DNA of 50,701 nucleotides, taken from the NCBI GenBank assembly GCA_030609055.1, contig JAUWCZ010000002.1, positions 1 to 50,701 on the forward strand, written 5' to 3'. Shown piece after piece: positions 1 through 50,701 of the stretch (positions are counted from its first letter, which is position 1; every line of letters starts with the position of its first letter). The position numbers and the translations under genes were made by a program. Below the pieces are notes generated by a model. It searched no databases. It saw only the letters and a list, made by a program, of their open reading frames with translations, and was not told the DNA's origin. The stretch is from Chloroflexota bacterium. GTDB lineage: Bacteria; Chloroflexota; Anaerolineae; Anaerolineales; UBA11858.

Positions 1-199
1 GCAGACGAATACCTCTCCCGCTGTACAGCGCATCAAGTTCATCAAACGCGTTTTTCACAACCCGGGGGGTAACATCCAGCAGAGTGCCGATCTGGTTGGC
101 GCTTATGGGTTCTGGAGACACAAAAAGGATTGCTTCCACCAGGGCGGTGAGATCAAGAGATTGTTTCTGATCCGAATCCGAGAATTTTTCTTCTGACAT
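1..199 (-). CDS. scpB: Segregation and condensation protein B, N-terminal part (gene runs off the left edge)
   Basis: Minus-strand ATG at 199-197. My translation is MSEEKFSDSDQKQSLDLTALVEAILFVSPEPISANQIGTLLDVTPRVVKNAFDELDALYSGRGIRL, which matches the conserved ScpB N-terminal winged-helix signature (EAxLFxSxEPxS...L). Confidence 0.75.
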   Translation of the reverse strand, partial: MSEEKFSDSDQKQSLDLTALVEAILFVSPEPISANQIGTLLDVTPRVVKNAFDELDALYSGRGIRL

Positions 200-261
200 G
201 CTATAATCTGGAATTAGAATGGTTCAGGAGGGATTTTACCCCTCTTCATTGAGTTAATACG

Positions 262-1887
262 ATGCAGATTTCTGTCATGAGATTATACCATTTTAATAAG
301 ATCGTTTTTGTAGCCTGTATTCTTCTAATTGGCGCATCAGCCTGCTCCTCTTCTCCTCAACCAATCCCTCAGGATGATATTTCTATCCAGATCGAAGCCG
401 ATGGTCAAATAATATCTACTACTGTTCCTGTTGGCAGCTCTGTTCAGACTGTACTGGAAACAGGTGGAGTGACATTAGCGGGGAAGGATCGGGTGGAACC
501 TGCAGTAACTTTAATACTTTCTGAGGATACTGTGATCCGGGTGATTCGGGTGGAAGAGATCATTGAAACAGAGCAGGTAGTAATCCCGTTTCAAGTGATC
601 CGCCAACCAACAGAAAACCTGCCTGTAGGACAGGAAAAATTACTCCAAGCGGGAAAGAATGGACTCAAGGAAATTGTTTCCGTACGCATTTTCGAAAACG
701 ATCAGGAAATATCCTTCGATGAGATCAACAGTATTGAGCTCGAGGGAGCAGTGGATGAAATCATTCTGGTAGGCGTTCAGTCCTCGATTGCCCCAATAAC
801 TCTTCCCAGCCCCCTGGTGTATTTATCCAATGGTAATGCCTGGCTGATGGATCAGTCGACAGCAAATCGATTTTTACTAGTTGCCACCGGAGATCTCGAT
901 GGCAGGATTTTCCACCTCTCAGAGGATGGGAATTGGCTCTTGTTTACCCGGGCAGAAGAAGATGAAGAAAGTATCAATTCCTTGTGGGCAGCAGAGATTG
1001 GATCCTCTGAAAACTCTCTGGTAGAGCTTCGTACCAGAGATGTGATTCACTTTGCGGATTGGGTCCCGGGATCTGTACAGGAGTTTGCCTATTCGTCAGT
1101 GGAAACCCGTGTCTCTGCTCCTGGTTGGCAAGCAAATAATGACTTGGTCATTAAGAGGTTCAGCGAGGATGGTTGGACCTCTACAGTAGATATCTTGCAA
1201 GAGACCAATTACGGTGGGGTTTACGGCTGGTGGGGGACGGATTTTCAATTTTCTCCTGATGGTGATTACCTTGCTTTTGCTAGTCCTGATCAGGTAGGAA
1301 TTATCCAGAGGCAAGATTCGGAAAAGTTAATCATTCTGGATATCATTCCATATAAAACTCAGGGTGACTGGGCTTGGATGCCAGGCATTGGGATTGGACC
1401 ACTCGGGAATGTAATATATTCTGTGGATCATGCTGCTCAAGAGGGGTCTCTATCCACCGAGGAATCTCCTGTATTTGATCTAGTAGCGATCCCCCTCACT
1501 GGCGGAGGTGTCAGGCGGATTGTTTATGATGTGGGTATGTTTGCCTACCCCAAACCATCTCCCGCACAGGTAAAACCCTCTGGAGAAGCATCTTACCAGG
1601 TAGCCTACCTGCAGGCGGTATTTCCTGAGCAAAGTGCAACCAGTAATTACCGGGTGGCTTTGATGGATAGAGATGGGTCCAATCAACAGCTGATCTTCCC
1701 CGCTCTGGACAAACCTGGCTTACAACCCTCAAGGGGGTGGGGCGCTTGGTCACCTAAGCAAGTTGAAAATGGGTCAGGATATCCATTGGCAGTGATCTAC
1801 GAAGGAAATATCTGGATTCTTAGCCCTGAAACTGGCGATGCCTGGCAGGTGACAGGGGACGGCCGGGTGCAGGCTTTGGAGTGGTAA
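262..1887 (+). CDS. Exported DUF348/G5-domain protein with a TolB-like beta-propeller C-terminal region
   Basis: 541-aa ORF with an N-terminal hydrophobic anchor and lipobox-like [13 protein letters not shown]348-like repeat ([33 protein letters not shown]) is followed by a G5-like segment ([34 protein letters not shown]). Propeller-type strings such as [10 protein letters not shown] follow. The start (ATG 262 vs 277) is unresolved. Confidence 0.6.
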
Positions 1888-1900
1888 AGAAGGAGAGAAG

Positions 1901-2854
1901 ATGAGAACTCTAGTCACAGGAGCAGCGGGATTCTTAGGGTCTCACCTGTGTGATCGGTTGATGAAGGAAGGGCATGAAGTCATTGGGATGGACAACTTCA
2001 TCACCGGAAGACCTGAAAATCTGGCTCATTTAGAAAACCAGGACCGTTTTACATTTATCCGTCATGATGTCTCGGATTTTATTGATATCCCGGAAGGTGG
2101 TGTGGATGCAGTTATGCATTTTGCTTCCCCTGCATCCCCCAATCCAAACTCTCCTTTTGGTTATGTAAATTTGCCGATTCAAACTATGAAAGCTGGAGCC
2201 CTTGGGACCCTAAACTCTCTTGGCGTTGCCCGGGCTTACAGCGCCAGATTTTTATTAGCCTCTACCAGTGAAATTTATGGAGATCCGCAGGTTCATCCCC
2301 AACCTGAATCGTATTGGGGTCACGTAAATCCAATTGGAGAGCGGTCAGTTTACGATGAGGCGAAACGTTTTGCAGAAGCATTAACGCTGGCGTACCACCG
2401 GTATCACGGGATAGATACCCGGATTGTACGTATTTTTAACACCTATGGACCCCGGATGCGGCAGGATGATGGTCGGGCGGTTCCCAATTTCATTCAACAA
2501 GCATTGGCGGGTAAACCGCTGACGATTTTTGGGGATGGATCACAAACTCGCAGTTTTTGCTATGTGGATGATCTGATAGAAGGGATATATCGCTTGTTGC
2601 TCTCGGATGAACACCGACCTGTAAATATCGGCAATCCAGATGAAATGACAATCTTAGAGCTGGCAAAAACTATAAATAAACTATTAAAAAACCCTGCAGA
2701 AGTGGTAGTGATGCCTGATAAGCGAGGTGAGGGTGATCCTCAACGCAGGCGTCCGGATATCACTCGCGCACAGAAGGTACTAAGTTGGAAACCAACAATC
2801 GGTCTTGAAGAAGGATTACAAAAGACCCTTCCATATTTCCAGGAAAATACTTAA
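1901..2854 (+). CDS. UDP-glucuronate decarboxylase / UDP-xylose synthase-like extended SDR
   Basis: 317-aa ORF preceded by AAGGAGAGAAG. It has the Rossmann motif [10 protein letters not shown] and a catalytic YDEAK (YxxxK), and is colinear with the UXS family throughout. Confidence 0.8.
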
Positions 2855-2860
2855 GTCTCT

Positions 2861-3331
2861 ATGAAACTCAAAAATCTACTCGACAATCCCCGTGAGCGGG
2901 GAAGATTCTTAAAATTCAGTGTTGTCGGTGCATTTGGCGCACTGGTAGATTTTGGTACGTTCCATCTCCTGATGAGCCTGATTGGGATTCCTCCTGTCTG
3001 GTCTCAGGTATTTTCTTTTACAGCAGCAATCACAAGTAATTTTATTTGGAATCGAGTCTGGACATACCCAGATTCAAGATCAAAACCTATCACACACCAA
3101 CTGTTTACCTTTTTTTTGGTAAACATCATTGGCCTGGGGATCAGGACACCGATATTTATCGGATTAGAAGAACCATTTCGAAGATTGTTTACCAGGGTTC
3201 CATTCCTGCCGGTAGGTATTGTGACTGCCGACCGCCTGGGATACACATTTGCACTGGGCGTTGCGGTTGTTGTGGTGATGTTTTGGAATTTTCTAATTAA
3301 TCGAATCTGGACGTATAACGACGTAGATTAA
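2861..3331 (+). CDS. GtrA-family membrane protein
   Basis: 156 aa with four hydrophobic helices. FLKFSVVGAFGALVDFG and two NRxWTY motifs are typical of GtrA-like proteins. It lies directly downstream of the sugar-nucleotide gene. Confidence 0.75.
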   Translation: MKLKNLLDNPRERGRFLKFSVVGAFGALVDFGTFHLLMSLIGIPPVWSQVFSFTAAITSNFIWNRVWTYPDSRSKPITHQLFTFFLVNIIGLGIRTPIFIGLEEPFRRLFTRVPFLPVGIVTADRLGYTFALGVAVVVVMFWNFLINRIWTYNDVD

Positions 3332-3392
3332 TCAGGAAATCGGGATTCTGATTCTAAATCCCCCAGATATTAACCCAAGAAGACCAACCTAC

Positions 3393-4169
3393 TCAAACCT
3401 CCCCAGGGTAATGCTTCTGAAATTCCTCCACAATCAACCATAAATCCCCCGGCAGAAACTGCTTGACTCCGTTGATGATATCTTCCGGTATCTCTCTGTA
3501 AAATGCCTGGGCTATAGCCCCTGCAATGCAGGCAAGTGTATCACTGTCTCCTCCCAGGGAGATCGCTTTTCTGATTGCATCTTCATAATTTATTGAGTCA
3601 AGAAAGGCGATAATCGCTTCTGGAACCGACCCCTGACAAGAGACATCAAATCTGTAACCAGGGCGGATGATATCCACAGTCCGGTTAAGATCATAAGAAA
3701 AATCCTTTGAGATTCTGGTTCTGATCTCGGACTTGGAAGCTCCCTGCCGGGCTAGAAAGATTGCCAGAGCAACTCCTTGCGCTCCTTTGATCCCTTCAAT
3801 ATGGTCATGGGATACCCGGGCGCTATTCTCGGCCTCCCGGAGGACATCTTGTTCTGTATTAAACGCAAAACCGATCGGGCTGACCCGCATGGCTGAGCCG
3901 TTGCCCCAGCTGCCATAAGGTTCGACTTTTTCCTCAAAAATCCATTTGTAAAAACTTCCCCCATACCCAGCCCGGGGATAGTTCCTACCAAAAGATTTCA
4001 TCACCAGACCATACTCCCGTTTAAGCAGAATTGCTTGGGCGACTGCCAGGGTCATTACGGTATCATCAGTAAATCGTGACTGGGGGTGGAAAAGAGGAAA
4101 TTCCATCGTTTTGATCGGGTGATGTTCGTATACTGAACCGATGATATCTCCTGCAATGGCTCCCAGCAT
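3393..4169 (-). CDS. ADP-ribosylglycohydrolase family protein
   Basis: 258 aa with an MLGAIAGDIIGSxYE N-terminus, FTDDT, and a C-terminal GGDSDTLACIAGAIAQA metal-site motif, all characteristic of the family. Confidence 0.8.
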   Translation of the reverse strand: MLGAIAGDIIGSVYEHHPIKTMEFPLFHPQSRFTDDTVMTLAVAQAILLKREYGLVMKSFGRNYPRAGYGGSFYKWIFEEKVEPYGSWGNGSAMRVSPIGFAFNTEQDVLREAENSARVSHDHIEGIKGAQGVALAIFLARQGASKSEIRTRISKDFSYDLNRTVDIIRPGYRFDVSCQGSVPEAIIAFLDSINYEDAIRKAISLGGDSDTLACIAGAIAQAFYREIPEDIINGVKQFLPGDLWLIVEEFQKHYPGEV

Positions 4170-4300
4170 AATACCTCCTAGAATTGAGGTGGGTATAGGA
4201 TTGATTTATCTAGAATCCTATGACATACTTCCATTCTTCGCAAGAGAAAAACTTCTAATTTGAGTATAATGAATGCAGATGAAAGACTTGAGGATTACCT

Positions 4301-5503
4301 ATGGATGAGAAAGAGACCAAGATTAACCAGGATGAACCTGAACTGATCACCAAAGTCGGTTCACTTCAGGAATTGCTTGAGCGTGCTTCAGGTGTGCGGG
4401 CAATTGTAGATCACGAGCTGGAGGATGCCGGATTAGCGGAAAGTATCCCTTTTCCGTTCTTAGCGCTAGTTGGACAACAACAGGTGAAGCTCTCGCTGTT
4501 GTTGTCCCTCTTGAATCCTAACCTGAGTGGCGTACTGCTGATCGGTCCGCGGGGAACAGGAAAATCAACCGCTGTGCGTAGTTTGGTGGATTTGCTCCCC
4601 GATGTAAAACGCAGTCTGTGTTATTACGGCTGTTTAGAAGAAGACCTTGAAACCGGAGGGATAGATGCAGTTTGCCCAGATTGCGCTAAAAAATATGGTG
4701 AGGGAGATCCACTCTCAAGGTTAGAAAAAATCCGTCTGGTTGAACTGCCGCTAAACGCCACACTCGAAGATGTAGTAGGTGGGCTAGATCCCAGAGCAAA
4801 AGCAAATTCCCGCTTACAGTTAAAGCGGGGTATCTTGTCCCGGGCAGACCGAAATTTACTCTATGTAGATGAGGTCAACCTGCTTAACGATCAGATTGTG
4901 GATGCTATTCTAGATGCCGCTGCCCAGGGGCAGTATACGGTTCGTCGAGGTCCGATGTCGGCAACCTACCGATCAAATTTCACACTGATCGGTTCCATGA
5001 ATCCGGAAGAAGGTCATCTCCGGCCTCAAATAATGGACCGATTTGGATTGCGCGTGGTTGTAGAGGGTTTGGAAAGTAAACAGGACCGGTTAGAAGCTTA
5101 TCAGCGGACTCGGGCCTATCGGGAAAGCAGCCGGGCTTTTGTTGCTCAGTATGCCTCTGCTACTCAACTGTTTAAGGAGGAAATCCAAGCTAGCCGGGAA
5201 ACTATGAAGGATATTGAACTACCTGAGGAAGTCGCCCAGACTGGTTTGGAATTGATCGAAAATCTAGAGGTGGATTCTCTCCGGGCGGAAATCACCTTGT
5301 TTGAAGCAGCCCGAGCCCATGCCGCGGCGGATGCCCGGGATCAAGTCACATTGGAGGATATCAGGGCTGTAGCTCCTATGGCTCTTCGGTTGAGGCGATC
5401 CAGCTTTATTGACCAATATATTGCCGACCAGAGTTCAGAAACCGAATTACTGGAAAAAGCCATCAACGAACTGATTCCTGGCGGGGATACCAAAAAGGAT
5501 TAG
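4301..5503 (+). CDS. AAA+ ATPase of the Mg-chelatase subunit I (ChlI/BchI) family
   Basis: 400 aa with Walker A GPRGTGKST, Walker B LLYVDEVNLL, and the ChlI-type FPFxAxVGQ N-terminal motif. A Cys4 insert, CYYGC...CPDC, is present. Confidence 0.7.
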   Translation: MDEKETKINQDEPELITKVGSLQELLERASGVRAIVDHELEDAGLAESIPFPFLALVGQQQVKLSLLLSLLNPNLSGVLLIGPRGTGKSTAVRSLVDLLPDVKRSLCYYGCLEEDLETGGIDAVCPDCAKKYGEGDPLSRLEKIRLVELPLNATLEDVVGGLDPRAKANSRLQLKRGILSRADRNLLYVDEVNLLNDQIVDAILDAAAQGQYTVRRGPMSATYRSNFTLIGSMNPEEGHLRPQIMDRFGLRVVVEGLESKQDRLEAYQRTRAYRESSRAFVAQYASATQLFKEEIQASRETMKDIELPEEVAQTGLELIENLEVDSLRAEITLFEAARAHAAADARDQVTLEDIRAVAPMALRLRRSSFIDQYIADQSSETELLEKAINELIPGGDTKKD

Positions 5504-5509
5504 CCGGTT

Positions 5510-6076
5510 ATGGGCAATCTATCAGTGATTGGGGGGAAAGCTAAAGGATTTAAACTGCAGTCTGTACCGGGAGGGGGAACCAGGCCGATTATGGCCATGG
5601 TTAAAGCCGCGTTATTTAATATCGTATCTCCTTATATCCTTGATTCTGCCTGGCTGGATTTATATGCCGGAACCGGAAGTGTGGGGATTGAAGCGCTCAG
5701 CCGGGGCGCGTCATTTGCCAGGTTTGTTGACGTTCAAAAAGCTGCCATCAAAACGATTCATGCCAACCTGGAGCACACCGGATTGGCAGATCAGGCTGAA
5801 GTCTGGCATAAAAATACCTATTCCGCCTTGGATGACCTTCCAGATCGCAGGTTTGATTTTGTGTATATTGCCCCGCCGCAGTTTAAGAACATCTGGTTTA
5901 AAACCCTGCAAACACTTGACCAGAATCCAGACTGGCTGGTGGAGGACAGCTGGGTAATCATCCAGATAGACCGGGTGGAATACGAGCAGCAAATCCTTGA
6001 TAATTTGAAGTTATTTGACCGCCGAACCTACGGCAGTACAGAATTGATTTTTTATATGGTGGCTGAGGGAGTTTAA
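5510..6076 (+). CDS. rsmD: 16S rRNA (guanine966-N2)-methyltransferase
   Basis: 188 aa with VIGGKAKGFKL..GTRP, the SAM motif LDLYAGTGSVGIEALSRGA, and an IAPPQF (DPPY-like) motif. Confidence 0.8.
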   Translation: MGNLSVIGGKAKGFKLQSVPGGGTRPIMAMVKAALFNIVSPYILDSAWLDLYAGTGSVGIEALSRGASFARFVDVQKAAIKTIHANLEHTGLADQAEVWHKNTYSALDDLPDRRFDFVYIAPPQFKNIWFKTLQTLDQNPDWLVEDSWVIIQIDRVEYEQQILDNLKLFDRRTYGSTELIFYMVAEGV

Positions 6077-6095
6077 TCCGGGGGATTATCTATGC

Positions 6096-6602
6096 TCAGT
6101 TTTTCGTAAAATCTACCACCAATTCCCCATGCTGGTTGTAATGGTAATGTGCAAAAAACGGATCGTCTCCCCGGGTATGGGCAATTACTCTGGGAAGCAA
6201 CACTGGTAAATCTTCAACCAGGTTTTTAGCCTGAATATCACTTATAGGCACCCACTCTAATTCACCTTCATTTGATACTTGAGGATTGCCCTCGGAGCAG
6301 ATCCCTTTCATGACATAGATGCCAATACCTATACTATCCCCTGAATCTACAGTTACTGTTCCGCACAACCAGAGTGCTTCAGGTGCTAATCCTGTTTCTT
6401 CCAGTAGTTCACGCTTCGCGGCAGTGAGTACATCCTCTCCTTGTTCAACATGTCCACCGACACCATTGTAGCGGTTGGACCACAATCGCTTATCCGAAGC
6501 TCCTTTTAATAACAAAACTGATTCCCCGCGGGTGATAAAAATCAACGTGCGGGGAATCAGCATATAACGGTCTCTACTAACTCCCTGGTCAGAGGCTGGC
6601 AT
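6096..6602 (-). CDS. NUDIX hydrolase
   Basis: 168 aa with the Nudix box GGHVEQGEDVLTAAKRELLEETGL. It sits directly downstream of the aldolase gene. Confidence 0.85.
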   Translation of the reverse strand: MPASDQGVSRDRYMLIPRTLIFITRGESVLLLKGASDKRLWSNRYNGVGGHVEQGEDVLTAAKRELLEETGLAPEALWLCGTVTVDSGDSIGIGIYVMKGICSEGNPQVSNEGELEWVPISDIQAKNLVEDLPVLLPRVIAHTRGDDPFFAHYHYNQHGELVVDFTKN

Positions 6603-6603
6603 A

Positions 6604-8064
6604 TTAATCCGCCAGATCTGTGGTATCTTCTTTTTTTACTCCCCCAAGCAAGTAATCTTCCAATTTGGGTTCGATTACTACCTCCTGGATATATTGATCA
6701 ACATATTTCCGGGTATCCGCCACGCCAAGACATTCAAATAAGTTACGGAATTGAACATCCCAGGCAGCGATGATTTTTGCCAGCTGATCATCGGCGATAT
6801 CCCAGATTTGTTTCTTGAATACTCCCAAGGCGCGTTTGCGAGTTTTGTAATAAAACTGTTCATCCGTTTGACCAGATTTACGTTCGTGGGTGTGATTTTT
6901 ATCCAGGTAGGCATATATTTCGCCCACAAGTTCCTCGGGCAGTTCATTATAGAGTATGTTTTGGAAATTGGTTGCAAGGTGGACTTCAAGGGTTTCATAT
7001 TCAGCAAATTTATTGAAGGCGCTTTCAGGCAGTGTTGAAGCGCCGTGTTGAACAGCACCGCCCAACCCGTAACTTTCCCGGGATACTTTCCCTAGATGTT
7101 TGAGGAGATCAAAATCCACTGCAACCTCTTTGATGCTGCCGTCAGGCAGAACCACACCACCGTGAGATGTACCGGTCAGAACACTGATTTTGCTTAATCC
7201 AACTACTCCTGGAGCTATCTTTTCGAGGTCGGTTTTATAGTTATCAAGAAAGGCCAGTAATTCTTCCTCAGTGGAGTTTTCTTCCCCGACTTCACCGATT
7301 TCTCCACCAATAGAGACTGTAATTCCCTCCGGTTCCAAATCCCGGATGTATTTGGAGAACATTGCTGTTAGCTCTGAGTTCAGGACTTGCTGTTCAACAA
7401 CGGATGCCTTACTCAGATCAACCAGCGTTGAGGCATCCACATCGATATTGTAAAAACCAGCATTTAACGCTTCCAGAGTGAGTTCCTTTACAGATTGGAT
7501 TTCCGGATCGGGATTTTCCTTATACCGCGAGGCGGAGATCTGGTAATGATCTCCCTGAATAAAAACCGGACCTTTGTAGCCGGCAGCTATAGCAGCGCCT
7601 AGAACATTGGCTGCATATTCTGAAGGTCTTTGATCAGTATATCCGGTTTCTGATCTGGCAATTTCAAATATATAAGCACCTGCGTCAGCCTCAATGGCGA
7701 TCTGAAAGATGATTTTCGCAGCATAAAAAGTAAGACCGCGCAGGTTAATTGCTGGTGTGGTGAAGTTATTTGGAATCTCACCCCGTCCGCGAGCGAGATA
7801 GAGATCATGGATAGAGTTTGGATAAACGCCAGCAGCTGCGGCAATTCGCCGGATGAGGTAGCGAGCAAGATATCGCCGATTTTCTTTTTCATCTAAGACA
7901 GCTGCTCGGACAAGCGCTTCAATGCTTCCGCGAAGTTTTTCCTCATCGAGGATGTTGATTTGGTTGTCTTTGAGCTCTACAGAGCCGTTCAAAAGTTGTA
8001 TAAGTTCCAGTTGCTGTTCAAGGTACATTTTATCTCCTATCAATGATTCATGACTCGATTTCAT
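6604..8064 (-). CDS. Class II (metal-dependent) ketose-bisphosphate aldolase family protein, long form
   Basis: The ORF is open to 8100. The start was chosen at ATG 8064 (MKSSHES), 8 nt after GGAGAGGG; ATG 8028 is an alternative. Family motifs present are FIQGDHYQ, IDVDAS, GGEIGEVG, GTSHGG and VQHGAST. Substrate is not determinable. Confidence 0.55.
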   Translation of the reverse strand: MKSSHESLIGDKMYLEQQLELIQLLNGSVELKDNQINILDEEKLRGSIEALVRAAVLDEKENRRYLARYLIRRIAAAAGVYPNSIHDLYLARGRGEIPNNFTTPAINLRGLTFYAAKIIFQIAIEADAGAYIFEIARSETGYTDQRPSEYAANVLGAAIAAGYKGPVFIQGDHYQISASRYKENPDPEIQSVKELTLEALNAGFYNIDVDASTLVDLSKASVVEQQVLNSELTAMFSKYIRDLEPEGITVSIGGEIGEVGEENSTEEELLAFLDNYKTDLEKIAPGVVGLSKISVLTGTSHGGVVLPDGSIKEVAVDFDLLKHLGKVSRESYGLGGAVQHGASTLPESAFNKFAEYETLEVHLATNFQNILYNELPEELVGEIYAYLDKNHTHERKSGQTDEQFYYKTRKRALGVFKKQIWDIADDQLAKIIAAWDVQFRNLFECLGVADTRKYVDQYIQEVVIEPKLEDYLLGGVKKEDTTDLAD

Positions 8065-8200
8065 TATAAACCCTCTCCATCTATCTGCAAGGGAAAGCAT
8101 TATCAGAACCCTGTTAATTCGAGTTAAGCAAGTCCCGGGTGCATGTGTTTTATCATGTATAATAAAAAATGCAGGAACGAGATTTCATAGAGGAGGAAAA

Positions 8201-8716
8201 ATGACTGATTACCAGAGCCAAATAGAATCCCAACGGGGCAAATTAAAAGAGTTGCTCCTAAAGGTACCCGGGTTTAAAGGGTACATCGAACTTGAAGACC
8301 GCCGCACTGCAGATAAAATCTTACGAGAGGCTGTAGCGGACCGTTTCCAGGAACAGCTGGACCGGATAACCGCAATACAGACTGAATTTGTCGATCAGGG
8401 TGACCTAGCGTATGTGGATGATCTTGAAACTATTGTGGTAAAAATTCGTACATTTATTGACAGGATCAGGCATGCTGCTTATGGCTATTCCAGTTTCTTT
8501 TCTGCCCTGAAAATCGATGCGGATGTGCTGGATAAAATCTATGATTATGATCAAGCCTTACTGGGGGGTGTAGATATCATTAAAAACACCCTGGAGACTC
8601 TGGCAGCAGCCGAGGATCCTGAACAAATCAAAGCATTGATTAAAGACTTGAAAGAATACGCTCAGGATATTGTGACAAAAGCAGACCAGCGCAAAGATGA
8701 AATCACCAATGAATAA
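8201..8716 (+). CDS. Hypothetical alpha-helical protein, co-oriented with the SPFH gene
   Basis: 171-aa ORF after a GGAGGA RBS. It is charged and helical (coiled-coil-like), and I recognise no family. Confidence 0.5.
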   Translation: MTDYQSQIESQRGKLKELLLKVPGFKGYIELEDRRTADKILREAVADRFQEQLDRITAIQTEFVDQGDLAYVDDLETIVVKIRTFIDRIRHAAYGYSSFFSALKIDADVLDKIYDYDQALLGGVDIIKNTLETLAAAEDPEQIKALIKDLKEYAQDIVTKADQRKDEITNE

Positions 8717-8747
8717 GTTTCAGATAAAGTAAAGAGGAGAAGACTCC

Positions 8748-9779
8748 ATGGCCAGGATTTTTGATGTAATTGAATACCCGAATGAGATGCAAGATGAACT
8801 GATACACCGTTTCCCGGAAGGGGAATCGGGAGATTTCCGGATTGGCTCCCAGGTGATTGTCCGTGAGTCACAAACTGCGGTCTTTTTCCGGGATGGAAAA
8901 GCACTGGATTCTTTTGGACCTGGACGCCATACCATTACCACAGCAAATATTCCCTTACTGATTAACTTAATTGAAAAAGCTTTTTCTGATAGAACGCCAT
9001 TTACCGCGGAGGTTTATTTTGTCTCCCGCCGGGAATTCCCTGATGAGAAATGGGGTACTCCCCAACCAATTATCGTCCGCAATCCCGGTATGGGCTTAGG
9101 CGTGGCACTGCTAAAAGGGTTTGGGACCTATGGTTACCAGATTTCTGAGCCGCAGCAGTTTGTAACACAGCTGGTCGGCGCGCAGGGAATCTTCCGAACT
9201 CAGGATATTGAAAACCGACTCCGCCATATATTACTGACCAATTTAAGCGATCTACTGGGTGATACAGCCCGAGAAAATGATGTCACAAATCTAGTTGGCA
9301 TGCTGAATGAAATCAGCGCCTCCGTTCGGGCAAAGGCCAGTGATCAGTTTGCAGCCTTGGGATTGGAGTTAAAGACCTTCTTAGTCGCAAACCTGCGTCC
9401 CTCCGAGCAATCCATTCAAGAACTTCGCGATATGGGTGTGCTGGATTTGGAAACCTATACTCGCCTGCAAGCAGCGGATGCCCTGCTTGAGGCAGCTCAA
9501 AATCCCAGCGGAGGTGCAGGATTAACAGCTGGTATTGGTGCTGGAATGGGAATTGGAAATATTATCAACCAATCGCTTCAAGATATGACGGGCGGTGCAG
9601 CCGCTGCCGCTAGTGCAGTGCTCCCGGACGTGATGAGCCCGGCCGAAGCAGCTCAAGTCCTGAAGGTCTCCGAGGAAGATGTACTGGCTGCCATTAAAGC
9701 TGGCGATTTAAAAGGTAAAAAACTTGGCAAGGCTTACCGCATCAGTAAAGAAGCTCTGAAGGCTTTCTTAAATGAATAA
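8748..9779 (+). CDS. SPFH-domain protein of the YdjI/COG4260 type with a C-terminal excisionase-type HTH
   Basis: 343 aa. The N-terminal ~280 aa are colinear with B. subtilis YdjI-like proteins (VIEYPNE..LIHRFPE..VIVRESQTAVFFRDGKALDSFGPGRH..AEVYFVSRREF..KWGT). The last ~50 aa (MSPAEAAQVLKVSEEDVLAAIKAGDLKGKKLGKAYRISKEALKAFL) look like a MerR/excisionase HTH_17 domain. Confidence 0.7.
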   Translation: MARIFDVIEYPNEMQDELIHRFPEGESGDFRIGSQVIVRESQTAVFFRDGKALDSFGPGRHTITTANIPLLINLIEKAFSDRTPFTAEVYFVSRREFPDEKWGTPQPIIVRNPGMGLGVALLKGFGTYGYQISEPQQFVTQLVGAQGIFRTQDIENRLRHILLTNLSDLLGDTARENDVTNLVGMLNEISASVRAKASDQFAALGLELKTFLVANLRPSEQSIQELRDMGVLDLETYTRLQAADALLEAAQNPSGGAGLTAGIGAGMGIGNIINQSLQDMTGGAAAAASAVLPDVMSPAEAAQVLKVSEEDVLAAIKAGDLKGKKLGKAYRISKEALKAFLNE

Positions 9780-9797
9780 GTGCCTTTAAGTTAAAAT

Positions 9798-9831
9798 AAA
9801 AACAACCTGGAGAGTCCTCCAGGTTGTTTTT
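9798..9831. terminator. Bidirectional rho-independent terminator between convergent genes
   Basis: AAAAACAACCTGGAG-AGTC-CTCCAGGTTGTTTTT, a perfect 10+ bp stem flanked by A-run and T-run. Confidence 0.8.
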
Positions 9832-9850
9832 GTTAATTAGCTACAATTTT

Positions 9851-10552
9851 TTATTTTTGGTGTGTTGGATTGTAATAATCCTGAATCGTTTTCAGATCAT
9901 GGGTGGAGAGAGCAGTGGCTCCTTTGGCCTCTTTACGGATCAACTTTTTCAGTTGCCGGGCATGCAAAGTGGGTGAAGGTGCATTGTCTGCATCTACTTT
10001 GACATTTTCATTAGTGAATACCAGGGCGGATTTTATGAGCGGCAGTTCAAACTCCGGGATATTTCCCAGACTTTTCTGCAGCCGTTTTTCTGCATCATTT
10101 ATTTCCTGAGCAGGTCTGCCGATAGTATCCTGAGCAAAAAATCTTAAGTAAAAATTCCCGCCTAGTCTCTTCCAGCGCCCTTTTTTTTCATCATATATGA
10201 TTCTCCCTTTTTGGTAAAAGGGAAATAACACCCAGATTCCGGCTGGTCCCAGCAACAGGTGGGATACAGGGCTTTGGTAGTGAATAATGGTGTATTGGTC
10301 ATCCAGCCCTTTTAGGGCATTATCTAATTCCTGATCGGGTCGGGGAGACCGCACGAATCGATTGGAGTATAAAATCCCCACCTGGGAAAGAGTAAAACCG
10401 AGGATCAAAGCAGCCATGGAAAATAATACTTGATCTTGGTACCGAAAACTGAGGTACATACCCCCAGCCAGGATGGCGATTGAAAGAATACCGCTGTATC
10501 TACCAATTTGGGTATTCCGTTTGATTAATTTATCATTTCGAATAAGAATCAT
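9851..10552 (-). CDS. Membrane-anchored NERD-like domain protein
   Basis: 233 aa with two N-terminal TM helices, then YTIIHYQSPVSHLLLGPAGIWVLFPFYQKGRI, which resembles a degenerate NERD core. Its start abuts the plsX stop, so it is probably co-transcribed. Confidence 0.4.
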   Translation of the reverse strand: MILIRNDKLIKRNTQIGRYSGILSIAILAGGMYLSFRYQDQVLFSMAALILGFTLSQVGILYSNRFVRSPRPDQELDNALKGLDDQYTIIHYQSPVSHLLLGPAGIWVLFPFYQKGRIIYDEKKGRWKRLGGNFYLRFFAQDTIGRPAQEINDAEKRLQKSLGNIPEFELPLIKSALVFTNENVKVDADNAPSPTLHARQLKKLIRKEAKGATALSTHDLKTIQDYYNPTHQK

Positions 10553-11569
10553 TTAATCCGCTTCTCCCTGGTCAGCTTTTCCCAATTGAGTTTGAATGGC
10601 AGCTTTTAGGCTTGGTAACAGTTGGGCATCGATGGCTTGTTTGGCCCGTTTTATCGAGTTGACTAACGCGAGATCATCTGACCTACCATGACCTACAAAC
10701 ACTAAGCCGTCAATCCCCAATAATGGTGCTGCGCCAATCTGGCGAGGATCGAGAATTTTCTTCAAATTCTTAAATGCCGGCATAGCCAGTCCTGCACCAA
10801 GTTTAGTCCGTAAGTTTCCGGATAATTCTTCCTTCATGATATCCAGGAGCAACGTTGAAACCGATTCGCTGGTTTTTATAAGGATGTTGCCTGTAAATCC
10901 ATCACAAACGAGCACATCCACCTCCCCGCTAAAAAACTCCTTTGGTTCCGCATTTCCGAAGAAATTCAGTGAGCTTTCTGCAAATAACGCGAAAGATTCT
11001 TTCACCAATTGATTACCTTTGCCTTCCTCTTCGCCGTTGGAAAGCAAGCCAACTTTAGGTCGCTCAATTCCAAGAATCTTTTCTGCATAAATTGATCCCA
11101 TGATGCCAAACTGGAGCAAGTATTGGGGTTTGCAATCCGCGTTGGCGCCGATGTCAACAGCGATGGCAAAACCTCTTTTCGTCGGCAGGGCAGTAGCCAG
11201 AGCAGGGCGTTTTACACCTGGAATGCGTCCCAGTCTGAATAAACCATTAGCCATGGCACCGCCAGTGTTACCTGCAGTCACAAATGCCTCCGCTTTTCCG
11301 GTTTTAATCAGATCCATGCCAATAGCCATGGAGTTATCGGCTTTCCTGCGGGCATTACGGGCAGGTTTATCGGACATTTCAAGTATTTCCGGGGCATGAA
11401 CTAACTCAACCCGGGGATCATCTGTTTTTTGATCCATCAAGGGCTGCAGTTTCTCTTGTTGGCCAACAAGTATTACCTTGGTATCCAGCTCTGCAGCTGC
11501 CTGATAGGCTGCATCAACTTCAGGGAATGGAAAATTATCACTTCCCATAGCATCCAGGACGATAGGCAT
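10553..11569 (-). CDS. plsX: Phosphate acyltransferase PlsX
   Basis: 338 aa: MPIVLDAMGSD...GNTGA..DCKP..VCDGFTGNILIK. Full-length colinearity with PlsX. Confidence 0.9.
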   Translation of the reverse strand: MPIVLDAMGSDNFPFPEVDAAYQAAAELDTKVILVGQQEKLQPLMDQKTDDPRVELVHAPEILEMSDKPARNARRKADNSMAIGMDLIKTGKAEAFVTAGNTGGAMANGLFRLGRIPGVKRPALATALPTKRGFAIAVDIGANADCKPQYLLQFGIMGSIYAEKILGIERPKVGLLSNGEEEGKGNQLVKESFALFAESSLNFFGNAEPKEFFSGEVDVLVCDGFTGNILIKTSESVSTLLLDIMKEELSGNLRTKLGAGLAMPAFKNLKKILDPRQIGAAPLLGIDGLVFVGHGRSDDLALVNSIKRAKQAIDAQLLPSLKAAIQTQLGKADQGEAD

Positions 11570-11600
11570 GGGTGCTCTCCTTTAAGTGTGCACAGTTATC

Positions 11601-11628
11601 TTGACAAGGTTCTCTGGAAGATTATAAT
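11601..11628 (+). promoter_or_regulatory. Consensus sigma-70-type promoter for tRNA-Leu
   Basis: TTGACA (11601-11606), 16-nt spacer, TATAAT (11623-11628). It lies about 50 nt upstream of the tRNA. Confidence 0.7.
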
Positions 11629-11681
11629 ACCACTGCCACCCAGCAGAGAGAAGTCTCGCCAGGTGGAGAAGTATAATCCCA

Positions 11682-11764
11682 GCGCTGGTGCTGGAACTGG
11701 CAGACAGGTATGGTTGAGGGCCATATGCCCCTAGGGCGTGCGGGTTCGATTCCCGCCCAGCGCA
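11682..11764 (+). tRNA. tRNA-Leu (anticodon GAG), class II with long variable arm
   Basis: Hand fold: acceptor GCGCTGG/CCAGCGC, D arm CTG-GAACTGGCAGA-CAG, anticodon stem TATGG/CCATA with loop TTGAGGG (GAG). Variable arm GCCCCTAGGGCGT, T arm GCGGG-TTCGATT-CCCGC, discriminator A. CCA is not encoded. Confidence 0.9.
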
Positions 11765-11766
11765 CT

Positions 11767-11796
11767 GAAAAACCGCCCCAAGGCGGTTTTTTGTTT
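11767..11796 (+). terminator. Rho-independent terminator after tRNA-Leu
   Basis: AAAAACCGCC-CCAA-GGCGGTTTTTTG. Confidence 0.8.
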
Positions 11797-11863
11797 TATA
11801 TCCCTTTGATTTTATAATTCCTCAGACCGTTGGGTGGAAATTAGATCAACTTGTTCTCCAGTT

Positions 11864-13252
11864 TCATAATTCTTTGACTATGGGCTCAAACCGGGCGGAA
11901 AAATGCCGCATTAGCTTTGGTGCTTTGAGAATCCGGTACCCGGGCAAACTATCTTTATTAACAACGATGGCTTTAATTACCTTAACAACATAATCCAGAT
12001 GGCTCTGGGTATAGGTCCTTCGGGGGAGTGCTAGGCGGACCAATTCCATTTCTGGATATTTCATTTCTCCAGTGTCCGGATCAGCAAAAGCAAAAGCAAC
12101 CGATCCTAACTCAACCGATCGGATTCCTCCCTCCCGATACATCTCCACAGATAATGCCTGTCCAGGAAATTCGGATTTAGGAATATGAGGTAGCATTTTC
12201 CCCGCATCGATGTATACAGCATGTCCACCAGCTGGTTCTATCACTGGAACATGATTTTTTTTCAATTCACTTACAAGATATTCAGTTTGACCCAATCGGT
12301 AAGCCAGATAATCCTCCTGCAGACCTTCCCGCAGACCGACAGCGATCGCGTTCAAATCCCGCCCCGCCAATCCACCATAGGTGATAAAACCTTCCCGCAG
12401 GATCAGCTCGTTGCAGATCTGTTCAAACATTTCCGTATCATTTAAAGCCAGAAAACCGCCGATATTGACAATTGCATCCTTTTTTGCACTCATGGTTGCC
12501 CCATCCGCAAGGGAGAAGATTTCCCTGGCAATCTCCAGAGTAGTTTTCTCCCCATATCCAGGTTCCCGGAGTTTGATGAAATAGGTATTTTCTGCAAACC
12601 GGCAGGCGTCAATAAAAAATGGAATCCCAAAGGATTGATAGATTTCTGAAACAGCTTTTAGATTCTCCATCGAGACCGGTTGTCCTCCACCAGCATTGTT
12701 GGTTATGGTGATCATACCCAGCGGAATATTCTCCGGACCTATTTGATTGATAAAATCCTCTAATTTCTTCAGATCCATATTACCCTTAAAAGGGTGAGGG
12801 GAGGTGGTATCAAATGCTTCCTTGATGATCAAGTTCGTCGGCCTGCCGCCCCGGGCTCTGATGTTCCCTTCTGTTGTGTCAAAATGCATATTCGAAGGTA
12901 CATATTGACCTTTCTGAAGGATTACGGCACAGAGGATATTTTCAGCAGCTCTCCCCTGATGAGTGGGGACAAAATGGCGAAATCCAAAAATTTCCTCCAT
13001 GGTTGAAGACAACCAGTGGAATGATCGCGCGCCGGCATAAGATTCATCACCGATCATCATTGCTGCCCATTGATCCTGGCTCATCGCTCCGGTTCCAGAA
13101 TCTGTAAGTAAGTCAATAAATACCTCATCAGATTTCAAACCGAAGATATTGTAACCAGCTCTCTGAAGGGCTTGTTCTCTATCCTGTTTGTTTATGAGAT
13201 GGATGGATTCAACCATTTTAATCCGGAATGGTTCCGGAGGATGCATAGACAT
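11864..13252 (-). CDS. Tryptophanase / tyrosine phenol-lyase family beta-eliminating lyase (PLP)
   Basis: 462 aa with PEPFRIKMVE at the N-terminus, FIDLLTDSGTGAMS, and the PLP-lysine context SAKKDAIVNIGG. Trp vs Tyr specificity cannot be called by eye. Confidence 0.8.
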   Translation of the reverse strand: MSMHPPEPFRIKMVESIHLINKQDREQALQRAGYNIFGLKSDEVFIDLLTDSGTGAMSQDQWAAMMIGDESYAGARSFHWLSSTMEEIFGFRHFVPTHQGRAAENILCAVILQKGQYVPSNMHFDTTEGNIRARGGRPTNLIIKEAFDTTSPHPFKGNMDLKKLEDFINQIGPENIPLGMITITNNAGGGQPVSMENLKAVSEIYQSFGIPFFIDACRFAENTYFIKLREPGYGEKTTLEIAREIFSLADGATMSAKKDAIVNIGGFLALNDTEMFEQICNELILREGFITYGGLAGRDLNAIAVGLREGLQEDYLAYRLGQTEYLVSELKKNHVPVIEPAGGHAVYIDAGKMLPHIPKSEFPGQALSVEMYREGGIRSVELGSVAFAFADPDTGEMKYPEMELVRLALPRRTYTQSHLDYVVKVIKAIVVNKDSLPGYRILKAPKLMRHFSARFEPIVKEL

Positions 13253-13392
13253 TATCTGCCTCCTGATGGAAAGGCTGGGATAGTTATTTTAGTTTAACAT
13301 GGGTTCACTACCAACCCAAGTGATTTTAGACAGTTCTGGACTATAATAGTTGCCAATTGAAACCTTTTTCAAATGTCAAGGAATACCCAATT

Positions 13393-14049
13393 ATGCTTGA
13401 AATCATAAAACTTGTCTTAGGACCTGCAGCGACAAACACCTATTTTATCGGGGATCAGGAGAGTAAACAGGCGGTGGTGATTGATCCTGCTTGGGATGGC
13501 GCTATTCTGGCTGAAAAAAGCCATCAATTGGACTGGGATATCCAGAGTGTCTGGTTAACACATGCTCATTTTGATCATTTTGGCGGTCTGGCAGATTTAA
13601 TATCCGGGTTGGATTTGAACGATAAGGAAGGTTTTTTTGTTGGTTTGCATCCGGAGGATATGAATCTCTGGAGGGTTAAAGGGGGAGCGCCCTTGTTTGG
13701 GATTTCGATAAAATCAGCCCCAAAACCGAGCTATAAATTTCAAGATGGTGAAACCCTGAGTGTGGGTAAGTATGAGTTTTTAGTTCATCATACGCCGGGA
13801 CACTCGAGAGGTCATGTAGTATTTCACTGTCCGGCTGAGGAAGTTTTGTTCAGCGGCGATCTGATCTTTATGCAAGGAATTGGACGAACAGATCTCCCGG
13901 GGGGGAGTTACTCAACATTAATGGATTCCATTCACCGATGTGTATTGCCTCTGCCCGATGAAACCCGTATTTTATCCGGGCACGGTCCCGAGACAACTGT
14001 GGGTGAGGAAAGACGATTGAATCCATTTCTTGTATACGACGATCCGTAA
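13393..14049 (+). CDS. MBL-fold metallo-hydrolase (glyoxalase II-like)
   Basis: The ORF is open from 13357 (TTG). I prefer ATG 13393 (MLEIIK), which follows AAGGAA. THAHFDHFGG (HxHxDH) and HTPGHS motifs are present. Confidence 0.8.
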   Translation: MLEIIKLVLGPAATNTYFIGDQESKQAVVIDPAWDGAILAEKSHQLDWDIQSVWLTHAHFDHFGGLADLISGLDLNDKEGFFVGLHPEDMNLWRVKGGAPLFGISIKSAPKPSYKFQDGETLSVGKYEFLVHHTPGHSRGHVVFHCPAEEVLFSGDLIFMQGIGRTDLPGGSYSTLMDSIHRCVLPLPDETRILSGHGPETTVGEERRLNPFLVYDDP

Positions 14050-14051
14050 TC

Positions 14052-14092
14052 AAATAGGCTCCCGGAGCTTTTAAAGCTCCGGGAGCCTATTT
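14052..14092. terminator. Long perfect palindrome (CCCGGAG-core family, copy 1) between convergent genes
   Basis: AAATAGGCTCCCGGAGCTTT|TAAAGCTCCGGGAGCCTATTT. A second short hairpin, GGGAC-CAG-GTCCC, follows at 14100-14112 on the rny side. Confidence 0.65.
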
Positions 14093-14119
14093 GCAATAAG
14101 GGACCAGGTCCCTAAGGTT

Positions 14120-15646
14120 CTATTTTGCGTAATCCACTATCCGGGTTTCTCTGATGACAGTGACTTTGATTTTTCCCGGGTACTGCATTGTTTCTTCGAT
14201 GGTTTTTGAGATATCCCTGGCAAGGCGGGATGCAGCCAGGTCATCAACCTGTTTTGGGCGGACAAAGATCCGCACCTCGCGGCCAGCTTGCAAGGCATAA
14301 CTGTTTTTCACACCATCATAGGAGTTGGCTACATCCTCCAGCGCACGAACCCGCTTGAGATATTGTTCCAGACTTTCTCTGCGTGCACCAGGGCGGGCAC
14401 CGGAAATGGCATCTGCGGCTTCTATGATAACCGCTTCGATTGTTTCCTGCTCAACTTCATGGTGGTGAGATGCGATTGCATTCACGATCTTGGGTGGAAC
14501 ACCGTGTCGTTCCGCAAATTCGGCCCCGATCTGGGCATGGGTACCTTCTACATTATGATCCATGGCTTTTCCGAGGTCATGCAGTAGTGCGCCGGCTTTA
14601 GAAATCTCTACGTTGGCACCGATCTCCGCAGCGAGAACCGACGCCAATTGAGCAGATTCCACCGCATGAGCAAGCTGATTCTGACCATAGGAAGTCCGGA
14701 ACTTTAACCGACCTAGCTTTTTTAGAATTTCTGTATGTAGTCCCGGAACACCGGCTTCATAGGCTGCTTGTTCACCTGCCTCCATGATGACTTTATCAAT
14801 ATTCTCTTGTTCCTTTTCAACGATTTTTTCGATGTGGGCCGGGTGGATCCTGCCATCCAGGATTAATTTTTGCATTGCCTGTTTGGCTACTTCCCGCCGG
14901 ACAGAATCAAAACAGGAGATTGTAACAGCTTCCGGTGTATCATCAACAATCACATCCACACCAGCTGCTTTTTCAAAAGCCCTGATATTGCGGCCGTTGC
15001 GGCCGATGATCCGTCCTTTCATGTCGTCAGATGGCAGCGGAACGGTTGAAGAGGTGACTTCTTCCACATGGTCAGAGGCGACTCGCTGGATAGCATCAGC
15101 AATTAATTTTCGTGCCTTCCGTTCCCCCTGTTCCCGTGCTTCGGCTTCAATTTCGCGCACAATCCGTGACATATCATTTCTGGTTTCCTGCTCAACTCGT
15201 TCAAGCAGGAGATCTTTGGCCTCTGCCTGGGTCATCTTACCCACCCGCTCCAGCTCTGCAGAGACATTGTTATACATTTCCTCAACTTTATTGGCTTTTT
15301 TGTCGAGAGAACTCTGGCGTTGGCTGATAGTGTGCTCCCTATCTTCTAGTTTTTCAGCCCGCCGGTCAAGCTGGTCGCTCCGGCTTTGAAGCCTTTCTTC
15401 AAAGCGAGTGATTTCTGTTCTGCGTGCCAAGGCATCTTTTTCTGCTGCCTGGGCGATTTTAATCGCTCTATCCTGAGATTCCTTCACAACCTCAGTCGAT
15501 TTCCTTTCTGCCTCAGTGAGAATCCGGTTTGCTTTATGCTGTTTTTTATCTGTCTCCCGGACGGTTTGGTAATTTTTAATAAAAAACCCGATTGCAGTCC
15601 CTAATACCAGGGCGATGCCACTAATAAGAATTAGATTTCCATTCAT
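14120..15646 (-). CDS. rny: Ribonuclease Y
   Basis: 508 aa with an N-terminal TM helix, a long charged coiled coil, KH (GRIIGRNGRNIR) and HD (LLHDLGK) domains, and the characteristic C-terminus QYPGKIKVTVIRETR. Confidence 0.9.
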   Translation of the reverse strand: MNGNLILISGIALVLGTAIGFFIKNYQTVRETDKKQHKANRILTEAERKSTEVVKESQDRAIKIAQAAEKDALARRTEITRFEERLQSRSDQLDRRAEKLEDREHTISQRQSSLDKKANKVEEMYNNVSAELERVGKMTQAEAKDLLLERVEQETRNDMSRIVREIEAEAREQGERKARKLIADAIQRVASDHVEEVTSSTVPLPSDDMKGRIIGRNGRNIRAFEKAAGVDVIVDDTPEAVTISCFDSVRREVAKQAMQKLILDGRIHPAHIEKIVEKEQENIDKVIMEAGEQAAYEAGVPGLHTEILKKLGRLKFRTSYGQNQLAHAVESAQLASVLAAEIGANVEISKAGALLHDLGKAMDHNVEGTHAQIGAEFAERHGVPPKIVNAIASHHHEVEQETIEAVIIEAADAISGARPGARRESLEQYLKRVRALEDVANSYDGVKNSYALQAGREVRIFVRPKQVDDLAASRLARDISKTIEETMQYPGKIKVTVIRETRIVDYAK

Positions 15647-15706
15647 GGTTAAACCCCTTTTGTTAATCTATTATTTGGCTGATTGTTATATTTAGATGAT
15701 TCCTAT

Positions 15707-16333
15707 TTATGATTCCTTTTCCAACTCATTCCAGAGGTGATTGACCACTTCTTTACTTAAGCTGTAATGAAAGCCGCGACGGGATAAGAAACCATACATT
15801 TTTTCCTGAAAAGTACTCTTATCTAGATTTTTAAGCTTTCCAATTTTTTTTCTAGCTAATTTAAGCGCTAATTCCTCTTCGTTGATATCCTGGAGAGCTT
15901 CCTCAATGATTTGGTCAGAAATTCCTTTCCGGTAAAGTTCAGATCTAAGCGCTCTTTTACCGCGGGGATGAAATTCTCTCCGGTTCTCTATCCAATTCTG
16001 GGCAAATTCTATATCATTAACCAGTGATACTTCCCGCAGTCGATCCAGGACTGGCTGGATAATCATTTCCGGAATCTGGTGTTTTTGGAGATTAAGCCTG
16101 ATTTCTTGCTCCGAGCGATTTCTATAACTGAGGAAATTCAAAGCCCGCTGGTATGCCTTCTCGATCTCATCCTCGGTAATCAAGGATGTTATTTTTTGTT
16201 GATTAAGTTCTGACCCCTCTTTCAGCCAGGGTGCAATAACCCGGGAAATACCGAATGCGAACTCACCGTTAAGATATACATTCAAACGTTGCGGATTTTT
16301 CTTCTGAGGTTCCAGCTTAGTTACAGTTAACAT
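15707..16333 (-). CDS. recX: Recombination regulator RecX
   Basis: 208 aa. It has the PQKKNPQRLNVYLNGEFAFGIS N-terminus and three helical repeats (ALNFLSYRNRSEQEIRLNL...) typical of RecX. It lies upstream of rny on the same strand. Confidence 0.85.
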   Translation of the reverse strand: MLTVTKLEPQKKNPQRLNVYLNGEFAFGISRVIAPWLKEGSELNQQKITSLITEDEIEKAYQRALNFLSYRNRSEQEIRLNLQKHQIPEMIIQPVLDRLREVSLVNDIEFAQNWIENRREFHPRGKRALRSELYRKGISDQIIEEALQDINEEELALKLARKKIGKLKNLDKSTFQEKMYGFLSRRGFHYSLSKEVVNHLWNELEKES

Positions 16334-16370
16334 AAAACAGCCGTGATACCGCCTAGATCGGCCACGGCTG
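16334..16370 (-). terminator. Terminator-like hairpin plus U-tract abutting the recX start codon
   Basis: On the minus strand: CAGCCGTG-(17 nt, further CCG/CGG pairing)-CACGGCTG, followed by TTTT and then the recX ATG. It could be the 3' end of an upstream RNA or an attenuator. Confidence 0.45.
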
Positions 16371-16898
16371 CACTTATTAACTACCTGATCCCATACACTA
16401 AATTGTGGTACGCTAGGACGTCAGGGATGGAAATGTATGATACTTTTACTACCTAGCGTTAGTCTTCTTCCACTTGGTATCCGTTCGTTATGCCAATGTG
16501 TTACCTGCTTCAATACCACTTTGTGATGGTAGATCGTTTTATTAGTACCGCGGCCGCTTAATTTCTTTACTTGGGCGACCCAATTATTGGGGGGCTAGCT
16601 TTCCTTTACTCAAGGAAAAGATCCACTATTCCCTTGCCCCGATGTGTGTTCTGATCATTAAATCAGAACCATGAATACTTCTATAACCTGTGTAATTCCA
16701 GCAAAAGCAGGTTGCTTTTCTGAACTGCATCTTATTATACACGATAATGCAAATTAGGCTATGCATTTGCCCAATCTTAATCCTGGTTGCTGGTTTTGGT
16801 CCGCAGGAAAGATGGAGACCACGAAGGATTCGCGAATTTATTACACCTTGATCTTATGGTAGGCAGGTGACTCCCACAATTTGAGGTGGTAGGATATA
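16371..16898. other. Long ORF-free, hairpin-rich intergenic region (candidate ncRNA or leader)
   Basis: No ORF of 60 aa or more in any frame across about 565 nt, whereas most intergenic gaps in the window are under 150 nt. Several stable hairpins are present (16599-16620, 16648-16669, 16749-16770). Confidence 0.3.
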
Positions 16899-16916
16899 GT
16901 GTCAGGAGGAGTCCAA

Positions 16917-17396
16917 ATGAAAATTTGTTTTGTGTGTCAGGGAAATATTATCCGCAGCCCTCTTGCAGAAAATATTTTTAAACACCTTGCTTCTGAAAAA
17001 GGGATTGAGGACAATTACCAGGTTGGCTCTGCAGGGACATCTGCCTACCATGTTGGAGAAGAACCAGATAGTCGGATGAGGCAGATTGCCAGGGAAAATG
17101 GACTTATTTATTCCGGGAGAGCCAAACAGTTCAGACGGGATGATTTTGCACGTTTTGATTTAATTGTCGCTCTAGATAAGGCAAACCTGAGGGCACTTCA
17201 GGGCTGGGCTGCCACTACAGATCAAGCGAAGAAGATCCATTTAATGCGGGAGTATGATCCCCAAGGAGGGGAAGATTTAGATGTCCCTGACCCTTATTAT
17301 GGGGGTATTGATGGGTTTACCACTACATTTGAAATTGTTTATCGATCCTGTGTTGGGTTATTAAAGGAGCTGGAAGGTGACCAGGATTCACCCTGA
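16917..17396 (+). CDS. Low-molecular-weight protein-tyrosine phosphatase family protein
   Basis: Start at ATG 16917 (MKICFVC), 7 nt after AGGAGG. The P-loop is CQGNIIRS (CX5R-S), and DPYYG carries the general acid Asp. Confidence 0.8.
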   Translation: MKICFVCQGNIIRSPLAENIFKHLASEKGIEDNYQVGSAGTSAYHVGEEPDSRMRQIARENGLIYSGRAKQFRRDDFARFDLIVALDKANLRALQGWAATTDQAKKIHLMREYDPQGGEDLDVPDPYYGGIDGFTTTFEIVYRSCVGLLKELEGDQDSP

Positions 17397-18234
17397 AGTT
17401 ACCAATTGGCTCCTTGAAAACAACCGGGGCGAGATTTCCAGTTCCGCTCCGGTTGGCGGGGGTTGTATTCACCAAGCCCTTCTTTTACAAACTTCCACAA
17501 ATGAGAGGTATTTCCTCAAGCAAAACTTTGAAACCACGGCTGATATGTTTGAAAAAGAAGCCCGGGGGTTAAACACTCTGCGAATCTCCGGAGGACCGGT
17601 TGTTCCTAAAGTATTCCTGGTTGGAAAGGTATATTTACTTCTGGAAGATTTACAGTCATCCTCCCCCTGTGAGGATTTTTGGCAGCTGTTTGGACGGCAG
17701 TTAGCGTTGATCCACAATCAGGTTAATGAAACCTTTGGCTTTCAAGAAGACAATTATATTGGTGCGAATCCCCAGCAAAATACCTGGATGAAAAATGGAC
17801 ATGATTTCTTCAGGGAACGAAGACTGAAACCTCAAATCCAAATTACTCACAGACAATCCCTGCTGACTGCTAAAGATATCCGAATGTTAGAAGAGTTATT
17901 GGTGAAATTAACCGAATTGGTTCCCGAACAACCGGCATCATTAATCCACGGCGATTTGTGGAGTGGAAATCTGATAACGGATAAAGAGGGTAAGCCGGCG
18001 ATTATTGACCCCGCAGTTCACTATGGTTGGGCTGAAGCAGACCTGGCAATGACAGATTTGTTTGGTAGATTCCCGGATTCATTTTACGACGCCTATGTTG
18101 AGGTCAGACCTTTGGAACCTGGCTACCGATCCCGATATCCGATATATAATCTTTACCACTTGTTAAACCATTTAAATCTCTTTGGTGGTGGGTATCTCTC
18201 CCAGGTGCGCCAGATCATTTCCAGATACGCCTGA
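17377..18234 (+). CDS. Fructosamine/ketosamine-3-kinase family protein
   Basis: 285 aa with a GTG start 7 nt after AAGGAG, overlapping the PTP gene by 20 nt. LIHGDLWSGN and IDPAVHYG motifs are present. Confidence 0.8.
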   Translation: MTRIHPEVTNWLLENNRGEISSSAPVGGGCIHQALLLQTSTNERYFLKQNFETTADMFEKEARGLNTLRISGGPVVPKVFLVGKVYLLLEDLQSSSPCEDFWQLFGRQLALIHNQVNETFGFQEDNYIGANPQQNTWMKNGHDFFRERRLKPQIQITHRQSLLTAKDIRMLEELLVKLTELVPEQPASLIHGDLWSGNLITDKEGKPAIIDPAVHYGWAEADLAMTDLFGRFPDSFYDAYVEVRPLEPGYRSRYPIYNLYHLLNHLNLFGGGYLSQVRQIISRYA

Positions 18235-18336
18235 AAAAAACCTCCGGTTAGGTTTGAGAAATTGTTAATAGATTCTAGAGTGACAGGTGATAAAATTTCA
18301 CGGTAGTAATGGAGAGCTGGAGGGTATTGATACCAG

Positions 18337-19731
18337 ATGACTGTTCCAGATTGGGTTCAGGATGCGATTTTTTACCAGATTTTTCCCGATCGTTTTGCCA
18401 ACGGCGATCCCGGGAACGATCCCCCGAATGTTCAAGCCTGGGGATCCCAGCCCACAATCTGGGATTTTCAGGGAGGAGATTTGCGGGGTGTGATCCAGCG
18501 ATTTGATTATTTATTAGATCTGGGGATTAATGCGATCTATTTTAATCCGTTATTTCAATCGACTTCCAATCACCGCTATAACATCAGTGATTATTATAAA
18601 ATCGATCACAAATTAGGTGATGAAGATGATTTTTCAGCATTGTTGGATGTCGCTCATCAAAACAATGTCCGGGTGGTGATAGACGGTGTATTTAATCACT
18701 GCGGAAGAGGATTCTTTGCATTTAATGATGTCTTGGAGAATCACAGCTATTCTCCCTATATCGATTGGTTTCATCTAAACAATGTACCACCGGATGCATA
18801 TTCTCCTGGAGACGCGGATGATTATGCAGCCTGGTGGAAGTTTAAAAGCTTGCCCAAATTTAATACGGACAATCCCCTGGTTCAACGCTACATATTTGAT
18901 GTCGCCAGATACTGGATCCGGTTGGGGGTTGATGGATGGCGCCTGGATGTGCCCAATGAAATCGATGATGATGGATTCTGGTCAGAATTCAGACAGGTGG
19001 TTAAGTTGGAAAACCCGGACGCATATCTGGTAGGAGAAATCTGGGATGGAGATCCTGATTGGGTTGGCCCGAATAAATTTGATGGGTTGATGAACTACCC
19101 TGTCCGGGAAGCGATCATCGAGTTATTAACGGAAATCATCAAAGTGGATCAATTTGCTGAGAAGATCAATCTACAGTTAGATCAGTATGCCCGTGAAAAC
19201 TTGTTCGCAATGTACAATCCACTGGGTTCGCATGATACTGTTCGAATAAAAACGGAATTAGGGGGGAATCAAAATAAAGTAAAAATGGCTTTTTTGTTTC
19301 AAATGGCTTTTCCTGGAGCACCGGCAATATATTATGGAGATGAAATCGGATTGGAAGGCGAACAAGATCCGGACTGCAGGCGGGCATTTCCCTGGCAAGA
19401 GGATCAATGGGATCAGGATTTACTTACTTTCGTCCGCCAGTTAATCTCACAGCGTAAGCATTTATCCCCACTGAGGAGGGGTTCGTACGAAGAAGTTCTT
19501 GTTGATGGTAATACAGGTGGATATGGGTTTGCCAGGATTTTGGGGGATGAGAGCATCTTGATCTTCCTAAATGCCAGCAACACCCGGAGACATTTCCGTA
19601 TCCCGGTCAGTAAATTGGGCTGGTTAGATGGTCGGATTGTCCGCGATTTATTTCTCAATCAGGAATACATCGTTTCAGGATCAGATCTTGTCATTGAGGC
19701 AGAACCCTGGAGCGGGATGTGGATTTTCTAA
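18337..19731 (+). CDS. GH13 alpha-amylase-family glycosidase (neopullulanase/cyclomaltodextrinase-like, no N-domain)
   Basis: 464 aa with WVQDAIFYQIFPDRFANGD, DGVFNH, GWRLDVPNE (nucleophile), VGEIW (acid/base) and LGSHDT. Confidence 0.85.
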   Translation: MTVPDWVQDAIFYQIFPDRFANGDPGNDPPNVQAWGSQPTIWDFQGGDLRGVIQRFDYLLDLGINAIYFNPLFQSTSNHRYNISDYYKIDHKLGDEDDFSALLDVAHQNNVRVVIDGVFNHCGRGFFAFNDVLENHSYSPYIDWFHLNNVPPDAYSPGDADDYAAWWKFKSLPKFNTDNPLVQRYIFDVARYWIRLGVDGWRLDVPNEIDDDGFWSEFRQVVKLENPDAYLVGEIWDGDPDWVGPNKFDGLMNYPVREAIIELLTEIIKVDQFAEKINLQLDQYARENLFAMYNPLGSHDTVRIKTELGGNQNKVKMAFLFQMAFPGAPAIYYGDEIGLEGEQDPDCRRAFPWQEDQWDQDLLTFVRQLISQRKHLSPLRRGSYEEVLVDGNTGGYGFARILGDESILIFLNASNTRRHFRIPVSKLGWLDGRIVRDLFLNQEYIVSGSDLVIEAEPWSGMWIF

Positions 19732-19850
19732 TCCTTCCCCAGGATTGCTAGGTAATCAAACGATCCGGAAAAAATAATGGTAAAATACTACGCTTGGAGG
19801 AATGTCTTCCAAGCTGCAATCATGTAATTGATTTATGAAGTAGGAGGTTT

Positions 19851-22595
19851 ATGATGGCAGACCAGAAATGGGTCTATACATTCCAGGAAGTTGAAGAAGC
19901 AGAAAAACGCGTCGGTGGTGTTTGGGATGATGTCCGTGCGTTGCTGGGTGGAAAAGGTGCGAATCTGGCGGAGATGACCAGAATTGGTATCCCGGTTCCA
20001 CCTGGATTTACAGTCACAACTGAAGCCTGCAACGCCTATCTCGCCGGGGGTGAGAAATTCCCCGAGGGCATGTGGGAACAGGAACTAGCTGCGATGAAAA
20101 TCACCGAGGAAGCAACAGGGAAGAAATTCGGCGATGCAAAAAATCCACTCCTGGTATCCTGCCGGTCCGGTGCGGTGAAATCCATGCCCGGCATGATGGA
20201 TACGGTATTAAATATTGGATTAAACGATGAAACCGCTAAAGGAATGGTTGCCTTAACCGGAGATGAACGATTTGTCTATGATGCCTACAGGCGTTTAGTG
20301 CAGATGTTTGGATCTGTAGTGCTGGGCATTGAGGCCGAGGCTTTTGAAGATGTACTGGATGAGTACAAAGATAAGAAAGGTGTTGAAGAAGATACAGATC
20401 TAAAAGCAGATGATTGGAAAACAATAACTGCGGAATTCAAGAAGATTATCAAAAAAGAAAAAGGACTTGATTTCCCCCAGGATCCTTATGAGCAGCTGCG
20501 TTTAGCTACTGAAGCAGTTTTCGCCTCCTGGTTCGGCAAACGGGCAGTGGATTACCGCAATGCGGATGGAATTCCCCATGATCTGGGCACTGCAGTCAAT
20601 GTGATGACCATGGTTTTCGGAAATATGGAAGAAGCATCCGGAACCGGGGTGGCATTTACCAGAAATCCCGCAACGGGAGAAAATGTACTTTGGGGAGAAT
20701 ACCTGCTCAACGCCCAGGGTGAGGATGTGGTCGCGGGAATCCGTAACGCAGATGATATTGATGAACTGAATGATGTCATGCCTGATCTATACAAAGAGTT
20801 TCAGGGGATAACTTTAAAACTTGAACAACATTACAAGGAAATGCAGGATGTCGAGTTTACCATTGAACGAGGTAAACTGTGGATGCTGCAAACCCGGGAT
20901 GGAAAACGGACAGCTAAAGCAGCGGTCCAGATTGCTGTGGATATGGTTGATGAGAGGCTAATTTCAAAAGAAGAAGCTGTTCAACGGGTGGATCCGGATC
21001 AGGTGGATACCTTGCTTCATCCCCAGTTTGATATTGCAGAGAAAGAAAAAGCCGAAAAAGACGGCAAGATGATCGCCACCGGCGTGAATGCTTCTCCCGG
21101 CGCAGCGGTTGGGCGGATTTATTTTGATGCTGACACCGCGGAAGAAAAATCCAAACAGGAAGGACAGGATGTGATTATGGTTCGGCCTTTCACTAAACCG
21201 GATGATGTGCACGGGATGCTGGCTTCGAAAGGCATTCTCACCAGTGAGGGGGGTGCAACATCTCATGCGGCAGTTGTAGCCCGGCAGTTTGGAATTCCCT
21301 GTGTAGTGGGTGCTTCTGATATACAAATAAATATGAAAAAACGCCAGTTGGTAGCCAGTGGTTTGACCATTAAAGAAGGGGACTACCTCTCGGTTGATGG
21401 AACCACCGGCGAGGTTTTCCTGGGAGAAATCCCTACTGTTGCGCCTACCCTGGAAGAACAAACCGAGCTGATGGAGCTGCTCGATTGGGCGGATGAAATT
21501 TCTTCCATCAAGGATATCCGCAGTGCTCCTAAGGGTTGGCCAAGCCGAGGTTTGATGGTGTGGGCTAACGCGGATTACCCGGAGGATGCCAGGCGAGCTC
21601 GTTCTTATGGCGCACAGGGCATTGGTCTCTGCCGGACGGAGCATATGTTCTTTGAACCGGAAAGACTGCCTATTGTGCAGGATATGATCCTATCGGACAG
21701 CGTTGAAAAACGGCAGGTTGCCCTGGATAAACTGCTGCCATACCAGCGAAGCGATTTTGATGGACTGTTTGAAGCCATGACCGGATTGCCGGTAATCATC
21801 CGTTTGATAGATCCCCCCCTACACGAGTTTATGCCGGATGAGGGTGAACTTTTAGAAGAAGTGATTGCCAACCGGATCAATGAAACCGTTGATAAGGCGA
21901 AAGAAGACCTGTTGGTCAGCATTCAGAATCTGCATGAAAGCAATCCTATGATGGGATTGCGCGGTGTGCGTTTGAGTGTAGTTATGCCGGAAATTGTCAG
22001 TATGCAGGTGCGGGCTATTTTTGAGGCCGCCGCCGATGTTAAACTGCGGGGCTTTGAGCCCAAACCTGAGGTAATGATCCCCCTCACCGGGCATATTAAT
22101 GAGCTGCATTTTATCCAGCCTAAACTGGAGGAAATTGCCTCGAAAGTCATGAAAGAAAAAGGTGTGGAATTTGAGTACAAATTTGGCACCATGATCGAGA
22201 TCCCCCGGGCCGGGTTAACCGCGGATGAAATTGCTGAAACGGCAGAGTTCTTTTCTTTTGGAACCAATGATTTAACCCAATTCACTTTTGGTTACAGCCG
22301 GGATGACGCGGAACGGAATTTCCTGGTGAAATACGTTGAAGACGGCATTCTCCCCAATAATCCTTTCCAGACCATTGATATTCAAGGTGTGGGTCAATTG
22401 ATGGATTTGACCGTGAAAAAAGGCCGGGCAAGCCGAACTGATCTTGAAGTCGGGATCTGTGGCGAACACGGTGGCGATCCTGAATCCATCGATTGGTGTT
22501 ACAAGATTGGATTAAACTATGTCAGTTGTTCTCCCTTCCGAGTCCCGGTCGCCCGACTGGCTGCAGCCCAGTCGGCGCTGAATAACCGCCAATAG
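19851..22595 (+). CDS. ppdK: Pyruvate, phosphate dikinase
   Basis: 914 aa with LLGGKGANLAEM, the phospho-His motif GGATSHAAVVAR, and C-terminal CGEHGGDP. It follows an AGGAGG RBS. Confidence 0.95.
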   Translation: MMADQKWVYTFQEVEEAEKRVGGVWDDVRALLGGKGANLAEMTRIGIPVPPGFTVTTEACNAYLAGGEKFPEGMWEQELAAMKITEEATGKKFGDAKNPLLVSCRSGAVKSMPGMMDTVLNIGLNDETAKGMVALTGDERFVYDAYRRLVQMFGSVVLGIEAEAFEDVLDEYKDKKGVEEDTDLKADDWKTITAEFKKIIKKEKGLDFPQDPYEQLRLATEAVFASWFGKRAVDYRNADGIPHDLGTAVNVMTMVFGNMEEASGTGVAFTRNPATGENVLWGEYLLNAQGEDVVAGIRNADDIDELNDVMPDLYKEFQGITLKLEQHYKEMQDVEFTIERGKLWMLQTRDGKRTAKAAVQIAVDMVDERLISKEEAVQRVDPDQVDTLLHPQFDIAEKEKAEKDGKMIATGVNASPGAAVGRIYFDADTAEEKSKQEGQDVIMVRPFTKPDDVHGMLASKGILTSEGGATSHAAVVARQFGIPCVVGASDIQINMKKRQLVASGLTIKEGDYLSVDGTTGEVFLGEIPTVAPTLEEQTELMELLDWADEISSIKDIRSAPKGWPSRGLMVWANADYPEDARRARSYGAQGIGLCRTEHMFFEPERLPIVQDMILSDSVEKRQVALDKLLPYQRSDFDGLFEAMTGLPVIIRLIDPPLHEFMPDEGELLEEVIANRINETVDKAKEDLLVSIQNLHESNPMMGLRGVRLSVVMPEIVSMQVRAIFEAAADVKLRGFEPKPEVMIPLTGHINELHFIQPKLEEIASKVMKEKGVEFEYKFGTMIEIPRAGLTADEIAETAEFFSFGTNDLTQFTFGYSRDDAERNFLVKYVEDGILPNNPFQTIDIQGVGQLMDLTVKKGRASRTDLEVGICGEHGGDPESIDWCYKIGLNYVSCSPFRVPVARLAAAQSALNNRQ

Positions 22596-22614
22596 GATCT
22601 GGTTTTTAGTTAAG

Positions 22615-22647
22615 AAAAAGAGCAAAAGGAAACCTTTGCTCTTTTTT
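22615..22647 (+). terminator. Rho-independent terminator after ppdK
   Basis: AAAAAGAGCAAAAGG-AAA-CCTTTGCTCTTTTTT. Confidence 0.8.
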
Positions 22648-22654
22648 GTATCAT

Positions 22655-22687
22655 AAGTTCCCGGAGCTTTATAAGCTCCGGGAACTT
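22655..22687. repeat. CCCGGAG-core palindrome, copy 2
   Basis: AAGTTCCCGGAGCTT-TAT-AAGCTCCGGGAACTT, a 15-bp perfect stem. It shares the TCCCGGAGCTT core with the copy at 14052 and TCCCGGAG with the copy at 34910. Confidence 0.6.
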
Positions 22688-22792
22688 TATTTCCATTTCT
22701 ATTCTGGATTGGTTTCTAAAAATCATGATATTATTCAATAAGCCTGTTGAAATAATTTGTCGTATCAGCCTGAACAAAAAGGAGTGAATAAG

Positions 22793-23470
22793 ATGGATTT
22801 CGGAAAAGCATTTTCTTATGTCTTTGATGATGAGGATTGGATTAAAAAAATAGGCATTGGCGGCCTGCTTGCATTTACCATTATCGGATTAATACCTGTC
22901 CTTGGGTGGGGTTTCGAAATCACCAAACGTGTCATTCGTGGTGACGAGGAAACCTTACCAGATTGGAGTGATTTCGGAGGGTATATCACACGCGGTTTCC
23001 TCGTTTTTGTAATTGTCTTTGTTTTTATGCTGCCGATTTTTCTGGTCCAGGGCTGTGGGTCCATCCCCTATTTTTTTGATCCTGGAGATCAGGAAACCTT
23101 TACGACTGTAATGTGGTTTGTGACATCTTGTTTTGGATGTCTCAATTTTATCTATGGTATCGCTGCATATCTAGTTCTTCCAGCAGCGATTGGTAATTAT
23201 GCAGCCACTGACGAACTGGGTGCTGCATTTAAACTGGGTGAGATTTTCAAAATGGTGCGTGATAACATCGGAACCTATGCCCTGGTGCTGTTGGGAGGAA
23301 TTGTCGCCTATCTGATCTCTGGCCTAGGCGTTATTGCCTGTGGTATTGGTGTGTTCTTGACAATGGTTTACGCAATAGCAATTAATGGCCATTTATGGGG
23401 TCAGGCATATGTGGACAGTAAATCATTACCAACCGCAGATCCATCTGAACCCATTCCCGCTACCGACTAA
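22793..23470 (+). CDS. DUF4013-like polytopic membrane protein
   Basis: Start at ATG 22793 (MDFGKAFSYVFDDEDWIKKIGIGGLL), 8 nt after AAGGAG. That N-terminal motif and the multiple TM helices are typical of DUF4013. Confidence 0.55.
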   Translation: MDFGKAFSYVFDDEDWIKKIGIGGLLAFTIIGLIPVLGWGFEITKRVIRGDEETLPDWSDFGGYITRGFLVFVIVFVFMLPIFLVQGCGSIPYFFDPGDQETFTTVMWFVTSCFGCLNFIYGIAAYLVLPAAIGNYAATDELGAAFKLGEIFKMVRDNIGTYALVLLGGIVAYLISGLGVIACGIGVFLTMVYAIAINGHLWGQAYVDSKSLPTADPSEPIPATD

Positions 23471-23493
23471 ACAGATTTGCTCTTAATAAAATG

Positions 23494-23526
23494 AAAAAGC
23501 GGTGCATTAGAAATGCACCGCTTTTT
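23494..23526. terminator. Bidirectional terminator between convergent genes
   Basis: AAAAAGCGGTGCATT-AGAA-ATGCACCGCTTTTT. Confidence 0.8.
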
Positions 23527-23573
23527 AGATTATGAAGAAAGTTGTAATCCTCCCAGGATTACAACTCGACTTA

Positions 23574-24122
23574 TTATCCCGTCTTCTCTGCAAATGCAAA
23601 TCCTTTATCCAGGGCTTCAAAGTTCATGGGAAGGGTATTTTTATGGCGCTCCGGGATATGTTCTTCCAGGGCTTTTTTCACTGCATCCAAGGGAAGGATT
23701 GGTTTTAAGCGGGTCATAGCACCAACCATAATCATATTTACCAGGCGGGAGATCCCGATTTCCTCGGCAATTTGATTGGCAGGGATCAAGAGTGATGTGA
23801 TATCTTTCCGTTTGATTTCCCGGTTAAACAGAGATGAGTTTGCCACCAGTACACCCCCTTTGGGTACCAGATCCTCATACTTGTCCACCGAGGGAAGGTT
23901 GAGTGCTAATACGACATCCGGATTTCTAATCAGGGGGGAACCAATCGGCTCTTCGGAAATGATTACCGTGCAGTGCGCAGTGCCGCCGCGCATTTCTGGA
24001 CCGTAGGAGGGAATCCAGGTCACCTCCAGGCCATTGTCCATGGATGCGTATGCTAGAACCTGTCCGGCAAACAGAGTTCCTTGACCGCCAAACCCGGAAA
24101 TGATGATGCTGGTTTCATCCAT
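23574..24122 (-). CDS. 2-oxoacid:ferredoxin oxidoreductase, gamma subunit
   Basis: 182 aa with the GFGGQG motif. It is last in a delta-alpha-beta-gamma operon. Confidence 0.85.
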
Positions 24123-24135
24123 ACCAAAGAACTCC

Positions 24136-24909
24136 TTATACTTTCAACCCTTCCAGGGAAGGGGAGACTTTATAATCACCAAGAGGAAAAACCGGAATCA
24201 TTTTGTCAGCAATAAATTCCATTGAATCCCGCACGGAAATCTTCCAGTTGGTTGGACAGGAGGATAGCAGCTCAACCATTGAGAACCCCAACCCTCTTTC
24301 CTGAGCTTCAAATGCCAACCGGATCGCTTTTTTTGATTTGCGGATATTGGCTGCATTATGTAAACTGCGCCGGACGATATATCCGGATCCGTCCATGATT
24401 GCCAGAATTTCTGCCATGCGGATCGGATGTCCAGTCAATTCGACATCCCGGCCAAAAGGAGAGGAAGTGGTTTTCATCCCTGGCAGTGTAGTAGGTGCCA
24501 TCTGGCCGCCGGTCATGCCATAAATGGCGTTGTTAATAAATATTACCGTGATGTTCTCTCCCCGGGCGGCTGCGTGCATGATTTCTGCCATACCGATCGA
24601 GGCCAGGTCTCCATCTCCTTGATATGTAAAGACCGTATTTTCGGGGAGTACACGCTTAATTCCGGTTGCCATGGCAGGTGCTCGACCATGAGGCGCTTCG
24701 ACAAAATCCATTTTGAAGTATTTGTAGGCAAAAACGGAACATCCAACTGGAGCTACGCCAATGGTCTTTTCTCGCAAACCCATTTCATCAATTACTTCCG
24801 CAATCAGGCGGTGAGCTATCCCATGGGTGCATCCAGGACAGTAATGTGTATGGACGTCTGTAAAAGATTCCGGACGCTGATATACAACCTCTGCTGTTGT
24901 TGAAACCAT
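24136..24909 (-). CDS. 2-oxoacid:ferredoxin oxidoreductase, beta (TPP-binding) subunit
   Basis: 257 aa with YCPGCTHG and the TPP motif GDGD...[11 protein letters not shown]. Confidence 0.85.
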
Positions 24910-26033
24910 TATTTCTCTCCTAAGATCCTACCTTCTAGACGGGGAATCCATTCATCGCGTGGGTCATCAGATCCAGGTCCCTTATTTGCAGCGACCCGTT
25001 TGATCTCATCCAAGATTTCATCCGGCAGAGGGGTCATGCCGCCCATCCTTCCATAAAACTCAACCGGAACCTGTCCCTTGACAATTTTCATCACATCGTC
25101 AAGCATCATCCCTGAATTCATTTCAACTACTAATATCCTTCTCACTTGTTTGGTTAATTCAATCAGTCGTTCTTGCGGGAAAGGTGCCAGGGTTATTGGT
25201 CGAAGCAAACCTGCCTTAATTCCTTCTTCGCGAGCTTCCCGGATCGCGGACGATGCCACCCGACCGGCTGTTCCAAAACCGATTACAAGAATTTCGGCAT
25301 CATCAAGCTGGTATTCCTGATAGAGGACCTCATTCTTTTCGATCTCTTTCCAGCGTTTCAGCAAACGCAGATTAGTCACCTCTTCATCTTCAGGAGCAAG
25401 GTAAATGGAGGTGAGGGTATTAGGTTCTCGACCCTTGGCTCCGGTGACGGCCCAATCCGGGACTTCCTTTGAGATTTCTTTCATCGGGGGCAGCTCCGCA
25501 GGTTCCATCATCTGGCCCATATTCCCATCTACAATTACGTGAACGATTGAGCGATATTTTTCAGCCAGGTCAAACGCCAATTCAATTGAGTCAATCGCTT
25601 CCTGAACCCTGGCTGGAGCAAGCACGATTGGGAAGTAATCTCCGTGCCCCCCACCTTTAATCATCTGGTAGTAATCACCCTGAGAAGGTGCGATATTCCC
25701 TAGACCGGGACCGCCTCTCATCACATTCACAACCACTGCCGGAACTTCCGTGCCAGCAATATAGGATATTCCTTCCATCATTAAACTGATACCGGGACTG
25801 GAGGAGGCAGTCATTGCCCGTTTCCCGGCACAGGCTGCTCCATAAACCATATTTATTGCGGATACTTCACTCTCTGCCTGAACAAAAGCCCTTCCCAGGG
25901 AAGGAAGCCGACTGGACATATATTCCAGGAATTCAGAAGATGGAGTAATTGGGTACCCATAAAAAGCTTCCACCCCTGCTCTGATAGCGGCTTCCGCAAA
26001 GGCGTGATTTCCCTTTAATAATTCTTTTGCCAC
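24909..26033 (-). CDS. 2-oxoacid:ferredoxin oxidoreductase, alpha subunit
   Basis: 374 aa with [16 protein letters not shown]...YPITPSSE and [11 protein letters not shown]. Its stop overlaps the beta-subunit start. Confidence 0.85.
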
Positions 26034-26038
26034 TGGAT

Positions 26039-26278
26039 CTACCTCCTGGCTTGCTTAACGGGTTTTTCTCGATAAACAGTGATAGCAGCATCTGGACATA
26101 CTATCGCGCAAATACCACATCCTGTACAGGTTTCCTCAATCATTTTTACCGGATGATAACCTTTGGGTGTGAGCCGGTCCATATCTAACTCTAGGACATC
26201 CTCTGGACAGGCTTCTATACATAGTTCGCACCCCTTGCAATAGAAATCATCGACTACAATCCATCCGGAAACTGGCAT
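26039..26278 (-). CDS. 2-oxoacid:ferredoxin oxidoreductase, delta subunit (2x[4Fe-4S] ferredoxin)
   Basis: Start chosen at ATG 26278 (MPVSGW) after AAAGGAG; the ORF is open to 26326. Two clusters are present: CKGCELCIEACP and CTGCGICAIVCP. Confidence 0.8.
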   Translation of the reverse strand: MPVSGWIVVDDFYCKGCELCIEACPEDVLELDMDRLTPKGYHPVKMIEETCTGCGICAIVCPDAAITVYREKPVKQARR

Positions 26279-26511
26279 TAAGTGTTCTCCTTTAATAGTG
26301 GGCAGATCAGTGAATCCAATAAACAATTCCAGTACAATTTATATCACAAACTTACTAACGGGATATAAGCCATTTCCCGGGTAGTCTACCGTATTATATT
26401 AGATCCGATACATCCGGGATAGTGACAACATGCAATAAAATTCCTAATAATAATCAGGAGATGATTATTTATGAGATTTTTTGTTTGCTTGAGACAGTAG
26501 GTGTGTTTTCA

Positions 26512-26539
26512 TTGACAGTCGTCTATCCTCTGGTATAAT
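26512..26539 (+). promoter_or_regulatory. Consensus extended -10 promoter for rplU-rpmA-rpmE
   Basis: TTGACA (26512-26517), 16-nt spacer, TGgTATAAT (26531-26539). It leaves a leader of about 125 nt before the rplU ATG. Confidence 0.7.
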
Positions 26540-26672
26540 GGCACGGCATTGAAGGGATAGGACCTTCTGCAGCTTATTGGCGTGGATTAATACCCCCCAA
26601 CTTCCCCGCGCTCCTGTGGGAAAGAACAAAAAACGCAGGAAGAACGGCGAAGTGAAGATTGGAGGAAAGCAA

Positions 26673-27014
26673 ATGAAGTATGCGATTGTTGTTAGCGGTG
26701 GAAAGCAGTACAAGGCAGTACCCGGAGAAACCATCCAGGTAGACCGGCTTCCAAACGAATTGGATGAAAAAGTCATCCTGGATGAGGTGTTGTTTATTGC
26801 TGACGGTATAAAAAAAATGACCATTGGTACTCCTCTCATTAAAGGAGCTCAGGTCAAGACTACTGTAACCGGACAAATTAAGGGACAAAAAATCCTGGTG
26901 TTTAAGTACAAACCCAAAGTCCGCTACAGAAGACGACAGGGACATCGTCAAAGATACACGCTGCTGCGTGTTGATAAGATCGTAAAGAAAGCAGGAGATA
27001 AAAATGGCTCATAA
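26673..27014 (+). CDS. rplU: 50S ribosomal protein L21
   Basis: Start at ATG 26673 ([14 protein letters not shown]) after GGAGG; the longer track ORF from 26577 is rejected. It has the conserved [15 protein letters not shown]. Confidence 0.9.
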
Positions 27015-27261
27015 AACAGGCGGCGGTTCAACGCGCAACGGACGAGACAGCAATTCTAAACGATTGGGTGTCAAAAAATTTGGTGGTGAACAGGTAATAT
27101 CTGGAAACATCCTGGTTCGTCAACGTGGTACACGCATCCATCCCGGCGAAAATGTTGGCCGTGGAGGAGATGATACTCTGTTTGCTACTGCAGATGGGTT
27201 TGTATCTTACCAGACATATCGTGGTGGGAAGAAGCGGGTAAATGTGCTTCCCGTTAGATAA
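27004..27261 (+). CDS. rpmA: 50S ribosomal protein L27
   Basis: 85 aa: [34 protein letters not shown]. It overlaps the rplU end by 11 nt. Confidence 0.95.
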
Positions 27262-27273
27262 TAAGGATTATAA

Positions 27274-27747
27274 ATGAAAGAAGATATTCACCCGACTTAT
27301 TACCCCGAGGCGACTGTGGTCTGCGCTTGCGGAAACACCTGGAAAACGGGATCTAGTCAGGAATCAATTCGGACAGATGTTTGCTCTGCCTGTCATCCGT
27401 TCTTTACGGGAGAACAGCGTATCGTGGATACAGAAGGACAGGTTGACCGGTTTTACAAGAAACTTAAAGGTCATGAAGAGATCCAGAAAGAGAAAGTGGC
27501 CCGGGAAACAAAGAAGGCTTCAGCAGATGTATCAGTCGAGGTTCTGGAACTGAGTACCCGCGTAACCAATGCTTTATTGGATGCAAAACTGGCAACCGTT
27601 GCAGATCTTCTGGCTTTATTGGAAGGTGGGGATCAATTCCTTTTGGATATTAAGGGTTTTGGACGGAAATCCCTGATAGACCTCAAGAAAGCCTTACGTG
27701 CTGCAGATTTTGAGATACCCAAAGCAGCAGAAGAGATCACAGTTTAA
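27274..27747 (+). CDS. rpmE: Ribosomal protein L31 (Cys-containing type) fused to an RNA polymerase alpha C-terminal-domain-like HhH domain
   Basis: Residues 1-65 ([32 protein letters not shown]) are a complete L31. Residues ~95-157 ([26 protein letters not shown]....[19 protein letters not shown]) follow the alpha-CTD pattern LxLSxRxxNxL...I.TvxDL....LL.IxNfGkKSLxEI. Confidence 0.8.
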
Positions 27748-27776
27748 AGGTAAAGAATCATTTCTTTTGATAAAAT

Positions 27777-27805
27777 ACAGGCAGATTTGCTCTGCCTGTT
27801 TTTTG
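27777..27805 (+). terminator. Rho-independent terminator after rpmE
   Basis: ACAGGCAGA-TTTGC-TCTGCCTGT-TTTTTG. Confidence 0.8.
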
Positions 27806-27854
27806 TTGGGTTGGTTTAATATCAACTATCTTGCAAATTTAAGTGAGGGAAACA

Positions 27855-28436
27855 ATGAAACATGATCATGGAAGACTGGAAGTAATCACCGGTCCAATGT
27901 TTTGTGGAAAGACTGATGAACTGCTGCGCAGATTACGGCGAGCAGTCATTGCCCAGCAAAAGATCCAGGTCTTTAAACCGGGATTTGACATCCGCTACAA
28001 CAATGAGAAAGTGACCTCTCACGCGGGCAATGAGTATGATGCTTTTCCCATTGATAGCACAACTGAGATTTCCGCTCACCTGCTTGGTGAAGTAACCCTT
28101 GTGGCTATTGATGAGGCGCAATTCTTTGATGAGGAAATTATTCCCGTTGTACAGGATTTGGTCGATCGTGGTCTCCGAGTGATTGTTGCTGGTTTGGATA
28201 TGGATTTCAGAGGAGTCCCCTTTGGTCAGATGCCAATGTTGTTAGCGCAGGCTGAAATCGTTGATAAGCTGCATGCTATCTGTATGGTTTGCGGAGAGCA
28301 AGCGACCAGAACTCAACGGCTGGTAGATGGTGAACCTGCCTATTTTGACGACCCGATTATCATTGTCGGCGCTTCTGAGATGTACGAAGCGCGCTGCAGG
28401 AATCACCATCAGGTACCGCGAAGAAAGAAGGATTAA
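27855..28436 (+). CDS. tdk: Thymidine kinase
   Basis: Start at ATG 27855 (MKHDHGRLEVITGPMFCGKT). It has IDEAQFF and the zinc motif CMVCG...ARC. Confidence 0.9.
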   Translation: MKHDHGRLEVITGPMFCGKTDELLRRLRRAVIAQQKIQVFKPGFDIRYNNEKVTSHAGNEYDAFPIDSTTEISAHLLGEVTLVAIDEAQFFDEEIIPVVQDLVDRGLRVIVAGLDMDFRGVPFGQMPMLLAQAEIVDKLHAICMVCGEQATRTQRLVDGEPAYFDDPIIIVGASEMYEARCRNHHQVPRRKKD

Positions 28437-28443
28437 ACTGACT

Positions 28444-29001
28444 ATGCAATCATATCAGGAATTTCTCAGTGAGATTCTCATCCAGGAACAGGAACTTCAG
28501 GACAAAGTCAAGGAGTTAGGGGAAATCATCAGCCGGGATTATGAGGGGATGGATTTACATCTGGTTTGTATCCTCCGGGGTGGTGTGCTCTTTTTGACCG
28601 ATTTAATGAGGGCTATATCGGTTCCCCATTCGATTGATTTTATGGCGATTGCTTCCTATGGCGTTGGTGCCCGGGAAGCATCCGGCCATGTTCGACTCAC
28701 AATGGATCTCAGGGACGACATTCAAGGCCGAAATGTGCTGCTGGTTGAGGATATTGTGGACAGCGGTAATACTTTAGCGTCAGTATTAGGTCTTTTAGCT
28801 ACCCGGAAACCAGCTTCTCTTAAGGTATGTACTTTACTCGATAAGGCAGAAAGGCGAGAAACTGAAGTACAACTTGATTATGTCGGTTTTGTTATTCCCA
28901 ATAAGTATGTTTTTGGATACGGGTTAGACTTGGATGAGTTTTATCGCGAACTGCCTTTCATTGGCGTGGTAAACGAAGAGAAATATACACCGCCTGATTG
29001 A
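28444..29001 (+). CDS. hpt: Hypoxanthine phosphoribosyltransferase
   Basis: Start at ATG 28444 (MQSYQEFL); the track ORF from 28327 overlaps tdk and is rejected. It has the PRPP motif LLVEDIVDSGNTL and the FVIPNKYVFGYGLD tail. Confidence 0.9.
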   Translation: MQSYQEFLSEILIQEQELQDKVKELGEIISRDYEGMDLHLVCILRGGVLFLTDLMRAISVPHSIDFMAIASYGVGAREASGHVRLTMDLRDDIQGRNVLLVEDIVDSGNTLASVLGLLATRKPASLKVCTLLDKAERRETEVQLDYVGFVIPNKYVFGYGLDLDEFYRELPFIGVVNEEKYTPPD

Positions 29002-29170
29002 TAAAATATTTGAATATTTAACGGATCTAAAATCAAGGGGGAGATCCACAATAATACTGAGAAGTAGTCGCTGTTCCAATTCGAATCAATCCGGCAAAAA
29101 CCCAGGATGGATTGGGAGGGATTTTCAACCGATCCAAGGATGAACCTTGAAAAAGAGGCCAGAATTCCCA

Positions 29171-30535
29171 ATGTTGTATCATCAAATCGCGGAAGTGATA
29201 AAACCTTCTGCGGCTTTTCTGGTTGGCGGGGCGGTCAGAGATTTGCTATTGGGGAAACCTATCCATGATTTAGATTTTGCACTGCCAAAGGATACAATTC
29301 GCTGTGCAAAAAATGTCGCTGATCGATTGAATGGAGATTATTACCTGCTTGATAAAGAACGACAAGCTGGCAGAGTATTGTTACAGGATGAAAAGAATCA
29401 TAGGCTTATGGTTGATTTCACAACTTTTCAGGGGGAAACAATTGAGGAGGATCTGCAATCTCGTGATTTTACAATTACCTCCATGGCTATTGACATTTCC
29501 CATGATCAGCAGATCATTGATCCATTTCAAGGTGCGAGAGATCTAACTGATGGTTTGATCTGCAGCACAACCAAGCGATCATTACAGGATGATCCGCTGC
29601 GGAGCCTCAGGGCTGTCCGTATGGCATCCCAACTGGGGTTTATTATTCTCCCGGAGACTAAAGCTCAAATCCGTGATGTCAGAAAGGCTATTTCAGGGGT
29701 CTCTCCAGAACGGATTCGTGATGAGCTATTTAGAATGTTATCTGGTCCGAATCAGGCTGGTGCATTTCAAGCCCTCCAGGTCCTGGACATATATCGATTG
29801 ATTTTTTTAGACGAGCTCACTCCCCGCCAGCTGGATACTCTCCGAAGGTTGGAGGAACTCCTGACCGTTTTAAGAATGAAGCATACTCAGGATACAGCTG
29901 CCAATTTGAGGTTAGGACTCTTTGTCCATCGACTGGGCCGATTCCGGAAAGAAATCCAAACCCATCTAAAACGCGAACCTGTCCCGGGAAGATCGATTTT
30001 CCAGCTGTGTTTACTGAATCCCTTGCTTCATTCTGCAGAGATCACCAGTGAAAAATTAGATCCTTCACTTAAACAGTATTCTTCTTTCATCCAGGGTCTT
30101 CAACTCAGCAACCAGGAAATCGATTTACTGAAACAAGAGACTCGTGCGGCGAGTGCTTATCGAACTTTCACCGACATTCCTTCCCCGATAGAGGTTTACC
30201 GGTATTTCCGGAATTTTGGTGAAGCTGGTGTAGAAGGGATTTTCCTGGCATTAGCCCAATTCCTGGCAGTAGAAGAGAAATCTACTTTAGATTCCGTTTG
30301 GTCAAAACAGCTGGATATTGCCAGAAGTGTATTGGAAGGGTGGTGGGAAAAACGAGATCAATGGATTGATCCCCCCAGTTTGATGAATGGTGATGATCTG
30401 CAGGCTGAGTTTGGTCTTGATCCTGGACCGGAGATTGGTAAGCTGCTGGAGGAGCTCAGGGAAGCTCAAGTCCAGGATGGAATTCAATCCCGGGATAAAG
30501 CAAAGAAATTTCTCAAACAATTATTGGATTCATAA
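29171..30535 (+). CDS. tRNA nucleotidyltransferase (CCA-adding) / poly(A) polymerase family protein
   Basis: GGAVRDLLLGKPIHDLDF head-domain motif and RDFTITSMA. The start is uncertain (ATG 29171 or TTG 29147). Confidence 0.7.
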   Translation: MLYHQIAEVIKPSAAFLVGGAVRDLLLGKPIHDLDFALPKDTIRCAKNVADRLNGDYYLLDKERQAGRVLLQDEKNHRLMVDFTTFQGETIEEDLQSRDFTITSMAIDISHDQQIIDPFQGARDLTDGLICSTTKRSLQDDPLRSLRAVRMASQLGFIILPETKAQIRDVRKAISGVSPERIRDELFRMLSGPNQAGAFQALQVLDIYRLIFLDELTPRQLDTLRRLEELLTVLRMKHTQDTAANLRLGLFVHRLGRFRKEIQTHLKREPVPGRSIFQLCLLNPLLHSAEITSEKLDPSLKQYSSFIQGLQLSNQEIDLLKQETRAASAYRTFTDIPSPIEVYRYFRNFGEAGVEGIFLALAQFLAVEEKSTLDSVWSKQLDIARSVLEGWWEKRDQWIDPPSLMNGDDLQAEFGLDPGPEIGKLLEELREAQVQDGIQSRDKAKKFLKQLLDS

Positions 30536-30549
30536 TACCGTCCAGGATA

Positions 30550-31281
30550 ATGACAAGATCACATCAGCCGATTAATTTTAAAAAACTGTACAACGGATTT
30601 TCACTGCCACTGTCGAACCTCGACTGCGGTGAGAAATGCGGTCCTTACAATGATTATGGTGTGCCAGTTTGTTGTGATATTCAGCTGTTAATTCCCTCAG
30701 CGTATGACCTGGAATGGAATTATTTGCAGTCTGAGACAGCGTTATGGCGTCTCTGGAGCGGTTCATCTGCGATCGAGAAGGACTCCTTGCAGCAGGAAGT
30801 CCAGCCTGGACAGGTTTTAATACAATGTCTGGGACATCAAGACTGTCAGCGTTCTTTTCGGACAATCACTTGCCGGGCGTTCCCATTCTATCCCTATCTC
30901 GACAGTGTTGGCAGTTTTATAGGCCTGGCGTATTACGGAGATTACCGGGAGCAATGCTGGATTATCAGCAACCTGTCAAGTGTCAGTGAGGAATATAAGT
31001 CACAGTTTCAAACAAGTTTTCTAAAATTGTTTCAACTCTATCCGGATACAAGGGATAACTTCCTCAATTTTTCCAGATCTATGCGGAACCAGGCTGCAAA
31101 CGTGGGTGAAAGTATTGCATTACTGGATTTTGCCGGAGGTGTTTTTATAGTTGATCCAATTACTGAAAAAGTCCAACAAATCTCCTTTCAGGATCTGGGT
31201 TCTTTTGGTCCATTTAAGATTATGAAGGATCTGATCTTCTCAGATGAGGATCAGATCCAAGAATCAAATAAGAAGAAATAA
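30550..31281 (+). CDS. Cys-rich hypothetical protein, possibly YkgJ/UPF0153-like zinc/iron-chelating domain
   Basis: 243 aa. N-terminal CGEKCG...VCCD and downstream TCRAFPFYPY resemble the CxxCGxCC ... RPxxCRxFP pattern of the family. Similarity is judged by eye only. Confidence 0.4.
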   Translation: MTRSHQPINFKKLYNGFSLPLSNLDCGEKCGPYNDYGVPVCCDIQLLIPSAYDLEWNYLQSETALWRLWSGSSAIEKDSLQQEVQPGQVLIQCLGHQDCQRSFRTITCRAFPFYPYLDSVGSFIGLAYYGDYREQCWIISNLSSVSEEYKSQFQTSFLKLFQLYPDTRDNFLNFSRSMRNQAANVGESIALLDFAGGVFIVDPITEKVQQISFQDLGSFGPFKIMKDLIFSDEDQIQESNKKK

Positions 31282-33065
31282 TGGATGAAAGCGTTTTTCT
31301 GACTACAGAATTCACTTTGCCTGATGAATATCAGGTTCCCGCCAGTATACTAGCGAGCCGGAAGAATCCCATCCGGTGGATTTCAGCGCATTTTATGCAG
31401 TATTGGTATTTGGGACTAAGCATGTTAATTGGAGCAATCGGCAATGCGGCGCTTGCATCTGCTGTGCCGATCATTATAGGATTGGCATTTAACGCTCTTT
31501 TGGAGGATCCTCCCAGAGATGACTCCTTATTAAGATATGCCTTGTTGATTGTTGGAACTCAGATTGTGAGGGGCATCCTTCAGTTGGGCAGGAACTTCAG
31601 CGCCGAGCTGATTGGTCAGCGATTGGAAAGGGATATTCGGCATGAGTTTTACACCAGTCTGTTGGGTAAAAGTATGACCTATCACAGTTTGCTGCCAGTA
31701 GGGGATGTGATGGCCAGGGCAACCAACGATGTTCGGGAAATCAATTTTATGTTCAGTCCCGGTATCAACCTGGTGGTAGGATCAGCAAATTTTATATTCA
31801 TGCCAATCATTTTTGCCGGACAGTATCATCCAACCTTGGTGATTGCCCCACTTGTGTTCCTGGTTTTATATATCCTCGCGATCTGGCAGTATCTCTACGA
31901 ACTTCAACCAATCACGGATGCTGTGAGAAAAGCATTTGGAACCTTAAATTCCCGGTTGGCGGAAGCAGTGGACGGGATTGAAACTGTGAAAGGTATGGCT
32001 GAAGAAGAAAGTGAAGTAGATTTATTTAAGCAGAATGCCCGCAGTTTCAGGGATAAAGAGATCCGTCAGGGAGATGTGGAAGCCCGTTTCTTACCTCTGC
32101 TGCTGATGGGGCTTATCCAAGCTGGCGGTTTGTATCATGCGATTCTCCTCTATCAGAGAGGTCTGCTTCAAGTGGGAGACATCGCCGGATATTTTGGCTT
32201 ACTACTTCTGCTGGGCTTCCCTACTTTTGTGTCCCTGTTTGCTTATTCTCATGTATCCCTGGGGATCGCTGGAGCCAGGCGGATCCTGGAATTAATTAAC
32301 CGGGAGACAGAACTGGATCAAAATCAATCAGGATATGCTGGTGAAATGAAAGGTAAAATCCGTTTTGAAAACGTATCTTATGCCTATCCTGACAATGAGC
32401 CATCTATCTCAGGTGTCGATTTTTCTCTCAATCCCGGGCAAACTGTTGCCATCATTGGACAAACTGGATCTGGAAAAACGACCCTGGCAAAATTGGTCAA
32501 CCGTACCTTTGATGTTACTTCAGGTGCGATTCTAATTGATGATACGGACGTTAGGGAATGGAATTTATCTGTTCTCAGGAGACAGATTTCGATTATTGAA
32601 CAGGATATTTTTCTTTATTCCAATACCATCGCTGAAAATATTGCCTTTGGGAAACCGGACGCTTCCCAGGAGGAGATTGTAGAAGCGGCGAAATCTGCCC
32701 AGGCGCATGAATTTATCCTTTCCTTTAAAGATGGTTACCAAACCTCGTTAGGGGAAAGAGGTGCAACCCTTTCTGGAGGACAGCGGCAGCGCTTGGCCTT
32801 AGCACGGGCGTTCCTAACTGATCCCAAGATCTTAATTCTGGACGATTCTACAAGTTCGATAGATAGTGCTACTGAGGATGAGATCCAAAAAGCGATATTT
32901 ACAGCTGCAAAGGGGAGGACAACATTAATAATCACCCATCGGCTTTCGCAAATTCGCTGGGCGGACCACATTCTGGTCATCCGCAAGGGTGAAATAACTA
33001 CCAGCGGAACCCATGAAGAATTGATTGAGCATTCAAAAGTTTACAGCCAGTTGTTTAGGGAATAA
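31281..33065 (+). CDS. ABC exporter, fused permease/ATPase (half of a heterodimer)
   Basis: 594 aa with a six-helix TMD, then Walker A GQTGSGKTT, signature LSGGQRQR, and Walker B ILILDD. Confidence 0.85.
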   Translation: MDESVFLTTEFTLPDEYQVPASILASRKNPIRWISAHFMQYWYLGLSMLIGAIGNAALASAVPIIIGLAFNALLEDPPRDDSLLRYALLIVGTQIVRGILQLGRNFSAELIGQRLERDIRHEFYTSLLGKSMTYHSLLPVGDVMARATNDVREINFMFSPGINLVVGSANFIFMPIIFAGQYHPTLVIAPLVFLVLYILAIWQYLYELQPITDAVRKAFGTLNSRLAEAVDGIETVKGMAEEESEVDLFKQNARSFRDKEIRQGDVEARFLPLLLMGLIQAGGLYHAILLYQRGLLQVGDIAGYFGLLLLLGFPTFVSLFAYSHVSLGIAGARRILELINRETELDQNQSGYAGEMKGKIRFENVSYAYPDNEPSISGVDFSLNPGQTVAIIGQTGSGKTTLAKLVNRTFDVTSGAILIDDTDVREWNLSVLRRQISIIEQDIFLYSNTIAENIAFGKPDASQEEIVEAAKSAQAHEFILSFKDGYQTSLGERGATLSGGQRQRLALARAFLTDPKILILDDSTSSIDSATEDEIQKAIFTAAKGRTTLIITHRLSQIRWADHILVIRKGEITTSGTHEELIEHSKVYSQLFRE

Positions 33066-33094
33066 TGCCAAGTTGGAATTAAAGGAATAACTGA

Positions 33095-34906
33095 ATGGGA
33101 TTTTTTTCAAGTTTGGATACCGAAGCTTATGATCGGGAATACACTGACAGAGTGCTGATCGGACGCATCTTTCGCTATCTGAAACCTTATCAGGGACGGC
33201 TGGTTTGGGTCTCCATGCTTCTGATCCTGGTAGGTGCCTCCAGTGCATCCCTACCGCTGATAGTATCCAATAGTATTGACCGGTTAACAATCAACCAGAC
33301 TGACAGAATTGTTTTACTCCTATTAATTCTGGTATTGCTGGCAGCCCTCATTAATTGGGGCGGAAACTGGATAAGGCGACGCATGACTGTCCGGGTTGTT
33401 TCAGATGTTGTGATGACCCTGCGGACCGATGCCTTTACTTCAGCTGCCAACCATGATCTTTCGTTTTATGACAAATTTTCTTCCGGTCGTGTGGTTTCAC
33501 GGATTACATCCGATACGAGGGAATTTGGACAATTGATTGTGCTTATCACTGACTTATTAGCCCAAGGTGTCCAATCTGTCATTTTAGGTGTGGTACTGGT
33601 CCGATTAGAGCCCCGATTATTCCTTTATGTCCTGGGCTTTTTACCAATCGTATTTTTTTTAACACTGGGTTTCAGACGAATTGCCCGTAAAGTGACCAGG
33701 GAAGGCATGCGGGCAATGGCAAAAGTCAATGCCACAATAAAAGAAACAGTGAGCGGAATCGAAGTAGCAAAAAACTTTCGCCAGGAATCTGAAATATTTG
33801 GCGACTTTAATTTAGCCAATTCAGAATCCTACCGCATTAATGTCAGGCGAGGTTTCGTGCTTTCGATTATATTCCCGGTTCTTAATGCGGTGGGAGGAAT
33901 TGGATCCGCGATACTGGTTTATGTGGGAGGGATGAACGCTGCCCAAGGCATGGTTACCATCGGATCCTGGTACCTCTTCCTTTTGAGTCTGGACCGGTTC
34001 TTCTTCCCGGTCCTGAATTTAGCTTCCTTCTGGGCGCAGGTCCAGGCAGGTTTATCTTCCGCTGAGCGAGTGTATGCCTTAATAGATGTCGAGCCCGCGG
34101 TTATTCAGAAGAACACCCTAAAACCGGATCGTTTATCTGGTCGCGTTCGGATTGAGGGACTCAATTTCAAGTACACAGCGGATGAATGGGTCTTCCGGGA
34201 TTTTAATTTGAATATCGAACCGGGGAAAAGCGTAGCCCTCGTTGGACATACCGGCGCGGGAAAGTCATCCATTGCGAAATTGATCGCCCGTTTTTATGAG
34301 TTTCAGTCCGGCAGCATTTTAATCGATGACCATGATATTCGGGAACTTGATCTGACAGCCTACCGCAAACAACTGGGCATGATTTCCCAGATTCCGTTTC
34401 TATTCTCCGGAACGGTTGCTGAAAATATCCAATACGCTAGCAGTGAAAGTAGTCTAGAAGATATGATGCTCCTTGCAAACAAGATTGGAGATGGGGGTTG
34501 GTTGGAGACTCTGCCTGAGGGACTTCAGACCGAAGTGGGTGAACGTGGGGGACATTTATCAATGGGTCAACGGCAGCTGGTTGCCCTGCTGCGTGTGTTA
34601 ATACAAAATCCTGCAGTGTTTATCCTGGATGAGGCTACAGCCAGCATTGATCCCTTTACAGAACGTCAGATTCAACAGGCGTTGGATTTGATATTGCAGG
34701 ACAGCACAAGTATCCTGATCGCTCACAGACTTTCAACCGTCAAGTCAGCCGACAGAATTGTGGTCCTCCAGGAAGGTAGGATCATCGAAGAGGGAACTCA
34801 CCAGACGCTGCTTAAAAAAAGTGGGTATTATTCAGAATTGTACAATACCTACTTCAGACATCAAAGTTTGCAGTACGTGGAAGATAGTGGAAAATTGATT
34901 AAATAA
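33095..34906 (+). CDS. ABC exporter, fused permease/ATPase (second half)
   Basis: 603 aa with Walker A GHTGAGKSS, signature LSMGQRQL, and Walker B VFILDE. Confidence 0.85.
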   Translation: MGFFSSLDTEAYDREYTDRVLIGRIFRYLKPYQGRLVWVSMLLILVGASSASLPLIVSNSIDRLTINQTDRIVLLLLILVLLAALINWGGNWIRRRMTVRVVSDVVMTLRTDAFTSAANHDLSFYDKFSSGRVVSRITSDTREFGQLIVLITDLLAQGVQSVILGVVLVRLEPRLFLYVLGFLPIVFFLTLGFRRIARKVTREGMRAMAKVNATIKETVSGIEVAKNFRQESEIFGDFNLANSESYRINVRRGFVLSIIFPVLNAVGGIGSAILVYVGGMNAAQGMVTIGSWYLFLLSLDRFFFPVLNLASFWAQVQAGLSSAERVYALIDVEPAVIQKNTLKPDRLSGRVRIEGLNFKYTADEWVFRDFNLNIEPGKSVALVGHTGAGKSSIAKLIARFYEFQSGSILIDDHDIRELDLTAYRKQLGMISQIPFLFSGTVAENIQYASSESSLEDMMLLANKIGDGGWLETLPEGLQTEVGERGGHLSMGQRQLVALLRVLIQNPAVFILDEATASIDPFTERQIQQALDLILQDSTSILIAHRLSTVKSADRIVVLQEGRIIEEGTHQTLLKKSGYYSELYNTYFRHQSLQYVEDSGKLIK

Positions 34907-34909
34907 TTC

Positions 34910-34942
34910 AAAGCTCCCGGAGGTTATTAACCTCCGGGAGCT
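34910..34942. repeat. CCCGGAG-core palindrome, copy 3 (terminator-like)
   Basis: AAGCTCCCGGAGGTTA-T-TAACCTCCGGGAGCTT, followed by ATTT. It sits between the ABC operon and the pseudogene. Confidence 0.6.
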
Positions 34943-34965
34943 TATTTCCTCAGTTATTATTGTCA

Positions 34966-35440
34966 TTAAATCTGAAATTCCCCATCTATATAAAGCAGTT
35001 CACCATCAACATGGATTTCGCTGTCTTCCCTGATGTCACAAATCATATCCCAATGGATGACGGACACATTTTTACTGCCGGTCTTCGGATACTCTGCTCC
35101 GAGTGCCAGGGTGGAATGAACCTCCAATTTTCTCATCATAGAGAATGCTTTTGGTAAATATCTGGATTCCGTAGTTCGTGCCGATGGTAAATTCACCCAG
35201 ATATCGGGCACCTTCATCGCTGTCCAGCATGGCAAGCAGGAATTCCTAATTGTTCTTTGCACAGGTCTGGAATACTTTGCCATCCTTGAATTCTAAGCGG
35301 ACTCCGTCAACTTCTTTGCCTTCTTCAATCGCCGGGTAGGTGAACTCTACCCAACTATTGGCGGACTCTTCGACCGGGCCTGTGAAAACCTCTCCGCTGG
35401 GCATATTATTAGTACCGTCGGAGTTGATGATTGTTAATTC
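34966..35440 (-). pseudogene. Remnant of an M29 (AmpS/aminopeptidase T-type) aminopeptidase gene
   Basis: My minus-strand translation gives NMPSGEVFTGPVEESANSWVEFTYPAIEEGKEVDGVRLEFKDGK...[48 protein letters not shown], then a shift to [45 protein letters not shown]. There is an in-frame TAG at 35246-35248 and a 1-nt frameshift in the C-run at ~35109-35111. The N-terminal half or more is absent. Confidence 0.7.
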
Positions 35441-36286
35441 CTAAACTTGGATAATCTTATCAAACTGTTTGGTTACTTCAAGCCATTCTGCAAGACTGAG
35501 AGTTTCAGCCCGTCGTTTGAAATCAATTTTTGCAGAGGATAACAAAGATTCAGTTTTGTCTTTCGGCCATTTTAAGCCGGTGGAAAGTGAGTTACGCAGG
35601 GTTTTCCGTTTGTGCAGGAAACCAGCTTTCACTAATTTGAAGAACTTTTCCCTTTGGCTTTCTGGCAGAATCGGCTCCGGGTGGAGGTTAATCCTAATCA
35701 CAGCTGAATCTACTTTTGGGGATGGATAAAATGCTTCCGCTGGTACGCGATGTACCAGGATTGGTTCACCATACATCAAAACGCTTAAGGAAAGCACACT
35801 CATACCACCGGATTTAGCGCACACCCGCTGGGCAACTTCATGCTGGATTGTAAGGATTATGCGCTTTGGTTTTACCTCAGATTCCAGCAAATTTCGGATG
35901 ATGGAAGATGTGATATAGTAGGGAATGTTGGCAACAACAAGATAGTCTTGCTTTTGAACCAAATCTCCAGGATCCATCTGGAGGATATCACCCTGGACAA
36001 TCCGGATATTGTCGATTGCCTGCAAGGTTTCTTCCAGGGCAGGAATCAGGCGTTTATCAAGTTCCACTGCGATAACCTGACTGGCTACTTGTGCCAGTTG
36101 CCTGGTGAGATGGCCAAGGCCAGCGCCAATCTCCAGGACAACATCCTGGCTTTCAACCTCTGCAGATTTTATGATCTGTTCCAGAATCTGCGGATCTGTC
36201 AGAAAGTTTTGCCCCAGGTTTTTATCAGGCTGTAAATCATATTTTTTCAGCAGGGCTGAGATGGATTGATAATCTGGTGTGGTCAT
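35441..36286 (-). CDS. rsmA: 16S rRNA (adenine1518/1519-N6)-dimethyltransferase
   Basis: Start chosen at ATG 36286 (MTTPDYQS); the ORF is open to 36361. Motifs present are NLGQNFL, LEIGAGLGHLT and ANIPYYITS. Confidence 0.85.
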   Translation of the reverse strand: MTTPDYQSISALLKKYDLQPDKNLGQNFLTDPQILEQIIKSAEVESQDVVLEIGAGLGHLTRQLAQVASQVIAVELDKRLIPALEETLQAIDNIRIVQGDILQMDPGDLVQKQDYLVVANIPYYITSSIIRNLLESEVKPKRIILTIQHEVAQRVCAKSGGMSVLSLSVLMYGEPILVHRVPAEAFYPSPKVDSAVIRINLHPEPILPESQREKFFKLVKAGFLHKRKTLRNSLSTGLKWPKDKTESLLSSAKIDFKRRAETLSLAEWLEVTKQFDKIIQV

Positions 36287-36363
36287 GATCTGCTGGGCAT
36301 TATAACATTCCGAAATAACACAAAGGGACCGGATCCCTTCAAGGGGCACAGCCCCTCTCAATC

Positions 36364-37596
36364 ATGATGAATACAAAATACCCTCCACCAATATATGGAA
36401 CAGAGCCTGGCTCGTGGGCTCGGTCAACGGTTCTGGATCGCCTGCCTCAGATTGCTGGTCGAGTGATGGATGAAAATGAGTTCCCCGGTCCAGTTGTCGA
36501 TAAACTGATCCAGCTCAAGAATGGTATCCCCGACCAGCTCATTCGATCCCTGAACGACCGGCATGCACCCGATGCCGCTGTTTGGGAAGGTTATCTGGAA
36601 CCTCAAGTCGGAAAAAACTGGCTGGAAGTTCCCTGGTTCTTTGCTGAACATTATTTTTACCGGCGGATCATGGAAGCAGTGGATTATTTTAATGTGGGGA
36701 GTGATCCATTTTTCTACCAGAAAGAACAAGGACTGATTAAAACTCGGGAGGACATTCAGGCGTATGCGTCTGTAATAACCCAATGGTTAAAAGGTGGGGG
36801 TAAAGCTCACAATCTGCTCCGGGAAGCCCTTTTATTCTCCCTATGGGGCAACCAGGCAGATTTGAGTTTATGGCCAGCCGGAAGTTCAGGGACGCCAAAA
36901 CACCCTTCTCAAAAATCACTCAAAGAGCATCTTCTGGCGGATGATAGCAGCCAGATCCTTCGGTTGTTAACCAGGAAAAGCACAACAGAAAAGAGGGTTG
37001 ACCTAATGCTTGATAACGCCGGTTTTGAACTGGTTTGTGATCTGGGATTGGCGGATACAATATTGACTCATCACCTGGCAGGCGAGGTGAATTTACATGT
37101 TAAGGCACACCCGACCTTTGTATCTGATGTGATCAGTCAGGACATTGATCAGACTGTAGATTTTCTTCAGAAATCCGAACAGGAAGAAACCAGGAATCTG
37201 GGTGATAGATTGGAGAAACACTTCCGGGAGAGGAGAATTAGGACGGTAACAAACTTCTTCTGGAATTCTCCCCTTCCAATGTGGGAGCTACCATCAGATC
37301 TTCGCCAGGAATTATCGGGATCGGATTTGTTAATCAGCAAAGGGGATGCCAATTATCGCCGGCTGCTGGGAGATCGGCAATGGGATTTTACGCTTCCTTT
37401 TCACCAAGTTGTGGATTACCTATCAGTACCATTAGTGGCATTGAGGACTTTAAAAGCAGAATTGGCGGTGGGTTTGGATCTGGATCAAATCAGGGAAACA
37501 TATAATCAGGATCCAAATTGGATGGTTGATGGAAAATGGGGTGTGGTCCATTTTGCCCCTGGAACAACTCCAAGACCTAATAAAGAATATACATGA
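36364..37596 (+). CDS. DUF89 / ARMT1-like damage-control phosphatase family protein
   Basis: 410 aa with the DNAGFELVCDL and SKGDANYRRL metal-site motifs typical of DUF89. Confidence 0.7.
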   Translation: MMNTKYPPPIYGTEPGSWARSTVLDRLPQIAGRVMDENEFPGPVVDKLIQLKNGIPDQLIRSLNDRHAPDAAVWEGYLEPQVGKNWLEVPWFFAEHYFYRRIMEAVDYFNVGSDPFFYQKEQGLIKTREDIQAYASVITQWLKGGGKAHNLLREALLFSLWGNQADLSLWPAGSSGTPKHPSQKSLKEHLLADDSSQILRLLTRKSTTEKRVDLMLDNAGFELVCDLGLADTILTHHLAGEVNLHVKAHPTFVSDVISQDIDQTVDFLQKSEQEETRNLGDRLEKHFRERRIRTVTNFFWNSPLPMWELPSDLRQELSGSDLLISKGDANYRRLLGDRQWDFTLPFHQVVDYLSVPLVALRTLKAELAVGLDLDQIRETYNQDPNWMVDGKWGVVHFAPGTTPRPNKEYT

Positions 37597-38983
37597 TGTT
37601 ATCTGGTGAGGGGGCTGGAGCCAGGAAATAAACGGTCACATTTTGACTCCAGGGCACATAATTCTCTTTTTTATACCCCAGGTCCACCCAATTTACACTC
37701 CAGGGGACACCACCACCCACATCCTCGATGGTGCCAAAACCATATCCTGGAATATAGACCTTGGCGAACTTCATATAACGGTACCAATCCAGCGTTACGG
37801 CGATGGTCCCTTTTTTCAGCACTGTACCACTGGAAGTGATAGTATCACACCCGGGACAGGTGGAATCATATGAGGTTGCATAGGCGGTGATTTTTCGCCA
37901 GTATTTAATCTGGCCATCGGGTGTGTTTGCGGTCTGGATGTTAATCCTTGTACCATAGCCGATCACCCGAGGCTTGGGTTCCTTGATCATCCACTCTTTC
38001 TCAATCTCCCTGGATATTTCAGACCCATTTTCGAAGATAATCCGTAATCGCTGAGCTTGGATTCCAAACTCTCCCCCTGCGACGATTTGCAGCTGATCCA
38101 GATCCAGATCATTCGCTGATTGATATTCAGTTGTGAATTGGACTTGCTCCTGATTGAGAAGGATTTCTTCTTTTACCCGGATGATCTCAATTTGGCCATC
38201 TTCTGGCAGGGGATCCTCCTCCGGAGGATTACTGTAGTCCAACCCCTGTAAAGAGAGACCTGATTGAGCAAGGGCAGCTCCAACTGTACTTGCAGTTGAC
38301 CTGATGGGTAGGGTCTTATTTGCTAGTTGGACCAGAAGAGGTTTTGACCGGATCAGTTCTACCGAAAGAGGTGTTCCGGTGAGCGCTGTGTTGAGAGGTA
38401 AAGATAGCTTATCTGCCTCGTAGATCTCGATGTTTTCTTTATAGAGCGCATCGGCCAAAATATCTGCATCGGTTGTGAAATGGATGATCCTATCTTCAAT
38501 TTGTAATTCGATTGGCGTACCACGGAAAAGCTGGATTGAATGTGATGAGCCAGGGGGGAAGCGCGTATTTTGTTGAACTGGAAACCCGTCAACCAGCAGA
38601 TGATCTCCAGGATAGAGCAAGAGACCAGCTTCTAAGAGGATGTTTTCAGGATTACGTTCTGCTGAGATGAGCGAGATCGTTTGGTCATCAGCGAAGATTT
38701 GAATCTGCTGTGAGAGGGTCAGGACGATGGTTTCTCCACCCCAGAGTAATGTTTTTTGGGTTGGGTTCAGACGGTCATTATCATCGAGAGTGATTCCCTG
38801 TTCCTCAAGAAAGCCGTTGACGGATAAAGCAAAAGTTGTGTGCTCTTGCAGTTCACTATTGATTACCAGAAAGACCTTTTTATGAATCGATAGTAGAGTC
38901 AGGGTAATTCCCAGAACCGTCAATACTACCGCCGTGATTTTTTGGAGAAGAGGTTTTTTAAGGAAATTGAGGATATTCATCAA
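37577..38983 (-). CDS. YabE/RpfB-like cell-wall protein (DUF348 repeats - G5 - 3D domain)
   Basis: 468 aa with an N-terminal TM anchor, repeated DUF348-like units, a G5-like segment (EIIRVKEEILLNQEQVQF) and a C-terminal 3D domain (AYATSYDSTCPGCDTITSSGT...GTIEDVGGG). Its 3' end overlaps the convergent DUF89 gene by 20 nt. Confidence 0.7.
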   Translation of the reverse strand: MMNILNFLKKPLLQKITAVVLTVLGITLTLLSIHKKVFLVINSELQEHTTFALSVNGFLEEQGITLDDNDRLNPTQKTLLWGGETIVLTLSQQIQIFADDQTISLISAERNPENILLEAGLLLYPGDHLLVDGFPVQQNTRFPPGSSHSIQLFRGTPIELQIEDRIIHFTTDADILADALYKENIEIYEADKLSLPLNTALTGTPLSVELIRSKPLLVQLANKTLPIRSTASTVGAALAQSGLSLQGLDYSNPPEEDPLPEDGQIEIIRVKEEILLNQEQVQFTTEYQSANDLDLDQLQIVAGGEFGIQAQRLRIIFENGSEISREIEKEWMIKEPKPRVIGYGTRINIQTANTPDGQIKYWRKITAYATSYDSTCPGCDTITSSGTVLKKGTIAVTLDWYRYMKFAKVYIPGYGFGTIEDVGGGVPWSVNWVDLGYKKENYVPWSQNVTVYFLAPAPSPDNIMYILY

Positions 38984-39021
38984 CAGAGGGAGTTTTCCTG
39001 GTGTTATTTTCCTGCTGGTTT

Positions 39022-39140
39022 AGGAAATGAGCTCCGGACAGGCACACCGGCGGCACCCAGAGAATCCTCCTTAGTGCTGCTTCCTTTCGGATCTGACACG
39101 GTTCGTAGGGCTCTGCCGCGCCGGACCCACCCGAAGCTCG
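39022..39140 (-). ncRNA. ffs: Signal recognition particle RNA (small, 4.5S-like)
   Basis: The minus strand reads ...GAGCTTCGGGTGGGTCCGGCGCGGCAGAGCCCTACGAACCGTGTCAGATCCGAAAGGAAGCAGCACTAAGGAGGATTCTCTGGGTGCCGCCGGTGTGCCTGTCCGGAGCTCATTT. It contains the universally conserved domain IV core (GUCAGrUCCGrAAGGAAGCAGC) and a closing helix GAGCTTCGG/CCGGAGCTC. Ends are approximate, within about 10 nt. Confidence 0.8.
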
Positions 39141-39145
39141 TGGGC

Positions 39146-39174
39146 ATGATACCGCAGCTGATTATGAGTGTCAA
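39146..39174 (-). promoter_or_regulatory. Consensus promoter for the SRP RNA
   Basis: On the minus strand: TTGACA (39174-39169), 17-nt spacer, TATCAT (39151-39146). It sits about 7 nt before the start of the SRP helix. Confidence 0.65.
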
Positions 39175-39274
39175 TAAAATCGTTTATCCACCCATTTGAG
39201 GGATATGATTGTCTCATTTTTCTTCAGGGAAAGGACAGTGGTTGGAGGATTAGGTCAAATCTGTAGATTTCGGC

Positions 39275-39520
39275 TTATTTAATAAAGCGTTGAATCAGAA
39301 CACCACCAAGAATAATAAAAACTATCACACCTGCACCAATCATCAAGCCCTGGGTTTCTCCAGACTTGAGTGTTAAAGTATCATCTCCAGCTATGGGAGT
39401 CACTGTTGGTGTAGGATCTGGATTAGTCAGAAGGGAAGTGGTTTTTGCGGGGAAGCTTAGACCGGAAAGAAGGACAAAACCGATCAGTAATCCGATTATT
39501 AATACTCGATAAGATTTCAT
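39275..39520 (-). CDS. Small exported protein with a C-terminal TM/sorting-signal-like tail
   Basis: 81 aa counted from ATG 39520 (MKSYRVLIIGLLIGFVLLSG...). It has a Pro/Thr linker PDPTPTVTP and the C-terminus GETQGLMIGAGVIVFIILGGVLIQRFIK. The longer track ORF (to 39739) runs into the tRNA-Ser gene and is rejected. Confidence 0.4.
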   Translation of the reverse strand: MKSYRVLIIGLLIGFVLLSGLSFPAKTTSLLTNPDPTPTVTPIAGDDTLTLKSGETQGLMIGAGVIVFIILGGVLIQRFIK

Positions 39521-39714
39521 ATGTAAGGATTCCATCCAGATCGATATTGATATTACCAGGGTATTATACCCTAAACTAAAATCAGAAGCCGAACAACATA
39601 TTTCTCCAGAAGTAAAAGTATAGAATACCGCCAGATAAGGGTTTTGTCCCGGGATTATTAAGATTTGGTGAGGAAAATATAATCGCTCAGGATCTACTGA
39701 GCGATTCAAGAAGG

Positions 39715-39801
39715 CGGAGGGGGTGGGATTCGAACCCACGATCCCGTAAGGAATACGCGCTCTCCAAGCGCGCGCACTAGGCCAGACTATGCGACCCCTC
39801 C
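39715..39801 (-). tRNA. tRNA-Ser (anticodon GGA), class II
   Basis: The minus strand reads GGAGGGGTCGCATAGTCTGGCCTAGTGCGCGCGCTTGGAGAGCGCGTATTCCTTACGGGATCGTGGGTTCGAATCCCACCCCCTCCG. Acceptor GGAGGGG/CCCCTCC, anticodon stem CGCGC/GCGCG with loop TTGGAGA (GGA), a long variable arm, and T arm GTGGG-TTCGAAT-CCCAC. CCA is not encoded. Confidence 0.9.
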
Positions 39802-39951
39802 AGGTATTATTTAGCGGAGGAGATTATACCAAAACGCAGGTTTACTGACAACTGATATAGATGTGCAATCAGCCCTTTATATATGTGATCCATCAGTCAG
39901 CTCTGGTGTGTTATCCTTAAACAGAAAGCTAATCTTAGCGGGTTTTTTGAA

Positions 39952-40467
39952 ATGGAATCAAACCAAAAAGAGATTGTTTACTTATCACTAGGATCCAATC
40001 TGGGAGATCGGGAAGCCAATTTAGAAGCTGTTTTCAGAGAACTTCCGCCACAGATCACCGTGATGGCTTCTTCATCCATTTACCAAACGGAACCCTGGGG
40101 TTTTCAAGATCAACCGGATTTCTTTAACCAGGTTATCCAGACTGAAACAGTTCTTTCTCCCCGGGAACTTTTATCATATCTGAAAAAGATTGAAAAGAAA
40201 ATCGGTCGCAAACCAAGTTTCCTTTATGGTCCTCGCCTGATGGATATTGACATCCTCTTATATGGAGATCAAGTGGTCCATGAGGAAGAGCTGATTATCC
40301 CCCATGAAAAAATGTTTGAAAGGGCATTTGTACTTGTACCGCTGGCGGAAATAGCTCCAGGGTTAATGCACCCGGAATGTGATATGACGATTAGCGACCT
40401 ATTAAATACAATTGATACCTCCGGTGTGAGTCTATACGGAGGGAACCAGGTTGAAAATCGTGAATAG
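39952..40467 (+). CDS. folK: 2-amino-4-hydroxy-6-hydroxymethyldihydropteridine diphosphokinase
   Basis: 171 aa with VYLSLGSNLGDREANL, YQTEPWG, PRLMDIDILLYG and IPHEKMFERAFVLVPLAEI. Confidence 0.85.
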   Translation: MESNQKEIVYLSLGSNLGDREANLEAVFRELPPQITVMASSSIYQTEPWGFQDQPDFFNQVIQTETVLSPRELLSYLKKIEKKIGRKPSFLYGPRLMDIDILLYGDQVVHEEELIIPHEKMFERAFVLVPLAEIAPGLMHPECDMTISDLLNTIDTSGVSLYGGNQVENRE

Positions 40468-41998
40468 CGTACCTCTCCTGTCAGCAGGTTTATTATTTCT
40501 TAATCCGATCCTGCTCCTCATTTTCCGACAGATGGAGATTAATCTAAATAAACTCCGATTCTGGTATATGGTGACCTCGGGGATATCTTGGATTATCACC
40601 CTGGTATTCAGTTTTTCAAACCCCGAAATTAGGCTGAACCTGAGTTGGATTTCCGGATCTGAGCTGCTGTCCTGGCCAGTTTTTTTCCTGGATTGGGTTT
40701 CAATCCCGCTGGTTCTGGCTATGACAGCGATTCCTTTTTTTGCTGCCCTGAGCCAGAATTTCTCCCCCGAACATAGTTCTTGGATTAGTAGTTTATGTGG
40801 TATTTGCATCCTGGGTGTATTATCTGATACGGTTTACACTTTATTAATATTCTGGACACTTGTTGAGGTGTTCTGGATAACCTTTGTTATCATCCACCAA
40901 GAGCAGGACAGGATTGATAAATGGCTGATTCTTCCCTTTGTTTTCCGCTTGTTGGGACCTCTTTCACTAATATTAGCTGGCTCAGTTGGGATGGAAGGGT
41001 CGTTAGCTCCATTCATTTCCGGGTTAAGTTTTAATGCGGGTCTGTACCTAATAGTTGCAGGCATATTTGGATTTGGTGCCTGGTTACCCATGAAGGGTAT
41101 AAGCGTAAAGAATGGTAAGTTAGAGACTCTGGAGGTATTTTTAACTGCCATCCCCAGTGCTATTAGTATCATGTTGATCACCAGGGGAGCTGCTCTTCTT
41201 GAAGTCGACCAATTCCGCCCTCTGGTTCCTATCCTAGCGGCACTTTTCTCTCTCGGGTTGGGCTTGGCTGCGATCTATGTCCAAAAGCATCAGTTGTCGT
41301 GGAAAGTATGGTCTTTGGGTCTCCTGGGCTTGATTGTAGGTAGTGCCTTATTCACTTCACCAGCCGGTAGTCTCACTTGGGGGTTGGTGTTATTACTTCC
41401 CAGCCCATTTCTTTACTCTTCTTTCGAAAACAGACCCCATTTGGCAATCGCCCTGGTACTCGCCATAATCGGGATTATTCCTATCCCTTTTTTACCAGTC
41501 TGGAATGGTAGGGAGCTCTTTGGGATGGACATGCCTGGGGTCATATTTGGAATCGCAGCTGGTTTATTGATTGGGGGAATCCTGAATAAGAACAAGCAAA
41601 AGCTGAAAGGAGAATTGATTTCATCTGATCCGGTTCCTCTATTATTTGTCATTAGTCCGGGTGTTTTGATCCTTTCACAGCTAATGATAGCTTTTCAACA
41701 ACAGCTGTTCTCCTCTAGTCGTTTGATATTATCCCAATCCTTGGCAGTCTGGATTCCAGCCATCCTGGCGGCATTATCACTTCTCATCGGGCAGTCGATC
41801 ATCAGACCTGGTTTCTCTCGTATAAACTTTGACAGGGTCTGGAATATTATCTACAGTCTTGTTACTGGTATAACCGGGTTAGTAGACCGGATTGTGACCT
41901 TGATCACCAGTCTGTTTGAGGGAGAAGGTGGTTTAATCTGGGCCTTACTGATCGGTTTTCTTGCGTTGACGTTGATCAGTCTCAGAGGAGGGGGGTAA
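40451..41998 (+). CDS. Polytopic membrane protein, divergent NuoL/M/N (MrpA/D, HyfB/F)-like antiporter-type subunit
   Basis: 515 aa with about 14 hydrophobic helices. The TTG start lies 8 nt after GGAGGG and overlaps the folK end by 17 nt. Only a degenerate version of the family PxHxWLP segment is visible (GFGAWLPMKG). Confidence 0.4.
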   Translation: MKIVNSVPLLSAGLLFLNPILLLIFRQMEINLNKLRFWYMVTSGISWIITLVFSFSNPEIRLNLSWISGSELLSWPVFFLDWVSIPLVLAMTAIPFFAALSQNFSPEHSSWISSLCGICILGVLSDTVYTLLIFWTLVEVFWITFVIIHQEQDRIDKWLILPFVFRLLGPLSLILAGSVGMEGSLAPFISGLSFNAGLYLIVAGIFGFGAWLPMKGISVKNGKLETLEVFLTAIPSAISIMLITRGAALLEVDQFRPLVPILAALFSLGLGLAAIYVQKHQLSWKVWSLGLLGLIVGSALFTSPAGSLTWGLVLLLPSPFLYSSFENRPHLAIALVLAIIGIIPIPFLPVWNGRELFGMDMPGVIFGIAAGLLIGGILNKNKQKLKGELISSDPVPLLFVISPGVLILSQLMIAFQQQLFSSSRLILSQSLAVWIPAILAALSLLIGQSIIRPGFSRINFDRVWNIIYSLVTGITGLVDRIVTLITSLFEGEGGLIWALLIGFLALTLISLRGGG

Positions 41999-42001
41999 AC
42001 T

Positions 42002-42598
42002 GTGTCGAGCCTTCTTCAATACCTGGCGGTTGTTGTTCTATTTTTGTGCCCTGTGGGAATCTTGCTGGTTGATAATTGGCGCTGGATGATTGGATTATTA
42101 GGTCTGCAGTATATCGGTGTCTTGAGTCTGGTCAGTGTCAGCTGGCCGCTGGAAATAGCAGTTGTCAAACTTGTGGCGGGGTGGATGGCTGCTGCGATTT
42201 TGATACTTACTTATGTCAATCTCCCCACTGCAGCAGCTGAGCCACAAATTTCAATTAATCTTCCCAGAAGGTTTTTCAAAGGATTCACAGCCTTCTTAAT
42301 TGGACTCTCTGTATACTCTCTGCAGGCAGTTGCGCTGCGCTGGTTTTTAGGTGCAACAACTCAACAAGCACTGGGCGGATTACTGTTACTGGGACTTGGA
42401 TTACTTCAACTGGGATTATCCAGGGAAGTAATCCGGATTGTGATTGGTTTATTAACAGTGATTTCCGGGTTTGAAGTATTGTATGCAACCCTGGAGGCAT
42501 CGGTACTTATGACTGGCTTATTGGCAATACTCAATATCGGGATTGCTTTTGTTGGTGCGTATCTATTGTTAGCATCCTATCTGGAGGATACGAGTTGA
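42002..42598 (+). CDS. HyfE/NuoK-like small membrane subunit
   Basis: 198 aa with a GTG start after GGAGGGGGG. The C-terminal half (ALGGLLLLGLGLLQLGLSREVIRIVIGLLTVISGFEVLYATLE...ILNIGIAFVGAYLLL) is colinear by eye with E. coli HyfE (ALGHFLLGLLCIVSQRNILRQIFGYCLMENGSHLVLALL...). Confidence 0.4.
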   Translation: MSSLLQYLAVVVLFLCPVGILLVDNWRWMIGLLGLQYIGVLSLVSVSWPLEIAVVKLVAGWMAAAILILTYVNLPTAAAEPQISINLPRRFFKGFTAFLIGLSVYSLQAVALRWFLGATTQQALGGLLLLGLGLLQLGLSREVIRIVIGLLTVISGFEVLYATLEASVLMTGLLAILNIGIAFVGAYLLLASYLEDTS

Positions 42599-43986
42599 AT
42601 ACGCCAACCCTCTGGATCATTTTACCGCTGTTGCTCTCGGGAATTTTCCTTTTCCTGCTGAACCGCCAACGGATTCTAAAATGGACTGGTACTATAATCA
42701 GCTTAACACTGGCTGGTCTTGCGGCAGTTTTACCCATCAATCAGCTTTTTAATTTCCTTTTCTGGGAACTCAGGGTTTCAGAAGAGATGTTGATTTATGG
42801 CAGACGGTTTGTGCTCTCCGATCCAGATCGGCCGATTGTGATCCTGGTGTTTGTGTTGTGTGCTTTCTGGTTCTTAATTCTTGATCCGAAAAATGACCCG
42901 ATCCAGGTTATTCCTCTTGGATTGGCAGGCACAGTATTAATATTAACTGCCTACGCAGTAGAACCCATTTTTTATGGTGCTTTGTTCTTTGCCTTTTTAG
43001 CTTTGATAGATGTTGTATTATTATCCCCGCCTGGTAATAAGCCGACCCGTGGTGTGATGCGTTTTCTGATTTTTCAGATCCTGGGGATCCTGTTTATCCT
43101 TTTTGCAGCCTGGCTGGCTAGCTGGATTGATCTAAATACCGGTGATCAGTTACTATTTGTCAGATCTTTGGTAATCCTCGCTCTTGGATTTTCATTCCTG
43201 TTGGCGATTTTTCCATTTACGAGTTGGATCCCCATGGTAACAGAAATGAACCATCCCTTTCTGGCGGGTTATGTGCTTAGTACGTATCTTGTAGGTGTTT
43301 TCTTATTTGGTTTACGGTTTGTCACGGAAGCGGGATGGTTTGATCAAAATATCAGCATTCAGGGTGCGCTACAAATTGCCGGGATAATCATGCTGTGTTA
43401 TGGTGGTGGTCTGGCAATAGTTTCGAAACATTTGGGACGTATGATGGCAGCTGTCGTAATATCAGATATTGGCAGATCTTTACTGGCAATAAGTTTGTTT
43501 TTATCTGGATTTCCATTATTTTTCTCACTTGTCATCATCCAGAGTATTGCGATAGGTGTTTGGTCTCTCTCGCTATCCCATCTTAGGAAGGTTGTGAGGA
43601 GTTTAAGTTTCGATGATGTCATAGGAGCTGCCAGACAATGGCCGATCATCTCCTTGGGTATCCTGGCGGGATACTTCACTCTGGCTGGGTTACCTCTCCT
43701 GGCAGGTTTTCCAATTTTTTGGGTACTGGGTTCGAGTCTTCGTATGTATCCCTCCTGGATGGTCCTCTGGTTTGTCTTTGGAAGTATCGGATTAATCATC
43801 GGGGGATTACGGACGCTTGCTGTTTTAACCAAAAACTCAGGTGAAGAGGCAGTGTTGATCTTAGGAAGTTCCTTCTATCGCGCTGTGATAGTTACAATAA
43901 CAGCTGTTCTTATTCTGTTAGGTTTATTCCCTCAGGTTTTATTTAGTTTGACGCAGATAATTACAAATCTATTATTGGAGCTTTGA
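42595..43986 (+). CDS. Polytopic membrane protein, divergent NuoN/MrpD/HyfF-like antiporter-type subunit
   Basis: 463 aa with a TTG start overlapping the upstream stop (GTTGA), after GGAGGA. It has a degenerate family segment (AIFPFTSWIPMVTEMNHPFLAGYVLST, against the usual PFHxWLPDAxEGPTPVSA). Confidence 0.4.
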   Translation: MNTPTLWIILPLLLSGIFLFLLNRQRILKWTGTIISLTLAGLAAVLPINQLFNFLFWELRVSEEMLIYGRRFVLSDPDRPIVILVFVLCAFWFLILDPKNDPIQVIPLGLAGTVLILTAYAVEPIFYGALFFAFLALIDVVLLSPPGNKPTRGVMRFLIFQILGILFILFAAWLASWIDLNTGDQLLFVRSLVILALGFSFLLAIFPFTSWIPMVTEMNHPFLAGYVLSTYLVGVFLFGLRFVTEAGWFDQNISIQGALQIAGIIMLCYGGGLAIVSKHLGRMMAAVVISDIGRSLLAISLFLSGFPLFFSLVIIQSIAIGVWSLSLSHLRKVVRSLSFDDVIGAARQWPIISLGILAGYFTLAGLPLLAGFPIFWVLGSSLRMYPSWMVLWFVFGSIGLIIGGLRTLAVLTKNSGEEAVLILGSSFYRAVIVTITAVLILLGLFPQVLFSLTQIITNLLLEL

Positions 43987-44091
43987 AACCGATAACTAAT
44001 CAAGCTGCTGGAAGAAATCCTGGTAGGATTTCAGAACCCGCCATGCTATAATCTTCATGCCAAAATACATCCGATTATAGGAGAACCATTT

Positions 44092-45270
44092 ATGGAAAAT
44101 GAACAGCTGGAAAAGCGGATTAAATGGCTGGATGAGGAACGTAGGAAAGACAAAGAAATTATCTCAGCATTGGAGGATCGACTCCTGATTCTAGAGGGTA
44201 AACTCGATGCTGCAGAAAAGAAGAATATAGAATTTGATAGCGATCTCACCCGGATGCGAACCTCTATCACCCGAGTGGATGATTTTGATAATGGGCTAGC
44301 AGATTTTAGATTGGAACGAAAGAAAGAATTTAAAGATTATGAAAAGATCGTCAAATCGTTGATCAATGATGCAAAGAAAATGCTCCGGACACAGATCCAG
44401 GGGGTTGAAAAGCAGCAGAAATCGTTTGGAGAAGATTTTAGCAGGGTAAAAGATCTTGAAAAAGAAATGAAAATCCGCATTGAGGAAGAAACCCGTTTTA
44501 GTACCACTTTACGGGAGATGGAAAATGACTACGGCGAGATCAAGCGGGCTTATAAACAATATCAGCTGGATTCCCGTTCTTCAAAAGAAGAACGTCAAAA
44601 AGAAATCAAGCGGATTACGGACTTACAGGGAGAGCAAACCGCCTTGCGGAAACGATTGGATGAGGCGCGTGGATTACTGGACCTTGTGAATAGTGATTAC
44701 CAGAAGATCAAGAACCGCATCCAGGAATTGGAATCCATCCGCAGAGATTTGAAAAAAGAACAGGATACATTCCTGGAAGAAGCCACTCTCCAGAATACCG
44801 AACGAGAAACTACCTGGAAGAACTGGATGACCCGCTTTGATAGCATTGAAAAGCAAGCGCAGGATCTGGATGAACAGATGACCAAATTGGACTCCACTCA
44901 CCGGGGCGTAAAACGTATGCAAGATGAACTCAAGGAACTATCGACGCTGCTGGATAGAAGAGTCAATGAAATCACCGAGATGCAACGTCTGGCTGATGAG
45001 CGATTCCGCCAGGAGTGGACAACTTTTACCGCAGACGATCATAAGCGCTGGACCAATTACACCCTCGCCCAGAAGGAACAGTCTAAGCTACTTGAACGGC
45101 AATTTAAGGATAGAGAAGGCAGAATCTCTGTCCTGGAGGATGGATTGCAGGAAATAGAAGATCAACTCGGGCAGTTCAGCGCTTATTCCGAAGCCCAGCT
45201 GCAAGGTTTACTGAGCCTGATGCGGGATTGGGCTGGCGAGTTTGAACAAATCATGGATGGCTTTCGCTGA
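44092..45270 (+). CDS. Long coiled-coil hypothetical protein
   Basis: 392 aa. It is extremely rich in E/K/R/D/L with heptad-like periodicity throughout, and has no enzymatic motif. A TGcTATAAT extended -10 box lies at ~44044-44052, with a GGAGAA RBS. Confidence 0.5.
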   Translation: MENEQLEKRIKWLDEERRKDKEIISALEDRLLILEGKLDAAEKKNIEFDSDLTRMRTSITRVDDFDNGLADFRLERKKEFKDYEKIVKSLINDAKKMLRTQIQGVEKQQKSFGEDFSRVKDLEKEMKIRIEEETRFSTTLREMENDYGEIKRAYKQYQLDSRSSKEERQKEIKRITDLQGEQTALRKRLDEARGLLDLVNSDYQKIKNRIQELESIRRDLKKEQDTFLEEATLQNTERETTWKNWMTRFDSIEKQAQDLDEQMTKLDSTHRGVKRMQDELKELSTLLDRRVNEITEMQRLADERFRQEWTTFTADDHKRWTNYTLAQKEQSKLLERQFKDREGRISVLEDGLQEIEDQLGQFSAYSEAQLQGLLSLMRDWAGEFEQIMDGFR

Positions 45271-45351
45271 TTTCATAAATCTTGACCTCCGACTACCCTC
45301 AATTCACGGAAAAATTCTTCAGGCAACATAATTACAGGCGTTTTTTTTTCT

Positions 45352-47238
45352 ATGTATATCATCGGAACAGCGGGACACGTCGATCACGGAAAATCCACCC
45401 TTATAGAAGCCATTACCGGAACCCATCCAGACCGGCTGCAGGAGGAACGCGACCGGGAAATGAGCATTGTGCTGGGGTTTGATTCCTTTCAGCTTCCCGA
45501 TGGAAAACAAATCAGTGTTGTAGATGTGCCAGGGCATCGGGATTTTATTGAAAATATGCTTTCAGGTATTGGGGCGATTGATGCCTGCCTGTTTGTGATA
45601 GCAGCTGATGAAGGGGTGATGCCACAAACCAGGGAGCACTTGGCCATCCTGGATTTGCTGGAAGTTAATAAAGGCGTCATTGCCTTAACCAAAGTGGACC
45701 TTGTGGATGATAAGGAGTGGTTAGATCTGGTTGAGATAGAAATCCAGGACCTGATAAATTCAACGGCTTTATCGGATGCTCCAATTATCCGTGTATCTGC
45801 TAAGCAGAAAACTGGCCTGGATAAGTTGTTGGAAGCGCTCAGTCAGGTACTTAAGGATCAACCTCCCCGGATTAACCTTGGCCGCCCTCGTCTATCAATA
45901 GACAGAGTATTTATTATGGCGGGTTTTGGATCCGTGGTTACTGGGACCCTGCTGGATGGTGTGTTATCAGTGGGGGATGAGGTAACCATCTTACCCGGAG
46001 GTAAGACAGGAAGAATTCGGGGATTACAGACTCATAATCAAGATTTGAAAGAAGTAAGTCCTGGACTGCGTACGGCGGTAAATATATCCGGGATTGATAA
46101 TAAGGATATAAAACGGGGTGATATTGTAGCCCATCCGGGTGATTATTCCCCGACCCGACGCCTGGATGTGCAGTTTCGCTATCTGGGTGACCTGGATACG
46201 CCTCTCAAGCACGATGTTGAAACAAAACTTTTCCTTGGAGCGGATGAAACCATCGCCCGGGTTCGGCTGCTGGGTACAGATGGTGTCAAACCAGGAAAAA
46301 CCGCCTGGCTGCAGCTGGAGGTAGAGGATCCAGTGATTGCCGTGAGGGGAGATCGATATATTTTACGGAGACCTTCTCCATCGGAAACTCTCGGGGGCGG
46401 GATTGTCCTTGATCCCCATCCTCCCTTCCGGCATAAACGGTTTGATCAGGAAGCACTGGATCGCCTGGAAGCGCTCTCCGGGGGAGACCCGCTGGATGTG
46501 CTGCGGCAAACTATCTCAAGGGCTGGGATTGGGCTTTTAAACGAAGTGCTGAATCAATCCGGATTGGAGGTAATTACTGCCAGGGAAGCGCTGGATCAAC
46601 TGTTGTCAGCCGAGGTTGTCCTCTTAATCGGTGAGGAAGATTCAAGCGATCAGCTAATCGCTCTTCGCTTGCTGTGGGAGAAGAACAAGATTGACCTGAT
46701 TGAAAAATTAAAACAATACCATCAGGATTATCCACTCCGGGGTGGTATGTCTCTCGAGGAACTGAAAAGCCAATCCGGGCTGGCTGATCCGGTGTTCAAA
46801 CAAGTGATTCAGGGGTTAATTCAGACCGAAGAAATCACTCGGCAAGGCCCCGCGGTGGGGATGAAGGGTTTTGAGATCAAGTTGTCGCCTGATCAAAATA
46901 AGAAAGTAAAGGGGCTGATGAATCAATTTGCCGCTAATCCAACACAGCCACCCTCGGTTAAAAATTGCCGGGAGGAACTTGGAGAGGATATATATAACGC
47001 CCTTCTCACACTGGGAAAACTAATGCAGATCTCTCCGGAAGTAGTGTTTACCCCGGATACGTATCAAAATATGGTTGCTGAAATCATCTCTAAGATTAAG
47101 GATGATGGTCCAGTAACTGTGGCTCAGGTGCGGGATCTGTTTGGCAGCAGCCGCAAGTATATGTTGGCTTTTTTGGAGAAACTGGACGAGGAGGGAGTTA
47201 CCATCCGTGAGGGGGACATTCGCCGCTTGAAGGAGTGA
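45352..47238 (+). CDS. selB: Selenocysteine-specific translation elongation factor
   Basis: 628 aa with the N-terminus MYIIGTAGHVDHGKSTLIEAITG, DVPGH and TKVD G-motifs, EF-Tu-like domains II/III, and a ~280-aa C-terminal winged-helix extension typical of bacterial SelB. Confidence 0.9.
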   Translation: MYIIGTAGHVDHGKSTLIEAITGTHPDRLQEERDREMSIVLGFDSFQLPDGKQISVVDVPGHRDFIENMLSGIGAIDACLFVIAADEGVMPQTREHLAILDLLEVNKGVIALTKVDLVDDKEWLDLVEIEIQDLINSTALSDAPIIRVSAKQKTGLDKLLEALSQVLKDQPPRINLGRPRLSIDRVFIMAGFGSVVTGTLLDGVLSVGDEVTILPGGKTGRIRGLQTHNQDLKEVSPGLRTAVNISGIDNKDIKRGDIVAHPGDYSPTRRLDVQFRYLGDLDTPLKHDVETKLFLGADETIARVRLLGTDGVKPGKTAWLQLEVEDPVIAVRGDRYILRRPSPSETLGGGIVLDPHPPFRHKRFDQEALDRLEALSGGDPLDVLRQTISRAGIGLLNEVLNQSGLEVITAREALDQLLSAEVVLLIGEEDSSDQLIALRLLWEKNKIDLIEKLKQYHQDYPLRGGMSLEELKSQSGLADPVFKQVIQGLIQTEEITRQGPAVGMKGFEIKLSPDQNKKVKGLMNQFAANPTQPPSVKNCREELGEDIYNALLTLGKLMQISPEVVFTPDTYQNMVAEIISKIKDDGPVTVAQVRDLFGSSRKYMLAFLEKLDEEGVTIREGDIRRLKE

Positions 47239-47486
47239 AAGATCTACTCCAGCTGGGGCCAGCCCTTATTTTCATTGCCGATCTGTAAAACACCATACAA
47301 TACTGCTATATGGGGGATAGGATCAGGCACCAATTATTAATGCCTGATGGTGAGTAAAATCACCAGGGGAGATTAGCTCCGAGCCTTAACATCATTATAG
47401 CGAAAGAAAACTAAGATTCTTGTGATTCCCTGGGACGGCATCCCTCTCAGTGTATATACTATCTAAGGAGGCCAATCTGCAACTGA

Positions 47487-48077
47487 TCACAAGAATCGGG
47501 ATGTTTCCCGCCTGTACTCAGGATAGGTTTCCCCGTATTGTTCTTCAAGCCAGATTTCTTCTGCCAAAGGTGTAATCAAGAATACGAGAATTAATAAAAA
47601 ATGTGTGATCCAGAGATAAAGTGAATTTGCCATGAGACTCAATCCGAGGAACAATACCATATCCCCAATATATTGTGGGTTGCGAGTAAATCTGTAGGGT
47701 CCATCCTTGATAAATCCAGCTGGGAGCCCGGAGGTATTCTTTCCTCCCAATACCCGAATCGCCCAGATAAGTAAGAGAGGACCAATCAGAATAAGGGGTA
47801 CTCCGATAATTAATCTGAGAGGGCTTTTCATCACCCAAGAATTCCAATCGAAAATAATTAGTAAGGCGTTGAACCCAAAAACCAGATAGAAACTAATCCA
47901 TGTCAAGTAATATTGCCAGGTATTCTTAGACGGGGGAGGCCATATGCGTTTGCCGGGTACCGCGACAGACCAAATTACACCGATTAGAAGCACAAATAGA
48001 ACAACCACATCGACCCAGAATAGAGTTGAGACAAAATTTAGCATAAATAAAATCCTTTCTTCGAATGAATTGGACAT
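47487..48077 (-). CDS. Isoprenylcysteine carboxyl / phospholipid methyltransferase-family membrane protein
   Basis: 196 aa with 4-5 TM helices and GPYRFTRNPQYIGDMVLFLG plus EE..LEEQYGETYPEYRRETSRF motifs of the ICMT/PEMT superfamily. Confidence 0.7.
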   Translation of the reverse strand: MSNSFEERILFMLNFVSTLFWVDVVVLFVLLIGVIWSVAVPGKRIWPPPSKNTWQYYLTWISFYLVFGFNALLIIFDWNSWVMKSPLRLIIGVPLILIGPLLLIWAIRVLGGKNTSGLPAGFIKDGPYRFTRNPQYIGDMVLFLGLSLMANSLYLWITHFLLILVFLITPLAEEIWLEEQYGETYPEYRRETSRFL

Positions 48078-48183
48078 CCTTACGGATGTTCATTACTTAG
48101 CTCTTTGATCTTCTCCGCTTGACGTGTTTCCTCCTTCAGCTAAAAGACGGAGCTTTCCCCCAGACTGACCCATACGTGGGGAG
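48078..48183 (-). repeat. attC-like intergenic repeat, copy D (degenerate)
   Basis: The minus strand reads TAGCTCCCCACG...GAACATCCGTAAGGA immediately before the ATG of the 47487-48077 ORF. Its 5' and 3' blocks are related to copies A-C, but the AAC/GTT cores are eroded. Confidence 0.35.
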
Positions 48184-48597
48184 CTACTCCAGAATAAGGT
48201 TGAGTGTGTTGTAAATATGCATTCCCGTCTGCTCCTGATAGATATGGATGAACGTACCAACACTCAGGTCAATAGCTTGTTCGTAAGGCTGACCGCCGTC
48301 GACTATGACTTGGACAATGATGTCCTTCTTGGGAGATGAACCGACTGCGAGCATCTTTGTCCCTTGAAGCTGCGCAAACCCCTCAATCTCATCGGTGCCA
48401 ATCACGGAGATCACCTCGCGGTCATCAATCATGACCTGAACCGATTTTCCCAGGAAACCATAACCAAGTCCGACCTTGTATTCGTATTGAGGAGAAGGGT
48501 CGGTCACCCTCGGCTCTTCATGCGACTGAGTCTCGCCCATACAGGATGTGGTGAGGACGAGCATAAGTATTAGTAGTGTTGCATAACGTAAAATCAT
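48184..48597 (-). CDS. Hypothetical lipoprotein-like protein
   Basis: Start chosen at ATG 48597 (MILRYATLLILMLVLTTSC, a signal peptide with a lipobox-like Cys). I recognise no family. Confidence 0.45.
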   Translation of the reverse strand: MILRYATLLILMLVLTTSCMGETQSHEEPRVTDPSPQYEYKVGLGYGFLGKSVQVMIDDREVISVIGTDEIEGFAQLQGTKMLAVGSSPKKDIIVQVIVDGGQPYEQAIDLSVGTFIHIYQEQTGMHIYNTLNLILE

Positions 48598-48603
48598 ACG
48601 AGC

Positions 48604-48645
48604 TCCCAACGGATGATGTGTGCGAAGGGAAAGCGGAGGTTAGCC
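48604..48645 (-). repeat. attC-like intergenic repeat, copy C (short)
   Basis: The minus strand reads GGCTAAC-CTCCG-CTTTCCCTTCGCACACATCATCC-GTTGGGA. The TAA stop of the upstream ORF lies inside GGCTAAC. Confidence 0.4.
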
Positions 48646-49116
48646 GGCGAGTTCGTTGTCGGAAGAGGAGATGTCTACTCTCCAACGATTAGGAAAGAAT
48701 ACAATCCAGGAGATAGAGCCAAATAAAGTCATCAGGAACTGAAGGAAGGGAGAGATTAGAACCATTAAAATTATCCATCCAATAAAGCTTGCGCGAGGTG
48801 AATACAGGATCATTGGGATTCCAAAATTGGCTAGATCGCGGGTGGAATCAAATAGCCAGGTGAGGGTTGGAAGCCAGATGAACGCCATAATCACTAATGT
48901 CACCGCGGAAGGAATTAGTGCAGCTTTCAGAATTAACGAAAGATTTTGAGTAGATAGCTCGGACGGTGTCCGAAGAATCCTGGGAATAAACAATCCTAAA
49001 AGAAAACCAAGCAGGATTGTAAAAATCGGAACCCCCATACCCATGGCGATGGATAAGATCTCAAGAAATAAAAAAACAATAATCCGCAGTGGTTTATTAG
49101 ATATTACGCGCCTCAT
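48640..49116 (-). CDS. Hypothetical four-TM membrane protein
   Basis: 158-aa ORF with an ATG 10 nt after GGAG. It is hydrophobic throughout, and I recognise no family. Confidence 0.45.
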   Translation of the reverse strand: MRRVISNKPLRIIVFLFLEILSIAMGMGVPIFTILLGFLLGLFIPRILRTPSELSTQNLSLILKAALIPSAVTLVIMAFIWLPTLTWLFDSTRDLANFGIPMILYSPRASFIGWIILMVLISPFLQFLMTLFGSISWIVFFPNRWRVDISSSDNELAG

Positions 49117-49168
49117 CTAATGAATCTCCAATTAAGATACTTGTTATCTGAAGTGAATTCCCTTTGTC

Positions 49169-49273
49169 ACCTAACGGAAGAGCTTCGCGAAGCATCCTGA
49201 GCCTGCGAAGGGCACCCGTCCTGAGTAGCCCCGCAGGGGCGTATCGAAGGGTCAGGTGGAGCGGGGGTTAGCA
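49169..49273 (-). repeat. attC-like intergenic repeat, copy A
   Basis: The minus strand reads TGCTAAC-CCCCG-CTCCACCTGA...(internal hairpins GCCCC-TGC-GGGGC and GCTTCG/CGAAGC)...GAAGCTCTTCC-GTTAGGT. The 3' box matches GTTRRRY exactly. It starts 2 nt after the TAG stop of the 396-aa ORF. Confidence 0.45.
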
Positions 49274-49275
49274 CA

Positions 49276-50463
49276 CTAAAATGGTTTATACGATTCAATA
49301 TCAAGTATATCCGATAAGGATTTCCCTTTAAACAACCGCATCTTGTCCCCAATTAATAATGACTGATTGAGGTTATTTAAAACAGAAGTGTATTCTTGAC
49401 TCGCCCATGGGTTGTGGTAAAGACAAATAGTAGCGTCATGTATGCTCCAGGGTCTGAGATTTATAGCCACTAGTACACCACTGATCCGCGAATAACGTGG
49501 ACCGATTGGGTTTGTCCATGCGCCGTTTCTGATACGAGAGAAGACAATATCCTCTTCAGTTATTTTCCTATTTGGGTTGATGGGAACTTGGAATTGTTCT
49601 TGACCAAATAACGCATTCATAACATCTATTTCATCAACAAATTCGAGACAGTTGATTGCTACAACAAAAGGGCATGACAGTTTTCCATAGCGTTTAGCTT
49701 TTCTCGTTACAGCCCTTCGAATAGGAGTTCGATGATCTACAAATTCTACTTCACCAGAATGGATAACAATAGGACCTGGGGATGATGAGCTTTTTCTTTG
49801 GTCAAGAATAGGTATTGGTTCAAAAATCAAGACACAGCCATTTGCATTGAAGCTCCATTTTGGAAGTTTATTATATTTCTTATTGATGAATAATTCTTTG
49901 ATATTGTTAATTTCAAGGCTGTCGATATTCTTATTTAGCTCTGAAGCTATTTTTTTTGCGCTAGGTGGTTTTTTTGGAAAACCTTGACTTTCTAATGCAA
50001 GCCAGTAATCTCGCGAAACGATCATTCTATTCAAATTTTTTAATAACTCAGTCAATCTTTCTTCTTCTGCTTGCCTTTTTTTGGATTTTCCCGTCACCAC
50101 AGTTGCTTCAACATATGATTCGCAAGAATTTGAATCCACAATATAGAAATCTGGAACTGTTGTTTTCTCTGTTTCGGTTTCTTTATGTAATGTAACCTTG
50201 GCGTTCAATTTTAAATGCAATTCATGAAGGATTAATTCAAAAAATGCACTTTGAAAGCTTATTGAATTGGATGATTGGAACCTACCCTTTAAATCTTTTT
50301 TCCCCTGGCTTGGGAATAGTGTAAACCAATCTTCCAGCATATTGCGGATGGCAATGTATTCAGTAATCGTTGAAGTTGCTAAAGAATCATAATCAGATCT
50401 TGTACTCTTACCAATTATGATTTCTTTTAATGATTTATTATCGAAAAGCGTAATTTCGGACAT
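49276..50463 (-). CDS. Hypothetical protein on visibly AT-rich DNA, possible PD-(D/E)xK-like nuclease fold
   Basis: 395 aa from ATG 50463 (the track ORF begins one codon earlier at TTG). VPDFYIVDSNSCESYVEATVV resembles a PD...ExK-type core, but the Lys is not conserved. I recognise no family. Confidence 0.45.
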   Translation of the reverse strand: MSEITLFDNKSLKEIIIGKSTRSDYDSLATSTITEYIAIRNMLEDWFTLFPSQGKKDLKGRFQSSNSISFQSAFFELILHELHLKLNAKVTLHKETETEKTTVPDFYIVDSNSCESYVEATVVTGKSKKRQAEEERLTELLKNLNRMIVSRDYWLALESQGFPKKPPSAKKIASELNKNIDSLEINNIKELFINKKYNKLPKWSFNANGCVLIFEPIPILDQRKSSSSPGPIVIHSGEVEFVDHRTPIRRAVTRKAKRYGKLSCPFVVAINCLEFVDEIDVMNALFGQEQFQVPINPNRKITEEDIVFSRIRNGAWTNPIGPRYSRISGVLVAINLRPWSIHDATICLYHNPWASQEYTSVLNNLNQSLLIGDKMRLFKGKSLSDILDIESYKPF

Positions 50464-50493
50464 CAATATCCAAGAAGAAATACTATAATGTTG

Positions 50494-50551
50494 TGCTAAC
50501 GGATGAGCTCAGCGGCGCGATCCTCAGCGTCCGCTGGAGTGGGGGTTAGCT
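50494..50551 (-). repeat. attC-like intergenic repeat, copy B (best folded)
   Basis: The minus strand reads AGCTAAC-CCCCA-CTC(C)AGCGG-ACGCTGAGGATCGCG-CCGCTGAG-CTCATCC-GTTAGCA. TAAC/GTTA pair, the CCCCA/CTCATCC spacer is unpaired, CTC-AGCGG/CCGCT-GAG pair with one bulged C, and the loop is 15 nt. Confidence 0.5.
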
Positions 50552-50701
50552 GGCCAATTCACAGGTAGAGTTCCAAAAGCGGCCAAATTGCATCATTTGC
50601 TAATCTCGGTTTCTGAAACAATCGCTTCATTAACACTTGACCGGATATGAAGAGTCTTACCAGCTCCAAATCCAGACCTAGTTTCTGGATCATATGTATT
50701 G

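Follow-up and report, generated by a model that had tools for sequence, protein, structure and literature searches.

The window analysed here is the whole 50,701-nt contig of an uncultured Anaerolineales (Chloroflexota) bacterium. Near its right-hand end, minus-strand ORFs alternate with copies of a short repeat, and the conserved core gene selB flanks this run on the inner side and converges on it (Table 1). The ORFs and repeats lie at the positions at which a preliminary description of this DNA had placed them. The same description held that four of the ORFs are each followed by a repeat copy. This stands in full for the 395-aa ORF, which is followed by the full-length copy A, and in part for the ORF with four predicted transmembrane segments (4-TM ORF) and the lipoprotein-like ORF, which are followed by the truncated remnant C and the relic D, respectively. 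It does not stand for the PEMT/ICMT ORF, behind which only a degenerate 5′ box, GCTAATCTCCCCT, is present at 47365–47377 with 2 mismatches. The partial ORF at the contig edge is followed by a full-length copy, B.

Table 1. Features of the window from the contig edge to selB
Feature	Position	Strand	Basis
3′ end of a cassette ORF, 35 codons plus TGA stop, cut by the contig end	50593..50700	-	Homologues
attC B, intact, 57 nt	50495..50551	-	R1 58.7 bits, E 1.7e-13; fold
Mobile cassette, complete, 1325 nt (395-aa ORF plus attC A)	49175..50499	-	Missing in L120
395-aa cassette ORF, 35.8 % GC	49276..50463	-	ORF listing
attC A, 104 nt	49170..49273	-	R1 27.4 bits, E 4.4e-05
158-aa cassette ORF, four predicted transmembrane segments	48640..49116	-	TAA stop inside R″
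attC C, 41-nt remnant	48605..48645	-	R1 18.9 bits, E 0.0085
137-aa lipoprotein-like ORF, ATG start at 48597	48184..48597	-	ORF listing
Copy D, eroded attC relic	48078..48185	-	L132 comparison; R1 negative
185-aa PEMT/ICMT-family methyltransferase ORF	47487..48044	-	Pfam PF04191, E 5e-17
Stretch between PEMT stop and resumed homology to a 93 % relative	47311..47486	-	L121 alignment
selB, conserved core gene, converging on and flanking the array	45352..47238	+	ORF listing, homologues

The differences in base composition that had been claimed for the ORFs are clear. The 395-aa ORF has 35.8 % GC, compared with 45.7 ± 1.9 % in equal-size windows elsewhere (minimum 40.5 %); the PEMT/ICMT and 4-TM ORFs have 42.5 % and the lipoprotein-like ORF 48.3 %. 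As first described, the TAA stop codon of the 4-TM ORF lies inside GGCTAAC, and the next ORF follows close behind the GTT box, starting 6 to 53 nt downstream. At the contig edge, only reading frame 1 has homologues (P0142–P0147, 83–97 % identity). They belong to a family with full-length proteins of 100–151 aa, and in strain L212 the whole gene sits between two attC sites.

The 395-aa ORF gave a weak PD-T7-5-like match in PADLOC (E 3.2e-07) and no match in Pfam or NCBIfam. A confident AlphaFold2 model of the protein (pLDDT 88) returned nothing significant in a Foldseek search of the PDB (best E 0.43), and its weak matches are only scattered PD-(D/E)xK nucleases. Homologues of the 395-aa ORF in L127–L131 are each followed by an attC site 3–6 nt past the stop codon, and homologues of the 4-TM ORF (62–89 % identity; L132–L134 and L136) each run directly into one. 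The neighbouring genes differ around the homologues of both.

Sequence and fold of the repeats

Exact matches to the 5′ box GCTAACCYCCRCT number three in the 50.7 kb window (50538–50550, 49260–49272 and 48632–48644), all on the minus strand and all within the last 2.1 kb; the full 3′ box was found only at copies A and B. A covariance model of 23 copies from other genomes (R1), which includes no window sequence and was run with filters off, matched copies B, A and C on the minus strand (scores in Table 1). Over the whole window it returned no further site, the next best match having an E-value of 1.4. At gathering thresholds, Rfam yielded only the SRP RNA and one tRNA in the window, and no attC family. 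As judged by this model, copies B, A and C are members of a large attC family.

The R″ and R′ boxes read AGCTAAC and GTTAGCA in B, TGCTAAC and GTTAGGT in A, and GGCTAAC and GTTGGGA in C. The resemblance of the terminal boxes to RYYYAAC and GTTRRRY proposed earlier is thus borne out for these three copies; copy D lacks AAC and has GTA as its 3′ core. The boxes of the family are GCTAAC and GTTAG[G/C], in which AAC and GTT are invariant across the 23 external copies; position 2 of R″ is G, against the Y of RYYYAAC. Between the R and L boxes lie the spacers CCCCG (5 nt) and CTCATCC (7 nt). Members of alignment A1 are 57 to 135 nt long, with conserved ends and variable middles, and attC sites range from ~57 to 141 nt; B (57 nt) and A (104 nt) fall within this range and C (41 nt) below it.

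In the family fold, an unpaired spacer separates the R box from the L box, in which one G and one T of the bottom strand stay unpaired, and the loop is variable. It covaries: 90 % of cells are paired, compared with 27–39 % after sliding of the partners, both partners have changed in six pairs, and the covariation score is higher than in any of 500 shuffles. The L helix by itself is 96 % paired and has five pairs with changes in both partners. The unpaired positions are columns 16 (C) and 22 (A) of the coding strand, in the R″/L″ arm, which give G and T on the bottom strand, 5–6 bp apart. In described attC sites the extrahelical bases are as a rule a G in L″ and, ~6 bp farther in, a T; G16 and T23/24 are split by a 6-bp stem (PMC5027507), a geometry that the family matches.

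Within the window, copy B has the architecture attributed to it in the preliminary description: R″ (GCTAAC) is followed by a spacer of 5 nt, then come the L box and a short loop, and R′ (GTTAGC) completes the site. Exactly one T and one G of the bottom strand stay unpaired, both in one arm (z about −2). The L box and spacer feature is present in B, is broken in the L′ arm of A by a 28-nt module, and is missing from C, which has no L box. Copies A and D had been said to fold less cleanly; copy A, like C, folds no better than shuffled sequence, and D is not detected by R1 at all.

The module of copy A recurs elsewhere. About 6 % of family sites, copy A included, carry a conserved 20–30-nt module (...GGATGCTTCGCRA) with the palindrome GCTTCGCGAAGC inside it, always at the same position of the L′ arm, in different genomes and in sites with unrelated loops. 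attC A corresponds to the 76-nt type found in L029 (L029:3592–3667) plus the 28-nt module CCCTTCGCAGGCTCAGGATGCTTCGCGA in the L′ arm. The module might mark a new structural subclass among attC sites, distinguished by an additional protruding hairpin to which a host factor or a regulator could bind, or which could slow excision, a suggestion that we regard as rather unlikely. Since copy A bounds a recently gained or lost cassette (see below), sites of this kind may still recombine.

Several conserved loop subtypes coexist within the family. Some of them hold TATAAT or TATACT and were considered as internal promoters. This idea was not supported, since scanning the L077 array for consensus matches gave 9 promoter-like sites, fewer than the 19.5 of shuffled sequence. 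GC skew of the top strand is weak (mean −0.08, negative in 16 of 26 sites).

Related arrays and cassette movement

Among Chloroflexota MAG loci, R1 gave 120 matches, with up to 11 per 8 kb and all on one strand within each locus. Arrays of the same attC family adjoin divergently oriented integrases at L057:2464–3426 and L060:5031–6020, which score 449.8 and 443 bits against TIGR02249 (cutoff 265), match positions 1–314 of its 315 and carry the IntI-specific region. The L057 protein aligns with VchIntIA (PDB 2A3V) end to end and gap-free (E 2e-87). The check for integrases next to the repeats in related Chloroflexota genomes was therefore positive. Partial integrase copies occur in L088 and L029, the latter being a 120-aa N-terminal IntI fragment beside the array.

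IntI-type proteins with the IntI-specific region beside arrays of this family speak against a different recombinase (an Xer-type enzyme acting on dif-like sites, as in pdif modules, or some other recombinase of the tyrosine or serine class) with a likeness to attC arisen by convergence. What might be said for such a system is that no integrase was seen in this genome and that R″ departs from RYYYAAC at one position. Yet the site, a long imperfect palindrome with an asymmetric spacer, an unpaired G and T and a variable loop, is unlike the 28-nt dif-like sites, and its copies all have one orientation, whereas those of pdif modules alternate. We consider this explanation hardly credible.

Three close strains (the window, L120 and L212) share attC B (L120:13728–13784; L212:2918–2974), and their sequences split right after the CCGTTA of its R′ box. 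L120, with a SelB 98 % identical to that of the window, lacks exactly 1325 nt comprising the 395-aa ORF and attC A, the junction lying inside CCGTTAG. In L212, attC B is 96.6 % identical and a third, unrelated cassette begins directly past GTTA. The breakpoint at attC B can be placed to within the 7 nt that are shared. The 1325-nt indel is a canonical cassette unit, extending from the TT of the R′ box of B to the G of the R′ box of A. Comparison of the strain genomes shows that the 395-aa cassette, flanked by attC B and attC A, was recently gained or lost in the history of these strains, and the strain differences point to recombination at attC B. Variation of ORF-plus-repeat units among strains, for which the preliminary description had proposed a check, was found, with breakpoints in the R′ box, and it provides direct evidence that single cassettes are gained or lost at this box.

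In relatives with 74–93 % SelB identity, the ORFs beyond selB do not recur as a syntenic set of core genes. Homologues of selB (57–98 % identity) all come from Anaerolineales or Chloroflexota. Gene order upstream of it is conserved in L120–L124 (SelB 74–98 % identity), and downstream content is variable. An exact 25-mer from the contig end had no match in JGI metagenomes.

Clustering of the repeats on a single strand, as opposed to scattering, holds both in the window and in the relatives: the remaining 48 kb of the window is free of copies, the 120 matches in related loci are clustered, and every locus is a dense single-strand array. REP/BIME palindromes, or terminators and regulatory hairpins unrelated to integrons, would resemble the present repeats in being short, GC-rich, imperfect intergenic palindromes just past stop codons, and copy B does form a stable GC-rich hairpin. 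Against these readings, the repeats are not dispersed, they adjoin integron integrases in relatives, and units are gained or lost precisely, with strain breaks falling exactly in the R′ box. In addition, loop length varies from 8 to ~85 nt while the R and L boxes are conserved, the reverse of what a terminator needs. Such elements are a very improbable explanation.

The last 3 kb of the contig is a genuine integron gene-cassette array. All refutation tests that were run favoured this interpretation, which had been put forward for the locus in the preliminary description. More specifically, the 47.3–50.7 kb region of the window most probably represents the end farthest from the integrase in an integron gene-cassette array on an Anaerolineales chromosome (probability about 0.9). 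From what is known of integrons, each unit, a minus-strand ORF followed by an attC site, would behave as follows. The bottom strand of each attC site (the plus strand of the window) would form a hairpin whose R box is paired and whose central spacer is not, the L box carrying G and T as extrahelical bases ahead of the variable loop. IntI would cut in the R′ box between G and TT, attC × attC recombination would excise the cassette as a circle, and the circle could re-insert via attI or another attC site. The array may be joined to an intI gene or may be recombined in trans, as a cluster of attC sites lacking an integrase (CALIN), by an IntI encoded elsewhere.

The latter arrangement, in which genuine attC cassettes form an orphan array without a resident integrase, is one form of the integron reading and falls somewhat short of an even chance. 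A search whose database included the window found nothing resembling an IntI tyrosine recombinase in the 50.7 kb, and the contig, which ends inside the array 150 nt past attC B, has three R1-positive sites and no intI. Because the contig is the whole window, a complete chromosomal integron and a CALIN look the same here. In L212, a 93 % relative, the 2.3 kb upstream of the first attC site holds metabolic genes on the cassette strand (nitrilase-like, AllG and a 171-aa membrane ORF directly upstream) and no intI, which would fit an orphan cluster. Of the four intergenic sites, two are decayed, and the only integrase sequence adjoining the L029 array is the N-terminal fragment. CALINs are also common, and half of them are in replicons that also encode IntI (PMC4889954), which counts in favour of one here. 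An array of this kind may have arisen by seeding at a secondary site or by separation from an integron, and may be served by IntI in trans or be a decaying fossil. That a cassette was recently gained or lost at attC B, however, implies that an active integrase has acted on the array; L212 is a different strain that is not joined to the window contig, and its three upstream genes could be one long cassette.

Comparison with known systems

Integron cassette arrays are a well-known kind of element, and examples from Chloroflexota have been reported before. Integrons are best known for assembling resistance genes, and most lie on the chromosomes of environmental bacteria and are poorly described. 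The present array is a worked example from the Anaerolineales, which are abundant in sludge and sediments, and leaves the current understanding of integrons unchanged. Its attC family is lineage-specific and common to many Chloroflexota MAGs; with R1 and the consensus GCTAACCCCCGCTCCACCYGA...CRGGTGAGCTCATCCGTTAGG, the cassettes of this clade can be fished from metagenomes.

In overall organization the locus is like sedentary chromosomal integron arrays, for example the Vibrio cholerae superintegron with its VCR attC repeats. Shared features are a homogeneous, lineage-specific attC family, dense single-strand arrays of mostly small ORFs of unknown function, a divergent intI at the array end (here in relatives), cassette content that varies by strain, and toxin–antitoxin-like and defence-like cassettes. 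In contrast to the superintegron, the host is a member of the Chloroflexota (Anaerolineales), the attC family is unrelated to VCR and has coexisting loop subtypes, intI is missing from the contig, decay has affected the two sites nearest selB, and an extra 20–30-nt module occurs in the L′ arm of some sites, copy A among them.

At the level of single sites, copy B resembles the short attC sites of mobile class 1 integrons, for example attCaadA7 (57–70 nt; PMC5027507), in its length of 57 nt, its R and L boxes, unpaired spacer and small loop, its two extrahelical bottom-strand bases (G and T, ~6 bp apart) and a putative crossover at G/TT of R′. Sequence likeness to those sites is limited to the AAC/GTT core, and the R′ spacer is 7 rather than 5–6 nt. 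CALINs (Cury et al. 2016, PMC4889954) share with the locus at least two attC sites on one strand and no intI in the contig, a small array (about 3–5 sites) and non-resistance cassettes. The name is an operational label, and the absence of intI here may reflect the contig ending inside the array.

Decayed sites and the probable end of the array

The sites nearer selB are decayed. attC C retains the R boxes and spacers and has lost the L boxes and loop, and is for that reason probably inactive; it also keeps CCCTTCGCAC of the L′-arm module. With R1, its L120 orthologue reaches 14.9 bits and the one in L132 reaches 27.5 bits. Copy D has AGCT..CCCCACG at its 5′ end and CATCCGTAAGG at its 3′ end, the AAC being gone and the 3′ core reading GTA. 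It was rejected as a scored family member, as R1 was negative both in the window and in the orthologous L132 contig. Within the window alone its resemblance to the family is at chance level (3 mismatches over 14 positions at the 3′ end), and a short-word BLAST found only its own orthologue. That orthologue, in L132, ends in GCTCATCCGATAGG, which matches the family consensus at 13 of 14 positions (0.01 expected by chance), and it is on this 3′ end that copy D is retained as an eroded relic. In L120, ~100 nt of the copy D region are replaced by ~11 nt. The adjoining lipoprotein-like ORF is 89 % identical to its counterpart in L120, where gene calling gives a 137-aa gene in the same position, and 86 % identical to that in L132.

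Decay of C and D suggests that the 4-TM, lipoprotein-like and PEMT/ICMT genes are probably frozen in place. The locus offers an example of decay among the most distal sites of an array, by which their genes become fixed.

The PEMT/ICMT ORF is probably the last cassette gene of the array. No terminal attC site is claimed after it: R1 gave no match over 47311–47486, and the degenerate 5′ box is the only trace of one. Homology to L121 resumes at 47310, and the array probably ends near this position, as judged from the L121 alignment. The PEMT/ICMT gene is absent from the last 209 nt of the L121 contig, downstream of selB. The ATG at 48044 is its true start codon, gene calling gives a 185-aa gene in both L120 and L126, and paralogous PEMT genes occur in the L022 array.

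Repeat family and array layout

The array region takes up the final 3.4 kb of the window, read on the minus strand, with the repeats lettered B, A, C and D from the contig edge toward selB. The 5′ box GCTAACCYCCRCT has three exact matches in the window, all on the minus strand and all inside the array, and the full 3′ box is present within the window at A and B only. The contrast in base composition between the ORFs, previously judged by eye, is real, because the 395-aa ORF has a GC content of 35.8 %, against 45.7 ± 1.9 % in same-size windows elsewhere. A small bacterial SRP RNA (65.5 bits) and a tRNA gene, located at 39033–39132 and 39715–39801 on the minus strand, are ordinary core features.

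Features of the array region, in order from the contig edge
Feature	Position	Strand	Remarks
Partial ORF	50700–50593	minus	3′ end only, cut by contig edge
Repeat B	50551–50495	minus	
395-aa ORF	50463–49276	minus	
Repeat A	49273–49170	minus	
Module within attC A	49176–49203	minus	
158-aa ORF (4-TM)	49116–48640	minus	four transmembrane segments
Repeat C	48645–48605	minus	
137-aa lipoprotein-like ORF	48597–48184	minus	
Region D	~48185–48078	minus	
185-aa PEMT/ICMT-family ORF	48044–47487	minus	Pfam PF04191, E 5e-17
Spacer	between PEMT/ICMT-family ORF and selB 3′ end		250 nt
selB	45352–47238	plus	3′ end converging on array

The motif GCTAACCCCCRCTCCA was scanned over one genome per species; many matches were due to chance, and a coherent set was obtained from Anaerolineales and Chloroflexia MAGs, in which ...CRGGTGAGCTCATCCGTTAGG follows 53–130 nt later. 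Twenty-three family sites, none of them from the window, were aligned. Their common structure consists of an R helix (GCTAAC/GTTAGC), spacers that stay unpaired (CCCCG and CTCATCC), an L helix whose 5′ arm leaves two bases unpaired, and a variable loop. As written, this structure is 90 % paired vs 27–39 % with slid partners, and six pairs show two-sided changes. The covariance model built from this alignment (R1), run on the whole window with filters off, detected B (58.7 bits, E 1.7e-13), A (27.4 bits, E 4.4e-05) and C (18.9 bits, E 0.0085), with scores dropping along the array to none at D; apart from these three copies there was no match better than E 1.4. Of the four-member repeat family originally proposed, B, A and C are thus retained, while D persists as a relic only. 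In the loci fetched from other genomes R1 gave 120 matches at E ≤ 0.01, at densities reaching 11 per 8 kb and on one strand only within any locus. The clustered, same-strand arrangement noted in the window is seen in relatives as well.

Weak R1 matches (~24 bits) with a common 5′ end, GCTAACCCCCACTCCACC, occur in two Marinimicrobia/Neomarinimicrobiota MAGs (L087, 7483–7588; L090, 741–795), an indication that attC sites related to these are present beyond Chloroflexota. Two short contigs assigned to Bacteroidales and Oscillospiraceae bins (L095, L104) also carry the Chloroflexota attC family. These bin assignments are probably errors; in its attC-bearing stretches L095 is identical to an Anaerolineales contig (L111).

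Site geometry and decay toward selB

On the coding strand the two unpaired bases of the family read C and A, equivalent to a bottom-strand G and T, and they sit on the arm opposite the bottom-strand AAC. Their spacing is 5–6 bp, according to which one of a pair of identical neighbouring bases is taken as the bulge. Published attC anatomy has G16 and T23/24 with a 6-bp stem between them, a spacer of 5–6 nt, and lengths of 57–70 nt for short sites (PMC5027507); the geometry of the repeat family fits this description. The attC-like fold ascribed to copy B is likewise borne out, with exactly one T and one G left unpaired on the bottom strand.

Copy A is equivalent to a 76-nt site of another MAG (L029:3592–3667) with a 28-nt module added in the L′ arm, where GGGTG meets AGCTC. 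Such modules, 20–30 nt in length, read CCCTTCRC...GGATGCTTCGCRA and include the palindrome GCTTCGCGAAGC. They are present in seven attC sites, copy A and six others (L015, L018, L021, L059, L076, L088), at an identical insertion point in the L′ arm, GG(G)TG/AGCTC, in differing loops and genomes. Copy C retains the first 10 nt of the module. Separately, attC loops form a few subtypes conserved across MAGs (L010, L011, L016, L038, L057, L060, L076, L077, L098, L100, L104), for example ...GGTTAAGGTGG...CAAACCAAGACCCGG, ...TTGGTTTTGGTTCTATAATCATTAAAAGC and ...TTTTATACTGATTAAG. TATAAT-like boxes are found in some of these, but scanning the L077 array for consensus promoters gave fewer promoter-like sites than shuffled sequence.

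Both R boxes and both spacers are kept in C; its L boxes and loop are gone, and in the orthologue on L120, a contig of a close relative, AAC is additionally mutated to AGC. Region D has lost the AA of the AAC core and carries GTA in place of GTT. It is mostly deleted in L120, where CGCTAAACCATTAGG is left. On an orthologous contig (L132) its 3′ end has kept GCTCATCCGATAGG, which matches at 13/14 positions (chance expectation 0.01). Given the core losses, the L120 deletion and the L132 3′ end, D is best read as a relic of an attC. The 4-TM, lipoprotein-like and PEMT genes would probably no longer be excisable one by one.

Cassette movement between strains

SelB places the window organism in Anaerolineales, and the array can be compared with three overlapping contigs of close relatives. 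In L120 (SelB 98 %), selB and the PEMT, lipoprotein-like and 4-TM ORFs lie in the same order, followed by a single 57-nt attC whose left side and upstream flank match B and whose right flank matches the sequence right of A, with the switch point inside CCGTTAG. The 1325 nt missing from L120 correspond exactly to a canonical cassette that starts with the TT of B's R′ box and ends with the G of A's R′ box. L212, from the assembly that also holds the contig with 93 % SelB (L121), matches window 50497–50701 at 96.6 % via the edge ORF and attC B; directly past GTTA it continues with a third, unrelated ORF. In L121 (SelB 93 %) homology to the window stops at 47310, 72 nt beyond selB, and no PEMT gene was found in its remaining 209 nt. 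Relatives at SelB 74–75 % conserve the gene order upstream of selB and have entirely different genes, and no attC, downstream of it. ORF-plus-repeat units vary between strains, and in relatives at SelB 74–93 % the array ORFs are not syntenic core genes, an alternative raised in the preliminary description. Cassettes appear, from these sequence comparisons, to move by breaking at the R′ box.

In L123 (7768–8796) and L124 (4002–5030), both with SelB at 75 %, an IS110-family transposase lies right downstream of selB at the position of the window's array; this side of selB therefore appears to be a hotspot at which insertions recur.

The 395-aa protein belongs to a rare family, with only 20 homologues among 5.8 billion clusters. 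An R1-positive attC lies 3–6 nt past the stop codon in all five fetched contexts, with further array sites and different neighbours in four of the five; two contigs (L129, L130) are too short for more than one site. The protein has a weak PADLOC match to PD-T7-5, a candidate anti-phage protein (E 3.2e-07, residues 39–137). The structure predicted for it is of high confidence (pLDDT 88) and has no significant match in the PDB, where weak matches include only scattered PD-(D/E)xK nucleases. An attC comes directly after each homologue of the 4-TM protein at 62–89 % identity (L132–L134, L136) and is full length in L133, L134 and L136; none adjoins homologues at ≤56 % identity. A PEMT-like gene is present in the L022 array.

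Integrases and the status of the array

With tblastn, IntI-like genes were detected at four loci carrying the family (L057, L060, L088, L029). Two are complete (L057:2464–3426 and L060:5031–6020); against the NCBIfam profile TIGR02249 'integron integrase', which has a cutoff of 265 bits, they reach 449.8 and 443 bits and span positions 1–314 of 315. Both point away from the family arrays, which start a few hundred bases off. VchIntIA (PDB 2A3V) and the L057 protein align over their full lengths (E 2e-87), IntI-specific region included. The R1 family sites, the IntI-adjacent arrays of relatives and the strain breaks at the R′ box together uphold the integron-array reading, and the window units are very likely cassettes recombined by IntI (probability about 0.9).

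The window is the whole contig, with no sequence past 50701, and an integrase search of all 50.7 kb found none, in agreement with the first inspection. The array may accordingly be an orphan attC cluster (CALIN) or part of a complete integron, and the two are about evenly balanced. The genes directly upstream of the first attC of L212 are metabolic and lie on the cassette strand, with no intI among them, which leans toward a CALIN; however, L212 is from another strain and is unjoined to the window contig. A CALIN is also in keeping with L029, from a MAG with SelB 74 % identical to that of the window, where the array is flanked only by a 120-aa N-terminal IntI fragment (5985–6347), an apparently truncated integrase adjoining at least four attC sites.

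Earlier reports describe integrons from Chloroflexi/Chloroflexota (PMC4889954, PMC8618304). Sedentary chromosomal integrons typically have homogeneous attC families (PMC8618304), and the window sites likewise belong to one family. The array is a further example of an element type already known from Chloroflexota. One 1.3-Mb Chloroflexia contig (CAVQGY010000002.1) carries two separate family arrays, at 656–672 kb (L060/L077) and 1008–1016 kb (L088); one adjoins a complete IntI gene, and the other an IntI match over residues 15–245 only.
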